From positions 185,380,001 through 185,444,000 of the forward strand of contig OX597814.1 of NCBI GenBank assembly GCA_951406725.2: a stretch of 64,000 bases of DNA, read 5' to 3'. This document shows, piece by piece, positions 1 through 64,000 of this stretch. The position numbers and the translations under genes were made by a program. Origin of the DNA: Octopus vulgaris. Taxonomy: Eukaryota. The number at the start of each line of letters is the position of its first letter. Within the stretch, counting starts at the first letter, position 1. A model generated the notes under the pieces. That model saw nothing but the letters and a program-made list of their open reading frames with translations, ran no database searches and was not told the DNA's origin.

Positions 1-190
1 ATATTTTTATTGTTCCACTTATAGGTTACATTTATAACATTAACTGGTTGATTTCTTTTTCTGGAAACACTATATCATTCAGATTGTCACTTCGTCATTT
101 ATTCGCAAAAACCAAGTGCACCAGTTATCACATCTATAAATGTGAATTATTATCTAGCTTTAAAATATAGAAGTTTCGAAGGAGTTGTCC

Positions 191-242
<52 letters not shown>

Positions 243-1540
243 TTTTTGGAATGATATTCGCATCAACAGGATATATGACTTATATAATGGTACATACTTC
301 TTGTCTGTCCCAAACAACAATATCCTGTCTCTTACGTTTACACTAGACAGAAGTTTTGATAGGTATACCCGTGGAGGCACATGGCCTAGTGGTTAGAGAA
401 GCGGACTCGCGGTCGAGGGATCGCGGGTTCGAATCTCATACCGGGCGATGTATGTGTTTATGAGCGAAACACCTAAGCTCCACGCGGCTCCGGCAGAAGG
501 TTATGGCGAACTTCTGCTGACTCTTTTGTCATAACTTTCTCTCACTCTTTCCTTCTGCATCATGCAGCTCACCTGCAACGGACCGGCGTCCCGTCCAGGT
601 GGGGAACCTATACGCCAAGGAAACCGAGAAACCGGCCCTTATGAGCCAAGCATGACTCGAGAAGGAACATAGGTATGCCCACCAAAATTCCTTCTGTTGA
701 TGTTTAAGCATTTATTCAATAGCGAAAGATTCTCTAAATTTATTGCAGAAAAGTCTTTTTTCCGAGTGACTTTGTATACAACTTTAGTGACAACGTCGCG
801 GTGCAAAGGGCTGTAGTACCTTGATGATATTTGGAGAGGACTAATAATATGTGACGTTTTCCGCAGAAATATGACATAATCTATATTTCCTGTTGCATCT
901 TCGGCTTCCAAGGACTTCTTTGTCTCTTTTGTTCACAAGGTATTAAATAGCAATCCCCGCTTCTTGGATATCAAATGAGTAACCTTCGAAGTGTGATGGG
1001 ATGTAACGGTCACGAGCCCATGAGAAACGTCAATGTTACCATCTTCGTATTGATACCACTGTCTTCTTGAAGTCTTCACAAAGCATACCCGTGCATAGCC
1101 TTTTTTTGGTATGCTAAACGTTTCACATCCAGGCCTTCTTTGAGGCGTGTCACTCCGGCTGTTTTGTTTCCTGAAGAGCTCACCACCGATACGCAAGATA
1201 TTGTTCTTTTCGCTGCTGTTGTTTAGCAGGGACTGACAGACACTATACGACATTTGAAGGCCATCTGCATTGATCACAATCTTCTATTTCTTTCATTCCT
1301 TCTTAGGTGTACTCTGTCAATATCACTGTTTCTATAGACGTTTCCAGTTGATGTCAGCATTTTGCGGGTTTTAATGTCTATGAAGTGGATTTCTTCTATA
1401 AACCAGTCAAATATGCCAAATATTGGAATCAGCACTGGTACTGCAAATGCATTGAGGGTTCCGGTTGCCATATTTTTCTAAGCATCTTCGTATATGTTTT
1501 CATAAATTCGTAAGTATTTGTAGCATTCTTTGTGAGGAAG
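1..1540 (-). mobile_element. Decayed R4/Dong-type (RLE) non-LTR retrotransposon, 3' part (RT thumb, CCHC region, restriction-like endonuclease); interrupted by (CT)n and a SINE
   Basis: Minus-strand translations give NAFAVPVLIPIFGIFDW...IDIKTRKMLTSTGNVYRNSDIDRVHL (RT C-terminus), ISSRYYSPLHRDVVTKVVY (post-zinc-knuckle RHD region) and RQDIVVWDRQEVCTII*VIYPVDANI (RLE PD motif); many stops and frameshifts. Confidence 0.8.
371..668 (+). mobile_element. tRNA-derived SINE inserted in the R4/Dong fragment
   Basis: A box TGGCCTAGTGG, B box GGTTCGAATCT; flanked by ATAGGTATRCCC target duplication (359-370 / 669-680, 1 mismatch). Confidence 0.85.
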
Positions 1541-1943
1541 AGACGAGATAGTGTGGCCGTTGATTCATAAGCTCTGTGTTTGTGGTGGGAACGATTTTGT
1601 ATGCATGTATGCAGTGCATGAATAAATGCGTGTATGTGTGCGTGTATGTATGCATGTATGCATGTATTTATATATATATATGTGAACATGTGTATGTCTG
1701 TGTGACACAAGGAGAATATGAAGGTGGCAAGCAAAAAAGGCCCAGAGGTGAGGTGGGATGATGGAGGAAGTAGCAATAGTGTTGCTATCTTGAGCATCTG
1801 CAATTCCTCCAGTGGCGGTAACAGCTGTGTATTAGTGCCGTTGTGGCTGGGATACAAAAGGGCGGTAGGGGGTGCTGGAGGCTGGAACAAAGTATTAACG
1901 GAGATTATCTTATAATAATTTAACAAGAGACATTCCTCACTAA

Positions 1944-2490
1944 CTCTCTCTCCTTCTCTCCTCTCTCTCCCTCTCTCCTTGTTTCTCCTTTCTTTAATCT
2001 TCTTCTCTCCTTCTCTCTCACTCCTTCTCTCTCCTTGTCTCTCCCTCTCCCTTTCACTCTTCCCATCTCTACCCTCCCATCTCTCCTTTCCACTTTCTCC
2101 TCTTCTTTTCCCTCTCAACCATTCTTTCCCCCATTCTCTTTTTCTCTTCTCTCTCACCTCCCTCTCCTCTACCCTCTCGCTCCCCTTCTCCTTCTCTCCC
2201 TCTTTCTTTATCTCAATACTCTCTCCCCCACTCTCTCTCTCGCATTCTCTCTATCTCATCTTACTCTTTAATCTCAAAACTCTCTCTTTACCTCTCTTAC
2301 CCTCTTCCCTCTCTCCTCTCTTTCTCTCTTATTCTCTTCATTCTAATTCATTCTCTCTCTCTCCACTCCTTACTCTTCAATCTCAGTGTTCTCCCCCTCT
2401 CTCCCCCTCTCTCTCCACTCCTTACTCTTCAATCTCAATGCTCTCCCCCTCTCTCCCCCCTCTCTCTCCCTCTCTCTCTCTCCACCTCTC
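1944..2490. repeat. Polypyrimidine (CT-rich) low-complexity tract
   Basis: Almost exclusively C/T with degenerate (CT)n. Confidence 0.9.
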
Positions 2491-2874
2491 TCAACATTAC
2501 AGAAATATCTTATCTATTAATAACAGAAATATTTATTAAAATTGTTTCGATTAGACTCTGTTTATTTATCTGTTGTTTAACTTAACTTTATTTAAAATCT
2601 ATTTTTTTTTAAATAAATTTTCTTTCAGTGTTGTTTGCCATTTAAAAAATATATATTTCATATTTTATTTATTCTCATTTGATTTTATTATATATTTTTT
2701 TTTGTTTTAGTTATCATAATTTTTATTTTGTTTTAGTTAACATTTTTTTATATTTATTAATTTTATTTTATTATATTTTTATTTTTAATTATTGATTTTT
2801 ATATTTGAAATGTATTTGTATTTTCATATTGTAAACATTATTCTTTGTATTTCTTTTGAATTTCAGCTCCACAG

Positions 2875-3568
2875 ATAACAACAACAACAACAACAACAAT
2901 AATAATGATAATAATAATAATAACAACAACAACAACAACAATAATAATAATACTAATACTAATAGTAATAATAAATTATGTTTATGAAAGCAATGACGAT
3001 GAAGGATATGATTATCACCCTATGATGACGTGTCGCTACGCCGGTGGTGGTGGTGGTGGCGGTGGAGGCGGCGGCGGCGGTGGTAGTGGTGGTGGTGGTG
3101 GTGGTGGCTGCGGCGGCGGCAGCGACAGCGGCGGCGGCAGCGACAGCGGCTCAGCGGCAGCGGTGGCAGCGGCAGCGGTGGCAGCGGCTGCGGTGGCAGC
3201 GGCAGCGGTGGCAGCGGCAGCGGTGGCAGCGGCAGCGGTGGCAGCGGCAGCGGTGGCAGCGGCAGCGGCGGTAGTGGTAGCAGCGGCGGCAGCGGAGGCA
3301 CCCCGCGGCGACAGCGGCAGCAGTGGCGGCGGCAGTGGTGGGGGAAGTAGCGGTCGCAGTTGTGGCGGAGGCAGAGGTGGTGGTGATAATGGTGGTGTGG
3401 TGCTGGTGACGGAGGAGGCAGTGGTGGTGACGATACCGGTGACGGGGGTGATCGTGATGACGGTAGTGGTGGTTTGGGTGGCAGTGGTGTTCGTGCTGGT
3501 CATCGTGATGTTGAAGATGATGATGATGATGATGATGACTGTGATGATGATGATGGTGATGATGACTG

Positions 3569-3632
<64 letters not shown>

Positions 3633-3721
3633 AATGATGATGATGATGATGACGACTGTGATGATGATGATGGTGATGATGACTGTGATGATGATGATGA
3701 TGATGATGATGATGCTGATGG

Positions 3722-3756
<35 letters not shown>

Positions 3757-3860
3757 GTGATGACTGTGATGATGGTGTTGGCGGTTTTCTTAGTGTTAGT
3801 AGTCGTCGTCGTCGTCGTCATTGTCGTTGTCATCATGGTGGCGTCCGTGGTAGTGGCGAC
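2875..3860. repeat. Compound trinucleotide microsatellite block (AAC/AAT, GGT/GGC, 15-bp GCAGCGGCAGCGGTG repeat, (GAT)n)
   Basis: Directly visible; explains the 399-aa and 266-aa homopolymeric ORFs. Confidence 0.9.
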
Positions 3861-3864
3861 GGCT

Positions 3865-4270
3865 GAAGGCGTGGCAAAATTATTTAGGCATTATTCCTCC
3901 TGTGTCGTTCTGAGTTCGAATCTTGTTGGGGTCAGCTGCGCCTTTTGTTCCCATGGGGGAGTCGCTAGAAGCTGCAACAGCAGCCACTTGGTGTTAATGT
4001 GTCCTTCTGTCCCTGCAAAACCCCAGGGCCTTGTGCCAATTTTAGAAATAATTAGCATTATTAAGAGTAATGGTGTGACAATGAATAGTTCGCTGAATCG
4101 ATAGCGAAACAGGCAACATGTCTGCGATATTTATTTGTGCCGCTACGTTCCGATTTCAGATCTCACCGAGATCTGCACACGCTGTCGGCTTCACCCGCGC
4201 TCTGGCCCGCGGCTTCCATACACGCCAGGATCAATGAAATAACATTCCAGCCAATTGCTGGAGTCAAAAA
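3865..4270 (+). mobile_element. Two strongly diverged Nin-type SINE remnants
   Basis: GTTCTGAGTTCGAATC B-box region and GGGCCTTGTGCC tail resemble the better-preserved copies at 35626-36019. Confidence 0.5.
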
Positions 4271-4680
4271 CTCCGCATACCGGAAGCCAGCAAGTGTATG
4301 GGGTTATCAGGAGAGAATGCGCGCCGTTTCGGGGCCTACCTCTCGACGGCACCAAAGCGCACCAGCCCCCCCCCTCACTGATATGAGGCCCCGCTTACTA
4401 GATCAACTGGTTATCAAATAAAGCTCAATATTCTTCTGGCCAGCGCTCATCGTCTCTTTTTAACCAAATCCAGTGGCTAGCCTTCTCCACTGTAGTTTGG
4501 ATATCGGTCATGGTGGAATTGACTTTATATCCATTAAAAAAATACATGAGCAAAGTCATGGGTCATGATAACCTTTATTCTTTCAACACTTATGTAACAC
4601 TGAATACGCGCATATCTAGGAAGTGCTCCTGTCTGCCTGTCTATATGCCTATCTGTCAATAAATCCACTCTCTTTCTCTC

Positions 4681-4722
<42 letters not shown>

Positions 4723-5215
4723 GTCATGGATCCAAGGGCTACCGTGTAACTCATAAAATCTTAGATCTGCTCCATAAAAGTTCTACTCTAAGATGAAGTT
4801 TCCTCCGTGTCCACGCGTGTGTGTATGTGATTGTAGAGGGCCAGCAGCTGTTCCTGCGTGTAATCCTGCTTTCTCCATACGACTAATGTCGTCTAAGCGA
4901 AAGACAAGAATTGATACAACTTGACATCAATGTCATTTCAGATGTTATTACCATCAGAACGGAAAGAACTGGAAATGTAATTACCGCAAGCCATTCTCTC
5001 TAGCTTCTAACAATACCACCAACTCAACGCCCAGAGCCCAGACCAGGTACTTTATTTATCGATTCTAAACTGACGAAGGAAAAGCTGACCTCAGCAAGAT
5101 CTAAACTCAGAACGCAGAGAACCAAAATAAATACTTTGAGACAGATTTTTTCCGACGCGTTACGATTTTGACAATTCGCTGCCTTAGAAATAACACTACT
5201 AAATATCCACCTACT

Positions 5216-5551
5216 GAGACCCTCTTCGGTCATGAATGACCATGGGATTGCACCTAGAAAGTTACCCTCTCAGGCACAAGTCCGGGCAAGGTTCCTTATG
5301 GAAGACCAGCAGTCGCCCATGCATACCAGCCTCCCCTTTCCACGCCACCTATGTTATCCAAGGGAAAGGCAAAGGCCAATACAGCTTGGCACCAGTGACA
5401 TCGCAACTCATTTCTACAGCTGAGTGAACTAGAGCAACGTGAAATAAAGTGTCTTGCTCAAGAACACAACACGGAGCCCGGTTCGGGATTCGAACCCACA
5501 ACCTCACGAACATAAGCTCGACGCTCTAACCACTGAACCATGCGCTTTCAC
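5216..5551 (-). mobile_element. tRNA-derived SINE with CORE/Meta-like centre
   Basis: Reverse strand TGGTTCAGTGGTTAG...GGTTCGAATCCC, then TTGTGTTCTTGAGCAAGACACTT; AAATAYCCACC repeated on both flanks. Confidence 0.8.
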
Positions 5552-6199
5552 AAATACCCACCAAAACTGCTATAAATGGTACTACATATACCTTAAAGTC
5601 CCTGATGACAACTCGTGGTACCCCACCCCACCTCTTAGCACTACCTCCACCACCGTTGTATATGGCATTGTCAAATCAGAATCATAAAGACTTTGGCCTC
5701 TTGTTTGGAGTTGAGCTTTGATCAGTTCATGACCTCTATAAAGCTCTATTACGATCCGTATTAGACGCATCTCATATAGGCTTACTACGCGTATATGTGG
5801 TGATTTCTACAGCTACACACTCTCGTTCATTACACCGCATATTAAATAATCCCATTCGACGAATTACCAAATATTTAATAACCAATACGCTTTAACTACT
5901 AACTTGTGTGTATGTGTATGCGCGTGTTAAATCTTCAATTTGTCTTTGCTATGAATAGTCTCAAAGTCTCAGATCTAATTAACTGCTTATCCTCCCCAAC
6001 CATGCCATTTCTTCCACCTGCTTTTCCTCTTCCAGTCATGTGTGTGTGTGTGGTGTGTGCGTGAGTGCGTGAGCCTTTCACCTCCCACGCATTAAACACT
6101 GAACACTTTACCTCCTCCCTCATTAGAACAGCAAATCCCTGCAATTATTCCTCTCGCTCCGACCACGATTTTTCTACATTGCCAGTTCGCTTACTTGTT

Positions 6200-6500
6200 T
6201 GAGCTCTTGCGATCAAATCCTAATGGTGTCGTCGTGACATATCGTACACTAGTCTTTTCTATTTATCTTGGGTGCGTGCCAGAGCTCGGACCACCTCTGA
6301 AGACTTTTTTTTTTTCTCTCTGATTGTTCCTTGACGTTCCATCTCTTCTTCTATCTGCTTCTTCCTCTTTCCTTCTCCACAGTCAAAATGGTCTTTGCAA
6401 GGCCACTGGATCTTCTTACATCGCCATATCATTTCAGTTCTTCTTTCCTTTAACCACTGTGAAGAAGTCTTCGTGGCAGTTAACATGATGGCTGATGGTC
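6200..6500 (-). mobile_element. RTE-clade LINE 3' fragment (decayed)
   Basis: Minus strand reads LK*YGDVRRSSGLAKTIL...RGRSR*KKRW, the RTE C-terminal WYGHV..L.KTIL.G...RGR..KRW pattern. Confidence 0.65.
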
Positions 6501-6550
6501 ACCCAAACCTGATTGTTTCAACCCAAGAACTGCATCAAATTCACTAGTCT

Positions 6551-6835
6551 GTGACCGACCAGGCAATCAGATGTTGCTACATATCGCTGGTCACAAAGCG
6601 CTTCGCATTGTTTTGGCCACCCCGCTGGCTAAGCGAGCAGGCTAACAGAAGAAAGAGTGAGAGAACGTTGTGGCGAAAGAGTACAGCAGGGATCGCCACC
6701 ATCCCCTGCCCGAGCCTCGTGGAGCTTTAGGTGTTTTCGCTCAATAATCACTGACAATGCCCGGTCTGGGAATCGAAACCGCGATCTTACAACCGCGACT
6801 CCGCTGCTCTAACCACTGGGCCATTGCGCCTCCAC
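6551..6835 (-). mobile_element. tRNA-derived SINE (same family as 26793, 32017, 62958)
   Basis: Reverse-strand head GTGGAGGCGCAATGGCCCAGTGGTTAG...GGTTTCGATTCCC; tail AGCAACATCTGATTGCCTGGTCGGTCAC. Confidence 0.85.
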
Positions 6836-6864
6836 ATAAAGGTTATAGCTACTATTCATATCAT

Positions 6865-7108
6865 CAGCCAGATGCCCTCCCTATATCCATGGGTCAGCTT
6901 GCAAGCCCCAGTTAATTCTGTGTTGTATTATAAATTACCCAGGATCTTGTTTCCTGTCCATTCTTTGATTTCGTCACTTCACAAATGTTTTCGATGGCCT
7001 CTTGCTCTCTTACCATCAAAACCTCTGGTCAGGATGGTCATGGACAGTGACACGCGGTCCATCGTCTGTCCAAAATATTATAGTTTTGTAAACTTCATTC
7101 ACGACCAT
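6865..7108 (-). mobile_element. Second RTE-clade LINE 3' fragment (decayed)
   Basis: Minus strand KL*YFGQTMDRVSLSMTILTRGFDGKRARGHRKHL*SDEIKEWTG. Confidence 0.7.
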
Positions 7109-7109
7109 T

Positions 7110-7698
7110 ATTCTTTTCTGCTGTAGGAACAAGGCTCGAAATCTTTTGGCGAGGGGGCCAGTCGATTTGATCGACCCCAGTACGCAACTGGTACTTAATT
7201 TATAGACCCCGAAAAGATGAAAGGCGAAGTCGACGTCGGCGGAATTTGAACTCAAAACGTAAAGACAGATCTCAAAACATAATGACAGACGAAATACCTA
7301 TTTCTTTACTACCCACAAGGGGCTACACACAGAGAAGACAAACAAGAACAGGAAAACGGATCTAAGTCGATTATATCAACCCCAGTGCGTAACTGGTACT
7401 TATTTAATCGACCCCGAAAGTATGAAAGGCAAAGTCGACCTCGGCGGAATTTGAACTCAGAACGTAGTGGCAGACGAAATACTTATTTCTTTACTACCCA
7501 CAAGGGGCTAAACACAGAGAGGACAAACGGATTAAGTCGATTATATCGAGCCCAGTGCGTCGTAACTGGTACTTATTTAATCGACCCCGAAAGGATGAAA
7601 GGCAAAGTCGTCCTCGACAGAATGTGAACTCAGAACGTAGTGGCAGACGAAACACCGCTAAGTATTTCGCCCGGCGTGCTAACGTTTCTGCCAGCTGG
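7110..7698 (-). mobile_element. Head-to-tail multimer (3 units) of Nin-domain tRNA SINE
   Basis: Repeated core GTCGACTTTGCCTTTCATCCTTTCGGGGTCGATWAAWTAAGTACCAG (reverse strand); one full head near 7698, internal units start at (G/A)GTATTTCGTC. Confidence 0.85.
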
Positions 7699-7822
7699 CT
7701 ACGTATACAAACCATTATTAAGACAGCGTTTAGCTAATAAATTTTGTTTAATGTATTTTCATGCTACGTCGTTTTTCCAGTTAGACCGCATGTCTAAGAC
7801 TAATTACCGACGTAAGCTGAGG

Positions 7823-8821
<999 letters not shown>

Positions 8822-9009
8822 GCGAGGGTTTCTTTCAGTTTCCGTCAGCCAAATTCATAATTGATGCCTTTGAAATTGCAATGAAGGGGCCTTGGATCTA
8901 GGTTAGAAACCGGCTCTTTCTCTGTTGGTAAGAAATCTTGAGAAAAAAAACTGAATAATAACGTACGTACATACATACATACATATTTACACACACACAC
9001 ACAAACACT

Positions 9010-9062
<53 letters not shown>

Positions 9063-9110
9063 CATACGTATATGCATACACACATACGTACGTGTGTGTG
9101 TGAGTGTATG

Positions 9111-9145
<35 letters not shown>

Positions 9146-10035
9146 GTGTTTGTTTGTGTCTGTTTACCATGAATGCCCTCCACTCTCACACTCTCTTTGC
9201 CCTTCACCGGCCACCATTGTCTTCCCCCAAAAAAACATTGCACGACCATTGCTATTTCTGGCAGGTTGAGAAAAGAAAGAACAAATGAATAAAGAAGGAC
9301 GGGAAAGAAGTGAATAAGGTTTGAGATTTTTGGAGGCATGTTAAAGAGTGAAGGTGGGGGGAGCAAAAATTTGAGGTGAAGTGGTGGGACACATGGTGAT
9401 GCGGAGGGCGGTTCGAGTTTCTGACATCAGTAAACCGATAGATTTACGTTGTAATTTTTTTTTCTGTTTTCTGGGGGTTTTTTTACCTCCTTATTTGTCG
9501 CCAACCAAACCTTCACCGCCCAGCTGCCATCATTAACCGCTATATTCCTTATTATCACCACCACCGCCATCGCCGCCGCCGCCACCGCCACAACCACCAC
9601 CACCATCGCCAGCACCACCAGCACCATCACCACAACCACCGTTACCACCACTATCGCCACCACCACCACCACCATCGCCGACAGCACTACCGACATCACC
9701 GCTGGCACCACCACCGCCTCCGCCATTTGTTATGTCACCACCATTGAAGTCATTTCCATTACCCCCGAACACAGAGCAGACATACCAACAGGTCACTAGC
9801 CCCACTTACTCGAGTCGTCATCACCACCACCACTACCACCACCACCACCATCATCACCATCATCCCCCATTACCCCTACTATATCCTCCCACACATTAAC
9901 CACCAAGACAATTCTACCTATAGCCTCCCCGCCACTATCACCACCAAATACGACACGAACGTTACCCCATTATTTACACCCATGGCTCTCAGATAATAAT
10001 AATTATTGTTATTATTACTATTAGGGTTACTGTCA

Positions 10036-10066
<31 letters not shown>

Positions 10067-10375
10067 TATTATTATTAGTATTAGTTATTATTATTATTAT
10101 TATTATCATCATCATCATTATTATTATTGTTATCATCATTCCAGTTCTGATATTATGTTCCTGTCAACACATGAGATAGATTTCAACATAAATACTGCTA
10201 GTGTCTGTGGAATGACATGCTGGCTCCTTTAGTCGAGGGGAAGAAGACGAATTTCCAAACATATTCCTAACCCTAACTCCTACTCTAAACAAGACCCTTT
10301 TCTTTTTCACTTTTATAATTTTGGTTCCTAATTTTCGTTTTTTTTTTTTTTTAAAGTTCTGCCTTTCAGTCTTCT

Positions 10376-10461
<86 letters not shown>

Positions 10462-10622
10462 TTCTGTTTTCGTTGTTCCTTCTCTCACCTTCTCAGGACT
10501 ATTTAGTGACAATTTATAATACTTCTGCGAAGACCTCCACCCTCGGTTCACATAACTACGATAAACAATAGCCTTAATTCCCGCCTTTATTTATTTATGT
10601 ATTTATATATGATATACATACA

Positions 10623-10767
<145 letters not shown>

Positions 10768-10874
10768 TACATACGGACCGGTTTCGAGGTGTGTGCCTGT
10801 GTGTATGTATGTAGACAGAATGGGATAACAAAGGCAAGGCTGTGAGGAGTTTTGAGGACATTTATAAGGGAATA

Positions 10875-10922
10875 GACTTACAACTGTTTCTCGGATATTA
10901 TGGATATCCCTTCATCAGAGAC
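10875..10922 (-). ncRNA. Degenerate minimal type-I hammerhead motif in a Penelope-like repeat
   Basis: Reverse strand gtct-CTGATGA-agGGATATccataATATCCga-GAAA-cagttg-TA-agtc; helix III near-palindrome ACAGTTGT; stem I has a mismatch. Confidence 0.45.
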
Positions 10923-11226
10923 GGCGTTAGAAGGTTTAATAGAAGAAATATCTGAGTTCGAATTATTATGGAAAAGAAGGAGATAGGGGAATATAGAGGG
11001 AAATAAGATATATAACAGTTTCATTATTCGAGGAAAATGGTGTACAGAAGTGGTAAAAAAAAAGTTTCCTGTAAATGGAAATTAAGTTCCAATAGCAGTT
11101 CATGTTTAGTCATTTCAAAGTACGGAGATGTGGATTCTGTGTTGCTTGTTCGAAAGGGCAAGCTGTCTGTGCTAAATCGTTGTTGAAAACTTATAAAATT
11201 TGAAGTGAAATAAATTTCCTGATATA

Positions 11227-11262
<36 letters not shown>

Positions 11263-11641
11263 TGTATGTATGTATGTATGTATGTATGTATGTATGTATG
11301 TATGTATAATACAAAATGGGACAAGAACGCAAAACATCCGGACAGCTAGGTGATACAAAAAAGGACAACAAAACATCCAGATAGACGATACAAAGAAAAC
11401 AAGGACGGGTCATTCGAAGTTTTCTTTCCTCAGTCAAGCACCAGATTATCCTCGCAATTTCGGCTGTTTATTCTTGAGATTGCTCCAGTCTGGCCAGCCC
11501 CATGGAAAACTAAGCTGAGAGCATTAGATTCCTTGGAAGAAAGCAGCGAATGTATACAAAAACAAGGACGGAAAAAACGGACAATTTTACACAAATATAA
11601 ATACAATAAAAAAATACAATAAAAATAATAACAGGACATAT

Positions 11642-11727
<86 letters not shown>

Positions 11728-11772
11728 GGATGGATGGATGGATGGATGGATGGATGGATGGATGGATGGATG

Positions 11773-11856
<84 letters not shown>

Positions 11857-12811
11857 TTTCTCCAACAGGTAAAATGGCCGCGTTGCCAACGTATCTGAGT
11901 AGTAGTTAAGTTGGAATTCTGAAGCAGTATATGACAAATATGTTTTATATTTTAAATATTGACAGTCATGTCGTCGGTTGATTTCGATCAGAAATTGATA
12001 TCTGAGGCCTCCTCCCGAAATATGGGAGTATGTGAGAGAGAGGGAGAGAGAGAGATGGAATATGAATGAATGGGTAAGCGAATGAGGGATAATGTAGAAG
12101 TGAAGTGGGTGACAACGATAGTATAGGAGTGAAGAGGTGAGGAAGGGTGTAGGTGATTGTGAAGAAAGAGAGAGAGAGAGAGAGCGATAAAGTTTGGGCA
12201 AATGGTAGTATGTGTTTGAAGATGAATGAGTAAGAATGAATGCAAATGAGTGAGTGACAGAGGAGAGTGTGAGTGAAAGATAGAGGAAAAAGTATGGAGA
12301 GGACTGGAAGAGGCAAGGAGCATGGCTGTGTGAGAGAAAGAGAGAGTGACTGTGATTATGAAAAAATAAGCGAAATAATTAGAGAGAGGAAATGTCAGTG
12401 AGTGAATAAGGGAGAAAGTGAGTTAGTGTGCGTTACGAAGAGAAACGGGGAGAGAGAGAATTGTAATAAAATTAGAGTCTTAACCAGAAAAAGATTTTGC
12501 CTTTGTCTCTCATTTTCATAACGCTGCAGAAACCGGAAGTAAGCAATCATAGACTTCATAACTGTATGAATTAAAAACCCTGCAGGCTAACTAGCATATT
12601 ATTAGTCAAATCTCCTACCGTATAACCCGTTTCCCTCCTGCTCATAGGAGGGGAGAGGGATTTTCCATGACAGGAGGTTCGGCTAATAAGGAATATATGT
12701 TACAGAGTGCTCTGGCCATTCCGGCATAACAAGGGATCTGCTTGCATTAGCGAATAGTCGGCTGGTTATATGGCATCGTCGTAATTCGTCAGCTTAACCT
12801 ATAAGGCAGTG

Positions 12812-12845
<34 letters not shown>

Positions 12846-12886
12846 CAGCAACAGCAGTTGTAGTAGAGTAAGAAGAGTAGTAGTAT

Positions 12887-12933
<47 letters not shown>

Positions 12934-12962
12934 GTAACAGCAGCAGTAGCAGCAGCAGCAAC

Positions 12963-13020
<58 letters not shown>

Positions 13021-13145
13021 ACAAGGGATACATTGGACAATCTCGTCCCGAACGCTCAGGTGAGACGGTCATGACAGGAACGTCTTGATTATAAGTCTGG
13101 CCGAAGTAGATCTATAATCAAAATAGCAGCAGCAGCAACAGCAGC

Positions 13146-13179
<34 letters not shown>

Positions 13180-13286
13180 CTAACAAGGAATACATTGGAC
13201 AATCTCGTCCCGAATGCTCAGATGGAACGGTCGTGACAGGAACGGCTTGATTATAAGTCTGACCGAAGTAGATCTATAATCAAAAT

Positions 13287-13290
<4 letters not shown>
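13021..13290. repeat. Tandem duplication (~161-bp period) between (AGT)n/(AGC)n tracts
   Basis: ACAAGGRATACATTGGACAATCTCGTCCCGAA...GTAGATCTATAATCAAAATAGCAGC present twice. Confidence 0.85.
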
Positions 13291-13368
<78 letters not shown>

Positions 13369-13717
13369 ATAATTGTTGTCGTTTTGTTGTTTAAGTTCCC
13401 AGTTAGCTCTGATCGAGTAGACCTATGTGTGAAAGACGGTTCGACTTGTTCCTTTTTTTCCTTAAGACTGTAATTCCTAAGGCTGTAATTTGAAATAGAT
13501 TTTGCTACAATTTTATTAGCGGTTTCTATAGATATTTGGTTTCTTCTGCTTCTTCAATATTTCCCGGCTAAGTTTTACACGCGCAAACCTTAAACCAAGA
13601 GAACAAACTTAATAGCCACGCCAAATCTTTTAAGTCCTGTATATAAGCTGTATCTTAGTCTTCTCAACAACCATAACATTTTATAATGTCGGATTTAGCT
13701 CTCAAATCTACAACATA

Positions 13718-14005
13718 CGTGGTCTGATCAAACAGTATCCGGACTGTTGCCATAGTAACGCAGCTAAAGCATGCAGGGTGAAGCGACTTGGCACAGATTG
13801 ACCTTGAACTCTGCTGTGCATGCACACTAAGTTTAAACGTTGTAGCTCACTTCCGCTGTTTACGGCAGTGATTGAAAGGAAGGTGTGTAGTGTGTGATCG
13901 TCGCATTGACCATGACAGAGAAAGTTGAGCAGAGAATCTGTATCAAATTTTGCCAAAAGCTTGGCGATACCTGTTCATAGGCCTACGCAAAGTTTAAAAA
14001 AAAAA
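13718..14005 (+). mobile_element. Mariner transposon 5' fragment (left end plus start of transposase)
   Basis: TA then CGTGGTCTGATCAAACAGTATCCGGA; ATG at 13912 gives MTEKVEQRICIKFCQKLGDTCS*AYAKFKK, a mariner N-terminal EQRxCIKFCxKLG motif. Confidence 0.75.
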
Positions 14006-14675
14006 ATGTGTCTTCATGTCTGTTTGTCCCTCACTTCAGCTTGACAACTGATGTTAGAGAGTTTTCGTCCCCATAACTTAAGCCATTCGTCGAAACTAAT
14101 GTGGAACAAAGGTTCACAATTGCGATCTTGATAACTTCAATAAAGGACTGTGGAAATATAGCCAGGGACGCGCTCTGTATGGGAACCAAATAGTAAAGTC
14201 TGTAACACTAATATTCTTGGGTTGTAGAATTCTTCTGAAATATTGTCTCGCGATGCGTGTGAGTTATGATGACACGTAATTGCAGTGGCATAAATGAACA
14301 ACCGTAAACTACACGCTTCATGTATCTTGGTCTCTTAATCTATGCTTCTCAGACTGACCAATACCATCAGCATCTCCAATATGATTTTAGTGAAACTTTT
14401 TGTTCCACCATTCCTTTACCAATGCGAATAGAAAACGGAGTTTACATCCATATAATTCAATCCTTGCCATGGTGCTGGACAAATTCAAAATGTTTAAAGA
14501 CCCGTCTAAATCTAAATGAAATTGGTAATTTCCCTCCCTTTTTCAATCCTCACAATCATACAAGGAGACTTCAAAGATTGAAGCAATGGTTTAGCTCACC
14601 CCTCTCCCAAATATTGCTTCAGCTAGAGTAGATCCTTTATCAAAGCCCTCCCAAACGTGACCATCCTATGTTTAT

Positions 14676-14724
<49 letters not shown>

Positions 14725-14830
14725 CAAGCAGACAGACAGACTGAGATAGATAAGTAATTTAAATATATACATACACACACACACATAGAGAGAAAGATAT
14801 ACAGAAAGACAGACAAAGACAGACAGACAA

Positions 14831-14865
<35 letters not shown>

Positions 14866-14879
14866 TAGATAGATAGATA

Positions 14880-15325
14880 TGTTACTTTATTAGCCACACA
14901 GGGCTGCACACAGACAGGACAAATTACAAGGTAGAGCTTTTCTTTTGGGGGTAAAAAAAAAGGGGTTTTGGTTTTCGATCAAAAGGGATCGTAAAGGGAA
15001 AGAAAGAGGACAAAAAAGGGGGGAATAAAATTTTTTTTTAAAGGGGGGAGGGGAAAAAGGGAGAGGAAAAAAAATTGATCAATAGGGATCGTTATCACAG
15101 AAATGTCAATATGAAGTGTAAAGGGGAGGACAGGTGAGGTTTACCCGTGGAAAGAAAAGCCTACGGAAAAGACCACGGTAACCTCGGTCAATGAAGTCAC
15201 ATGTTATATTTCTTTTTTTTTTTTGCAAATAAGCAACTCTCTGTATTAATTTTTACGGTTCATAGAATCATAGTCAAGGTGGCTTCGTCATTCATACATG
15301 CCATCCTTGCTACATTCACCCATCT

Positions 15326-15326
<1 letters not shown>
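14880..15326 (-). mobile_element. Tx1/L1-clade LINE 3' end (last ORF2 codons plus 3' UTR), 5'-truncated, within a (GATA)n tract
   Basis: Minus strand RWVNVARMACMNDEATLTMIL*, T-rich UTR ending GCCCTGTGTGGCTAATAAAGTAAC; (GATA)n on both sides. Confidence 0.6.
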
Positions 15327-15389
<63 letters not shown>

Positions 15390-15472
15390 CAGAGAGACAG
15401 ACAATTAGACAGACAGACAGACAGACAGATAGATAGACGAACATACATACATACAGAAAGACAGACAGACAG

Positions 15473-15887
15473 GTAATTAAGTTAAGTTAATTTTGGGGCT
15501 CAAAAAGCAAAAAGCAAGGCCATGTAGGGGGACATGGAGTTATGTACAGGGTGGTGTTCATGTAAAGAGTTAAGGCCACTTGAGGTCAAGAGAGACTTTG
15601 AACCGAGCGGTCGTCGGCATCTTCACTGTCTCGTCCGGCAGCTTATTCCACGGATCCGCAACCCGGACGGAGAAAGCCCCTCTCCTTCGATTGAGATGAA
15701 ATCGTCGCAGATAGAGCTTTTCGGAGAGACCCCGCAGCCGACGCTCTGGAGCAGGAGTGAAGAACAGCTCTTTCGGGAGGTTACACTTTCCGCTTATGAT
15801 GTTGTGAGCAAGAATGAGATCACCACGGCGTCGTCGTTTTTCTAGAGAATAAAGGTCGAGCGTCTTCAGCCTTTCTTCATAAGACAA
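15473..15887 (-). mobile_element. CR1-clade LINE 3' end, 5'-truncated
   Basis: Open C-terminus LSYEERLKTLDLYSLEKRRRRGDLILAHNII...FSVRVADPWNKLP...FKVSLD; short UTR with (TTAAC)-like tail. Confidence 0.9.
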
Positions 15888-15894
15888 TAGATAG

Positions 15895-15991
<97 letters not shown>

Positions 15992-16488
15992 CAACAAAAA
16001 ATCACGCTCATTCCAATAAGAGATAAATATCAATTTAATACACAACCGAAAAAGTTACTAATATCTAATTTTATGCTTTTGTGATACTTGAACAGGTATA
16101 TTTATAAAATAACGCCATGTATGTCCAAGAAATCTTTCAGATCTGGAATTATACTGTCACAGCACCATTTTTTATTATTTTTATTTTTAGTAATGAGAAC
16201 ACAAAACAGAGCTTACTTCCATATAATTTAGTCTTCGCCATGGTGTTGGAGAAACTGAAAATGTTTAAAACCCATCTAAATCTAAATGAAATTGATAATT
16301 TTCCTCCCTTTTCCAATTCTCAAAATCTTACAAGGATACTTTAAGGTTTGAAACAACGGCTTGGAACGCCAGTACGCCAGATCGCTAAGCTCACACAAAT
16401 CCCATATAAAGATCTCCCAAACGTGATCATCATATCTTAATGTAATAATATTATATATATATATATATACAGATATATAGATATCTGT

Positions 16489-16577
<89 letters not shown>

Positions 16578-16592
16578 CTGTATATATATATA

Positions 16593-16656
<64 letters not shown>

Positions 16657-16719
16657 AAAAGATATATATATATATATATATATAGATATATGTATATATA
16701 TATATATATATATAATATA

Positions 16720-17308
16720 ATGATAAGAGTAAATAATTTCTATAAAGGCTTTTAAAAAAAACCCAATTATTTACTGGTAGAATTCGGTATGTAAATATAG
16801 CCGATTACCGGCAGGAACTTCCGTAAAGTTCAGTATATATATTGTATATAAGAAAAAGGGACAGGCAAAACAGGTTGCTTGACCGCATACCGAAAAAATA
16901 GAAATAGCAGTCAAGAATGCTTATTTCTATCAAAGTTGGACTCCGGGCATGACAGACCCTGTAATTCACATATGCAAAACAGAAGGAATAGATAACGAAT
17001 ACGAAGTCTGGCGGTTATCTGTGAACATCATGTTTCTGGATTATAAACATATTGAATATATATTCCATATATTTTGATATATATTTCATATATATTGCAA
17101 ATATATTTCACATCCTTCTTCAGCACAGCTTTCCATTGAAAAAGATTTATCATAGATTTATCAAATGCTACGTACCTCAAACCTTCTGACCATGCGACAT
17201 CAAAATATTTGAAGTAAGTGAGCAAAGGCTAAACCTACATAGACGTTTGACAGGGTCTGTCATGCCCGGAGTCCAACTTTGATAGAAATAAGCATTCTTG
17301 ACTGCTAT
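16720..17308 (-). mobile_element. Penelope-like non-coding repeat with hammerhead motif and a perfect 59-bp inverted repeat
   Basis: 16904-16962 is the exact reverse complement of 17250-17308; hammerhead lies between the arms. Confidence 0.6.
17019..17128 (-). ncRNA. Type-I hammerhead motif with a long AT-rich insertion in stem II
   Basis: Reverse strand CTGTG-CTGAAGA-aGGAT-[~70 nt]-ATCCa-GAAA-catgatg-TT-CACAG; 5-bp stem I, helix III ACAT-G-ATGT. Confidence 0.55.
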
Positions 17309-17896
17309 ATATATATATATATATACATATATATTTACTTTTACTTTTATTTTTACTTGTTTCAGTCATTTGACTGCGGCCATGCTGGAGCACCGCCTTT
17401 AGTCGAGCAAATCGACCCCGGGACTTATTCTTTGTAAGCCCAGTACTTATTCTATCGGTCTCTTTTTGCCGAACCGCTAAGTGACGGGGACATAAACACA
17501 CTAGCATCGGTTGTCAAGCGATGCTAGGGGGACAAACACAGACACACAAACACACACACATACATATATATATATATAACGGGAAGCTTTATGAAAATAG
17601 ACAAATGACGAAGGCAGGTGGAAAACAAACAAACAATTGTATTAGTATGGCGCTCAGGAAATATAAATAAAACAAGTCTTTAACGTTTCGAGCCTACGCT
17701 CTTCAACAGAAAGATACACAGAGAGAAAAATAACACAGAAAGAAGGAGAGAAAAAAATGCGTGCAGTAACTAACGAATCAACATGGCGATCTTATATATA
17801 TATATATATACAAAAAGCAATAAAGATTCAAGTTAATTTAAATGAATTTACTTGAATATGGTACCTAACTTAGATAGAAATAAGCATTCTTGACTG

Positions 17897-17931
<35 letters not shown>

Positions 17932-18392
17932 TATTTACTTTTACTTTTATTTTTACTTGTTTCAGTCATTTGACTGCGGCCATGCTGGAGCACCGCCTTT
18001 AGTCGAGCAAATCGACCCCGGGACTTATTCTTTGTAAGCCCAGTACTTATTCTATCGGTCTCTTTTTGCCGAACCGCTAAGTGACGGGGACATAAACACA
18101 CTAGCATCGGTTGTCAAGCGATGCTAGGGGGACAAACACAGACACACAAACACACACACATACATATATATATATATAACGGGAAGCTTTTTATGAAAAT
18201 AGACAAAAGACGAAGGCAGGTGGAAAACAAACAAACAATTGTATTAGTATGGCGCTCAGGAAATATAAATAAAACAAGTCTTTAACGTTTCGAGCCTACG
18301 CTCTTCAACAGAAAGATACACAGAGAGAAAAATAACACAGAAAGAAGGAGAGAAAAAAATGCGTGCAGTAACTAACGAATCAACATGGCGAT

Positions 18393-18412
<20 letters not shown>
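17281..18412. repeat. Near-identical ~600-bp tandem duplication containing a SINE 3' half and a ~200-bp hammerhead-like element
   Basis: 17281-17811 repeated at 17873-18412 with few differences. Confidence 0.9.
17578..17793 (-). mobile_element. ~200-bp non-autonomous element with variant hammerhead (core at 17677-17714); duplicate at 18178-18395
   Basis: Reverse strand TCTTT-CTGTTGA-a-GAGC-gtag-GCTC-GAAA-CG-TT-AAAGA; flanked by (TA)n. Confidence 0.65.
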
Positions 18413-18865
<453 letters not shown>

Positions 18866-19162
18866 TTTAACCACGCCTACGACAAGTTTCAAAAAGTTGA
18901 TAAAACTAACGCAACCTTATTAAACATGACAGTTTATCTGTCCCCTTTTTAAAATCAGTTTAGTCTTCGTTCTAATGAGAACCATTGGCCTAGACATTTG
19001 TGATTGTTTGATGTCATGTCTGTCTTCAAGATCATTAGCTGTCCTAATATGTTTGTTATGTTTTCCCCTTTTAATTCTTTGAAATCATTTTCTAAGGAAT
19101 GGTCTCTAAGGAACATGGCTCCATCACAGGAATTTAGATATTAGCAACCATATAGAGTTTCT

Positions 19163-19224
19163 TGTATATATGTAAGTATACGTTTATGTATGTATGTATG
19201 TATGTATGTATGTATGTATGTATG

Positions 19225-19255
<31 letters not shown>

Positions 19256-19719
19256 GTGTATATATATACTATGTATATACATATATACATATGTATGCAT
19301 ATATGTATGTACATATGAATGTATGTATGTATTATTTATGTATATATATTTACATATATATATACACTATGTATATAGGTATATACATATGTATGCATAT
19401 ATGTACATATGTATGTATGTATATATACTATGTATATGGGTATATACATATGTATGCATATATGTTCATATGTATGTATGTATATATACTATGTATATGG
19501 GTATATACATATGTATGCATATATGTATGTACATATGTATATATGTACATATGTATGTATGTGTATATGTATGTAAGTATATATATATATACTATGTATA
19601 TAGATATATACATATGTATGCATATATGCATGTACATATGTATGTATGTACATATGTATGTATGTATCTAGGTATGTATGCATGCATGCATGTATGTATG
19701 TATGTATGTATGTATGTAC

Positions 19720-19750
<31 letters not shown>

Positions 19751-19800
19751 TGTATGTATGTATGTATGTATGTATGTGTGTATGTATGCATGCGTGTTGA
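19163..19800. repeat. (TATG)n/(TA)n compound microsatellite with ~60-bp higher-order repeats
   Basis: Recurrent ATACTATGTATATRGRTATATACATATGTATGCATAT units. Confidence 0.85.
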
Positions 19801-20146
19801 TATACGTTTTCCTGGTTTTAGTTTTCGAATATCTTACCAATAGAGAAAGAGTCAGTTTCTAGCCTAGAAACAGGATTCCTACGTTGGAATTCGTACAGCA
19901 TCATTGGTGTACTCATATATGCACGTATGTATGCATGTATATATAAAAATAAATGTGTGTGTGTGTGTAGACGTATGTATGTAAATAGGTAGGTAGGTAG
20001 GTAGGTATTTAGATAGTTAGGTAGGTAGGTATGCATGGATGTATGCATGTATGCATAAAGCATACATGCGTATACATCTGTATGTTCTTACTCATACATG
20101 TGCAGGCATTGATGTCACTAACTATATGGATTTGTTTGATTTGACT

Positions 20147-20217
<71 letters not shown>

Positions 20218-20233
20218 CATTCACACACACACA

Positions 20234-20650
20234 TGCGCAGGAGTGGCTGTGTGGTAAGTAGCTTACTTGCCAACCACATGGTTCCAGGTTCATTCCCACT
20301 GCGTGGCACCTTGGGCAACTGTTTTCTATTATAGCCTCGGGCCGACCAAACCCTTGTGAGTGGATTTAGTAGACGGAAACTGAAAGAAGCCCGTCGTATA
20401 TATGTATATGTATATATGTATGTGTGTGTGTGTATATATGTTTGTGTGTCTGTGTTTGTCCCCCAACCTCGCTTGACAACCGATGCTGGTGTGTTGACGT
20501 CCCCGTAACTTATCAGTTCAGCAAAAAGTGACCGATAGAGTAAGTACTAGGCTTCCAAAGAATAAGTCCTGGGTCCATTTGCTCAACTAAAGGCGGTGCT
20601 CCAGCATGGCCGCAATCAAATGACTGAAACAAGTAAAAGAGTGAAAAGAG
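20234..20650 (+). mobile_element. Full-length tRNA-derived SINE with internal (TA/TG)n tract
   Basis: GCGCAGGAGTGGCTGTGTGGTAAG head, CCTTGGGCAA CORE-like motif, tail GCTCCAGCATGGCCGCA...TGACTGAAACAAGTAAAAGA. Confidence 0.9.
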
Positions 20651-20659
20651 AATATGTTT

Positions 20660-21476
20660 TTTTGGTTTAGGGATACTCAGCTTCCCAAGATTAGTAATAA
20701 AGCAGATGGTATCAAAATGCTTCGGGAATTATATATGTAAATCTGAAGCTACAATCCGAGTGGACAATCTGTACATTTTTCATTTCGTCATAGGTGTTCT
20801 CTTTTCTATTAATCTTTAACATTATGCTGGTCAACTAGTTTCCACTACCCTGAATATTTTTTTTGCTCTGCCAGATCATTATATCTGATCCGTTATGATC
20901 TCATTTTCTTGAAGTCGATACAGGAATATTCCACCAGCATTCTTACATCTTAAGACTGATTATCTCTTCCATGTCACTATAGCTTCTTATATCTTTATCC
21001 TAAGGACCATCCATTCTATGGATTGCATCATATGATGTTTTGGCAATGACATCATGTCTCATATGCTGATAATACAGTGATGACATTTGCAGACTATTTA
21101 CGATATGGGTGACATGTCAATTCCTCAAGGTCTGCAACATCTCAGTGGTTTATCTGCATTCCTATCCTTTTTATGCAGAAGGTATTTTGTTGTTATTTCT
21201 TGTTCTTGCATAAATGATATTGTGATGATATTTTTGGATAACTTCTTATAATGTGGGTGACATCCTCGGTGTTAATTCCATAGAGTCTGCATTGGTTGTC
21301 AAATCTAGGTGGATTATCTGCATCTTTATTCCTTTTATGCATCATGTATTTTGTTGGTATATCTTGTATTACGAAATAATACTCTTCAAAGTGAGAAATA
21401 ATATCCCAGCTGTCGGTCAAGAGAGACTACTTTCGTTATCAATATTACTGTCACTTTGAAGCTTTCTGGGAATATA
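20660..21476 (-). mobile_element. Decayed R4/Dong-type LINE 3' fragment with duplicated zinc-knuckle region; interrupted by a mariner
   Basis: Minus strand IISHFEEYYFVIQDIPTKYMMHKR...CRLYGINTEDVTHII and ECWWNIPVSTS...NGSDIMIW. Confidence 0.75.
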
Positions 21477-22041
21477 TTGGGTTGTCCGGAAAGTTCGTGC
21501 CGATTTTTAAAGGAAAGAAAAAGGTCAATAAATACTTGCCATTACATTTTTAATCAGCTAAATATGAAACATTTTGCTGCACAATGCGTCTCCATCTTTC
21601 CTTTAACTTGAAAATACCCTCTTCCCAGAATTCAGGTGGTTTCATAGCAAAGAATTCATCAAGGTATCTTTTTACGTCATCCAAAGAATTGAAATTTTTA
21701 CCATTAAGACTATTCTGCAGAGACCTGAATAAGTGGAAATCCGAAGGAGCAATATCTGGTGAATATGGAGGGTGGGGTAACACATCCCAGCCGAGCTGCA
21801 GCAATTTTTTTCTGGTTCCCAAAGCATCAAGTGCCGACAATGAACTTTCTTATCTTCCAATTTAAAGGGTTACAGAATTAACACAGGTTATAGGAACATA
21901 AACTTTTTCCCCGAAAAGATAGCTTAAACTGTGCCTTAAATGGAGGTGTAGTCAAATTCTATTTTATGGACTCAACTATGTTCCAAAATACGTCGAAAGG
22001 TAAGCTACTAAAAATCGGCACGAACTTTCCGGACAACCCAA
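21477..22041 (-). mobile_element. Internally deleted mariner (mellifera-subfamily-like), 565 bp
   Basis: Perfect 33-bp TIRs TTGGGTTGTCCGGAAAGTTCGTGCCGATTTTTA, TA on both sides; EDKKVHCRHLML fused to TRKKLLQLGWDVLPHPPYSPDIAPSDFHLFRSLQNSLNGKNF. Confidence 0.95.
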
Positions 22042-22889
22042 TAGTTCTGAGTGACTGTAAGTATATTATACGTATGTCATCAAAATGAGTACTTTATGTG
22101 ATTCACAGACAACGTAAAATTATGATTAAAGATACGTTTATTATATGTATATATGTATATATGTATGTGTTTGCGTGTGATTATAATTCCCAAACAACAG
22201 TATTTCGTTATTCAGTGTTTTAAGACCATATACGGGACATTGTTCGGGCGTGACAGGCTGGTGGAATGACACCTGTCTCGTTAGTAGTTAGTTGTTCTCG
22301 CCTGAAGATCGGACCAGCATGAAACTCACATAACGAGAGAAACAATTCCGTTCATATATAATATATATATTATATGTGCAAGTATGTGTATTTATATTTA
22401 CAGTTATACTCTAACATCATTATGTCTATAGTCAGACGAAGCAGTGCAGACGTTGAATTGATTTAATGTAGTGTTATATTAGTAAAGTCAAAAGTCTCAA
22501 TGTATGACATTCTAAATATCTGTTTGTACATGTATGCATTCATACATGTGTACATTCATACATATAGATATATCTGCAAGCAATTGCTAGTGTTTACAAG
22601 TCTGTGTATGCAGGAGTATGCGTTTGTGTGTGTTCATTCGCGCATTCGTAAATATGTGCGCATAGTTTTCTGTCTCCATTGATAGCGATGCGTCTGCTCA
22701 TGTGCGCATATTTGTATATCTGTGTATATATATGTGTGTGTGTGAGTGTGTATATTTGCACTCATGTATGCATGTGTGCGTGTGTGTGTATGAATCTATG
22801 TGTGCACGTAAATATGCATGCATACATGTGAAGTCCTTTTGTGTGTTTATGTGTATACTTGTATTTGCATGAATTAATGTATTTCACTG

Positions 22890-22949
<60 letters not shown>

Positions 22950-23043
22950 CATATATATACATACATATATGTATGTATGTATATATATATATGCATATGT
23001 TTATATGTATGTATGTATATATGTGTGTATGCATGCATTTATG

Positions 23044-23077
<34 letters not shown>

Positions 23078-23292
23078 TGTATGTATGTATGTATACGCGT
23101 GTGTATGAGTGTGAGTGTGTATTTATGCATATGGGTGCGTGTATATATGTGCGCGTGACTACTGCATCAGTCTGCTTTAGAGATTTTTTTTATAATGCTC
23201 GCTTGTCTCTCTTTCTCCCTTCTCTCTCTCTCCCTCCTTCTCTCTCTCCTTCTCCCCTTATCTCTCCTCTTCTCTCTCTACCCCACTCTCCT

Positions 23293-23332
<40 letters not shown>

Positions 23333-23541
23333 TTCTTGTTATAAGAAAAGTCTGGAATACGGTAATCCAATACAACAAATTTTTATATGACATTGGTTCA
23401 GATTTAATTTGTTTCAATTTGTTTTCTTAAACAACGTTGGCAGGTCTGTCTCTCGGTGCTACACATCATTATTGAACAAAAATAAACGTCTTCCTATTTT
23501 TCTTTCCTCGTCATCGACTGCAAAGAAAGTGAGGACATACC

Positions 23542-23620
23542 CAGGCCCGGATTAACCCTTAAACAATACAAATACGTGCTTGGGGCACCAAATGAAGAGG
23601 TCACCACAGGGTATTTTTCC
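23542..23620 (+). mobile_element. Possible hAT-type MITE left end
   Basis: CAGGCCCGGATTAACC start typical of CAGGGCCGGATTAA-ended non-autonomous hATs; no matching right end found. Confidence 0.35.
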
Positions 23621-23911
23621 AGCGCGATTTAACGGAGCACGAGTGGTAAATTATGTTTTCTCTTTTCTTTTTTCATGAATAAATTGAAATTTTTCGTTCA
23701 TTCCTGTTGCCTAAATTACAAATTTATAATCTATCTTAGATAACTTAGGATTTTGGATACAGGTTATATCTAACTCAATAGCACCACCCGGAGTAGTCTT
23801 TTAAAGTTATGCTTTAGGACAGCATAGCCCACTCAATTATTCGTTACCGCTGTTTAGTGTTAGCAAAATAAAATCACAAAAACATATCTTTTATATTTTA
23901 TATTTTACTTG

Positions 23912-24474
23912 GAAAATTACTATTTCTTAATTTCACAACGTGAGATATTCAGCAACAGTACTTTGTAGCAAAGATCGCTCGCCAACATAACACGGCAGTC
24001 CTGGTTTAGGACGAATGTTGCTGCAATTCGGCCCCGGGAGACATTGTCTCCAGCCGGCTATATGACACGAACTGTGTCCCTATATTTTCGAACAAGGGAA
24101 TCTAGAACCCGACTCAGCTCAAAACAATATCTGTGTATCGCGATTTCCGGGTTATTTCCCTTCATCAGTACAGAATAATTGTTCGGTTAGATGTGGCGCT
24201 GCCAAATTCCCGTTCGAAATATATAGTTTTCAAAGTGACAACTAGCCACTAATCTATAAATTAGAAAATTACTATTTTTAAATCTCACAACGTGAGATAT
24301 CACGATACACAGATATTGTTTTGAGCTGAGCGAGGGTACTAGATTCCCTTGTTCGAAAATATAATGACAAAGATCGTGTCGTATAGCCGGCTGGAGACGA
24401 TGTCTCCTGAGGCTGAATTGCAGCAACATTCATCCTAAACCAGGACTGCCATGTTATGTTGGCGAGCGATCTTT
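23912..24474 (-). mobile_element. Hammerhead-containing ~352-bp terminally redundant unit plus inverted partial copy (Penelope/retrozyme-like)
   Basis: Direct repeat 23912-23948 / 24264-24300; inverted arms 23970-24144 / 24299-24474; TTTATATTTTACTTG on both flanks. Confidence 0.75.
24130..24174 (-). ncRNA. Minimal type-I hammerhead ribozyme motif
   Basis: Reverse strand TCTGTa-CTGATGA-aGGGaaataaCCCg-GAAA-tcgcga-TA-cACAGA; helix III palindrome ATCGCGAT. Confidence 0.65.
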
Positions 24475-24924
24475 ATATTTTACTTGTTTCAATAATTAGA
24501 CTGCAGCCATGCTGGGACACCACCTTGAAGAACATTTTGCCGAATATTTAATATATTTGAGGAGTTTGGAGAGGAGTGTGGCCTCGATGATAATTGGATT
24601 TTTAATCTGTCGTATTCAACGCTTATGTCTTTATATCGAGGAAGTACTCTCACTGAGATCTAGTTCAGTGGATGTTAGTTGGCCTTAATTCGGCTCTGAA
24701 CATATCTCGTAGACCGTTCCCTTAGTCTTAAATTCCTCCATGGAGACCATAACAGGTTAAGATATGTTAAAATGAAACAATTAGCTTATCAGTAAAATGC
24801 TGAAAAATTGCACGTTTCGTGAAATTTGAGTAGCAGAGCATATTGTGAAATATTGTCTTGTAAGAACGAAGAACCGATGGCCTAGTATAATGCTCTTTAG
24901 TTAATTTATATTTGTTCATAGTAT

Positions 24925-25238
24925 ATTTCGCTGGCACTCCGACGGTTACAATGCCGAGGGTTCCAGTTGATCCGATCAACGAAACAGCCTGCTCGTGAAA
25001 TGACCGTGCAAGTGGCTGAGCACTCCGCAGACATACGTATGTTTAATGTAGTTCTCAGGGAGATTCAGCGTAACACAAAATGTGAGAAGGCTAGCCCTTT
25101 GAATTACAAGTACAACTTATTTTTGCTAGTTGGGTAGATATAGATAAAGTGAATTGCTCAAGGACGCAATGCGTCGCCAGTTTTCGAAATCACGACCTTA
25201 CGATCGTCAGCCGAACATCCTAACCATTGAGCCGTCAT
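24925..25238 (-). mobile_element. Diverged tRNA-derived SINE
   Basis: Reverse strand GGCTCAATGGTTAGGATGTTCGGC...TTGCGTCCTTGAGCAA. Confidence 0.65.
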
Positions 25239-26189
25239 GTATTTGTAGCACTTTTTGTGTTCAAGAATTTCTGTTCACCATAAATGTGACTGTTCCTTGA
25301 TTCAAAGTAGATTTTCTTTGTTTAACATTTCTTTCGTCCAAATCCTCTAGTGAAATTGTTACTAAATCAAGTTGCTTCTCCAGCATTGTTGATACGTCCA
25401 GTATCGATCTAGAACATTCATTTCGAAAGATTTAGTATCTGAAGAACAATCAATTGCGAAGGGGACGATAGTTGACAGAACCTTTGTGAGTTTTCAAAGG
25501 CGGCAATTACATTTGAAATTACTTTTGCCAGATGCAATGATTTCTGCAACTATGAGAAGAAAACAACCTCAAACACCTTTGTGTAATTAAACCATTATAT
25601 CACGAAGTTTCTTCAACGTTTTGAGCTTAACTTCAGACGACACAGTCTGACTAATTAGAACTTATTCGACACATCCCAAACACCTTATTTCCATCTGGCT
25701 GTAGACCAATCACGACTTTGTTAAAATCGCAAAGGTTTAGGAGAAATTGGTTTTAAACAGCTTGCATACAGTGCATCCATAATCTGTATGCTCTCAAGTC
25801 TATAGTCTGCCACGATTTGTTTTTTCCATTTTAGCTGCAAGATTAGTACGTGCGATGTCAAGCCAATTTGGTATGTCAGCTTGTACTTCTTTAGTACAGT
25901 AGAGCGCCGGCTTCTTGTACCAGTATTCAGCTAAAATTCTTCTCTGTACCTTCGCATTATTTCGGCTTGTAGTGAGAGTTACAGAAGTATAGTAGACTTA
26001 CTGTTCGTTCTGGTGATAAGATTTCAACCGCAAATTATTATTTAAGTTCTCTTCCGTTTTTAATTATTTGAAGTCGTGAGAAAAGCGTTAATTCTTTACA
26101 AAGATACATAGCTACGTCACTGGAATGTAGATAACAAAAGCAAAGTCACATTTTTAGACTTGAGAGAAGTCTTACTTATTTTTACTGTT

Positions 26190-26765
26190 TTATGTATGCA
26201 TGTATAGAGTAACTATAGATTTCTCAATAGTTCAGCGTAGGTATTCACTTTTTCACTGATCTTCAGCTTTATTTTAACATCCGCTAGGCAGCTGATATCC
26301 ACAATTGTACAGTTTCTCTCCTTGTCCTAAATAAGTATATCAGGTCTATTGTGTTTACATTTTATTGAGGTTTTCACTGAGCCATTCCACCAGTAATCCT
26401 TTTTATTATGAGTGGCTATGTCTTCCGCCTTACTCTAGGTTCTTATTTCTTTGTCCTCAGGGTTATTCTTCCGCCGGATCGCGTTATAGTGTCCCAACTA
26501 CATCATGTCTCATTGGTTGATAATACCGTGATGACATTTTTGGACAACTGCTTATGATGTAGGTGATATCTTCGGTGCTAACTCCACTAAATCTGCATGA
26601 GTTGTCATTTTACTGCTTTCCTTGTTTCTCTGTCTCTTTTGTGCATCAGGTATTTGGTTGATGTTTCTTGTTTCTGGATTGCAAACGCATGCCTTTCAAT
26701 GTGGGAGATAGTAACCCGGTTGTTGGTCCATGATAGACTGCCTTGATGATCGATGTTACTATCAT
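26190..26765 (-). mobile_element. Decayed R4/Dong-type LINE 3' fragment (CCHC plus RLE)
   Basis: Minus strand AFAIQKQETSTKYL...CRFSGVSTEDITYIISSCPKMSSRYYQPMRHDVV and YWWNGSVKTSIKCKHNRPDILI*DKERNCTIVDISCLADV. Confidence 0.85.
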
Positions 26766-26792
26766 CTCTATATATGTAAGTATGCATGTATG

Positions 26793-27093
26793 TCACCGTG
26801 ATCACCGTGACCGAAAAGGCTATTAGATGTTGCTACATATCACTGGTCACAATGCGTTTCGCATTGTTTTAGTCTTCAAATGAAACCACTCCGCTGGCTA
26901 TCAGAAGAAAGAATGAGAGAAAGTTGTGGCGAAAGAGTACAGCAGGGATCGCCACAACCCCCTGCCGGAGTTTCGTGTTTTTGCTTTAGGTGTTTTCGCT
27001 CAATAAACACTCACAACGCCCGGTCTGGGAATCGAAACCGCGATCCTACGACCGCGTGTCCGCTGCCCTAACCACTGGGCCATTGCGCCTTCA
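26793..27093 (-). mobile_element. tRNA-derived SINE (family of 6551-6835)
   Basis: Same head and (CACGGTGAT) tail. Confidence 0.85.
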
Positions 27094-27416
27094 CATACAT
27101 ATATGTATGTACGTATATATGTAATAGAGTGTATGTGTTTTTGTCACAGACCACTTATATTTACATTGCAAAATATCCGGTGCTTCTCGCTTATGTCCAG
27201 AAGCTTAAGTGTTCGACAAACAGACACCAATCACATTTAGTACAAGACTGAAAAACAAGTATTGGTGCGGGTGGGGTTCGATATAATCCAACTAAACCTT
27301 TGGAGGTGGTGCTCCAGCATGGCCGCAGTGAAGAACACAACTTAATCAAACGTAAAACAGCAACAACGATGACGTCGCTGTCATCGCCAACGACAACGAC
27401 GACCGCCATTACCACC

Positions 27417-28262
27417 TATATCTTTACTACCCACAAGGGGCTAAACACAGAGAGAACAAACAAGGACAGACAAACGGATTAAGTCGATTATATCGACCTC
27501 CAGTGCGTAACTGGTACTTATTTAATCGACCCCGAAAAGATGAAAGGCAACGTCGACCTTTACTACAACAGAGAGGACAAAGAAGGACAGACAAAGGGAT
27601 TAAGTCGATTATATCGACCCCAGTGCGTAACTGGTACTTAATTTATCGACCTCGAAAGGATGAAAGGCAAAGTCGACCTCGGCGGAATTTGAACTCACAA
27701 CGTAATGGCAGACGAAATACCGCTAAGTATTTCGCCCGGCGTGCTAACCATTCTGCCAGCTCGCCGCCTTTTTAATGATTCTTATTTCTTTACTGCCCAC
27801 AAGGGGCTAAACATAGAGGGGAGAAACAAGGACATACAAACGGATTGAGTCGATTATATTGACTCCAGTGAGCAACTGGTACTTATTTAATCGACCCCGA
27901 AAGGATGAAAGGCAAAGTCGACCTCGGCGGAATTTGAACTCAGAACGCAGCGACAGGCGAGATACCTATTTCTTTACTACCCACAAGGGGCTAAACACAG
28001 AGAGGACAAACAAGGACAGACAAACGTATTAAGTCGATTACATCGACCCCAGTGAGTAACTGGTACTTATTTAATCGACCCCGAAATGATGAAAGGCAAA
28101 GTCGACCTCGGCGGAATTTGAACTCAGAACGCAGCGACAGGCGAAATACCTATTTCTTTACTACCCCACAAGGGGCGGAATTAGATCTCAGAACGTAACG
28201 GCAGACGAAATACGGTTACGCATTTCGCCCGGCGTGCTAACGTTTCTGCCAGCTCGCCGCCA
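27417..28262 (-). mobile_element. Two adjacent Nin-SINE multimers
   Basis: Full heads ending ~27770 and ~28260; internal junctions AAAGAAATA|GGTAT(T/C)TCG. Confidence 0.85.
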
Positions 28263-28489
28263 ATACCACCGCCACTACCGTCACGTCCACTGCGACGGCA
28301 ATAACAGCAGCGGTAACATTAGAATGCATTTCTTAAAATTGCATTTCTCGGCGTGCACACAGGCCTTGCTATTAGTTGCGTGCTAATGGTGAGTACTACT
28401 GATTGAAAAACGTGCTGCACTCGAGAATTTTGCCGTCCATCCAGTTTTTCACTCCAGATGGACTTTGCTACAGAATGCGCCTGCGCATA

Positions 28490-29975
28490 TGTGCATTTGT
28501 ATACATGTGTGTGTACGTGTGTGTAGGAGTGTATATGTGAACGTATGTGTGTGCATGTGTGTATGTGTATGTATGTGTGTAGGTGTGCGTATGTGCGTGT
28601 GTGTATGTATATGCGTGTGTGTATGTATATGCGTGTGTGCATGTGTGTATGTGTGTGTATATGTGTGTGTGTGTCTATGTGTGTGTGTGTGTGTGTCTAT
28701 GTGTATGTGTGTCTATGTGTGTCTATGTGTGTGTGTATGAGTGTATATGTGAGCGTATGTGTGTGCAAGTGTGTATATGTGTGTAGGTGTGTGTATGTGT
28801 GCGTGCACATGTGTGTATGTGTGCGTATATGTGTGTGTGTGTCTATGTGTGTCTGTGTGTGTGTGTATGAGAGTATATGTGAGCGTATGTGTGTGCAGGT
28901 GTGTATATGTGTGTATGTATGTGTGCAGGTGTGTTTATATGTATGCGTGTGTATGTGTGCGTGCGTGTGTGCGTGCACGTGTGTGTATACGTGCGTATAT
29001 GTGTGTCTATGAGTGTGTATGAGCGTATGTGTGTGCATGTGTGTATATGTACGTGTAAGTGTACGTGTGTGTATGCGTGTGTGTGTGTGTCTATGTGTGT
29101 GTATGTGTGTGTGTGTGTGTGTGTTAGGAGCGTTGTTTTTTTTGTTTTTTTTACTATCAGGCTGAAAGCGCTCACCCACCTAACGCCAGCAACCCCACAT
29201 ATTTAGGGACGTAAGGCGTAGAGGAGTGCGATGAGGGGGGTGTTGAAGGGCGGAGGAGAAAGATTTATTGATGGAGTGGAGAGATGCGTGCCGTGCAGGA
29301 GGTCTCCGCATAGTTCGGTCGGATGGCGGCGTGTGGAGGGAGCGCTCGTGGGATAACAGATGTGTGGGTATTTCGAAAGTGACGTTGTTGGTATGTTGTC
29401 GCTGCTGTTGTTGCTGTTGTTGTTGTTGTGATGGTGGTGGTGGTGGCGGTGGTGGCGGTGGCAGCGGTGATGGTAGTGGTTGTTGTTGTTATGGTTATGG
29501 TAGTGGGTGGTTGGGGTGGTGATTCTGATGGTTGTGGTGGTTATGGTGGTGGTGGTTGTGGTGGTGGTTGTGGTGGTTATGGTGATGGTGGTGGTGTTGG
29601 TGTTGGTGTTGGTGATGGTGGTGGTGGTGGTGGTAGCGATGGTGGTGGTCATCGTCGTTGTTGTCGTAGTGGTGGTGGTTATGGTGGTAGTGGCGGTGGT
29701 TATGGTGGTGGTGGTGGTGGTGGTGGTGGTGGTGGTGGTGGTGGTGGTGGTGGTGGTGGTGGTGATGGTTATGGTGGTGGCGGCGCTGCTGCTACTGTTG
29801 TTAGTCTTTAGTCATGTTGATGATGATATGCAACTGGGACGGTATTGATAGTTCGGGTGGTGGTTGTGGTGATTGGTTGTGGCGGTGGTGGTTCTAGCCG
29901 CTTTGGAACGTAATGTGGGGTGGGCATGGTGCACGATACTGGTTAGACGGGGATAGTGATTAAGCTAGTGGTGTC

Positions 29976-30026
<51 letters not shown>

Positions 30027-30067
30027 TGGTGGTGGTGGTGGTGGTGGTAGTTGTTGTTGTTGTAGTG

Positions 30068-30114
<47 letters not shown>

Positions 30115-30115
30115 T

Positions 30116-30165
<50 letters not shown>

Positions 30166-30900
30166 TGTAGTAGTGGTGGTGGGGGGTCATCTGTGTCATT
30201 ACTGTCGTCATAGAGGTTGTTGTATTGTTGTTGTTGCTGCTGCTGTTATTAGCTCTGATGAAAGACTTTCTGGACGTGACCATCACATCTTTTATTTGGA
30301 CATAGTGGACGCCGGACCACAATTTCCTTAATGTCTCATTTTTTAAAAAGATGCTGTGGTATGATTTAAGGGAGATTATGTTACCTTTTCTAACAGGTCA
30401 AGATCCCTTATTGACTCGCCGTAATAGAGTTAGTAATAAATTCGATAGTGGGGTGGGTGATAGAGGTGATGGTAGCAGGAGGGGCTTACGGTGGTGGAAG
30501 GAATGGCTACGGTGATGACAGGGGAACTAGAGGTGGTGGCAGCATCAGCGGCAGGAGTGGCGGCAGCGGCGGCACCGGCAGCAGTGGCAGCAGCGACGTA
30601 GTGGTGTAAGCGAAAGGGGGCAGCATCAGCGGCTGCAGTGTTAGTTGAGGTGTTGGTCATAACGGTGGTGGTGGTGGTCCTCGTGGTCGTGGTGTGGTGG
30701 TGGTCGTGGTGGTCGTGGTGGTCGTGGAGGTGGTCGTGGTGGTGGTCGTGGTGGTGGTCGTGGTGGTCGTGGAGGTGGTGGTGGTTGTGATGGTCTTGGT
30801 GGTGGTCGTGGTGGCAGTGATGAGTGTGGTGATGGTAGTGGTGGCGGCGGTGGTGGTGGTGTCAGTGGTGCTGGCAGTGGTAGTGGTGACTGGCTGTTAG
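28490..30900. repeat. Microsatellite block: (TG/TA)n, (GGT)n, (AGT)n, (GTG/GTC)n
   Basis: Directly visible; source of poly-V/G/C/T ORFs. Confidence 0.9.
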
Positions 30901-31289
30901 GAATGGAGTGCTAAAATGGTAAACCCCAGCACCAACACCAACACCACCAACAGAGTTCCTTAGAATAAGGAAAATGTGAAGTCCGGGGATGTTTTCATCA
31001 GGAGAGGATGGATTTTTGGTAAAAGGACCACAAGGGAATGACAGAATTCTTCTAGAAATACTTCCTTTATCTTCCTTTACTATCTTTATTTCTATTTTTA
31101 TCATTATTCTTTATATTTATTTTTTATCTTGCGCCTCTCGCTCTCTCCTTTTGTCTGTCTTTCTGTCTTTCTCCCTTTTACTCTCTTATTATTTCTCTCT
31201 CTTTCGCTCTTTTATTAGTCATATTTTTCAGTCTCTTTTTCCCTCTTACCATAATCACTAACGTACAAATACAGACACACCACACTACA

Positions 31290-31343
<54 letters not shown>

Positions 31344-32016
31344 AACAAAATACGACATACACATACACACATATACATAAATGCATTCAGTTATAAAACA
31401 TACACACACATACATAACTATATAACTACAAACCTACACAGAAATGTGGATATGATATCATATCAACAAAACAAACCCTGGTATGTATTTAAACATCTTA
31501 AACTGTTATATTCTCCCAGCAGAACAACACTCAGAGGCAGATATTATTTCTAGTTCATATATATAAAGCGACCGTTTCGTTCTTTTGTCCGTTCCTGATC
31601 GATTTTCTTTTTTTTTTTTTTTTGTAAACCTCTGGTAATGTTAACAATCGCTTTGTATGATGTGATGAAGCGAGTGTCTTTAATTCAACAACGGCTGACT
31701 GAGTGACTAGCCAACAAAGCATTTCAATGTCTCGCGAGATGACTTGTAGCTAAAATTCCATTTTTTGAATGTGAGATACTTGAGATCCGTTCTTCTGGCT
31801 TGCTTACTACTTCAATTCCATACAACCATACAAAGTCACAGGACCGATATTGGGTTGTTGCTCTTAGTGGCTAAATATTAAATATATCACCGAGATGAAT
31901 TAAGGCTGTAATAATTAGTTTCATATGTATGTATGAACATACATACATATGTATGTATGTACCAACACTGCCATGTGGCACGCTCAAACAATTGTGAAGT
32001 ATATATATATATACGC

Positions 32017-32228
32017 GACCGATGCTACACATCGCTGGTAACAATGTGTTCGAATTGTTTAAGCCTTCGAATGACGCCGCCCCGCTGGCTAAGCGAGCAG
32101 GCCAACAGAAGAAAGAGTGAGAGAAAGAGTGGTGAAAAAGTACAGCAGGGATCACCATCCCCTGCCGGAGCCCCGTGATCCTACGACCGCGAGTCCGCTG
32201 CCCTAACCACTGGGCCATTGCGCCTCCA
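32017..32228 (-). mobile_element. Internally deleted copy of the 6551-family SINE
   Basis: Head GGAGGCGCAATGGCCCAGTGG joined directly to GGGGCTCCGGCAGGGGATGG. Confidence 0.8.
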
Positions 32229-32756
32229 ACAATTCACAATAATGACTTTTATTACTTTTATTCCTACCTCAGTTCGTCTAATTTTATATATGTATCGTTA
32301 CTTTTCATAAAAAGCCTTTACTTTTTTTTTATTTCCATTTTGCATTCTGGCTTATTTTTCTTCTAACTTTCCCCTTACATTTCCACGTGTAGTTTCTATT
32401 TTCTTTTTGTAACATTTTTCTATTATATATATATGGGTGAGGGTTAACAAAGCAACTAATGGTTTTATGCAAAAAGATCTTCACAATTGTTTAAGCGTGC
32501 TACATGGCAATGCTGGTACTTGGCTCGCTTTCTCTCTATATATATAGATTCAGATGAATATGGTACTTAAGTTGAAACACCAGAATTTAGTACGGTATTA
32601 TCCATACAATTTCAAAATAAGGTGATTAAAATCAAAATAAGCAACAAGGATATCCAGAGGTAATGCAGAACGATCGTTTCACGTAAGTCCATTTAATTGA
32701 ACAATGCAACCATAACATCAATTTAAATGCATACATATATGGCTGGCTATGTGTGG

Positions 32757-33475
32757 AGGTGCAGGCGTGGCTGTGTGGTAAGAAGCTTGCTTCCCAACCA
32801 CATGGTTCCGGGTTCAACCCCACTGTTTAGCACTTTGAGCACGTGTCTTCTACCATAGCCTCAGGCCGACCAAAGCCTTGTGAGTGGATTTGGTAGACGA
32901 AAACTAAAAGAAGTCCGTCGCGTGTGTGTGTTTACGTGTATGTTTGTGTGTGTGTTTGTCCCTGACACCATCGCTTTACAACCGGTGTTGGTGTGTTTAC
33001 ATTTTACCCTAATGTCACTTTGATGGCATGCACTACTATCTCACCCAGTAATGATAATAACAATTTCTTAATCATTATCATTACTGAATGAGATCATGGA
33101 GGACAATATCGAACGACGATAAAAATAGACCGATAGAATAAGTACTAGGCTTACAAAGAATAAGTCCAGGGTCGATTTCTTCGACTAAAAAACACCCTCT
33201 AAGCCGGTGCTCCAGCATGGGCGCAGTCTAATGTCTTAAACAAGTAAGAGAATAAAAGAATATATATATGTGTGTGTGTGTGTGTATCATACATATATCA
33301 TAGGCGAAGGAGTGGCTGTGTAGTAAGTAGCTTGCTTACGAACTACATGGTTCCGGGTTCAGTCCCACTGCGTGGCACCTTGGGCAGATGCCTTCTACTA
33401 TAGCCTCGGCCAACCAAACCCTTCTGAATGGATTTGGTAGACGGAAAGACGGAAACTGAAATAATTCCCGTCGTA

Positions 33476-33530
<55 letters not shown>

Positions 33531-33582
33531 GTGTGTGTGTATGTGTGTGTGTGTGTGTGTGCGTGCGTGTGTGTATGCGTGC

Positions 33583-33634
<52 letters not shown>

Positions 33635-33812
33635 TTGTGCGTCTGTGTTTGTCCCTCAACATTGCTTGACAACCGATGCGATTCGGCCAAAGAGACCGAT
33701 AGAATAAGTACTAAGCTTACAAAGAATAAGTCCTGGGGGTCGATGTGTTCGACTAAAGGCCCGCGGTGCTCCAGCATGGCCACAGTCAAATGACTGAAAC
33801 AAGTAAAAGAGT
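32757..33812 (+). mobile_element. Two consecutive TGGCTGTGTGGTAAG-family SINEs (32757-33260, 33302-33812)
   Basis: Head, internal microsatellite and GCTCCAGCATGG...AAACAAGTAA tail in each. Confidence 0.85.
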
Positions 33813-34778
33813 ATATCATACATATATAGTGATACACTTCCATCATATATAAAAAAAAATATACAGAAAACGAAAAGGAAAAATGGTTTAAAAACAATAG
33901 AAGCAACCTTTCCTGGTTTCAAATGACTCACCAAATAGTTACAAGGGTAATGAGACAGTGGAGGGGGGAGGGTACCAAGTAGGGGGTAGGGTGGGGGTTA
34001 GAGTAGGGTAGGGTGGGATGAACGGGGCGGAGGGATAAATTGGTGCTGGATGGTGGCATGGGAGTGTTAGTGTAAGGTTCTGATGATGTGATGGTGGGTT
34101 GGTGGGTGGGGGTGATGGGATCTGATGCTGCGAGTGAATAACGGGAGGTGTGGATGTGGGGTGGGAGGGGGTTGATTTGTCCTTTCCAGGACCGTCAGCT
34201 ACCACCACCACCACTACCACTACAACAACCACCACCACCACCACCACCACCACAACTACTACCATTACCCCCACCAACACCGGTACTAACATCACACCCC
34301 CATCACCACCACCATCCCTATCACAACCACCATCGTACAACTATCACCACTATCATCATCATCCTCCTCCTCCTCATCATCATCATCACCTCCGTCACCG
34401 CCACCGTCACCACTAATCATCCAACACCCAACACTACTTACTATAACCACTTCGCATCTATCTTCCCCCACACCACCTCCCACCGCCAGCCCCGATTCCT
34501 AGCATCGGCCACCATTACCGCCAACACCAACGCTTCCGCTGCCACCACCTCCGCCGCCGACACCTCCGCCACCGCCGCCGCCGCCGCCCTCGTCGCCGTC
34601 ACCGCCACAAGTCAATCTGCATCACCTCTGACGTCGCCGCATTCTCTGCACCGTGGGCTTCCACGCTCCGTCGTCTATTTCTTTCCTCCTCCTTCTCCTT
34701 CTCTTACCCCCACCCCCACCACCACCATCCTCTGTACTCGCGTGGCATGGCTTCTTCTTTTGTCTGGGCGAAACTAAT

Positions 34779-34810
<32 letters not shown>

Positions 34811-35150
34811 CTACATGACGACGACGACGAAGAAGAAGAGAGAATAAGACCAAACAAACAGAAGAGGATTTAAATATCAACGGCTGTGAAATTTAAAGAA
34901 AATAATTACCCACTACCACCACCACCACCACCACCATCAACACCACAATTCATGATACCAATCATCACAAGCATCATCATCATTATACTGTGACAATCAG
35001 CACCACTTATACCATCGGAACCACCAACACCGCCACCATCGATTGCATTACTACTACCACTACCACCATTCTTATTATCGTCCTTCGATATTGTCCTCCA
35101 TGATCTCACTCAGTAATGATAATAATTAAAAAAATTATTATTATCATTAT

Positions 35151-36067
35151 TGGGGTAAAATGTACGAAGCACCAATATACCCATGACTACCTTTCTGATA
35201 AGGGTACACCAGGCACATTTATCACAACCATATGAGCCCGACATGGTGATCTCATATCAAGATAAACAGAGCATGACCTTGCAGATGGGGCCCAGTTAGA
35301 ATTTTGTTCAGTTGGATTAGCCCATCCCGCTCAAAAGATCCCTGAATAAGGGTTGTTTAAGGATGTTGAACGAGACAACCATGTTTCCAGAGTTGAACCA
35401 TTCAAACCCCAAAGAATTCTTCTCGACACATGGCTATGATGGTGCCCCACTATTTCTGATCGTGATCAGGGATGCACATATCTTCATCCACTAATTGACA
35501 TGCTCAACTGGTTGAGGTCAAGCAACCGACAAACAAATTGAGCAGAATATTTGCTGTAGCCCATTTTCTATACCAAGAGAAAACATGATAACACTTCCAA
35601 TCAGTTAAGATCAAAAGCCATGAGAAGGCGGCGAGCTAGCAGAAACGTTAGCCCGCCGGGCGAAATGCTTGACGGTATTTCGTCTGCGTTACGTTGAGTT
35701 CAAATTCCGCCGAGGTCGACTTTGCCTTTCATCCTTTCGGGGTCGATAAATTAAGTACCAGTTACGAACTGGAGTCGATGTAATCGACTTAATACCTATG
35801 TCTGTCCTTGTTTGTTCCCTCTGTGTTTAGCCCCTTGTGGGTAATAAAGAAATAGGTATTTCGTCAGTCTTTACGTTCTGAGTTCAAATTCCGCCATAGT
35901 CGACTTTGCCTTTCATCCTTTTGGGGTCGATAAATTAAGTACCAGTTGCATACTGGAGTCGATCTAATCGACTGCCCCCCCCTCTCCAAAAATTTCGGGC
36001 CTTGTGCCTAGAGTAGAAAAAGACCAAAAGCCATGAGAGCCAGTGCCTGGTACTGCATCAGAGCATT
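35151..36067. mobile_element. Non-coding interspersed repeat embedded in (TTA)n, with a nested SINE dimer
   Basis: Flanked by (TTA)n on both sides; continuous across the SINE via duplicated AAGAYCAAAAGCCATGAGA. Confidence 0.6.
35626..36019 (+). mobile_element. Nin-SINE dimer with one 19-bp target-site duplication
   Basis: TSD 35607-35625 / 36020-36038 (1 mismatch); internal junction at 35854/35855 AAAGAAATA|GGTATTTCG. Confidence 0.9.
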
Positions 36068-36968
36068 TATTATTATTACTATCATTATTATTATTGTATG
36101 GGATCACTCAAGATGCTAGAAAAAAAAAACGACAAATATCCTTTAAATATCGATATGGCCCCTGAAGGTCCATCTAAGATTTTTGGGATCCACGCAACAA
36201 AAGTAAATTGAGGATCTACAAAAGTATTTAAAGGGCCCTTGAAAAAAATTTGCTTCCGATGTAAAACTGTTTCTTTCTCCAACATTTTATATAGTTCAAC
36301 ATACACAAGGGAATGTGTGAATAACAAAATAGGAATTTTAAAAGCAGTATCTATAAAACTTGTTTTTAGACATCGAATGGTTACGAGATCTACCAGAATA
36401 AGATAGACATCAAAGAGATCAATAGATAAAAAAAAAATGGTTGAGAATCCCTACTTTAAATAATACCGAACCGTATTTTACAAAAAAAAAAAAAAAACAC
36501 ATTGGAATATGTAGTTCTAGATACACGCGTGCAGATGAGGGCCATGGGTGGAAGAGATTTGATCAAAGGTTTTTTCAGTCTGATAAGCGACAACAAAAAG
36601 TCTGCGAGAGAACATCTCCATGGCTTTTTAGCCTGTAAGAAATAGGAGTTAAGCTTCTCTCGAGCCAAACCTTACTTTCTTAACCTAGACTCTAACTTGA
36701 GAAACAAAAGCAAAAACTACCATCACTTACCAACATCAACATCGCCGTCAACCGAATGGTCATTGCTGGAATGTCTTTGGTCATTGATTGGTTCGATTAA
36801 AGTCATCGACTTAGTGCTAACCATCATCATATTTCGTCCCCCAGTTATGATAAACCTCGTAACGTCACTTAGAAACTTACGACCGTAAATAACAACTCCC
36901 AAGCCCTAAATTTCTAGCAATGACATTTGGACAGATCTTGCATCTTTCCACACACACACGCGCACGCA

Positions 36969-37013
<45 letters not shown>

Positions 37014-37109
37014 TTATAAGGGCCAATGAGAGGGAGAGCTTCAGCCAGCCCAACGATCTGGAGCTCAGAGAGCTAAAGAGAAGGCCCGTGACAATTTCAT
37101 GGATCACTT

Positions 37110-37530
37110 TCTAGATGATAAATAAATGAGGTCGTTTTGCAACGACTTGGTTTTGGGTTCAGTACCACTGCGCGGCACATTGGAAAAGTGCTTTTTGTTA
37201 TAAGCATTGGACCGACCAATGACTTGTGAATGAATTTTGAAGACGGAAATTGTGTGGAACCTCGCTTTGTGTTTGTGTCTGCGAGTTAGTGTGTATGTGC
37301 TTGTATTTATGTTGTGCTTGACCCCTTAACACCACTGTTGGTTTGTTTACGTTCTCATAACTTAGCGGTTATGTGAAAGAGAGCAATAGAATAAATACCA
37401 GACTTCAAAACTATGAACTGAACAAAAACCCTAAGTACTAGAATCAATTTGTTAATCTTTCAAAGCAGTACCCCAGCATGGCCACGATCCAATTACTGAA
37501 AATAAGTATAAAAGAGAAAAGATAAGAGAA
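37110..37530 (+). mobile_element. Diverged TGGCTGTGTGG-family SINE
   Basis: GGGTTCAGTACCACTGCGCGGCAC...CCCCAGCATGGCCAC...CTGAAAATAAGTATAAAAGA. Confidence 0.7.
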
Positions 37531-37691
37531 ATAAATTAAAATTTCATTATCTCTGAATTTTGAGACGACTCCCTATTCCAGAGCCCGAATTTCTCTGAGG
37601 TCTTTCTTGCCCGCCAGCCAGCCAGCTAAGGTCTCCAACGGACAGACGATGATTCTAGCTCACTTTTTGCTCTAAAGCATTCTCCAACATG

Positions 37692-37885
37692 TACGGGGAG
37701 AATTCACAAAAAGAAAAAAGACGAAGACAGGTGGTGTAGACAACAAACATATGTATTAGTTTAACGCTCGGGAAGTGAAAAAGTCTTTAACGTTTCGAGC
37801 CTACGCTCTTCCACTGAAAGGAACATAGAAAGAAATAAGGAGAGAAAATAAAGAATGTGTAGTGGCTACCGATCTATCACGGCGA
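37692..37885 (-). mobile_element. ~200-bp variant-hammerhead element (core 37784-37821)
   Basis: Reverse strand CCTTT-CAGTGGA-a-GAGCgtagGCTC-GAAACG-TT-AAAGA. Confidence 0.6.
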
Positions 37886-38252
37886 ATCATACACACACAC
37901 ACACACACACACGAAACGTGGAGTAGATAAAACAGGGGACAACGGATGAAGGGAATGTTCTTTATGTTGCTTGACTTGTTTCTCTATTTGTTTCTTTAGT
38001 TGTTCGGAAAAAAGTTCGTTTTCTATATTTTTGTTTTTATGTTCTAGTTTCTCATTTTGTTCACGTTTTTTTATGTCCTGTATCCTTTTTTGCAAGTTTA
38101 TATGCATATATATGTAGGTATCTACATATATGCATATATATATACATATATTTATATATTATTTATAATATTTTAGTCTGGTATATTATATATGCGTGTG
38201 TGTGTGTGTGTGTGTGCGTGTGTGTGTACATACACACACACATATACACATA

Positions 38253-38412
38253 ACAGGCTTCTTTCAGTTTCCAGCTACAAATCCACTCACAAACTTTGGT
38301 CGGCCCGAGGCTATAGTAGAAGACACTTGCCCAGGGTACCACGCAGTAGGACTGAACCCAGGACCATGTGGCAGGGAAGCAAGCTTCTTACCACATAGCC
38401 ACATCTACGCCT
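38253..38412 (-). mobile_element. SINE 5' half (TGGCTGTGTGG family)
   Basis: Reverse strand GGCGTAGATGTGGCTATGTGGTAAG...CCCTGGGCAAGTG. Confidence 0.75.
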
Positions 38413-38704
38413 ACTATGTTAATAACTTTTTTTTTTCCCATGAGCCATCACGTTTTTGTGAGATAAAGTGGGGTGGGTTAACCTCCCAGAAACTTGCCTT
38501 GGTTCTGAATGAATTTTTACCTCAAATATTTTGTACCTTTTATGCGGGAATACTCTATTACTGAATGGATGATATTTTTCTGTCTCCAGTATGGCTACCA
38601 AAGCGGTGCTCCAGCATGGCCGCAGTCAAATGGCTGAAACAAGTAAAAGAATAGATACATAGATTCCTATGTAAGAATAGATACATAGATTCCTAATGAG
38701 CTCA

Positions 38705-38862
38705 GAAGAGGGTTTTCTCACCCGGAGGACAATGACTCGGTCAGCTTGAAGCAAACTGATCGATATTTCGACATTGGATTTAAGCCGATCTTATGAAATC
38801 AATATTTTTCGTGTTCTCGTTGAGCCAGTTCTCTTGTATGGCTTAGAAACATGGGCAGTTCC
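38705..38862 (+). mobile_element. RTE-clade RT thumb fragment
   Basis: Translates ...LSRSYEINIFRVLVEPVLLYGLETWAV (LLYGxETW motif). Confidence 0.7.
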
Positions 38863-39355
38863 TATATGAGGCTTAAGGCTAGATAACTGCAACGCCATTA
38901 ACTTCACTTCCGATGTCATTAACACCACCGGCACCGTTTGTAACGGCACCGCTACCACCACCACCATCACCACCATATAGATCATCCCATCTACGCCACC
39001 ATCCACTATCTACCTCCGCAACCGCCTCCACCATTTACACCACCAATTCCCTCTATCTATTACACCTTCTATACATACCATCACCGCTTCCATTGTCTAC
39101 ACGACCACCCTTATCATCTGCTTCACCACGACCACCCTTATCATCTGCTTCACCACGACCTCCAGCAACTATACCACAACCACCAGCGCAACTATGTTCA
39201 CAACTCTACCACTTACTCCACTATTCACTAAAATCAAACCAAAGAAGAAACCTCTAAATGGGTCACAGGAGCTGCTAGTAATAGCAGCCAAATCACCATC
39301 AGAGCATTCCTGTTGTCTTAAAAAAAAGCGCGAAGGAGGAATACATTGGACATGT

Positions 39356-40125
39356 AATACCTATTTCTTTACTACCCACAAGGGACTAAATACAGAGTGG
39401 ACAAACAAGGACAGACAAACGGATTAAGTCGATTATATCGACCCCAGTGCGTAACTGGTACTTATTTAACCGACCGTGAAAGGATGAAAGACAATGTCGA
39501 CCTGGGCGGAATTTGAACTCAGAACGATGCGGCAGACGAAATACCTATTTCTTTATTACCCACAAGGGGCTATACACAAAGAGGACAAACAAGGACAGAC
39601 AAACGGATTAAGTCGATTATATCGACCCCAGTACGTAACTGGTACTTATTTAATCGACCCCGAAAGGACGAAAGGCAAAGTCGACCTCGGCGGAATTTGA
39701 ACTCAGAACGATGCGGCAGACGAAATACCTATTTCTTTATTACCCACAAGGGGCTATACACAGAGAGGACAAACAAGAACAGACAAACGGATTAAGTCGA
39801 TTATATCGACCCCAGTACGTAACTGGTACTTAATTTATCGACCCCGAAAGGATGAAAGGCAAAGTCGACCTCGGCGGAATTTGAACTCAGAACGATGCGG
39901 CAGACGAAATACCTATTTCTTTATTACCCACAAGGGGCTATACACAGAGAGGACAAACAAGGACAGACAAACGGATTAAGTCGATTATATCGACCCCAGT
40001 ACGTAACTGGTACTTATTTAATCGACCCCGAAAGGACGAAAGGCAAAGTCGACCTCGGCGGAATTCGAAACTTTGAACGTAGCGGCATTTCGCCCGGCGT
40101 GCTAACGATTCTGCCAAGCTCGCCA
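39356..40125 (-). mobile_element. Nin-SINE tetramer, exact 184-bp period
   Basis: TATTTCTTTA unit starts at 39362, 39546, 39730, 39914; one partly deleted head at ~40070-40125. Confidence 0.95.
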
Positions 40126-40447
40126 ATCTATAAGAAGACAGGGACGGTCATAAGCTGGAGTATCTTCCGTGTAGTCATAGGATTTTTCAGTCATATCAGA
40201 TTCGCAAAAATCACAGGAACGACAAGAACGTCACCAACAATCACACGAGAAACCACCATCACCGCTGCCACTACCACCACTACCACCACTACCACCACCA
40301 CCACCACCACCATCATTAACGTCATCTTTACACCATCAGAGATAATGTTTACGACATCGAGAATCGCGTCAGTGATGATCATGATGAAAATCTTAATAGA
40401 TCTACAGAAATAAATGAGAAATTAGATAAATATCTCGTCACCACATA

Positions 40448-40840
40448 TCTCTATATATAAAGCTGAAGTTGTCTGTGTGTGTGGCAGGTTTGTTAGCCTT
40501 CAACTAACACTATCTCCTCCGAGACCCTGCGGCGCAAGTTGACCAAAATTGAGAGTATGATAGAAGAAGGCTTGCTCTTCCTTCCGTAGAAGAAAAAATT
40601 CAAATCGGACCATGTTAGCACCAAAAATTATTTACATCAAAAAGGTGCTTTTTTTCTATAAAAATCCCTATTTTTTTACGATTTTTTGACTGCTGTGTCA
40701 CCATTTTTCAGTGTATTTCAACCAGAAAAATGTGCACTTAAAGAGAATAACAAGCTGCATAATGCAAAATTTTTACTTTTCAAAAATTCCAATTCTAAAG
40801 GGTCGAAACAAACCCGAGCAACGCCGGGTGATACTGCTAG
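40448..40840 (+). mobile_element. Non-autonomous Helitron (393 bp)
   Basis: A|TC 5' end (TCTCTATATATAAA), subterminal hairpin ACCCGAGCAACGCCGGGT (40812-40829), CTAG|T 3' end, no TSD. Confidence 0.85.
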
Positions 40841-41274
40841 TATATATATATATATATTTAGAAACGAAACTGCTTTTCACAAAAACACTATCGCCAGTTA
40901 ATCCCACCATCCATAAATATAAGCAAGCCCCTATTTATTTATCCCTAACCAACCAGCCAGCCAACCAACTAACCAACCAGGCAAACCAATCGCGATATTG
41001 GAGGCTAAACGACAACAACGATAACGAAGGCAAGAGTAGGAACAACCGCCGCAACGATCAATGACAAACCTTTCTCTTTGAGCCAACGAATGAGCCTCAA
41101 CGAAATCGCACAGCCAGCCAGCTAGAAATAGCAACTAAATCTAGCTCAACTCACGTAATCTGCCACCATCTTTGAATAATATATACAGCCGACATATTCG
41201 ATAATGTAGTTGTGGATTCCTTGTAACATAAATGGGAAAAGAATGACTCTTTCTCTTAATCCATCACCAACACA

Positions 41275-41317
<43 letters not shown>

Positions 41318-42199
41318 GCATGCACCACTGACACTGCTAACTTTCCAGCCGTATCTATCTATCATCGCACCACCATCTCCATTCAAACCATTGCTACCAA
41401 TATCCTCCCCGCCATACTTACACCCCTTCCTTTCTGTCGCCCCACATTCCACTATTCATACTCAATTCACCCGACCCTGTCTAGGGATCAGCAATAGGTA
41501 TATGGTGATGATGTTGGTGACGAGGGGGGGTGATGGTGGTGGTGGTGGTGGTGGTGATGGTATTGAAAATTTTAATGGCAGTTTTGTTTGTTTGGGTTTA
41601 TGGCTATTATCGTTCTTTATGACTAATATATGCAAATTTTATTAATGGAATTCCCAAATGCCTTTGCTTGTATGTTTTGCTTTGTTTTGTTTTTTGTTGT
41701 TTTTTGTTGTTTTTTCGGGGGTGGGGTGAGGTGGGGGTTGCGTTTAACTCCTACCGAATGGATCTGTTATCATTTCATTCTCGTGGGGTCGATAAAAATT
41801 CCTTCCTTTCTGTCTTCCTTCTCTTGAGCCCTCGTCTCCTGAAAAAGAGTCGTAGAGGCGCCGTCGTAACTAACATCCGACTTGTCTTCGGCATTTTTAG
41901 ACCTCGCTGAATCCTTACCTCTCCACGGACGATTTATTTTCCAGTGAGAAGGAGACAGAGAAAGAGAGTGAGACGAAAACAAAAAAATGAAAAGGGAAGG
42001 ACAGAAGGAAGAGAACAGGAATAGATCACTCTGCATAACAATCCTGAAAAAAGCGAAAGGCAAAATTGCCTATGACAGGATTCAGACAAAGTGCACAGAG
42101 ACGGTACCGACTCGGCTAATTCGCGGACTCGGCTAATTTGCGGTCTTATGTTGATAAAACCACCCACTATACAATACGATACCAATAGTGATTTAGTTC

Positions 42200-42450
42200 G
42201 TGGAGGCGCGTGGCTTAGTGGTTAGGGTGTCAGCATCATGATCGTAAGATTGTGGTTTCGATTCCTGAACCGGGCGACGCGTTGTGTTCTTGATCAAAAC
42301 ACTTCATTTCACGTTGCTCCAGTCCACTCAGCTGGCAAAATGAGTAACGCTGCGATGGACTGGCATCCCATCCAGCTGGGGAACACATACGCCATTGAAA
42401 CCGAGAAACCGGGCCCATAAGCCTGGCTAGGCTTTAAAAGGGCGCAAAGA
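42200..42450 (+). mobile_element. tRNA-derived SINE with V/Meta-like core
   Basis: TGGCTTAGTGG / GGTTTCGATTCC boxes; CTGCGATGGACTGGCATCCCATCCAG core. Confidence 0.8.
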
Positions 42451-43972
42451 AGAAAGAAAGTGATTTAGTTTACGTCAAGTAGTAAACTGTTGAAGTTGTT
42501 AAGTCGTCGGATAGAAAGCCTTGCGGTATTACTGCTGGTGCTCTGCATTCTGAGTTCAAATCCTACCAAAATCAACTATACCTTCCGGGTCAATTAATAA
42601 AGTACAAGTTAAGCACCGGTCCTCTCCCTCCCTTTAGTTTCTCAGAATCGGCTGGCTTTATGCTATAAGAAAAGACATAGCAATCAACTCATGGCATGAG
42701 TTCTTCTTCGGAAATAGATAAGATATGATTTAGAGGAGACGACCTGAAACTGTAATATTTTCTTTAGTAGCCACAAATTCTTGTAGAGATAAAAATACAA
42801 AACTTTCGAAGAGGGTTAAAGAAAGAATAACCGAAACTTGAGTGTGTAATTATACAGAGTAACACATCCATCTATAAGACAGATAGGTATGTTTGTATAT
42901 ATATATATACATGCATATTTGCACGGAAATAAAGTACAATAAAAGAATTTTTTTTCTTTCTTCTATAAGAACAATAGCTGAAAATTTGTGGGGATGGGCT
43001 TGTAGATCACATCGTCTCTGAAAGAACGAAAGCCAAAGTTGACTTCGATGATTTTAAACGCAGAACGTAAAGCAGGAAGAAATGCCGGTAATCATTTTGC
43101 CACCTTGAAAAAAAAATATGCACTAATTAATACAAAATATAATTTTAAAAAATAAGTCGTGAAAGATTTTTCTAGGTAGACTGAGTTGGGTATTCTACGG
43201 CCTTGTTCACTTCATTATTTTCCAGATTGTGTCTGAGTACAATCAAATGTAACCACTGAGTTTTTTTTAAAGATATTGTATGATGAAACACGCACCATCT
43301 TCAGAATATTCTTTTTTTAAGTTCGATATTTTAAAATTTTACTAGTAACATATCATTTACGTGTTGTTTATATTCTAAATTCAAATGTTGTTGGGTCATT
43401 CTAACTTCTTCAGAGAGTACGTGGCACGAGTGATGGGTGATTTTGTCAATTAAGTGATTGTTTGATTTTCGAAGGACGATGTACTTTAGTCCATCATCGT
43501 TCTTTTCATTTCCGTTGTTATCTTCTTGAGAAGAATTTTGTTGTCATTTAAAAGAATTTGCTCTTCTTCACATGTCGCTATCGTATTTTTTTTTATGTTG
43601 AATCTTTTATCTATATTTTTTTCTTTTCCCTTTCGTATTTTCATCTGTAAGTGATTCTTCCTCGCTGCACGATGACGACGCGGTATTACAGGTTGGTACA
43701 CTTAAGAGACGAGATGTTTGCTCATCTATTTGTGATACGAGACCTAAAGATGTTTCCTTCAATATTCCTAGAAGTTTTGACAAGTGGTGCTCTGGAAACT
43801 GGAATCATTTTGGTTTTTACTATTCTTCATTATTTTCATTGTCCTTGATTTTGCTTAATCCTTTAATGGCATTCATTCTGCACCATGTATTCATCTCTCT
43901 TCTCCAAAACTCGAAAGATCGTAGGTGTTGCCCTTCCCTCCTTCATTATGTAGTTAAAAAAAAAGAAAAGCT

Positions 43973-44776
43973 GTTCTTTCTACTATAAACACAAGGCCTG
44001 AAATTTCAGGGAAGGGGACTCGCTGGTTACATCGATCCCAGTGTTCAACTACTCCCTATTTTATAGACCTCGAAAGGATGAAATACAAAATTGACGTCGA
44101 CTGTATTTGAACACAGAACGTAAAAGCGGAAGAAATACTGTTAAGCCTTTTCTTTTTTGTCCGGTGTGCTAATGATTCTTATTTCTATATTGCCCACAAG
44201 GGGCTAAACATAAAGGAGACAAACAAGGACAGACAAAGGGATTAAGTCGATTACATCGACCCCAGTGCTCAACTACTCCCTATTTTATAGACCCCGAAAG
44301 GATGAAAGGTAAAGTCGACCTCGGCGGGTTTGAACTCAGAACGTAATGGCAGACGAAACACCTACTTTTTTCCTACCCACATGGGGCTAAACACAGAGAG
44401 GCCAAACAAGGACAGACAAACGAATTAAGTCGATTATATCGAACCCAGTGCGTAACTGGTACTTATTTAATCGACCCCGAAAGGATGAAAGGCAAAGTCG
44501 ACTTCGGCGGAATTTGAACTCAGAACGATGCGGCAGAAGAAATACTGCAAAGCATTTCGCCCGGAGTGCTAACGATTCTGCCAGCTCACCGCCTTCTAAA
44601 TCATTATATTTAACAGATGTATGAGGGGGAAAGCCGATTACATCGAACCCATTGCTCAACTGATACTTATTTTATCGACCCCGAAATGATTAACTTGTAC
44701 TCAGAATGTAAAGACGGAAGACATGCCGCTAACATTTTTGCATAGCGTACTAATGATTCTGCCAGCTCCCCGCCTT
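43973..44776 (-). mobile_element. Cluster/multimer of Nin-SINE copies of different ages
   Basis: Four CGACCCCGAAAGGATGAAAG-like cores; heads ending ~44595 and ~44776. Confidence 0.8.
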
Positions 44777-45264
44777 TTACACAGATAAGTAATTACCAAG
44801 TGATAATAGTAGAATACCGAGGGAGAGTTTCCGGGTATTTTGCACCCATTTATCTTTTAAAAGAAATCTTTCATGTAGTAATGTAGCTCTAGATGAAAGT
44901 CATCCATAAATTCACATAAAACCAAATTATCAGAGAATTAATTCTCCAACAAAAGGCCGCGTCCTGTCCAAAAGATTAAGGACATTTTCCGCCCACATTT
45001 TCATTTTTGTTAGTATGTTTTTGAACTGGAATAACTAGCCAGCAGAGAAGGATAGTACTTAAAACTAACAACAGGAACAACTAAAGCAACGACAACAACA
45101 ACAACAACTAAAACAACAACAACAGCAACAGCCCCAGAAGCTTAAAAATCTGACAAGTCAATGAGGAAAACTTCCTCTATGTAATCGTTTTTATAATTTA
45201 TTACTACGAATGAATTACTGCTTAATTGCTCTTACGCACACACACACACATATATACACACGCA

Positions 45265-45296
<32 letters not shown>

Positions 45297-45961
45297 CACA
45301 TACACCCACACACATACACATACACCCCCACACACACACACACGCACACGCACGCACAGACACGCACATTAACACTCGTGCGTGTGCATACACACATACA
45401 CAAACACACACAAACATGCAAGTACCCACACATACACACAAACACACGCACGCACGCACACACACACACACGCACACATACACACACACACACGCACGCA
45501 CAGACACGCACATTAACACTCGTGCGTGTGCATGTACAATACACAAACACACACAGACATGCAAGTACCCACACATACACACATGCACGCACACACACAC
45601 ACACACACAAACACAAGCGCACGCACAGATACGCACATTAACACTCGTGCGTGTGCATACACACATACACAAACACACACAGACATGCACGTACCCATAC
45701 ATACACACAAACCTTTGTTTAATATCACATCCATCACGAAACTTCGCACTGACCAAAGATGAAGGCTCAGTACCATAAATCGGCCTCCTAGAAACAGCAG
45801 CTAATGAGGGTGGGGCACTCTATAGTCATCTGACCTGCTAACAATCAATTGTAACTCAGTCACAACGTCACAGGTTCGTGGGGAGAGTCTTACTCGATTA
45901 TATCAACCTCCGTGTTTGAGCGGTACTTTACTTTATCGGCACCGGAAAGATAAAAGACAAT

Positions 45962-46124
45962 AGGCGTAGGAGTGGCTGTGTGGTAAGTAGCTTACTTACC
46001 AAACACATGGTTCCGGGTTCAGTCCCACTGCGTGACACCTTCGGCAAGTGTCTTCTACTATAGCCTCGGGCTGACCAAAGCCTTGTGAGTGGATTTGGTA
46101 GATGGAAACTGAAAGAATCCCGTC

Positions 46125-46174
<50 letters not shown>

Positions 46175-47480
46175 TGTAAAACAAACTGGGAGGAAAGAGA
46201 CGGAACGAAGTGAGAATTCGAAAAATCGAAAATTCAAACGAACCCGACGCGAAGCGCTGTCAGACAATAGTGTGATAAATAAAATATATGCATACATACA
46301 AACATATATGTACGTACCGACATCTACATGTATATATACATGCATATATTAATATATATACGTACAGGACACCACAAGAAGACGTAAAAATCAACAGAAA
46401 CGAAAACGGAAAAGCCATTTTGTTACAACAGAAGGACAGAGACATGGAACAAGACGGAAACGAAAACGGGAAAAACATTATGTACAGCAGAAAAACGAAG
46501 TACAGGACATGCTGCACAAGGAAAAATCCCCTTCATCAGCTGTCGCTAGCAGACATAGCGTCTTTCGAAGGCAAGACAGGACACGTCTGGACATGCTAGG
46601 CCTTCCTACGAGAGAATTAAAATAAAATAACCTCGTAGAGGGGTAAAACGAGCAAGAAAAAAAATGTAACACAAAAAGGGACGTAACAAAAAACTGCACA
46701 AAAAAATACAAGAAAAAAATACAAAATTAAAGATACATGTAAAAGAAAATACAAAACGAGAATTAAATTACAATACGAGAAATCAAAATAAACAAGAGAA
46801 CAAACGAAAAAGACGAACGAAGGCCTTTGCTCTGGCGGGGACGAGAAGGTAACTGGCGAGCGCTGGGAAACATGACCTTAGGGCCTAAATGCAACAGGCG
46901 AAAGGATTAGCAGTGACGAAAGTGAGGAGTGGGAGAGAGAGAGAGACAGATAGAGGAAGACACGCGGCTAGAGAGAAGGGTGAGGCAGAGAGAGAAAGAG
47001 AGAGGGGAAGGCAAAGCAAAGGGAGAGAATTTCGCGTCATTGTAGTAAACTGTAAAGCAAACTGGGAGGAAAGAGACGGAACGAAGTGAGAATTCGAAAA
47101 ATCGAAAATTCAAACGAACCCGACGCGAAGCGCTGTCAGACAATAGTGTGATAAATAAAATATATGCATACATACAAACATATATGTACGTACCGACATC
47201 TACATGTATATATACATGCATATATAAAAATATATATATATATATATACGTATGTATGTGTACGTGTGTGTATATGTTTGTGTCTGTGTTTGTCCACCCA
47301 ACATCGCTTGACAACCGATGCTGGTGTGTTTACGTCCCCGTAACTTAGGGGCTCGGCAAACGAAACCGATAGAATAAGTACTTGGCTTACAATGAATAAG
47401 TCCTGGGGTAGATTTGCTCGACTAAAGGCGGTGCTCCAGCATGGCCACAGTCAAATGACTGAAACAAGTATAAGAGAAAA
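45962..47480 (+). mobile_element. TGGCTGTGTGG-family SINE split by a ~1.05-kb insertion in its internal (TA)n
   Basis: Head 45962-46126 and 3' half 47270-47480 are collinear with the intact copy at 20234. Confidence 0.85.
46173..47225 (-). mobile_element. Terminally redundant non-coding insertion (876-bp period), Penelope pLTR-like
   Basis: 46173-46349 almost identical to 47049-47225; CTGATGAAGGG motif on the minus strand at ~46528-46539; related segment at ~37910-38185. Confidence 0.55.
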
Positions 47481-47804
47481 GACAAAGAGAAAAAAGTGGA
47501 ACCACGAATTGATTTAAACTGAAAACGTAAATAAACGTTGCTAAATACAGGGCAAATTATCAGATACTCTTAACGATTCTACCATTTCATCACTCTTGAT
47601 CTGCTGATACTGGCAGCCAAAGTTCACCCTACCTTCTTAAGTAATAAAGATATTAGATAATAGGTACAGACGTGACTGTGTGGTAAAAAGTTTGCTTCAG
47701 AACCTCGTTGTTTCAGACTTCAGTCCCACTTGGGCCAGTGCCTTCTGCTCCTACCTCGGGTTGATCACAACCTTGTAAGTGGACCTGGTTGATGGAAGCT
47801 GAAA

Positions 47805-47846
<42 letters not shown>

Positions 47847-47848
<2 letters not shown>

Positions 47849-48040
47849 GGCGCCATGATAGATCGTTAGCTCCTACACGCATTTTTTTTCTCTCTCCTTG
47901 TTTTTTTCTGTGTATCTTTCTGTCGAAGAGCGTAGACTCGAAACGTAAAAGACTTTTTCTATTCTTGAGCGCTATACTAATACATTTGTTTGTTTGTACT
48001 CCACCTGCCTTCGTCTTTTGTTTATTTTCGTAAACTTTCC

Positions 48041-48045
<5 letters not shown>
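47847..48045 (+). mobile_element. ~200-bp variant-hammerhead element (core 47915-47952)
   Basis: TCTTT-CTGTCGA-a-GAGCgtagACTC-GAAACG-TA-AAAGA; within (TA)n. Confidence 0.65.
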
Positions 48046-48081
<36 letters not shown>

Positions 48082-48557
48082 ATTTTGGTGAGTGGACCTG
48101 GTTGATGGAAGCTGAAAGACGGATATATATAATATATATTATTTGTTATTTATGTCTAGGTTTAAGTCTATCACTGTTTGAGCTGCATAATAGTGGTTTT
48201 GTTTCTAATTTATATTTTATATATATAATATAAATTAGAGTCAAAACCACTATTATGCAACTCAAACATTGATAGACATAAACCAAAACATAAATAACAA
48301 ATAATATATATTTTAATAAAACATATAACTAGATCTCAAAATGTATAAAAATGAATGGTCAATATATAATAGGTAAAATATATATAATTTAATTTAATTT
48401 TGGTGCTGTAAAGTACCAGTTTCGCTAAAAATAGGAGTCAAATAAACCCCTAAGCCACGTAGAGCTCACTTTAAAAAAGCATGGTGAAAGGCGGGTGGTG
48501 AATTAAAAATTTTCTGTCTTACATCTGCGAAGATCGCAAGGAAAAATGGCAGATAAA

Positions 48558-48610
48558 TTAGAATCGATTTCTGGATTTTTGCCAGGGACCACTTGTCTTT
48601 CATCAGTTAA
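48558..48610 (-). ncRNA. Degenerate hammerhead-like motif
   Basis: Reverse strand ttaa-CTGATGA-[28 nt]-GAAA-tcga-TT-ctaa; helix III palindrome ATCGAT; stems I and II imperfect. Confidence 0.35.
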
Positions 48611-48694
48611 GTCCACTGCAAACAATGCCAAAATTTTAAAAAGTATTAACCTCACCATGCTTGCTTGTTCCGAAACGAACTAAGTGAATAATTA

Positions 48695-48766
<72 letters not shown>

Positions 48767-48785
48767 TGAGAAAGAGAGAGAGGGG

Positions 48786-48830
<45 letters not shown>

Positions 48831-48999
48831 AGAGAGAGAAATTTTTCTTGTAAATAATATTGATGGCGATCAAAAACATGAACTGTGCAGGCAAGTATAT
48901 AAAAATATATTTGTGTGTGTGTGTGTGTGTGTGATTAGAATTTAGGTTAGTTAAAATATGTTTGTCACATAGTTCAACTGCTAAAAAGTAAATATATTG

Positions 49000-51900
49000 C
49001 AGTTACCCTGTAGAAAAAGTCCGGCATACTACGATAAAATTCATAGGGCAGACCATCCAGCCTCGGCAACTTGTCCCCGCCGCATTCAGCCAGCACCACC
49101 TTGGCCTCCACAGCTGTGATCGGCCCTTCACAACATTCCGCCTCTCGTGTCGAGAGTCGCGGCCCGCCGGCTCCTCCCCCTTAGTGTCTCCCCACGATCC
49201 GTCGCATCGCTCTCTCCGAACAACCGGGCGAAATGCTGGATAAAAGCCATTCACATCTCCTCTTGTCCTTCGATCTAACGACCCCGCTCGTCAATTAAAG
49301 ACATTATAGAGGCTTCTCTGCCTCTACGACTCTCCACACGATGAGCCCATCCGGCAACGTTAATACCCTCTCTCCCCACTGCACATAACTTAGCCCTGAC
49401 TCTACACCCTTCGTGTTTGGTTTTGAGGTGGCGGAACAAGACCGCCCTTGCTGCCGTCATTCTAGGTGTAGAGCCAGATTCCATAGCCTTGTCTAATTCA
49501 TTAACTAATTGCCCTATTTTAGTCTTTTCTAAACTTAGCTGTTAACTAAATCTAACAGACTCCGAACGAATGGCTCATTTGAAGGCGCACCACCATCTAT
49601 TATTGATGATGGCGTCACATAATGCCCTCTGAACTAATTCCTTAACCTGTGCACGGAAGGCTTTACAAGTCAAAATAGATTTGTTCAGCTTCCAGTGCCC
49701 TGGTCCCTGTCTATGACACTTATCTAGGTACACCTTACGTCACGCATTTGTGATCCGTGTAAGGGACACAGCAGAAGCGTGGACAACTAAAAGTATCCTT
49801 ATCTCTATATCTAATAAATATTCTATCTAGATAAGACCTGTGTGAACCGTCGTTATTAGTCCACGTCCACTGTGGAACGAGCGGTTCATCTAGCCTGTAA
49901 CGGTCTACTAAGTTATAGCTTGTTAGTAGCCTTTTGAGACCAGGATTTCCCCTTCTATTTGCCGAGCCAACACTATCCACCCGTGCATCGAGAATAGAGT
50001 TAAAATCTCCTATTAAAACTAGTCTTAGACGTCACCAAGAAATTCTCTAGGTCCCGAAAAAAAAAACCAGTTTGTCTACACTCCTTATGAACGTAGACAG
50101 CTACCAACCTGAAGGACAGCTTACTTACATGTGTCACATCTAGGACGACCAGCCTATCTTCTGGGTCCAGAAAGACTGTACTTACATGGTGGTTTTCTGA
50201 ATTAAACCACCATGCCCGCGCTTCCCCAACGACTAGGAGAAATAAATTTCTCATAGCCACTTAGAAGAGACGTGAACGCATGTGACTCATTCAAAGTCAC
50301 AACACACATATATCCAAATCTAGTGACCTGAGGTCGTTCAAGAGGCAGGTTTGTTTCCATCTTGACCCCAAGTCACGTACATTTATACACCCTACTTTAA
50401 TCTCCACGAAATAATTAAAAAGGAGAAAGAAACTTACATTTTACGTTTTGGGGAGGGGCTGCACTAATTTGGCAATCTCTCCCACCTTTTTTCTCTGGTG
50501 TGCAGTTTCTGGGTTACACTCCAGTCTCTTCTGGGCCACTTCATTTGTTACATCCAAAATATCGTCCGGATATCTCTTTTTAATCGACTCGCCTATTATT
50601 TTTGCCATCAGAATATTGTTCGGCATGTCCGGCATTCGTTTATATACGAATGCTCCCAGGTGACCGGCCAAAACTTTAGCTATTACCTGGATTTTTTTTT
50701 CGTTAAGCTTGACGTATTTTTCTTTTTGTTCGGTAGGGTTGGTCGAGGATTTCAGTTTGGGAGCGAAATGGGGAATTTTTTTCTTGTGCACCTGCGTGTG
50801 TGGTTATTGCTTTCTTTGTTTGGGGAGGGGAACCAGGGGCTGGGGCTTTTTTCTTTTAAGTGTCACTACAGTATAGTCCATTTCTGGTTGGTTTCCCTGA
50901 GCGCCATCCTGTATTTTATTTTCTTCTTTTTCTGCCTTTTCTGCTTTTTTCACCTCTTCTTTGTTGGTCTCGTTCCTTTTTTTCTTTTTGGGGAGGGACA
51001 ATTTTCTTTTTCTCGGCCTTTTCCATATTTCCCCCCCCTTGCTAGTTTCACTACTTTTTTTTCTTTTTGAAGAGGGACGTCTGCCTTTTTTGTTTTCTTT
51101 TGTTTTGTTTTTTTCACTTTTTCACAATCTGATCTTACCTGACCTCTTTCCCTACACTTGAAACATCTCGTCCTTCTTCCTTCTACCGAGACTCGGACAC
51201 TTAGTCTCTCTCCTATGAAAATTCTGTCCGGCCTCGATTCTAATATTTCGTTTGGGGCCCGTATCAAAACCGCCAGCGTTTGGCCTCTCTAGTTTATAGC
51301 CTTTCTCCTCATCTATAATATTGTTATCTCATCCTCTGCGTCATAGATGACCGCCGTAGCCATCCATGACACCTCATACCCATTTGGTATCTCTTCAATA
51401 GTGATTTTTGCCGTCCTTCTTCCTAGGTATGTTGGAAGCAGGATTATTTCCTCGTTCTTCAAGGTCTGTGTTGAAACTTGTTTCGCCGTTTCGGCATCTT
51501 TAAAGTTGCGCCTCTACTGCAGCGCTTCGAACTTCTCTTCCTATATATACAATTTTACCCCATATGGGCGCCAAGCATTTTTCAACAGTTTCGTTTTTGG
51601 TGGGCGTGATTTTTTTCCCTTTCTACAGTAAATTTTATAAATTACCATTTTTGCTGACAAATTCTGTACTATCTCCTGTGGTGGCATCGGCTTAGTATCA
51701 TTTAGTATCATTTCCGGTTTCTTTTTTTTTTTTTTTTAGGTTTCGAAAACTGAACAATTGTTCTCTCGAAAAATTTATTTCCGTGAAGTTACCTCCGACG
51801 GCTGCTGAGAAACTTGGTTTTTCACTAACATTTTCTTTTCCAGTATCTCCTTTCATTGCAGGAAAAGTCTTCATTTGGCTTTAAGTCAAACTCCATATTT

Positions 51901-52275
51901 TCAAACAGGTTTATTGTCTTACAGACAAACACGTAGAAAAAATAAATTTTTTGTCACAAATGATAAAAATGAAAAAATATATTTCAACGGGCAAAGTTCA
52001 CAAAAAATTAACAATTTTTTGCCCCGTAGAGCGAAGACACCATTTAAACGACGACAAAAGTTCAATCCAAACAGGAATCCACAAAGCAAAAACAGTATAA
52101 CAAACAACAAAAAAAAACCATCAACAAAATAAAAAACTCACAATAACAAAAATTCCAGCAGCAGATGTACTTAAGAGAGGCAACTCTGAACGAACTAAAT
52201 AAAACTTGTAGCTTTATATATAATTCAGTCAACAAGTTGACTGAGTCACGCTAGTAGATCACCCAATCGGGGTAA
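49000..52275 (-). mobile_element. Tx1/L1-clade LINE, 5' portion: 5' UTR, ORF1 (zinc knuckle) and ORF2 APE endonuclease/linker; decayed, ends before the RT
   Basis: ORF1 VSVEGRRTRCFKCRERGQVRSDC; ORF2 DPEDRLVVLDV..FRLVAVY, GDFNSILD, WTWTN...SYLDRIF...YTDHK, GPGHWKLNKSIL, PRLDGLPYEFY. Confidence 0.9.
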
Positions 52276-52291
52276 ATAATATGTATGTATG

Positions 52292-52359
<68 letters not shown>

Positions 52360-52459
52360 CATAAATATATAAAATTTAATTTTGGCATGTATGAATATTA
52401 TGTATATATGTATGTATGCATGTATTTATGTATGTATTATGTATGTATGTGTATAGCTA

Positions 52460-52685
52460 TATGTGTGTCTTTATGTTTGTGTTTCTCCCCATCACCGTTT
52501 GACAACCGATGTTGGTTGGTTTACGTCTCCGTTATTAGTGATTCGGCAAAAAGAGATTGAAAGTGTAAGTACCAGGTTTTAAGAAATAAGTACTAGTGTC
52601 GATTTGTTCGACTAAACCCTTCAATACAGTGTGCCGACATGGCCACAGTCCAATGATTGCAACAAGTAAAAGATAAAAGGTAAAA
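52460..52685 (+). mobile_element. SINE 3' half (TGGCTGTGTGG family)
   Basis: TTGACAACCGATG...CATGGCCACAGTC...AACAAGTAAAAGA. Confidence 0.75.
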
Positions 52686-53964
52686 ATGTAATATTATATA
52701 GGCATAAAAAATGGCTGGAATGTCTTCACCTGAGATAAACAAGACCAGCAAAAGTAGTAGCAACAACTACAACGACAACAACAATCAAAAGTAAAAATAC
52801 ATCACAACTCATGAGTTGTTATCAATGTAACATCTTGTCAGTCTTCTGCCCTACTTCACATCTGTGTTTACAAACTACGTGGTGTATAAATAATATTGCA
52901 TCATTCTACCAAGAAGATCGGAAGAGGTTTATTTTTCTAGGCATTTTTGGCATTAAGAAGTGAATATACTCAATTAATTTTGTTTACCCTATGTATTTCC
53001 TTATATTTGCTGCATTGAGATTTTGTATTATCCTTGTAACAGAAAGGACTTCATTAAAGTTAAAAGATACCAGTACATTAGCTGGTGGAGTTAAACTCGT
53101 TGATACACTAAGTTACCAATGACCCATTGAATGAACCACTAAAGTGTCACTTGACCTGCTAATAATAGCGTTCAAATATGTGTGTGTGTACACGCACGTG
53201 CGTTTGTGTGTGTATGTTTGTACGTCCATTATACACATACTTGCACAAGCCTGCACGATCAACAGACATACTTACACACATACACACGTAGGCACACATA
53301 TACATATTTATATATATACAAATATGTGTGCGCATATGTATGTATTATGTATCTATATGTTTATCTACCTGTCTGTCTATCTATCTATATGTCTGTGTAT
53401 CAATAAATGTATGTATCTTTATGAATAGACAGACAGAAAGACAGACAGACAGGTAGATAGATAGACAGACAGACAGGTAGATAGATAGACAGACAGACAA
53501 ACATAGATGTATAAACAAAGGTGCCTGCAGAATACGAATAGACGTCCATAGGACACAGATACCTGCTCACAGGATATACATACATGCCATGCCTGCTGTA
53601 TACATACATATACATACCTGGCATGGAACAACTAACTGATTCACAGAGTATGAAGATTTTGGAAAAATCTATATTCAAGAATCATGAAGGAGAGATGATG
53701 GGAGGACAGGAGGGTCTTTTCCCCACCCCTATTTCCTAAAAGCAACAACAACAACAACAAACTACTCCTGCCTTCCATTTTAATATATTCAGTTGGTAAA
53801 AATATTCCTCCTACCTACTCTTGGATCCAGAATGATTTAATTGGGTTATACAATACTTTTTCAGATCCTCAGCCCCTGCTAGGTTTTTTTTCTTTTTTAC
53901 TACGCTTCACATCCTGTGGGTCACTCCCTTCCTCATTACATTTTTCTAATGATGTTTCACATTT

Positions 53965-55090
53965 ATAGTTGTTGCTGTTGTTGTTTCTAGTGGTGGTGTT
54001 GGTGGTTGTGGTCGTGGTGGTGGTGGTAGTGGTGGTGGTGGGGTGGTAGTGGTGGGGGTGGTAGTGGTGGTGGTGGTGGTAGTGGGACCGTCATAGTCAT
54101 CATCATCATCATCATCATCACTACCACCACCACCACCACCACTGTCAATGTCATCGTCAACCAACCACATCATTATCAGCCACATCACGACCATCACTAC
54201 CAGTATTACTGTGATCATCACCATCATCATCACCATCATCATCATCGTTATTATTGTCACCTTCTTACTCATCACCCTAGTCGTCCTCATCAACATCTTC
54301 ATCCTCATCATTATCATCATCATCATCATCATCATCATCTTCTTCTTCTTCATCATCATCATCATCGTCATCCACTTCCTCCTCCTCTTCCTCATCTTCC
54401 TCATCTTCCTCATCTTCCTCATCTTCATCATCTTCATCATCATCCTCTTCCTCCTCTTCCTCCTCTTCATCATCTTCGTCATCGTCCTCTTCCTCATCAT
54501 CCTCCTCCTCATCCTCATCTTCATCATCTTCGTCATCGTCCTCTTCCTCATCATCATCCTCCTCTTCCTCATCTTCATCATCTTCGTCATCGTCCTCTTC
54601 CTCATCATCATCCTCCTCTTCCTCATCTTCATCATCTTCGTCATCATCCTCTTCCTCATCATCATCCTCCTCTTCCTCATCTTCATCATCTTCATCATCT
54701 TCATCATTATCATCTTCATCATCATCATCCTCCTCTTCCTCATCATCTTCATCTTCATCATCATCATCTTCATCATCATCCTCATCCTCATCATCATCAT
54801 CTTCATCATCATCCTCATCCTCATCATCATCATCATCGTCATTATCAACACGACCACCACCACCACCGCCACCACCACTACCACCATCACAACCACCACC
54901 ACCACCACCACCATCATCGCCTCCATCTCTTGCCACTGCCATTCAACAGTACTGCCACCACTGCCATTTCCACCACTGCCGCCACTACAGCAGTCACACC
55001 CTTCCTCACCACCACCACCATCACCACCACCACCACCACCACTGCCATCACTGCCATCTCAACCACCCCCACACCCACCACCACCACTCC
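53965..55090. repeat. Compound trinucleotide block; (TCA/TCC/TCT)n core with a 54-bp higher-order repeat
   Basis: CGTCATC(G/A)TCCTCTTCCTC recurs at 54477, 54531, 54585, 54639. Confidence 0.9.
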
Positions 55091-55439
55091 ATTCACTGTC
55101 CCCTGTACTAGCCCTTACACTAATAGTTCAGTCACCAACATCATTCATATCTCATTGTTTTTGTTGTTACATCTTTCTTTTTTCCTCTTTACTAATTCTT
55201 GCTGTTGTTGTTGCGGTTGTTGTCTTTCCCATCACCACTCCTCCTTCTTCTGGTCTTCTGCTTCCCGCTTCTTCCACATCTTGAAGCATCTCCTCCTACC
55301 ATTATATGTGCTTGCTTTACAAATCATCTTCCCTTTCTCTCCCTCTCTCTGTCTCTGTCTCTGACTCTCTCCTTCCCTCCCGCCCCCCTCCATCTCACAC
55401 CTTTCTGCCAATATCTGTGTATATGCATGTATGAATTTG

Positions 55440-55558
55440 AGGGTTTATGCATGTACACTACACACACACACACACACACACACAGAGTCACACATACACA
55501 CATGCATGCACACACATATATGCATGCAGAAATAATCACACATTTTTATTAATATATA

Positions 55559-55625
<67 letters not shown>

Positions 55626-56004
55626 CATATATGTACATACATACAAAAAAATATTTATGCATTTATAAACATACACGCATATATATATATATATATATAT
55701 ACACATGTACATATATACACATATACATATATATATATATACATATATATATTTACATAAAATATAGATCAATGTTACACACACATACATTCATGCATAT
55801 ATACATATATATAAATCTATGTATAAATGTATGTGTGTGTATATATATAATATATATATATATGCATATATAAATCTATCTATATATACATGTACACACA
55901 CACATATATATGTATATACATATGTACATGTTTATATATACAAACATATGCATACATATATATAGATATATACATGTAGATATACACACACACACACACA
56001 CATA

Positions 56005-56056
<52 letters not shown>

Positions 56057-56154
56057 TATATTTATATTTATATTTAGATAAAATATAGATCAATATGTCA
56101 GAGACACAAACAGATATTTATGTATTTAAATATATATATGTGTATATATGTGTA

Positions 56155-56245
<91 letters not shown>

Positions 56246-56634
56246 CACTTACTCTATACAGTCTAAGCTCTAAAGAATGTGGTGTCCCCCACCAACACCA
56301 CCAGGCATTTTTTCCTGATTTGCTTTTGCTTTATTAATTTCTTCTGTTGTTGTCATCAAATTCCTCTTATATTTCGCTTTTTCTCTATCTATTTTTTCTC
56401 CATAATTTCATTTCATTCCTATCTATTCGTAAATGTATGAAACACACCTCCCAATATATATACATATGTGTGTGTGTGAGTGTTTATGCGTATGTATGTA
56501 TGTATGTATGTATATGTATGTATGCATATAAATATTTATAAAATACTTTCTACATATGTGCATATATTATACACATTTATGTGCATATGTGTGCATGTGC
56601 GTGTGCATGCATGTTGTATGTATATATATAACGA

Positions 56635-56673
<39 letters not shown>

Positions 56674-56750
56674 GTGTGTATATATATATGTATATGTGTA
56701 TGTATGTATGTATGTATATATATATATACATATATCTATCTATCTATCTA

Positions 56751-56789
<39 letters not shown>

Positions 56790-56850
56790 ATATATATATG
56801 TACATATATATATGTATATATATGCACACTCACACACATGCATAAATGCT
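55440..56850. repeat. (TA)n/(CA)n/(TATG)n compound microsatellite region
   Basis: Directly visible. Confidence 0.9.
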
Positions 56851-56984
56851 CAAACATGCATACCTGCTATTTATTAGAAAACAGGTTATATCATATTGCT
56901 TACAACATTTTAATGTATTGCTAATTTATACATGAAGAGCAAAACCAAAATCAAACTCTTAAAAAGGAAAATAATGTATATATA

Positions 56985-57460
56985 TCATCATCATGATCAT
57001 CCTCAATTAAAGTCCGCTTTCCATGCTAGCATGGGTTGGACGATTTGACTGAGGACTGGCGAACCAGATAGCTGCACCAGGCCCCAATCTTGATCTGGCA
57101 GAGTTTCTATAGCTGGATGCCCTTCCTAATGCCAAACACTCCAAGAGTGTAGTGGGTGCTTTTATGTGCCACCAGCACGAGGGCCAGTCAGGTGGTACTG
57201 GCAATGGCCATGCTCAAATGGTGTTTTTTACGTGCCACCTGCACAGGAGCCAGTCCAGCGACACTAGTAACGACCTTGCTCAAATGTTTTTTCACATGCC
57301 ACTGGCACAAGTGCCAGTAAGGTGACACTGGTAACAATCACGTTCGAATGGTGCTTCTTATGTGCCACCGGCACAGACGCCAGTTAGCTGCTCTGGCAAC
57401 GATCACACTCGGATGGTGCTTTTAGTGCTCCACTAGCACGGATGCCAATCATCAAATTTG
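56985..57460 (-). mobile_element. LINE-tail/SINE-like repeat with (ATG)n tail and internal ~57-bp tandem units; same family at 62725-62951 (+)
   Basis: TTAGGAAGGGCA(T/A)CCAGCT...CCAACCCATGCTAGCATGGAAAGCGGAC shared by both copies. Confidence 0.7.
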
Positions 57461-57482
57461 ATTTTATATATATATATATATA

Positions 57483-57655
57483 TAAAGGGAAAGTTTACGA
57501 AAATAAACAAAAGACGAAGGCAGATGTATCAGGTGTATCAGTATAGCGCTCAGGAATAGAAAAAGTCTTTTACATTTCGAGCCTACGCTCTTCTACAGAA
57601 AGATACACAGAAAAAAACAAGGAGAGAAAAAAATGTGTGTAGTAGCTAAAAATCT
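57483..57655 (-). mobile_element. ~200-bp variant-hammerhead element (core 57566-57603)
   Basis: Reverse strand TCTTT-CTGTAGA-a-GAGCgtagGCTC-GAAATG-TA-AAAGA; within (TA)n. Confidence 0.6.
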
Positions 57656-57818
57656 TATATACATAGACATTAAAGAATTTTCAGGATTAAAGGTATAAAT
57701 GTAAAAATGAAATATATACAGGTAACTATGACAACAATAACAAGCACATTTGACACACGAAATTTTTTTTTAAATGCATATTCCAAAGAATAATAGATAC
57801 TCAAAGGTCCAGGTACTT

Positions 57819-57869
57819 CTGGCTGATGAAACAGATAATGTCGAAACACCAGCATCCTGATGTACACAG
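57819..57869 (+). ncRNA. Type-I hammerhead motif with extended helix III
   Basis: ctgg-CTGATGA-aACAgataaTGTc-GAA-ACACCAG-catc-CTGATGT-A-cacag; helix III 6 of 7 bp. Confidence 0.55.
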
Positions 57870-57931
57870 CAGTAATTAGCAGATAAGCTTTGAAATCTGC
57901 CAGAATGCATTAAGAATAAATATACCCATTT

Positions 57932-58288
57932 TTTACTCTCTTACTTGTTTCAGTCATTTGACTGCAGCCATGCTGAAGCACCACCTTTAGTCGAGCAAAT
58001 CAACCCCAGGACTTATTCTTTGTAAGCCTAGTACTTATTCTATCGAACTCTTTTGCCGAACTGCCAAGTTACGGGGATGTAAACACACCAGCATTGGTTG
58101 TCAAGCGATATTGGGGGGACAAACACAGACACACAAACATATACACACACATACATATACATATATACGACAGGCCTCTTTCAGTTTCCATCTACCAAAT
58201 CCACTTACAAGTTTTTGGTCGACCATGCAGTGGGACTGAACCCGGAACCATGTGGTTCATAAGCAAGCTACTTACCACACAGCCACTA
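57932..58288 (-). mobile_element. TGGCTGTGTGG-family SINE (internally deleted)
   Basis: Reverse-strand head and TGACTGAAACAAGTAAGAGAGTAAA tail. Confidence 0.85.
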
Positions 58289-58735
58289 TGTTTATCATTG
58301 TTTCAGAAAACTTGCTGCTTGCAGTGCAAATAATTTTTTTTTTGTCAGTTCGTAGATATATGCACTGATCAGAAAAACAGTTTTGTTCGTTGAAATTATA
58401 ACCCGATCTAGTGGTCTCTTTAGGCTCAAAAGGTCCAGCTACTTCTAGCTTATGAGACAACATGTCAAAACATAAGTGTCCCACAATCCCTTGTGCTAAT
58501 GAGCCATGCGTGTTATGAAAGCGTCTTCATCATAAATTGTAGAAATTGTTCTCTTGTGACATATACAACAACAACTAGCATATTTGCATTTAAACATGCT
58601 GAAATGTATTCAGATAAATGTGCTAGTCAACAATTCAGATTTCCTTGTATACAATGAAAATAATGATTTATTCACAGTTTATTAGAAAATATAAAAATTA
58701 CTCCAATACAGAATAATATAATAATTAGCAGTATA

Positions 58736-59405
58736 CGCGCAGGAGTGGCTGTGTGGTAAGTAGCTTGCTTACCAACCACATGGTTCTAGGTTCAGTCCTA
58801 CTGCGTGGCACCTTGGGCAAGTGTCTTCAACTATAGTCTCGGGCCGACTAAAACCTTGTGAGTGGATTTGGTAGATGGAAACTGAAAGAAGCCTGCCTTA
58901 TATATGTATATATATATATATTTCTATACTACCCACAAGGGGCTAAACATAGAGGGGACAAACAAGGACAGACATAGGTATTAAGTCGATTACATCGACC
59001 CCAGTGCGTAACTGGTACTTAATTTATTGACCCCAAAAGGATGAAAGGCAAAGTCGACCTCGGCAGAATTTGAACTCAGAATGTAACGACAGACGAAATA
59101 CCGCTAAGCATCTCGCCCGACGTACTAACGTTTCTGCCAGCTCGCCGCCTTTGTATATATATATATATATGTGTGTGTGTGGGGAGGGGGTGTATGTTTG
59201 TGTGTCTGTGTTTGACTCCCCCACCAACATCACTTGGCAACTGATACTGGTGTGTTTACGTCCCCGTAACTCAGCGGTTTGACAAAAGAAACTGATAGAA
59301 TAAGTACTAGGCTTACTAAGTCCTGGGGTCAATTTGCTCAACTAAAGGTGGTGCTCCAGCATGGCCACAGTCAAATGACTAAAACAAGTAAATGAGTAAA
59401 AGAGA
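58736..59405 (+). mobile_element. TGGCTGTGTGG-family SINE with a Nin-SINE monomer (58918-59151, minus) nested in its (TA)n
   Basis: Head 58736-58900, 3' half 59195-59405; nested element has full head AAGGCGGCGAGCTGGCAG. Confidence 0.85.
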
Positions 59406-59612
59406 GTATAGAGTAATATTAAATATCTGAGTGTGATATAAACAGTAGCAATATGGAATCATGACATATAATTGCCAACAAAGTGTGGCGTCCTATAAGG
59501 GACAGTGCTACTAACATTTATAACCTCTTCCAGCTGGCTAACGACACACATTCTGTGTCTGATTAGTATTTGTGAGGGGAGGTCATCACTCTCATCTCTA
59601 GCCTTACGTGAT

Positions 59613-59659
59613 ACATACAGACTCGAGTTTCTGGGTGATTACCCATCCTCAGTGTGTGT
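59613..59659 (-). ncRNA. Type-I hammerhead ribozyme
   Basis: Reverse strand ACACACA-CTGAGGA-TGGGTaatcACCCA-GAAA-ctcgag-TC-TGTATGT (6 of 7 bp stem I). Confidence 0.8.
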
Positions 59660-60004
59660 TAATCACCAGCTAGTGATAAAAACTCACTCCACTCAAAAAA
59701 TGCTAGATGCTTTTTCTCGCGACAAACTGTCGCTGATCTTCAAAAAGGAGAAATAAGCTATATTAAATCTCTGAGCGAGATGCAAGCAATAGCAATACAG
59801 AATCATAACAAATAATTACCAACTAAATGTAGCATCCTATACAGGACAGAGCCACTGACGTTTATAGCCCCAGGAAGACATCTCTTACTACTGGCTAATA
59901 ACACATATTCTGTGTCTGATTAGTATTTCAGCAATGGTTTGTTGCTGGAAAAAGCATATAGTATTTTGTGAGTGGAATAAGTTTATATCACTAGCTGGTG
60001 ATTA

Positions 60005-60051
60005 ACACATGCTGAGGATGGGTAACCACCCAGAAACTCGAGTCCATGTGT
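60005..60051 (+). ncRNA. Type-I hammerhead ribozyme, intact core, GUC cleavage triplet
   Basis: ACACATG-CTGAGGA-TGGGTaaccACCCA-GAAA-ctcgag-TC-CATGTGT: 7-bp stem I, 5-bp stem II, palindromic helix III ACTCGAGT; predicted cut after 60044. Confidence 0.88.
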
Positions 60052-60089
60052 ATCATGTAGGGCTAGGGACGGGAACATTATAATTGTTT

Positions 60090-60295
60090 ATAATTTAGAC
60101 TCAAGGCCAGCAGTTTTTGTGTGGACATATTTATTCAATACCACAAAACCCATTATATTTGACTGATGTTCGATTTTTATTGTCCCCTGAATAGATGAAA
60201 GACAAATTTGATCTCAGTCAGATTTGAACTCAGAAGGTAAAGAACCAGAATACCACAAGACATGATGCTTTAATTACTCTGCCACTTCACCACTC
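60090..60295 (-). mobile_element. Old Nin-type SINE remnant
   Basis: GATGAAAGACAAATTTGATCTCAGTCAGATTTGAACTCAGAA matches the Nin/B-box region. Confidence 0.55.
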
Positions 60296-60328
60296 CACTC
60301 TAAATAATACAAAAACTAACAACAGCAA

Positions 60329-60378
<50 letters not shown>

Positions 60379-60404
60379 GCTGCTGCTGCTGCTGCTGCTG
60401 CTGC

Positions 60405-60462
<58 letters not shown>

Positions 60463-60465
<3 letters not shown>

Positions 60466-60760
60466 GCCTTGTGAGTGGATTTGGTAGATGGAAACTGAAA
60501 GATGCCTGTCGTATATATGTATATATATATGTGTGTGTGTGTGTGTACATGTTTGTGTGTCTGCGTTTGTCCCCCCCCCCCAACATCGCTTGACAACCGA
60601 TGCTGGTGTGTTTATATCCCCATAACTTAGTGGTTCGGCAAAAGAGACCGATAGAATATGTACTAGGCTTACAAAGAATAAGTCCTAGGGGCAATTTGCT
60701 CGATTAAAGGTGGTGCTCCAGCATGGCCACAGTCACATGACTGAAACAAGTAAAAGAGTA
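60463..60760 (+). mobile_element. 5'-truncated TGGCTGTGTGG-family SINE
   Basis: AAAGCCTTGTGAGTGGATTTGG to TGACTGAAACAAGTAAAAGAG, within (TAA)n. Confidence 0.85.
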
Positions 60761-60782
60761 ATAATAGTAAGAATAAAAAATT

Positions 60783-61650
60783 TTTCTTTATCAGCCACAA
60801 AGGTTTGAAAAGATACAGAAAATTACAAAGAAATATTAAATGGGAGTCCTATAAAAACGTTGGGTATGTGACAGAGAAGTTATAGAAAGACAAGAGAAGA
60901 GATGAATGAGGTTATATGATATATAGTTGAACAAATTTATAAACCACAAATATTTACAAAGAATAAATAAAAATGTACAACAAAATACAATAATCAAAAA
61001 CAGGATGTCTATGTGAAAATTATATGTCAATTTGCATTGAAAAGTTTGAAAAGTTCTTTCAACAAGAATAACTTGCTTTAACTGAATTTCTGTTAAAAAA
61101 CATTATGGTAACTCTACTTCATCATGAAAATTTAAATAGATACAATTTAGGAAGTCTCTAGCAATATTTATTTTATACACTTCAATTATAGACTGCATTA
61201 TACCAGAAGTCTGACAGAACTTTGTTGACATTTCATGATATACTTTACTATTAAGAAATAAATAAAAAGATAAATACAACAATTTTAATGCGTTCTTTTG
61301 TAACTAAATTAACTCTCCCATAATCTAATTTCAGTTTCAACATATGGTCACAGTTCAAGTGAGTTGCCAAGTACAACTCCAAAATTTTTCATTAGCTGTT
61401 TGGTAAGGTTACTTGTTTCTAAATTTAATATTGGATTAAAAAAATTAAGCATCAACTGAAACTGACAAACCTGTTTCAGTAAATAGTTTTACGAGGTTTT
61501 TTCAAATTTATCTAATCCATGATGGTTCTTATTTTGCAAAACAAAAAGATCATCATCTCTATATAGCCCTCTTCCAATGATCAGAAACAGTTAATGCAAA
61601 AGGTTCAAAATATTAATTCTAATAATTTTAGATAGTTCTGTCCCATCATA
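60783..61650 (-). mobile_element. Possible ancient L1/Tx1 3' region
   Basis: Terminal TCTTTATCAGCCACAAAGG...AAATTACAAAG resembles the 14880 LINE end; body too decayed to translate convincingly. Confidence 0.3.
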
Positions 61651-61733
61651 TGATACCAATCAAAGCATCAAACAAATCATTTTTACCTCAAGATGTTATT
61701 GAAAAAAAAAGACATTTTTTTGTGTGTATAATT

Positions 61734-62424
61734 ATCTCAATCTTTAATATAAAAGTCAATGTCTTTATGTGTGTTCATGTGTTTGTGTGTTTATATGTTA
61801 CTTATAGACTCAAAAACTACTGGACTGATCCCAATGAAATTTGGAACACAAAATCCAAGCCTAGGGTGAAGGGTAATGCCATATGTCTCATACAATTTTG
61901 AGTGGGCATAAAGTGGGGCAGAACACCCCCTGTGAAAATTCATATTCTTCGGATTTTGATGAAATTTGAACCATAAGTATTAGAAATAAATTTTAAGATA
62001 TACCCAGAATTTCCATTTCTTTGGATGATTCTAAGATCCCTTAATGAGGGATTAACCCCCAAATTTTAGTCATTTTTCATGGACCAAAATTACTGAATGG
62101 ATCCTTATGATATTTGAAACTTAGATTTAATGCATAAGAGCATGTAATATGCAGTATATTTGGTTTGAATATGAGGGTAATAGGTAATTGACACAAATCA
62201 CTTCTCATGAGGATTCTAAGACTCCCAAATTTTAGTAATTTTTTTATAATCCAAAACAAGGTCAAAAGTACTGACTGGGTCTTTACAAAATTTAGAAATT
62301 ATATTCTATGCATAAGGGTAGATGTAATGCAGTATATGTTTGAAAGTGAGGGGGCATAAATGAGGCCATAACCCCAATGAAAATTCATATATTTTTGCTG
62401 TTGATGAAATTTTAACCATAGGTA
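61734..62424 (+). mobile_element. Helitron/Helentron-associated (DINE/HINE-like) element with internal diverged repeats
   Basis: TCT..TATAAAAG start, GT-rich tract, AAAACTACTGGACTGATCCCAATGAAATTTGG core; repeated GGGCATAAA..TGAAAATTCATAT..GATGAAATTT units. Confidence 0.55.
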
Positions 62425-62957
62425 TGAGACACTTGTCCAAGGTGCCACGCATTGGGACTGAACCCAGAACCATGTGGTTGGTAAGTAAGCTACTTACTGC
62501 AAAGCCACTCCTGTGCCTATATATATATGTACATATTATTTAATAAACACAATATCTCTTTTTATGAGCTACCAATAGTTTTATGTGATGAAAAACAGCT
62601 CAGACAGCATTTTATGACACATCTGGTGCCTTCACTCAATCCTCAGGCTCTGCTGACATGGCATCAATTATATAATCATACACACACTCAAACAAACACA
62701 CATCCACACACATGCATAAAACACCATTTGAGCATGGCCATTGCCAGTACCGCTTGACTGGCCCTCGTGCCAGTGGCACATAGAAACACCCACTACACTC
62801 TCAGAGTGGTTAGCGTTAGGAAGGGCAACCAGCTGTAGGAACTCTGCCAGATTAGATTGGAGCCTGGTGCAGCCATCTGGTTCACCAGTCCTCAGTCAAA
62901 CCATCCAACCCATGCTAGCATGGAAAGCGGACGTTAAACAGTGATGATGATATATAT

Positions 62958-63270
62958 ATCACCGTGATCACCGTGACCGACCAGGCTATCAGATGTTGCT
63001 ACACATCGCTGGTCACAATGCGCTTCACATTGTTTTAGCCTTCAAATGACGCCACCTCGCTGGCTAAGTGAGCAGGCCAACAGAAGAAAGAGTGAAAGAA
63101 AGTTGTGACGAAAGAGTACAGCAGGGATCGCCACCATCCCCTGCCAGAGCCTCGTGGAGCTTTAGGTGTTTTCCCTCAATAAACACTCATAACGCTTGAT
63201 CTGGGAATCAAAACCGTGATCCTACAACCACAAGTCCGCTGCCTTAACCACTGGGCCATTGTGCCTCCAC
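62958..63270 (-). mobile_element. tRNA-derived SINE (family of 6551-6835)
   Basis: Reverse-strand head GTGGAGGCACAATGGCCCAGTGG, (CACGGTGAT)2 tail, within (TA)n. Confidence 0.85.
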
Positions 63271-64000
63271 ATATATATATACATACATATACACATATTA
63301 GTAATACTAGTATCCATATTACATGGTCCCTTTTTCTGATTCAGTGTCAGTCATGAGCATCTCCTCACTCCCCACTCAATAATAATGTCCTGTCATTTAA
63401 CTTCATAATCCTTTGATATAATTTCTGGGAGATCTTGTATATACTCTTTGGTCATGTCTTCTCTTGGAGCTTGTTTTCTTCATCTAGTTTTTGCAAAACA
63501 TTCATGCTGATCATCATCATCATTCACATTCTGTCTTCTTTCTTGACTAGTAATTCTCACCTCCCTCCCATATTTGCTTCAGTTTCATTGTTCCTCACAT
63601 AACACCTCATATCTCTATTTCTTACATAAATTTAATTATTTTCCCCCCTGAGTAAATGCTTCTCATCATTTCTGATTCTCCTCTCTTCATTCCTAATTCT
63701 TATATCTTTACTTTGTCCTTTCCCCAACCTTACCCTATATCTTCTCTGATTCTCTTGTGTCAATTCTCACTGCTGCGCTCAATGATCACTGTCTACCATA
63801 ACGCACCAAATTCCATTTCAGTAATAAAATAATTTAAAAAGTATTTAATATTGTATACCCAGTGATACCATCTCGATGACGTACTATCACACTTCTTCTA
63901 TGAAAAGAGTTAACAATGCAGTTATCAATATATAGATAGTTGGAAAAACTCTGCATCTAATATTATTATGCACATTTTACAGAGTAATTTAGAAATACAA

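What the first reader, a model, noticed from the sequence alone, without database searches (positions are those of the whole stretch)
39356..40125. Nin-SINE forms head-to-tail multimers with a recurrent junction in the loop of a hairpin in its tRNA-like head
Seen: four units at an exact 184-bp period; similar multimers at 7110-7698, 27782-28262, 35626-36019 and 43973-44595. Internal units start at GGTATTTCG right after the tail end AAAGAAATA. In the full head this point is the last loop base of a 12-bp hairpin CGGGCGAAATAC-TTAGCG-GTATTTCGTCTG between the A and B boxes (anticodon-arm position), and the tail end GAAATA equals part of the hairpin 5' arm. Units in this array share private variants (AACGATGCGGCAG). 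Inference, two models: (a) the transcript is cut in the anticodon-like loop, circularised and reverse-transcribed by rolling circle; (b) a sequence-specific LINE endonuclease repeatedly targets the SINE's own head. A second junction type (AAATA|AGAATCATTA) occurs at ~27782 and ~44172.
Basis: partly seen in the sequence, partly recalled or inferred. Interest (0 to 1): 0.72.

Follow-up and report, generated by a model that had tools for sequence, protein, structure and literature searches.

The report
Jumping gene stacked in fixed-joint chains
A short tRNA-derived jumping gene of an animal genome sits mostly in head-to-tail chains with one shared joint; the joint is likely inherited and copied by recombination between look-alike units, not cut afresh each time or rolled from an RNA circle.

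Summary
The array is real. Four units of a tRNA-head SINE lie on the minus strand (39362-40124) at an exact 184-bp period. In the window 9 of 14 tail ends run into the same point of the head (5 of 5 arrays), the tip of a 12-13-bp RNA hairpin. The same joint appears in contigs of 3 of 4 public runs laid.

Units are mosaics. The two inner units carry the 5' alleles of the last unit and the 3' alleles of the first, switching at +33 to +41, not at the joint. Each array has a head at its 5' end, two arrays have one flanking duplication, and subfamilies are mixed. That fits an inherited joint spread by read-through retrotransposition and homologous exchange. It fits neither pure rolling circle nor pure serial targeting. 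No ribozyme was found, and a cyclic RNA contig also reads as a linear dimer. Similar SINE multimers are published for a clam, a jerboa and squamates. RNA-guided self-insertion remains open (about 0.22).

The parts
40086..40124 (-). tRNA-like head of unit E1 with A box (40106-40116); a 19-base deletion between two TGC repeats removes the hairpin loop and the joint site
39914..40085 (-). Unit E1 (+14 to +184): differs from E3 at 5 of 20 sites up to +33 and at 1 of 151 after
40057..40065 (-). Ancestry switch zone (+33 to +41), just 3' of the B-box-like motif; equivalent zone 39505-39513 in E4
39730..39913 (-). Unit E2 (184 bp); carries alleles at +78/+81 found in neither E1 nor E4 but common in other copies
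39546..39729 (-). Unit E3 (184 bp)
39362..39545 (-). Unit E4 (184 bp): 0 of 41 differences from E3 up to +41, 14 of 143 after
39356..39361 (-). GGTATT after the last tail: first six bases of a further unit (joint remnant) or a matching target; no flanking duplication found for this array
39320..39327 (-). First run of 4 or more T downstream (T8): predicted Pol III stop for a read-through multimer transcript; none inside the array
27709..27738 (-). Intact 12-13-bp head hairpin (copy C4); the unit start is 27721, at the loop/3'-arm border
7105..7698 (-). Array A: head, tail-A unit, tail-A unit, unit of the other subfamily (tail B)
27417..28261 (-). Array C: five part or whole units, two heads, one 9-14-bp duplication (13 of 14 alike) around the whole array
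35627..36022 (+). Array D: head + tail-A unit, then tail-B unit; 14-bp exact target-site duplication (18 of 19 alike when extended) around the dimer
43970..44593 (-). Array G: three units with both joint types; G2 and G3 share a block of alleles at +75 to +95
58919..59149 (-). Full-length monomer with tail A in a (TA)n tract; used as reference for laying public contigs
14880..15325 (-). Non-SINE element whose last ~45 bases resemble tail A, preceded by a 21-codon frame end: candidate remnant of the partner retroelement, clade not identified

Best explanation
This is a chain of four copies of a tRNA-derived SINE joined at a fixed point, and that joint is likely inherited from earlier chains, with unit number likely changed by homologous exchange in the shared body. 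Steps: (1) INFERRED: a tail-A copy once (or a few times) came to lie at the tip of the head hairpin of another copy, making the joint. (2) SHOWN: the unit has no run of four T and the array has one head; INFERRED: Pol III reads through and a partner LINE copies head plus one or more units as one insert, which gives one duplication around a whole array and sometimes a joint remnant at the 3' end. (3) SHOWN: inner units are mosaics of the outer units with switch points inside the body; INFERRED: misaligned homologous exchange (most simply unequal crossover or gene conversion in DNA) adds units and mixes subfamilies while keeping the joint base-exact.
For: Inner units E2 and E3 carry E4's alleles at +18/+19 and E1's at +97/+157/+174; all E1-specific differences lie 5' of all E4-specific ones (P about 0.001; counts). 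Switch points differ between arrays (E +33 to +41; G about +11 and +72; C near +97; D at or before +13). G2 and G3 share a block of alleles found in no other aligned copy, which is local copying. One flanking duplication surrounds arrays C and D. No T4 lies inside array E. 5 of 5 arrays start with a head. The joint is widespread: 3 of 4 runs laid, two coded organisms. The same layout (first unit with full head, then head-truncated repeats, one TSD pair) is reported in the blood clam and ascribed there, as a hypothesis, to unequal recombination (PMC11481361, passages).
Against: E2 has a +78/+81 allele pair in neither outer unit, so purely local expansion needs an outside conversion tract. Window-unique changes sit mostly on E1's 5' part and E4's 3' part, as expected if three young units were put into an older monomer. 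After correcting for the chosen cut this is marginal (P 0.05, 0.17, 0.27 by how events are counted). Arrays D and A allow a switch at the joint itself. 5 of the 6 loci with this tail in 64 kb are multimers, which seems high for passive recombination (judgement, no rate measured). No duplication was found around E, and only weak ones around A and G. The first origin of the joint at a hairpin tip is not explained by this model.
Confidence: 0.5

Rival explanations
1. RNA-guided self-insertion: transcripts that run past the joint end in sequence identical to the start of every resident copy, so a nicked resident copy would base-pair with the RNA, prime reverse transcription, and receive one or more circularly permuted units in its middle.
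For: Array E reads as an older monomer (E1 5' part + E4 3' part, 12 of 14 window-unique changes) split by exactly 3 x 184 bases. The last unit is of another subfamily in A, D and G. GGTATT follows E's last tail. TATTT at +3 to +7 is a moderate Pol III terminator in mammalian SINE tests, 42% (PMC8466645, passages). Co-transcribed target sequence is said to strengthen targeted integration (PMC4494074, passages).
Against: Not separable from local unequal crossover on this window (P 0.05-0.27). The same TATTT lies in every full head, and it is untested in this animal. No RNA ends could be seen: only contigs were served.
Confidence: 0.22
2. A sequence- or structure-specific nick at the hairpin tip (for example by a Tx1-type LINE endonuclease) draws repeated new insertions, with a seamless homologous 5' join.
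For: D2 is of the other subfamily from its first informative site (+14 to +16), compatible with a switch at the joint. Targets after three terminal tails begin GGTATT, GGTGGT and TA. Tx1-mobilised SINEU copies target another transposon and form tandems (PMC4494074, passages). A tail-sharing element lies at 14880-15325.
Against: Switch points in E, C and G lie inside the body; E's head lacks the site; no short duplication at inner joints; other tail-to-body joints exist in contigs (full head-to-tail in 13 contigs of X1; tail to 59026, 59032 and 59101; 635 joints not shown). The partner's clade was not identified (0 Pfam families for 21 aa).
Confidence: 0.13
3. The transcript is cut at the hairpin tip, ligated to a 184-nt circle and copied by rolling reverse transcription; to give the observed heads the cDNA would have to integrate by homology into resident copies.
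For: The joint is at the tip of an RNA-type hairpin (G-U pairs). E1 and E3 differ at 1 of 151 sites after +33. One RNA run gives a 211-nt contig with a 181-nt period and a 30-nt terminal overlap, and no head coverage. Retrozyme circles of 170-400 nt ligated by RtcB are a precedent (PMC7229834, passages).
Against: No Rfam family at gathering level and no hammerhead core on either strand. The circular unit folds no better than shuffles (z -0.35). E2 differs from E3 at 5 of 184 sites; within-array distances run 0.027-0.186 against a between-array mean of 0.108. The cyclic contig shares its end place (58961) with a second contig that leaves into unique flank at similar depth (8.9 vs 7.1), so it reads as well as a linear tandem dimer; only 3 contigs of that run were laid.
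Confidence: 0.1

Closest known systems
Tandem HCD-SINE multimers of the blood clam Scapharca broughtonii (PMC11481361; passages read)
   Same: TSD-(SINE)n-TSD arrays with a first unit bearing the full tRNA head and later units cut at one place in the head
   Different: There inner units also lose the 3' tail (an internal duplication) and about 3% of high-scoring SINEs are in tandem or palindromic structures; here every unit keeps the whole tail, 5 of 6 tail-A loci in the window are multimers, and subfamilies are mixed
SINE-derived satellites (sSat) of squamates (PMC10702118; Discussion read)
   Same: Tandem units cut from a SINE, with a longer terminal unit; unequal recombination proposed
   Different: Those reach long homogenised arrays of up to 1000 units; these are dispersed 2-5-unit arrays with TSDs in two cases
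Dip and B2 multimers of rodents (PMC8466645; passages read)
   Same: A large share of copies in head-to-tail multimers (about half for Dip, up to eight units)
   Different: Described as full-length units (PMC10702118); no fixed joint inside the head
Non-LTR retrozymes (PMC7229834 passages; 10.64898/2026.07.22.740005 part 1 of 5)
   Same: Tandem monomers of similar size (170-400 nt) in animal genomes
   Different: Defined by a type I hammerhead in each unit and by shown RNA circles; no hammerhead here, and arrays carry a Pol III head
SINEU mobilised by Tx1-Mar (PMC4494074; passages read)
   Same: A SINE that lands in another repeat and forms tandems
   Different: There tandems sandwich a TSD and the partner LINE shares the target; here inner joints have no TSD and the partner is unidentified
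Cassandra TRIM tandem arrays (PMC7215508; passages read)
   Same: Pol III-type element whose homologous repeats let arrays grow by recombination or template switching with a constant joint
   Different: LTR element of plants with a 5S-derived repeat

Membership tests
tRNA-derived SINE | Head with A- and B-box-like motifs and tRNA-like arms | tested here: met
   Motifs read directly in heads; D-arm-like and anticodon-position stems fold; ARAGORN finds no true tRNA gene. The donor tRNA was not identified.
tRNA-derived SINE | Short, non-coding, dispersed, high copy | tested here: met
   231-bp monomer; about 8 loci in 64 kb; 378,894, 166,004 and 71,013 contigs laid in three runs
tRNA-derived SINE | Target-site duplications | tested here: met
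   Clear for D and C, within a TA tract for H; absent or weak for E, A, G
tRNA-derived SINE | Tail shared with a partner LINE | tested here: inconclusive
   Last ~45 bases resemble the end of the element at 14880-15325; its clade is not established
tRNA-derived SINE | Pol III transcription | not testable with these tools
   Only contigs were served
Nin-DC SINE | Central Nin domain | tested here: not met
   Two motifs of the Lottia Nin domain printed in PMC4758252 supplement 4 hit no SINE copy; 4 and 6 matches elsewhere, at chance level. By eye no likeness. A full alignment was not run.
Ceph-SINE | Ceph/CORE-like motif and RTE 5'-UTR half | tested here: not met
   Motif from PMC5786205 hits no SINE copy
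Meta, Deu or beta-domain SINE | Central domain consensus | not tested
   Consensus files could not be read or held no match to window motifs. By recall only, the body resembles the middle of Sauria/Squam1 SINEs.
Non-LTR retrozyme | Type I hammerhead in each unit | tested here: not met
   Rfam scan to E 10: two sub-threshold chance hits; no hammerhead core
Non-LTR retrozyme | Abundant circular RNA monomer | tested here: inconclusive
   One cyclic contig in one RNA run, equally read as a linear dimer
Target-specific (Tx1-type) SINE | Insertions at one site with a TSD, shared with the partner LINE | tested here: inconclusive
   No TSD at inner joints; switch points vary; partner unknown

The most novel reading that the evidence does not exclude
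A self-targeting SINE: one chance joint gave its RNA a 3' end (from read-through, a weak TATTT stop, or a ribozyme-free circle) that base-pairs with any resident copy, so the element now inserts permuted units into its own older copies by homology, a positive feedback that turned most of the family into chains without any specific endonuclease.
Probability: 0.25. Interest if true: 0.72.

Novelty: new variant of a known kind. Interest (0 to 1): 0.42.

Why it matters
SINE multimers are known, but how they arise is mostly guessed. Here one base-exact joint recurs across loci and in at least two coded organisms, every unit keeps a LINE-type tail, and allele mosaics mark where exchange happened. 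That makes the family a good test of whether such arrays grow by DNA recombination or by RNA-guided insertion into old copies. If the latter holds, it is a way for a retroposon to gain target preference from its RNA alone. Practically, repeat libraries that build one consensus will mis-count and mis-date this family.

Tried and rejected
No host genome is held, so no genome-wide census on an assembly. Collection scans for the tail or body found nothing: metagenome contigs, viral contigs, prokaryote genomes. Earlier findings: none by sequence, words or place. Ribozyme: rejected as far as Rfam and a hammerhead core scan go. Assembly artefact: rejected, since units differ and the joint is in independent runs. 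Microhomology switch at GAAATA: rejected, since it would keep the loop. The cyclic 211-nt contig of run X17 first looked like a circle; I set it aside because a second contig ends at the same place and exits into unique sequence. Summed contig depth is about 3-5 times higher on tail A than on the head in X1 and X9 and about 2 times in X12; the tool states that this is no copy number, so I do not use it. A test of 'young units in an old monomer' against 'local growth of a dimer' was inconclusive. Fisher tests at hand-picked cuts are optimistic; G2 vs G3 was not significant (P 0.16). The partner element's 21-aa frame end gave no Pfam family, so its clade stays open. Nine paper searches listed no description of this joint; subscription journals, Repbase, Dfam, the 1994 octopus SINE paper and several supplements (file 1, 44 file 1, 48) were not visible and may describe it.

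Full report
WHAT IS THERE. The element reads on the minus strand. A full monomer (58919-59149) has a tRNA-like head of 47 bases, a shared body of about 120 bases and a tail ending AAAGAAATA or a near variant, 'tail A'. A second subfamily has the same head and body but another tail, 'tail B'. The array given to me is a head with a 19-base deletion, then four units at an exact period of 184, then GGTATT. It holds no tRNA gene and no Rfam family. No tool named the host. By recall alone, the repeat and the microsatellite-rich window look like an octopus; O. vulgaris is reported to have about 11.6% SINEs and recently active L1-Tx1, RTE and Penelope families (PMC13282606, parts 1-2 of 3).

THE JOINT. 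Of 14 tail-A ends in the window, 9 run into the unit start, in 5 of 5 arrays; 2 run into AGAATCATTA; 1 each into GGTATT, GGTGGT and a TA tract. In intact heads the unit start is the first base of the 3' arm of a 12-13-bp stem that uses G-U pairs. I laid 4 of 24 listed runs, all contigs, on the monomer. The 184-base 'go back' joint shows in X1 (8 contigs), X12 (1) and X9 (9), and as loose ends reading as the tail at that place in 913 and 527 contigs. The fourth run shows a 181-base version. Full head-to-tail joints (13 contigs in X1) and tail-to-body joints at other places also exist, and 635 joints were not shown. So the joint is common and family-wide, but not the only one.

The body is not Nin by the test I could run: motifs of the printed Lottia Nin domain (PMC4758252 supplement 4, part 3) and of the Ceph domain (PMC5786205, parts 1-3 of 5 and supplement passages) hit no copy. 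The 'private' allele is in E2-E4 and in G1, not in E1. The array's head lacks the hairpin tip. GAAATA is in 2 of 8 heads listed.

UNIT ANCESTRY. E1 differs from E3 at 5 of 20 sites up to +33 and 1 of 151 after. E4 differs from E3 at 0 of 41 sites up to +41 and 14 of 143 after. All E1-specific events lie 5' of all E4-specific events (P about 0.001). The inner units therefore combine the 5' end of the last unit with the 3' part of the first. C3 matches C2 better before +97 (3 of 97) than after (10 of 87). G1 matches old G3 for 11 bases and then leaves it. G2 shares a block with G3 from about +72. D2 is of the tail-B subfamily from +14 to +16 on. One duplication flanks all of D (14 bp exact) and all of C (13 of 14); none was found for E. 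Within-array distances are 0.027-0.186; between arrays the mean is 0.108 over 57 pairs.

MECHANISM. Switch points inside the body, a 5' head on each array, one duplication around whole arrays and mixed subfamilies are what an inherited joint plus homologous exchange gives. Array E has no run of four T before 39327, so a read-through multimer RNA is expected (inference). Two versions remain. In one, a dimer grows locally by unequal crossover, with an outside conversion tract for E2's +78/+81 alleles. In the other, three young permuted units were put into an older monomer by homology-primed reverse transcription. Twelve of 14 window-unique changes sit on the would-be old monomer, but with the cut chosen freely this gives P 0.05-0.27, so I cannot separate them. 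I give 0.50 to the first, 0.22 to the second, 0.13 to a specific nick at the hairpin tip and 0.10 to an RNA circle. A detail that favours the second: TATTT just after the joint ended 42% of transcripts in a mammalian SINE test (PMC8466645, passages), which would leave an RNA end matching every head and explain the GGTATT remnant. The same motif lies in each head, and it is untested here.

THE CIRCLE. No hammerhead core, and no special fold for the closed unit (z -0.35). Run X17 (RNA, 3 contigs laid) has a 211-base contig with a 30-base terminal overlap and no head coverage, as a closed loop would give. A second contig ends at the same place and leaves into unique flank at similar depth, so a linear dimer explains both. 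It is not evidence of a circle.

WHAT IS KNOWN. Arrays with a full first head and repeated head-truncated units are described in the blood clam (PMC11481361, passages); SINE-derived satellites in squamates (PMC10702118, passages and Discussion); frequent multimers for Dip and B2 (PMC8466645); recombining arrays for Cassandra (PMC7215508, passages); ribozyme circles for retrozymes (PMC7229834 passages; 10.64898/2026.07.22.740005 part 1 of 5); transposon-targeting SINEU (PMC4494074, passages). I also saw passages of PMC5804259, PMC3531059 and PMC3649969 and only a supplement search of PMC4824008. Nine searches listed nothing on this joint, within an open-licence library.

VERDICT. A real, family-wide feature and a new variant of SINE multimers, most likely explained by an inherited joint and homologous exchange. 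Interest 0.42. The self-targeting reading has about a 0.25 chance (RNA-guided insertion plus part of the circle case) and would merit about 0.72.

Noticed in passing
window 14880-15325 (-): Element in a (TATC)n/(TCTG)n tract whose 3' end resembles tail A and which starts with a 21-codon frame end; by recall like the end of an L1/Tx1-type ORF2. Pfam gave no family.
   Followed up: partly
window 15567-15881 (-): Open frame of 104 codons that by recall resembles the C-terminus of a CR1/L2-type LINE ORF2; not searched.
   Followed up: partly
window 17306-18429: Near-perfect tandem duplication with a period of about 600 bp (285 nt at 100%, 240 nt at 96%): very recent, or an assembly duplication.
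   Followed up: partly
window 27562-27570 (-): A third joint type or a secondary deletion: a shortened tail runs into the body at about +43.
   Followed up: no
window 7250-7290 (-): 20-base tandem duplication just after the joint in unit A3, with the first copy type-I-like and the second type-II-like.
   Followed up: no
window 27783 and 44180 (-): Both AGAATCATTA joints follow the same tail variant (GGGCA, with an A at +153), so the second joint may also be inherited within one subfamily.
   Followed up: partly
window 7829-8453 and 12984-13341: Tandem repeats of period 250 and 162 built around microsatellites.
   Followed up: no
reference 59111 and 59151: Opposite-strand joints and loose ends reading as an inverted head in X1 and X12: head-to-head (palindromic) SINE pairs seem common too.
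   Followed up: no

Follow-up and report, generated by a model that had tools for sequence, protein, structure and literature searches.

How did two hammerhead ribozyme motifs come to lie on opposite strands of one short repeat in the genome of Octopus vulgaris, and to which kind of element do they belong? The repeat sits in a stretch of 64,000 nucleotides of contig OX597814.1 (assembly GCA_951406725.2, positions 185,380,001 to 185,444,000), here called the window, and all positions below are counted from its first letter. The original prediction described a pair of intact hammerheads on opposite strands at 59417–60075 and took them for a non-autonomous, self-cleaving family with a monomer of about 344 nt. 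We find that the element extends over about 59416–60076, one base further at either end. The explanation that we favor, with a probability of roughly 0.6, is that the locus holds an old copy of a non-coding hammerhead tandem repeat, present in many copies and with a unit of 357 bases, likely a non-LTR retrozyme, and that the inversion of its first 148 bases likely happened as a Penelope-type reverse transcriptase (RT) copied and inserted it. The identity of the family, taken by itself, is very probable; given this identity, an inversion at insertion is probable.

The plus-strand motif (60005–60051) has the anatomy of a type I hammerhead: CUGAGGA at 60012–60018, GAAA, a UH cleavage triplet with the predicted cleavage site at C60044, seven of seven pairs in stem I, a 5-bp stem II closed by U-A, and a helix III consisting of 2 bp and a palindromic loop (ACUCGAGU, 60036–60043). 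Core, stems, palindrome and cleavage site had all been predicted, and all of them held. The second type I motif lies on the minus strand at 59613–59659, with its predicted cleavage site at C59620 (−). As anticipated, it keeps the core letters of the plus copy, and the conserved elements CUGANGA, GAAA and the UH triplet are present in both. The word "intact" suits it less well, since stem I forms only six of seven pairs, with a C-A mismatch at 59616; the majority letter of the family contigs (see below) restores this pair. Scanning the whole window on either strand with a motif descriptor returned only these 2 distinct type I hammerheads in 64 kb (cores starting at 60012 on the plus and at 59652 on the minus strand). 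The same scan of 100 block-wise Markov shuffles gave 0.09 motifs on average and 1 at most, with 0/100 reaching 2. The Rfam hammerhead models found no match at E values up to 10 in 59400–60150 or up to 5 in 55000–64000. The pair at the base of helix II, 60019–60032 (59645 and 59632 in the minus copy), is U-A, so that the G10.1–C11.1 pair given as usual for hammerheads in PMC4209133 is absent from both copies. The family majority at 60019 is C (62–79% of depth in the DNA runs). A pyrimidine-purine pair closing helix II is unusual among hammerheads.

Folding predicts that helix I of the plus copy extends over 59988–60069, with a 2-nt bulge followed by segments of 5, 6 and 2–5 bp. The z score of this extension is −2.0 for the plus copy and −3.6 for the minus copy; since the antisense of the minus copy reaches −4.0, the fold has no strand specificity. 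The motif also contains the 2-nt helix I bulge and a 4-nt loop II. Because helix I is predicted to be longer than first noted, the motif is of the canonical type and not of the minimal type that had been proposed. Minimal Penelope hammerheads, as described in PMC4209133, have a helix II of 7–8 bp, a helix I of 4–5 bp and an unpaired base before helix II, whereas at this locus helix II has 5 bp and helix I has 7 bp plus the predicted extensions. The same text presents a short palindromic helix III that requires a dimer as the canonical anatomy of tandem-repeat hammerheads, which act as dimers, and the motif at this locus shares this anatomy. Local folding gives probabilities of 0.93 for helix I and 0.97 for helix II in the plus copy; in the minus copy, helix II also reaches 0.97 and helix I only 0.05. 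Helix III has a probability of 0.0 in the monomer because the core pairs with helix III instead. When two plus copies are folded together, the active double hammerhead scores −34.7 kcal/mol versus −34.2 kcal/mol for two monomers, and the top-scoring cofold of the pair (−40.9 kcal/mol) adopts a different structure.

The locus can be divided into two copies of a segment A (A1 and A2) and two copies of a segment B, of which one carries the minus-strand and the other the plus-strand hammerhead. The order in which these segments belong together can be read from related copies. Contigs assembled from 4 of 24 listed sequencing runs were aligned to 59405–60165 at 80% likeness. Three DNA runs with three organism labels contributed 2136, 1999 and 2884 aligned contigs, of which 1735, 1643 and 2386 are less than 95% alike; these counts include contigs on the neighboring repeat at 60080–60117, and the summed depth is not a copy number. 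The majority letters are identical across the three runs. Judged by these contigs, the family is large, diverged and common to the organisms of the three DNA runs. At 27 of the 36 listed variable positions that have a sister position, the sister copy within the locus carries the family letter, so most differences are private decay. A fourth run, classed as RNA by guess only, provided 46 contigs (39 of them less than 90% alike); two of its listed pieces cross family junctions at a depth of 2–4, which indicates neither expression nor its absence. Exact-pattern motif scans returned 0 matches in metagenome contigs and 0 in viral contigs.

Listed pieces that differ from the locus at many positions cross either end of the minus-strand B: three cross the junction between A1 and this B (59439–59687, 59525–59770 and 59525–59677), and four cross the junction between this B and A2 (59589–59767, 59593–59803, 59639–59928 and 59605–59866). 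A joint from 59881 back by 357 to 59525 occurs in 6, 6 and 7 contigs of the DNA runs and is, among the joints listed, the only one held by 6–7 contigs in each of them. Since family contigs span both the B-to-A and the A-to-B junctions, a 357-nt circle of sequence closes. On the evidence of these contigs, the native unit of 357 nt links A(+) to B(−) in head-to-tail order and bears its hammerhead on the minus strand. The two A repeats of the locus are indeed 344 apart, as had been noted, because a 13-base deletion is private to A1; loose ends at 59525 (41, 48 and 48 contigs) carry the 13 missing bases. The period of the family is 357, and this value replaces the proposed 344-nt monomer. The other part of that claim stands: the junction contigs support a repeat family that carries hammerheads, is non-autonomous and has a monomer of about 350 nt. 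From the native unit it also follows that the sense strand of the repeat, as the contigs order it, is the minus strand and that the plus copy (59929–60076) is the odd, inverted piece, the reverse of what had been assumed.

Read along the minus strand, the locus thus presents the inverted B (59929–60076) followed by A2′, B and A1′ (59928 to about 59416). The array at 59416–59928 (−) contains about 1.45 monomers in the native order A2′-B-A1′, with family contigs across 59571/59572 and 59742–59760. It comprises one full 357-nt monomer (59572–59928, GC 39.8%, no coding match) that carries the hammerhead in native orientation, and a partial second monomer, A1 (59416–59571), with the private deletion near 59522–59525. 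Head to head with this array lies the inverted head (59929–60076 (+)), a 148-nt copy of B that matches 59735–59588 and carries the plus-strand hammerhead. In total the locus holds about 1.93 units with the head flipped. A 10-bp hairpin (59926–59950) is predicted to span the inversion junction 59928/59929. The turn cost the element 16 nt (59572–59587 in register), since the inverted arm stops 32 nt beyond its own cleavage site and the array starts again 49 nt beyond such a site. The outer ends of the element do not fall at one point of the unit: measured from a cleavage site, they lie at +32 and at about +217 nt. Both abut other dispersed repeats, and these neighbors may have erased the true termini. 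On the left, A1 adjoins the tail of a SINE-like repeat (58733–59415 (+), with many copies in the window at 70–91% identity), into whose internal (TA)n tract a further repeat (58920–59151) is nested. On the right, the element borders on a different dispersed repeat, an old copy whose end is AAT-rich (60077–60267; loose ends at 60080 and 60116–60117; 60176–60267 is 71–77% identical to window copies). A search of the near flanks gave neither a target-site duplication nor any word of at least 5 bases common to both; blastn detected no further copy of the unit within the window.

Consistent with the predicted lack of an open reading frame (ORF), none of 130 ORFs scanned in the window (at least 45 aa above 54000 and at least 90 aa elsewhere, low-complexity frames left out) matches RT or GIY-YIG Pfam models, and the 4 ORFs of 45 aa or more in the unit have no Pfam match. 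A search for Pol III promoter boxes by their generally known consensus gave one A-box-like match with a mismatch and no B box.

The sister parts differ by 17–19%: A1 and A2 at 29 of 156 aligned bases (18.6%) plus the 13-base gap, and the B copies at 25 of 148 (16.9%). Conservation is not clearly higher in the hammerheads than in the arms. The hammerheads contain 6 mismatches in 47 positions versus 17 in 98 for the B flanks (Fisher p 0.63; p 0.53 against A and B flanks together), and the visibly greater divergence of the flanking arms in the original prediction is not significant by these counts. The changes in stem I, which the original prediction had called compensatory while allowing for CpG decay, were rejected as a sign of selection. 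The family letters at these four sites fall among the 109 rows beyond the listed ones. All four inner changes are transitions of CpG type, and the unit is depleted in CpG (observed/expected 0.42, with TG at 1.32 and CA at 1.22). A loose end at 60011 in one run (13 contigs) has C before G60011, which makes 60010–60011 a CpG in a related subfamily. Had CG stood at all four sites and decayed, both copies would come out complementary 1 time in 4. For the decayed monomer, predicted self-pairing has a z score of −2.6 as a linear and −2.2 as a circular molecule, the latter 68% paired; 1 of 100 shuffles is as good in each case.

In a whole-locus transcript of either strand, helices I and II have predicted probabilities of 0.0; in this model the B arms pair with each other and bury both ribozymes in one long hairpin. 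A plus-strand RNA that starts inside A2 is predicted to form helix I (0.92) and helix II (0.97), and its motif would need a partner in trans. Since the two motifs are opposite in direction, any one RNA carries only one of them in sense. Because of this, and because the inverted arms pair together, the locus is predicted to no longer work. It is an old and probably inactive copy.

Animal retrozymes measure 150–450 bp with a GC content below 50%, with units of 350–390 in mussel and 330–350 in axolotl (Cervera and de la Pena 2020, PMC7229834, main text). With a non-coding 357-nt unit of 39.8% GC, 1.45 tandem units at the locus and a multi-copy family of period 357, the present repeat falls within this description. 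It also shares the head-to-tail arrangement of non-coding units of about 350 nt, the many dispersed copies, and the single type I hammerhead per unit with its weak palindromic helix III, as far as the main text describes them. It differs in its inverted head, in the pyrimidine-purine closure of stem II and in being an old, broken copy. By analogy, the family probably behaves like, and probably is, an animal non-LTR retrozyme, and the locus is likely a new member of this known class of self-cutting repeats. In the literature searched we found no description of a retrozyme from octopus or another cephalopod; the supplements of PMC7229834 and of a 2026 preprint (Li, Clavereau and Pollet, 10.64898/2026.07.22.740005), subscription papers and repeat databases may list the family. 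The main text of a paper on Octopus vulgaris repeats (PMC13282606) contains neither "ribozyme" nor "hammerhead" (0 occurrences) and describes recently active Penelope families in this species.

The inverted head has its closest counterparts elsewhere. "Inverted" occurs 0 times in the main text of PMC7229834 and once, in a reference title, in that of the 2026 preprint, and in the main texts searched we found no inverted head on a retrozyme array. Inverted 5′ copies, arranged head to head and with palindromes at the junction, are typical of Penelope insertions according to PMC8557442 and PMC3846280. Like the insertions of endonuclease-bearing Penelope-like elements described there, the locus combines a partial tandem with an inverted copy placed head to head at the 5′ end, a hairpin at the junction, and a hammerhead near the end of the inverted arm. 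Unlike them, it lacks an ORF, a mirror direct arm beside the inverted arm and a visible target-site duplication, and its hammerhead is not minimal. Both outer ends of the canonical Penelope layout, as far as these texts go, are 3′ ends with an optional tail of 30–40 bp, in contrast to +32 and about +217 here. By its sequence, the locus is not an autonomous Penelope element.

Twin-priming 5′ inversions also occur in LINE-1. The resemblance lies in the sense part, which starts again 16 nt downstream from the outer edge of the inverted piece; the differences are the missing poly(A) tail and the tandem template. With its missing mirror arm and differing outer ends, the geometry is not that of the canonical Penelope layout and resembles twin priming, so that a later local inversion is a real rival. 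The head of the same retrozyme-like family member would then have been flipped after insertion by a local inversion or by a template switch during replication, or an arm of a palindrome would have been deleted later, with the insertion mechanism uninvolved. This would agree with the outer ends, with a geometry equivalent to a clean inversion in place with a loss of 16 nt, and with a unit that is self-complementary around the hammerhead and has a 10-bp hairpin across the junction. We nevertheless regard it as unlikely, given that the A and B pairs are diverged to nearly the same degree, as expected for one event, and given four listed joints that point to inversions at other points of the family. 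These joints (59482/59666, 59556/59960, 59607/59692 and 59877/60005, 4 among the 15 listed, with 204 others) hint at inversions in other family copies; three of them were seen in two runs, each in one contig per run, and two of the four could be deletion alleles of this same locus. A further joint, 59744/59928, was discarded as support for inversion, because the mapping of an ordinary family junction onto the plus copy explains it most simply. Less probable still is that the pieces are truncated pseudo-LTRs (pLTRs) of a coding Penelope-like element with long copies elsewhere in the genome. B is of pLTR size, with a hairpin at the 5′ end; such elements typically have inverted 5′ copies (PMC8557442, as cited above), and Penelope-related dual hammerheads are reported on opposite strands, 100–700 bp apart, in Schistosoma (PMC4209133). 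The same A, however, flanks B on both sides and family contigs cross both junctions, which leaves no room for an ORF. The helix sizes are canonical where Penelope hammerheads are minimal, no RT or GIY-YIG match exists among the 130 ORFs, and only 9–10% of the aligned DNA contigs run on into unlike sequence. Of the 24 loose ends listed, every one that the DNA runs place within the unit is similar to the unit itself, and none marks a fixed end or an exit into an ORF body or other longer body; the large pile-ups with mixed flanks, at 60080 and 60116–60117, lie outside the unit. Another 1176 loose ends exist beyond these 24, which leaves some room for the pLTR alternative. A mini LTR element with A as its terminal repeat was also considered and dropped, as the listed loose ends show no mixed-flank pile-up at the ends of A.

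Two other alternatives appear very improbable to us. Selection might keep both hammerheads as a working pair, either as a sense/antisense self-cleaving switch or as a co-opted host element. This idea draws on the 33-nt core with stems II and III, which is nearly the same in both copies (1 mismatch in 33; p 0.013–0.025 for that window alone), and on the predicted folding of helices I and II in a plus transcript starting inside A2. Yet some equally good 33-nt window arose in 32% of 20,000 permutations, the stem-I changes are all of CpG type with a 1 in 4 chance of decaying in opposite directions, the stem-I mismatch of the minus copy is private, and whole-locus transcripts are predicted to bury both motifs. 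With about as little credence, the inverted junction might be an assembly artefact that fused two separate family copies. None of the pieces listed (32 of 7527) crosses 59928/59929. Against a fusion, the B copies share 3 letters off the family majority, one of them outside a CpG context, which points to one source molecule; the gap at the turn is an orderly 16 nt, and four runs of four studies contain 49–67% of the sampled words of the stretch.

A retrozyme copy with a head inverted at insertion could have arisen as follows. By the example of published retrozymes (PMC7229834, main text), arrays would be transcribed and then cut at each hammerhead, two motifs sharing the 8-base palindrome as helix III of the dimer, and the 357-nt monomers would be closed into circles. 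A borrowed Penelope RT/endonuclease may have copied a multimer or a circle, and a second priming or a strand switch 32–49 nt past the cleavage site could then have produced the head-to-head inversion, as the Penelope insertion layouts in PMC8557442 and PMC3846280 suggest. Each half has since decayed, to the divergence of 17–19% now observed. Several findings stand against this course of events. The 2026 preprint, in its main text, calls a retrozyme "active" when at least 2 consecutive units have complete same-strand hammerheads, and no two hammerheads at this locus share a strand. The two outer ends do not coincide within the unit, and the flanks yielded no target-site duplication. The listed contig pieces are no longer than one unit and do not confirm 59928/59929, and the inversion-type joints amount to one contig per run. 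The best cofold is not the active dimer, and stem II closes with U-A where the family majority has C.

A broader proposal, which we put forward tentatively and at somewhat less than even odds, is that this retrozyme family gains a new Penelope-type inverted head with every insertion, the point at which it forms varying along a circularly permuted 357-nt unit. The enzyme that mobilizes animal retrozymes has been argued from co-occurrence and from pLTR phylogeny (main texts of PMC7229834 and the 2026 preprint). If true, the structure of the copies would itself be direct evidence that multimers or circles of retrozymes are copied into the genome by Penelope enzymes. Such evidence would go further than a common distribution and phylogeny, and it would come from a lineage from which the literature searched reports no retrozyme. 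A family that bears the inverted-head mark of Penelope and has mappable turn points and ends would make the mobilizing enzyme testable by junction counts. Tandem-repeat pipelines that demand two same-strand hammerheads would miss such a locus.

The window contains other repeats. A dispersed SINE-like repeat, present also at 7300–7699 and 58920–59151, occurs singly and in head-to-tail arrays of a 183–184 bp unit (39356–40069, 27783–28176 and 44193–44527; 3.9, 2.1 and 1.8 copies with 85–95% matches), in which the unit is without about 48 bases found at one end of the single form. A scan of these arrays for type I hammerheads found no motif. A candidate host exon at 63179–63340 was rejected: its Pfam match to an amiloride-sensitive channel is weak (E 2e-4, under the cut-off), the frame consists of microsatellite and repeat sequence, and it matched 1 protein in 1.84 billion. 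An ORF fragment at 49738–50031 (−) matches Exo_endo_phos in Pfam (E 1.1e-5) and is probably the remnant of a LINE endonuclease. Diverged direct repeats at 61812–62429, with spacings of 178–185, 273 and 445–448 bases, are possibly another old tandem or transposon remnant. A 66-bp unit is repeated in 4 tandem copies at 57160–57423 (73% matches), and tandem duplications with periods of 250 and 162 surround microsatellites at 7829–8453 and 12984–13341.
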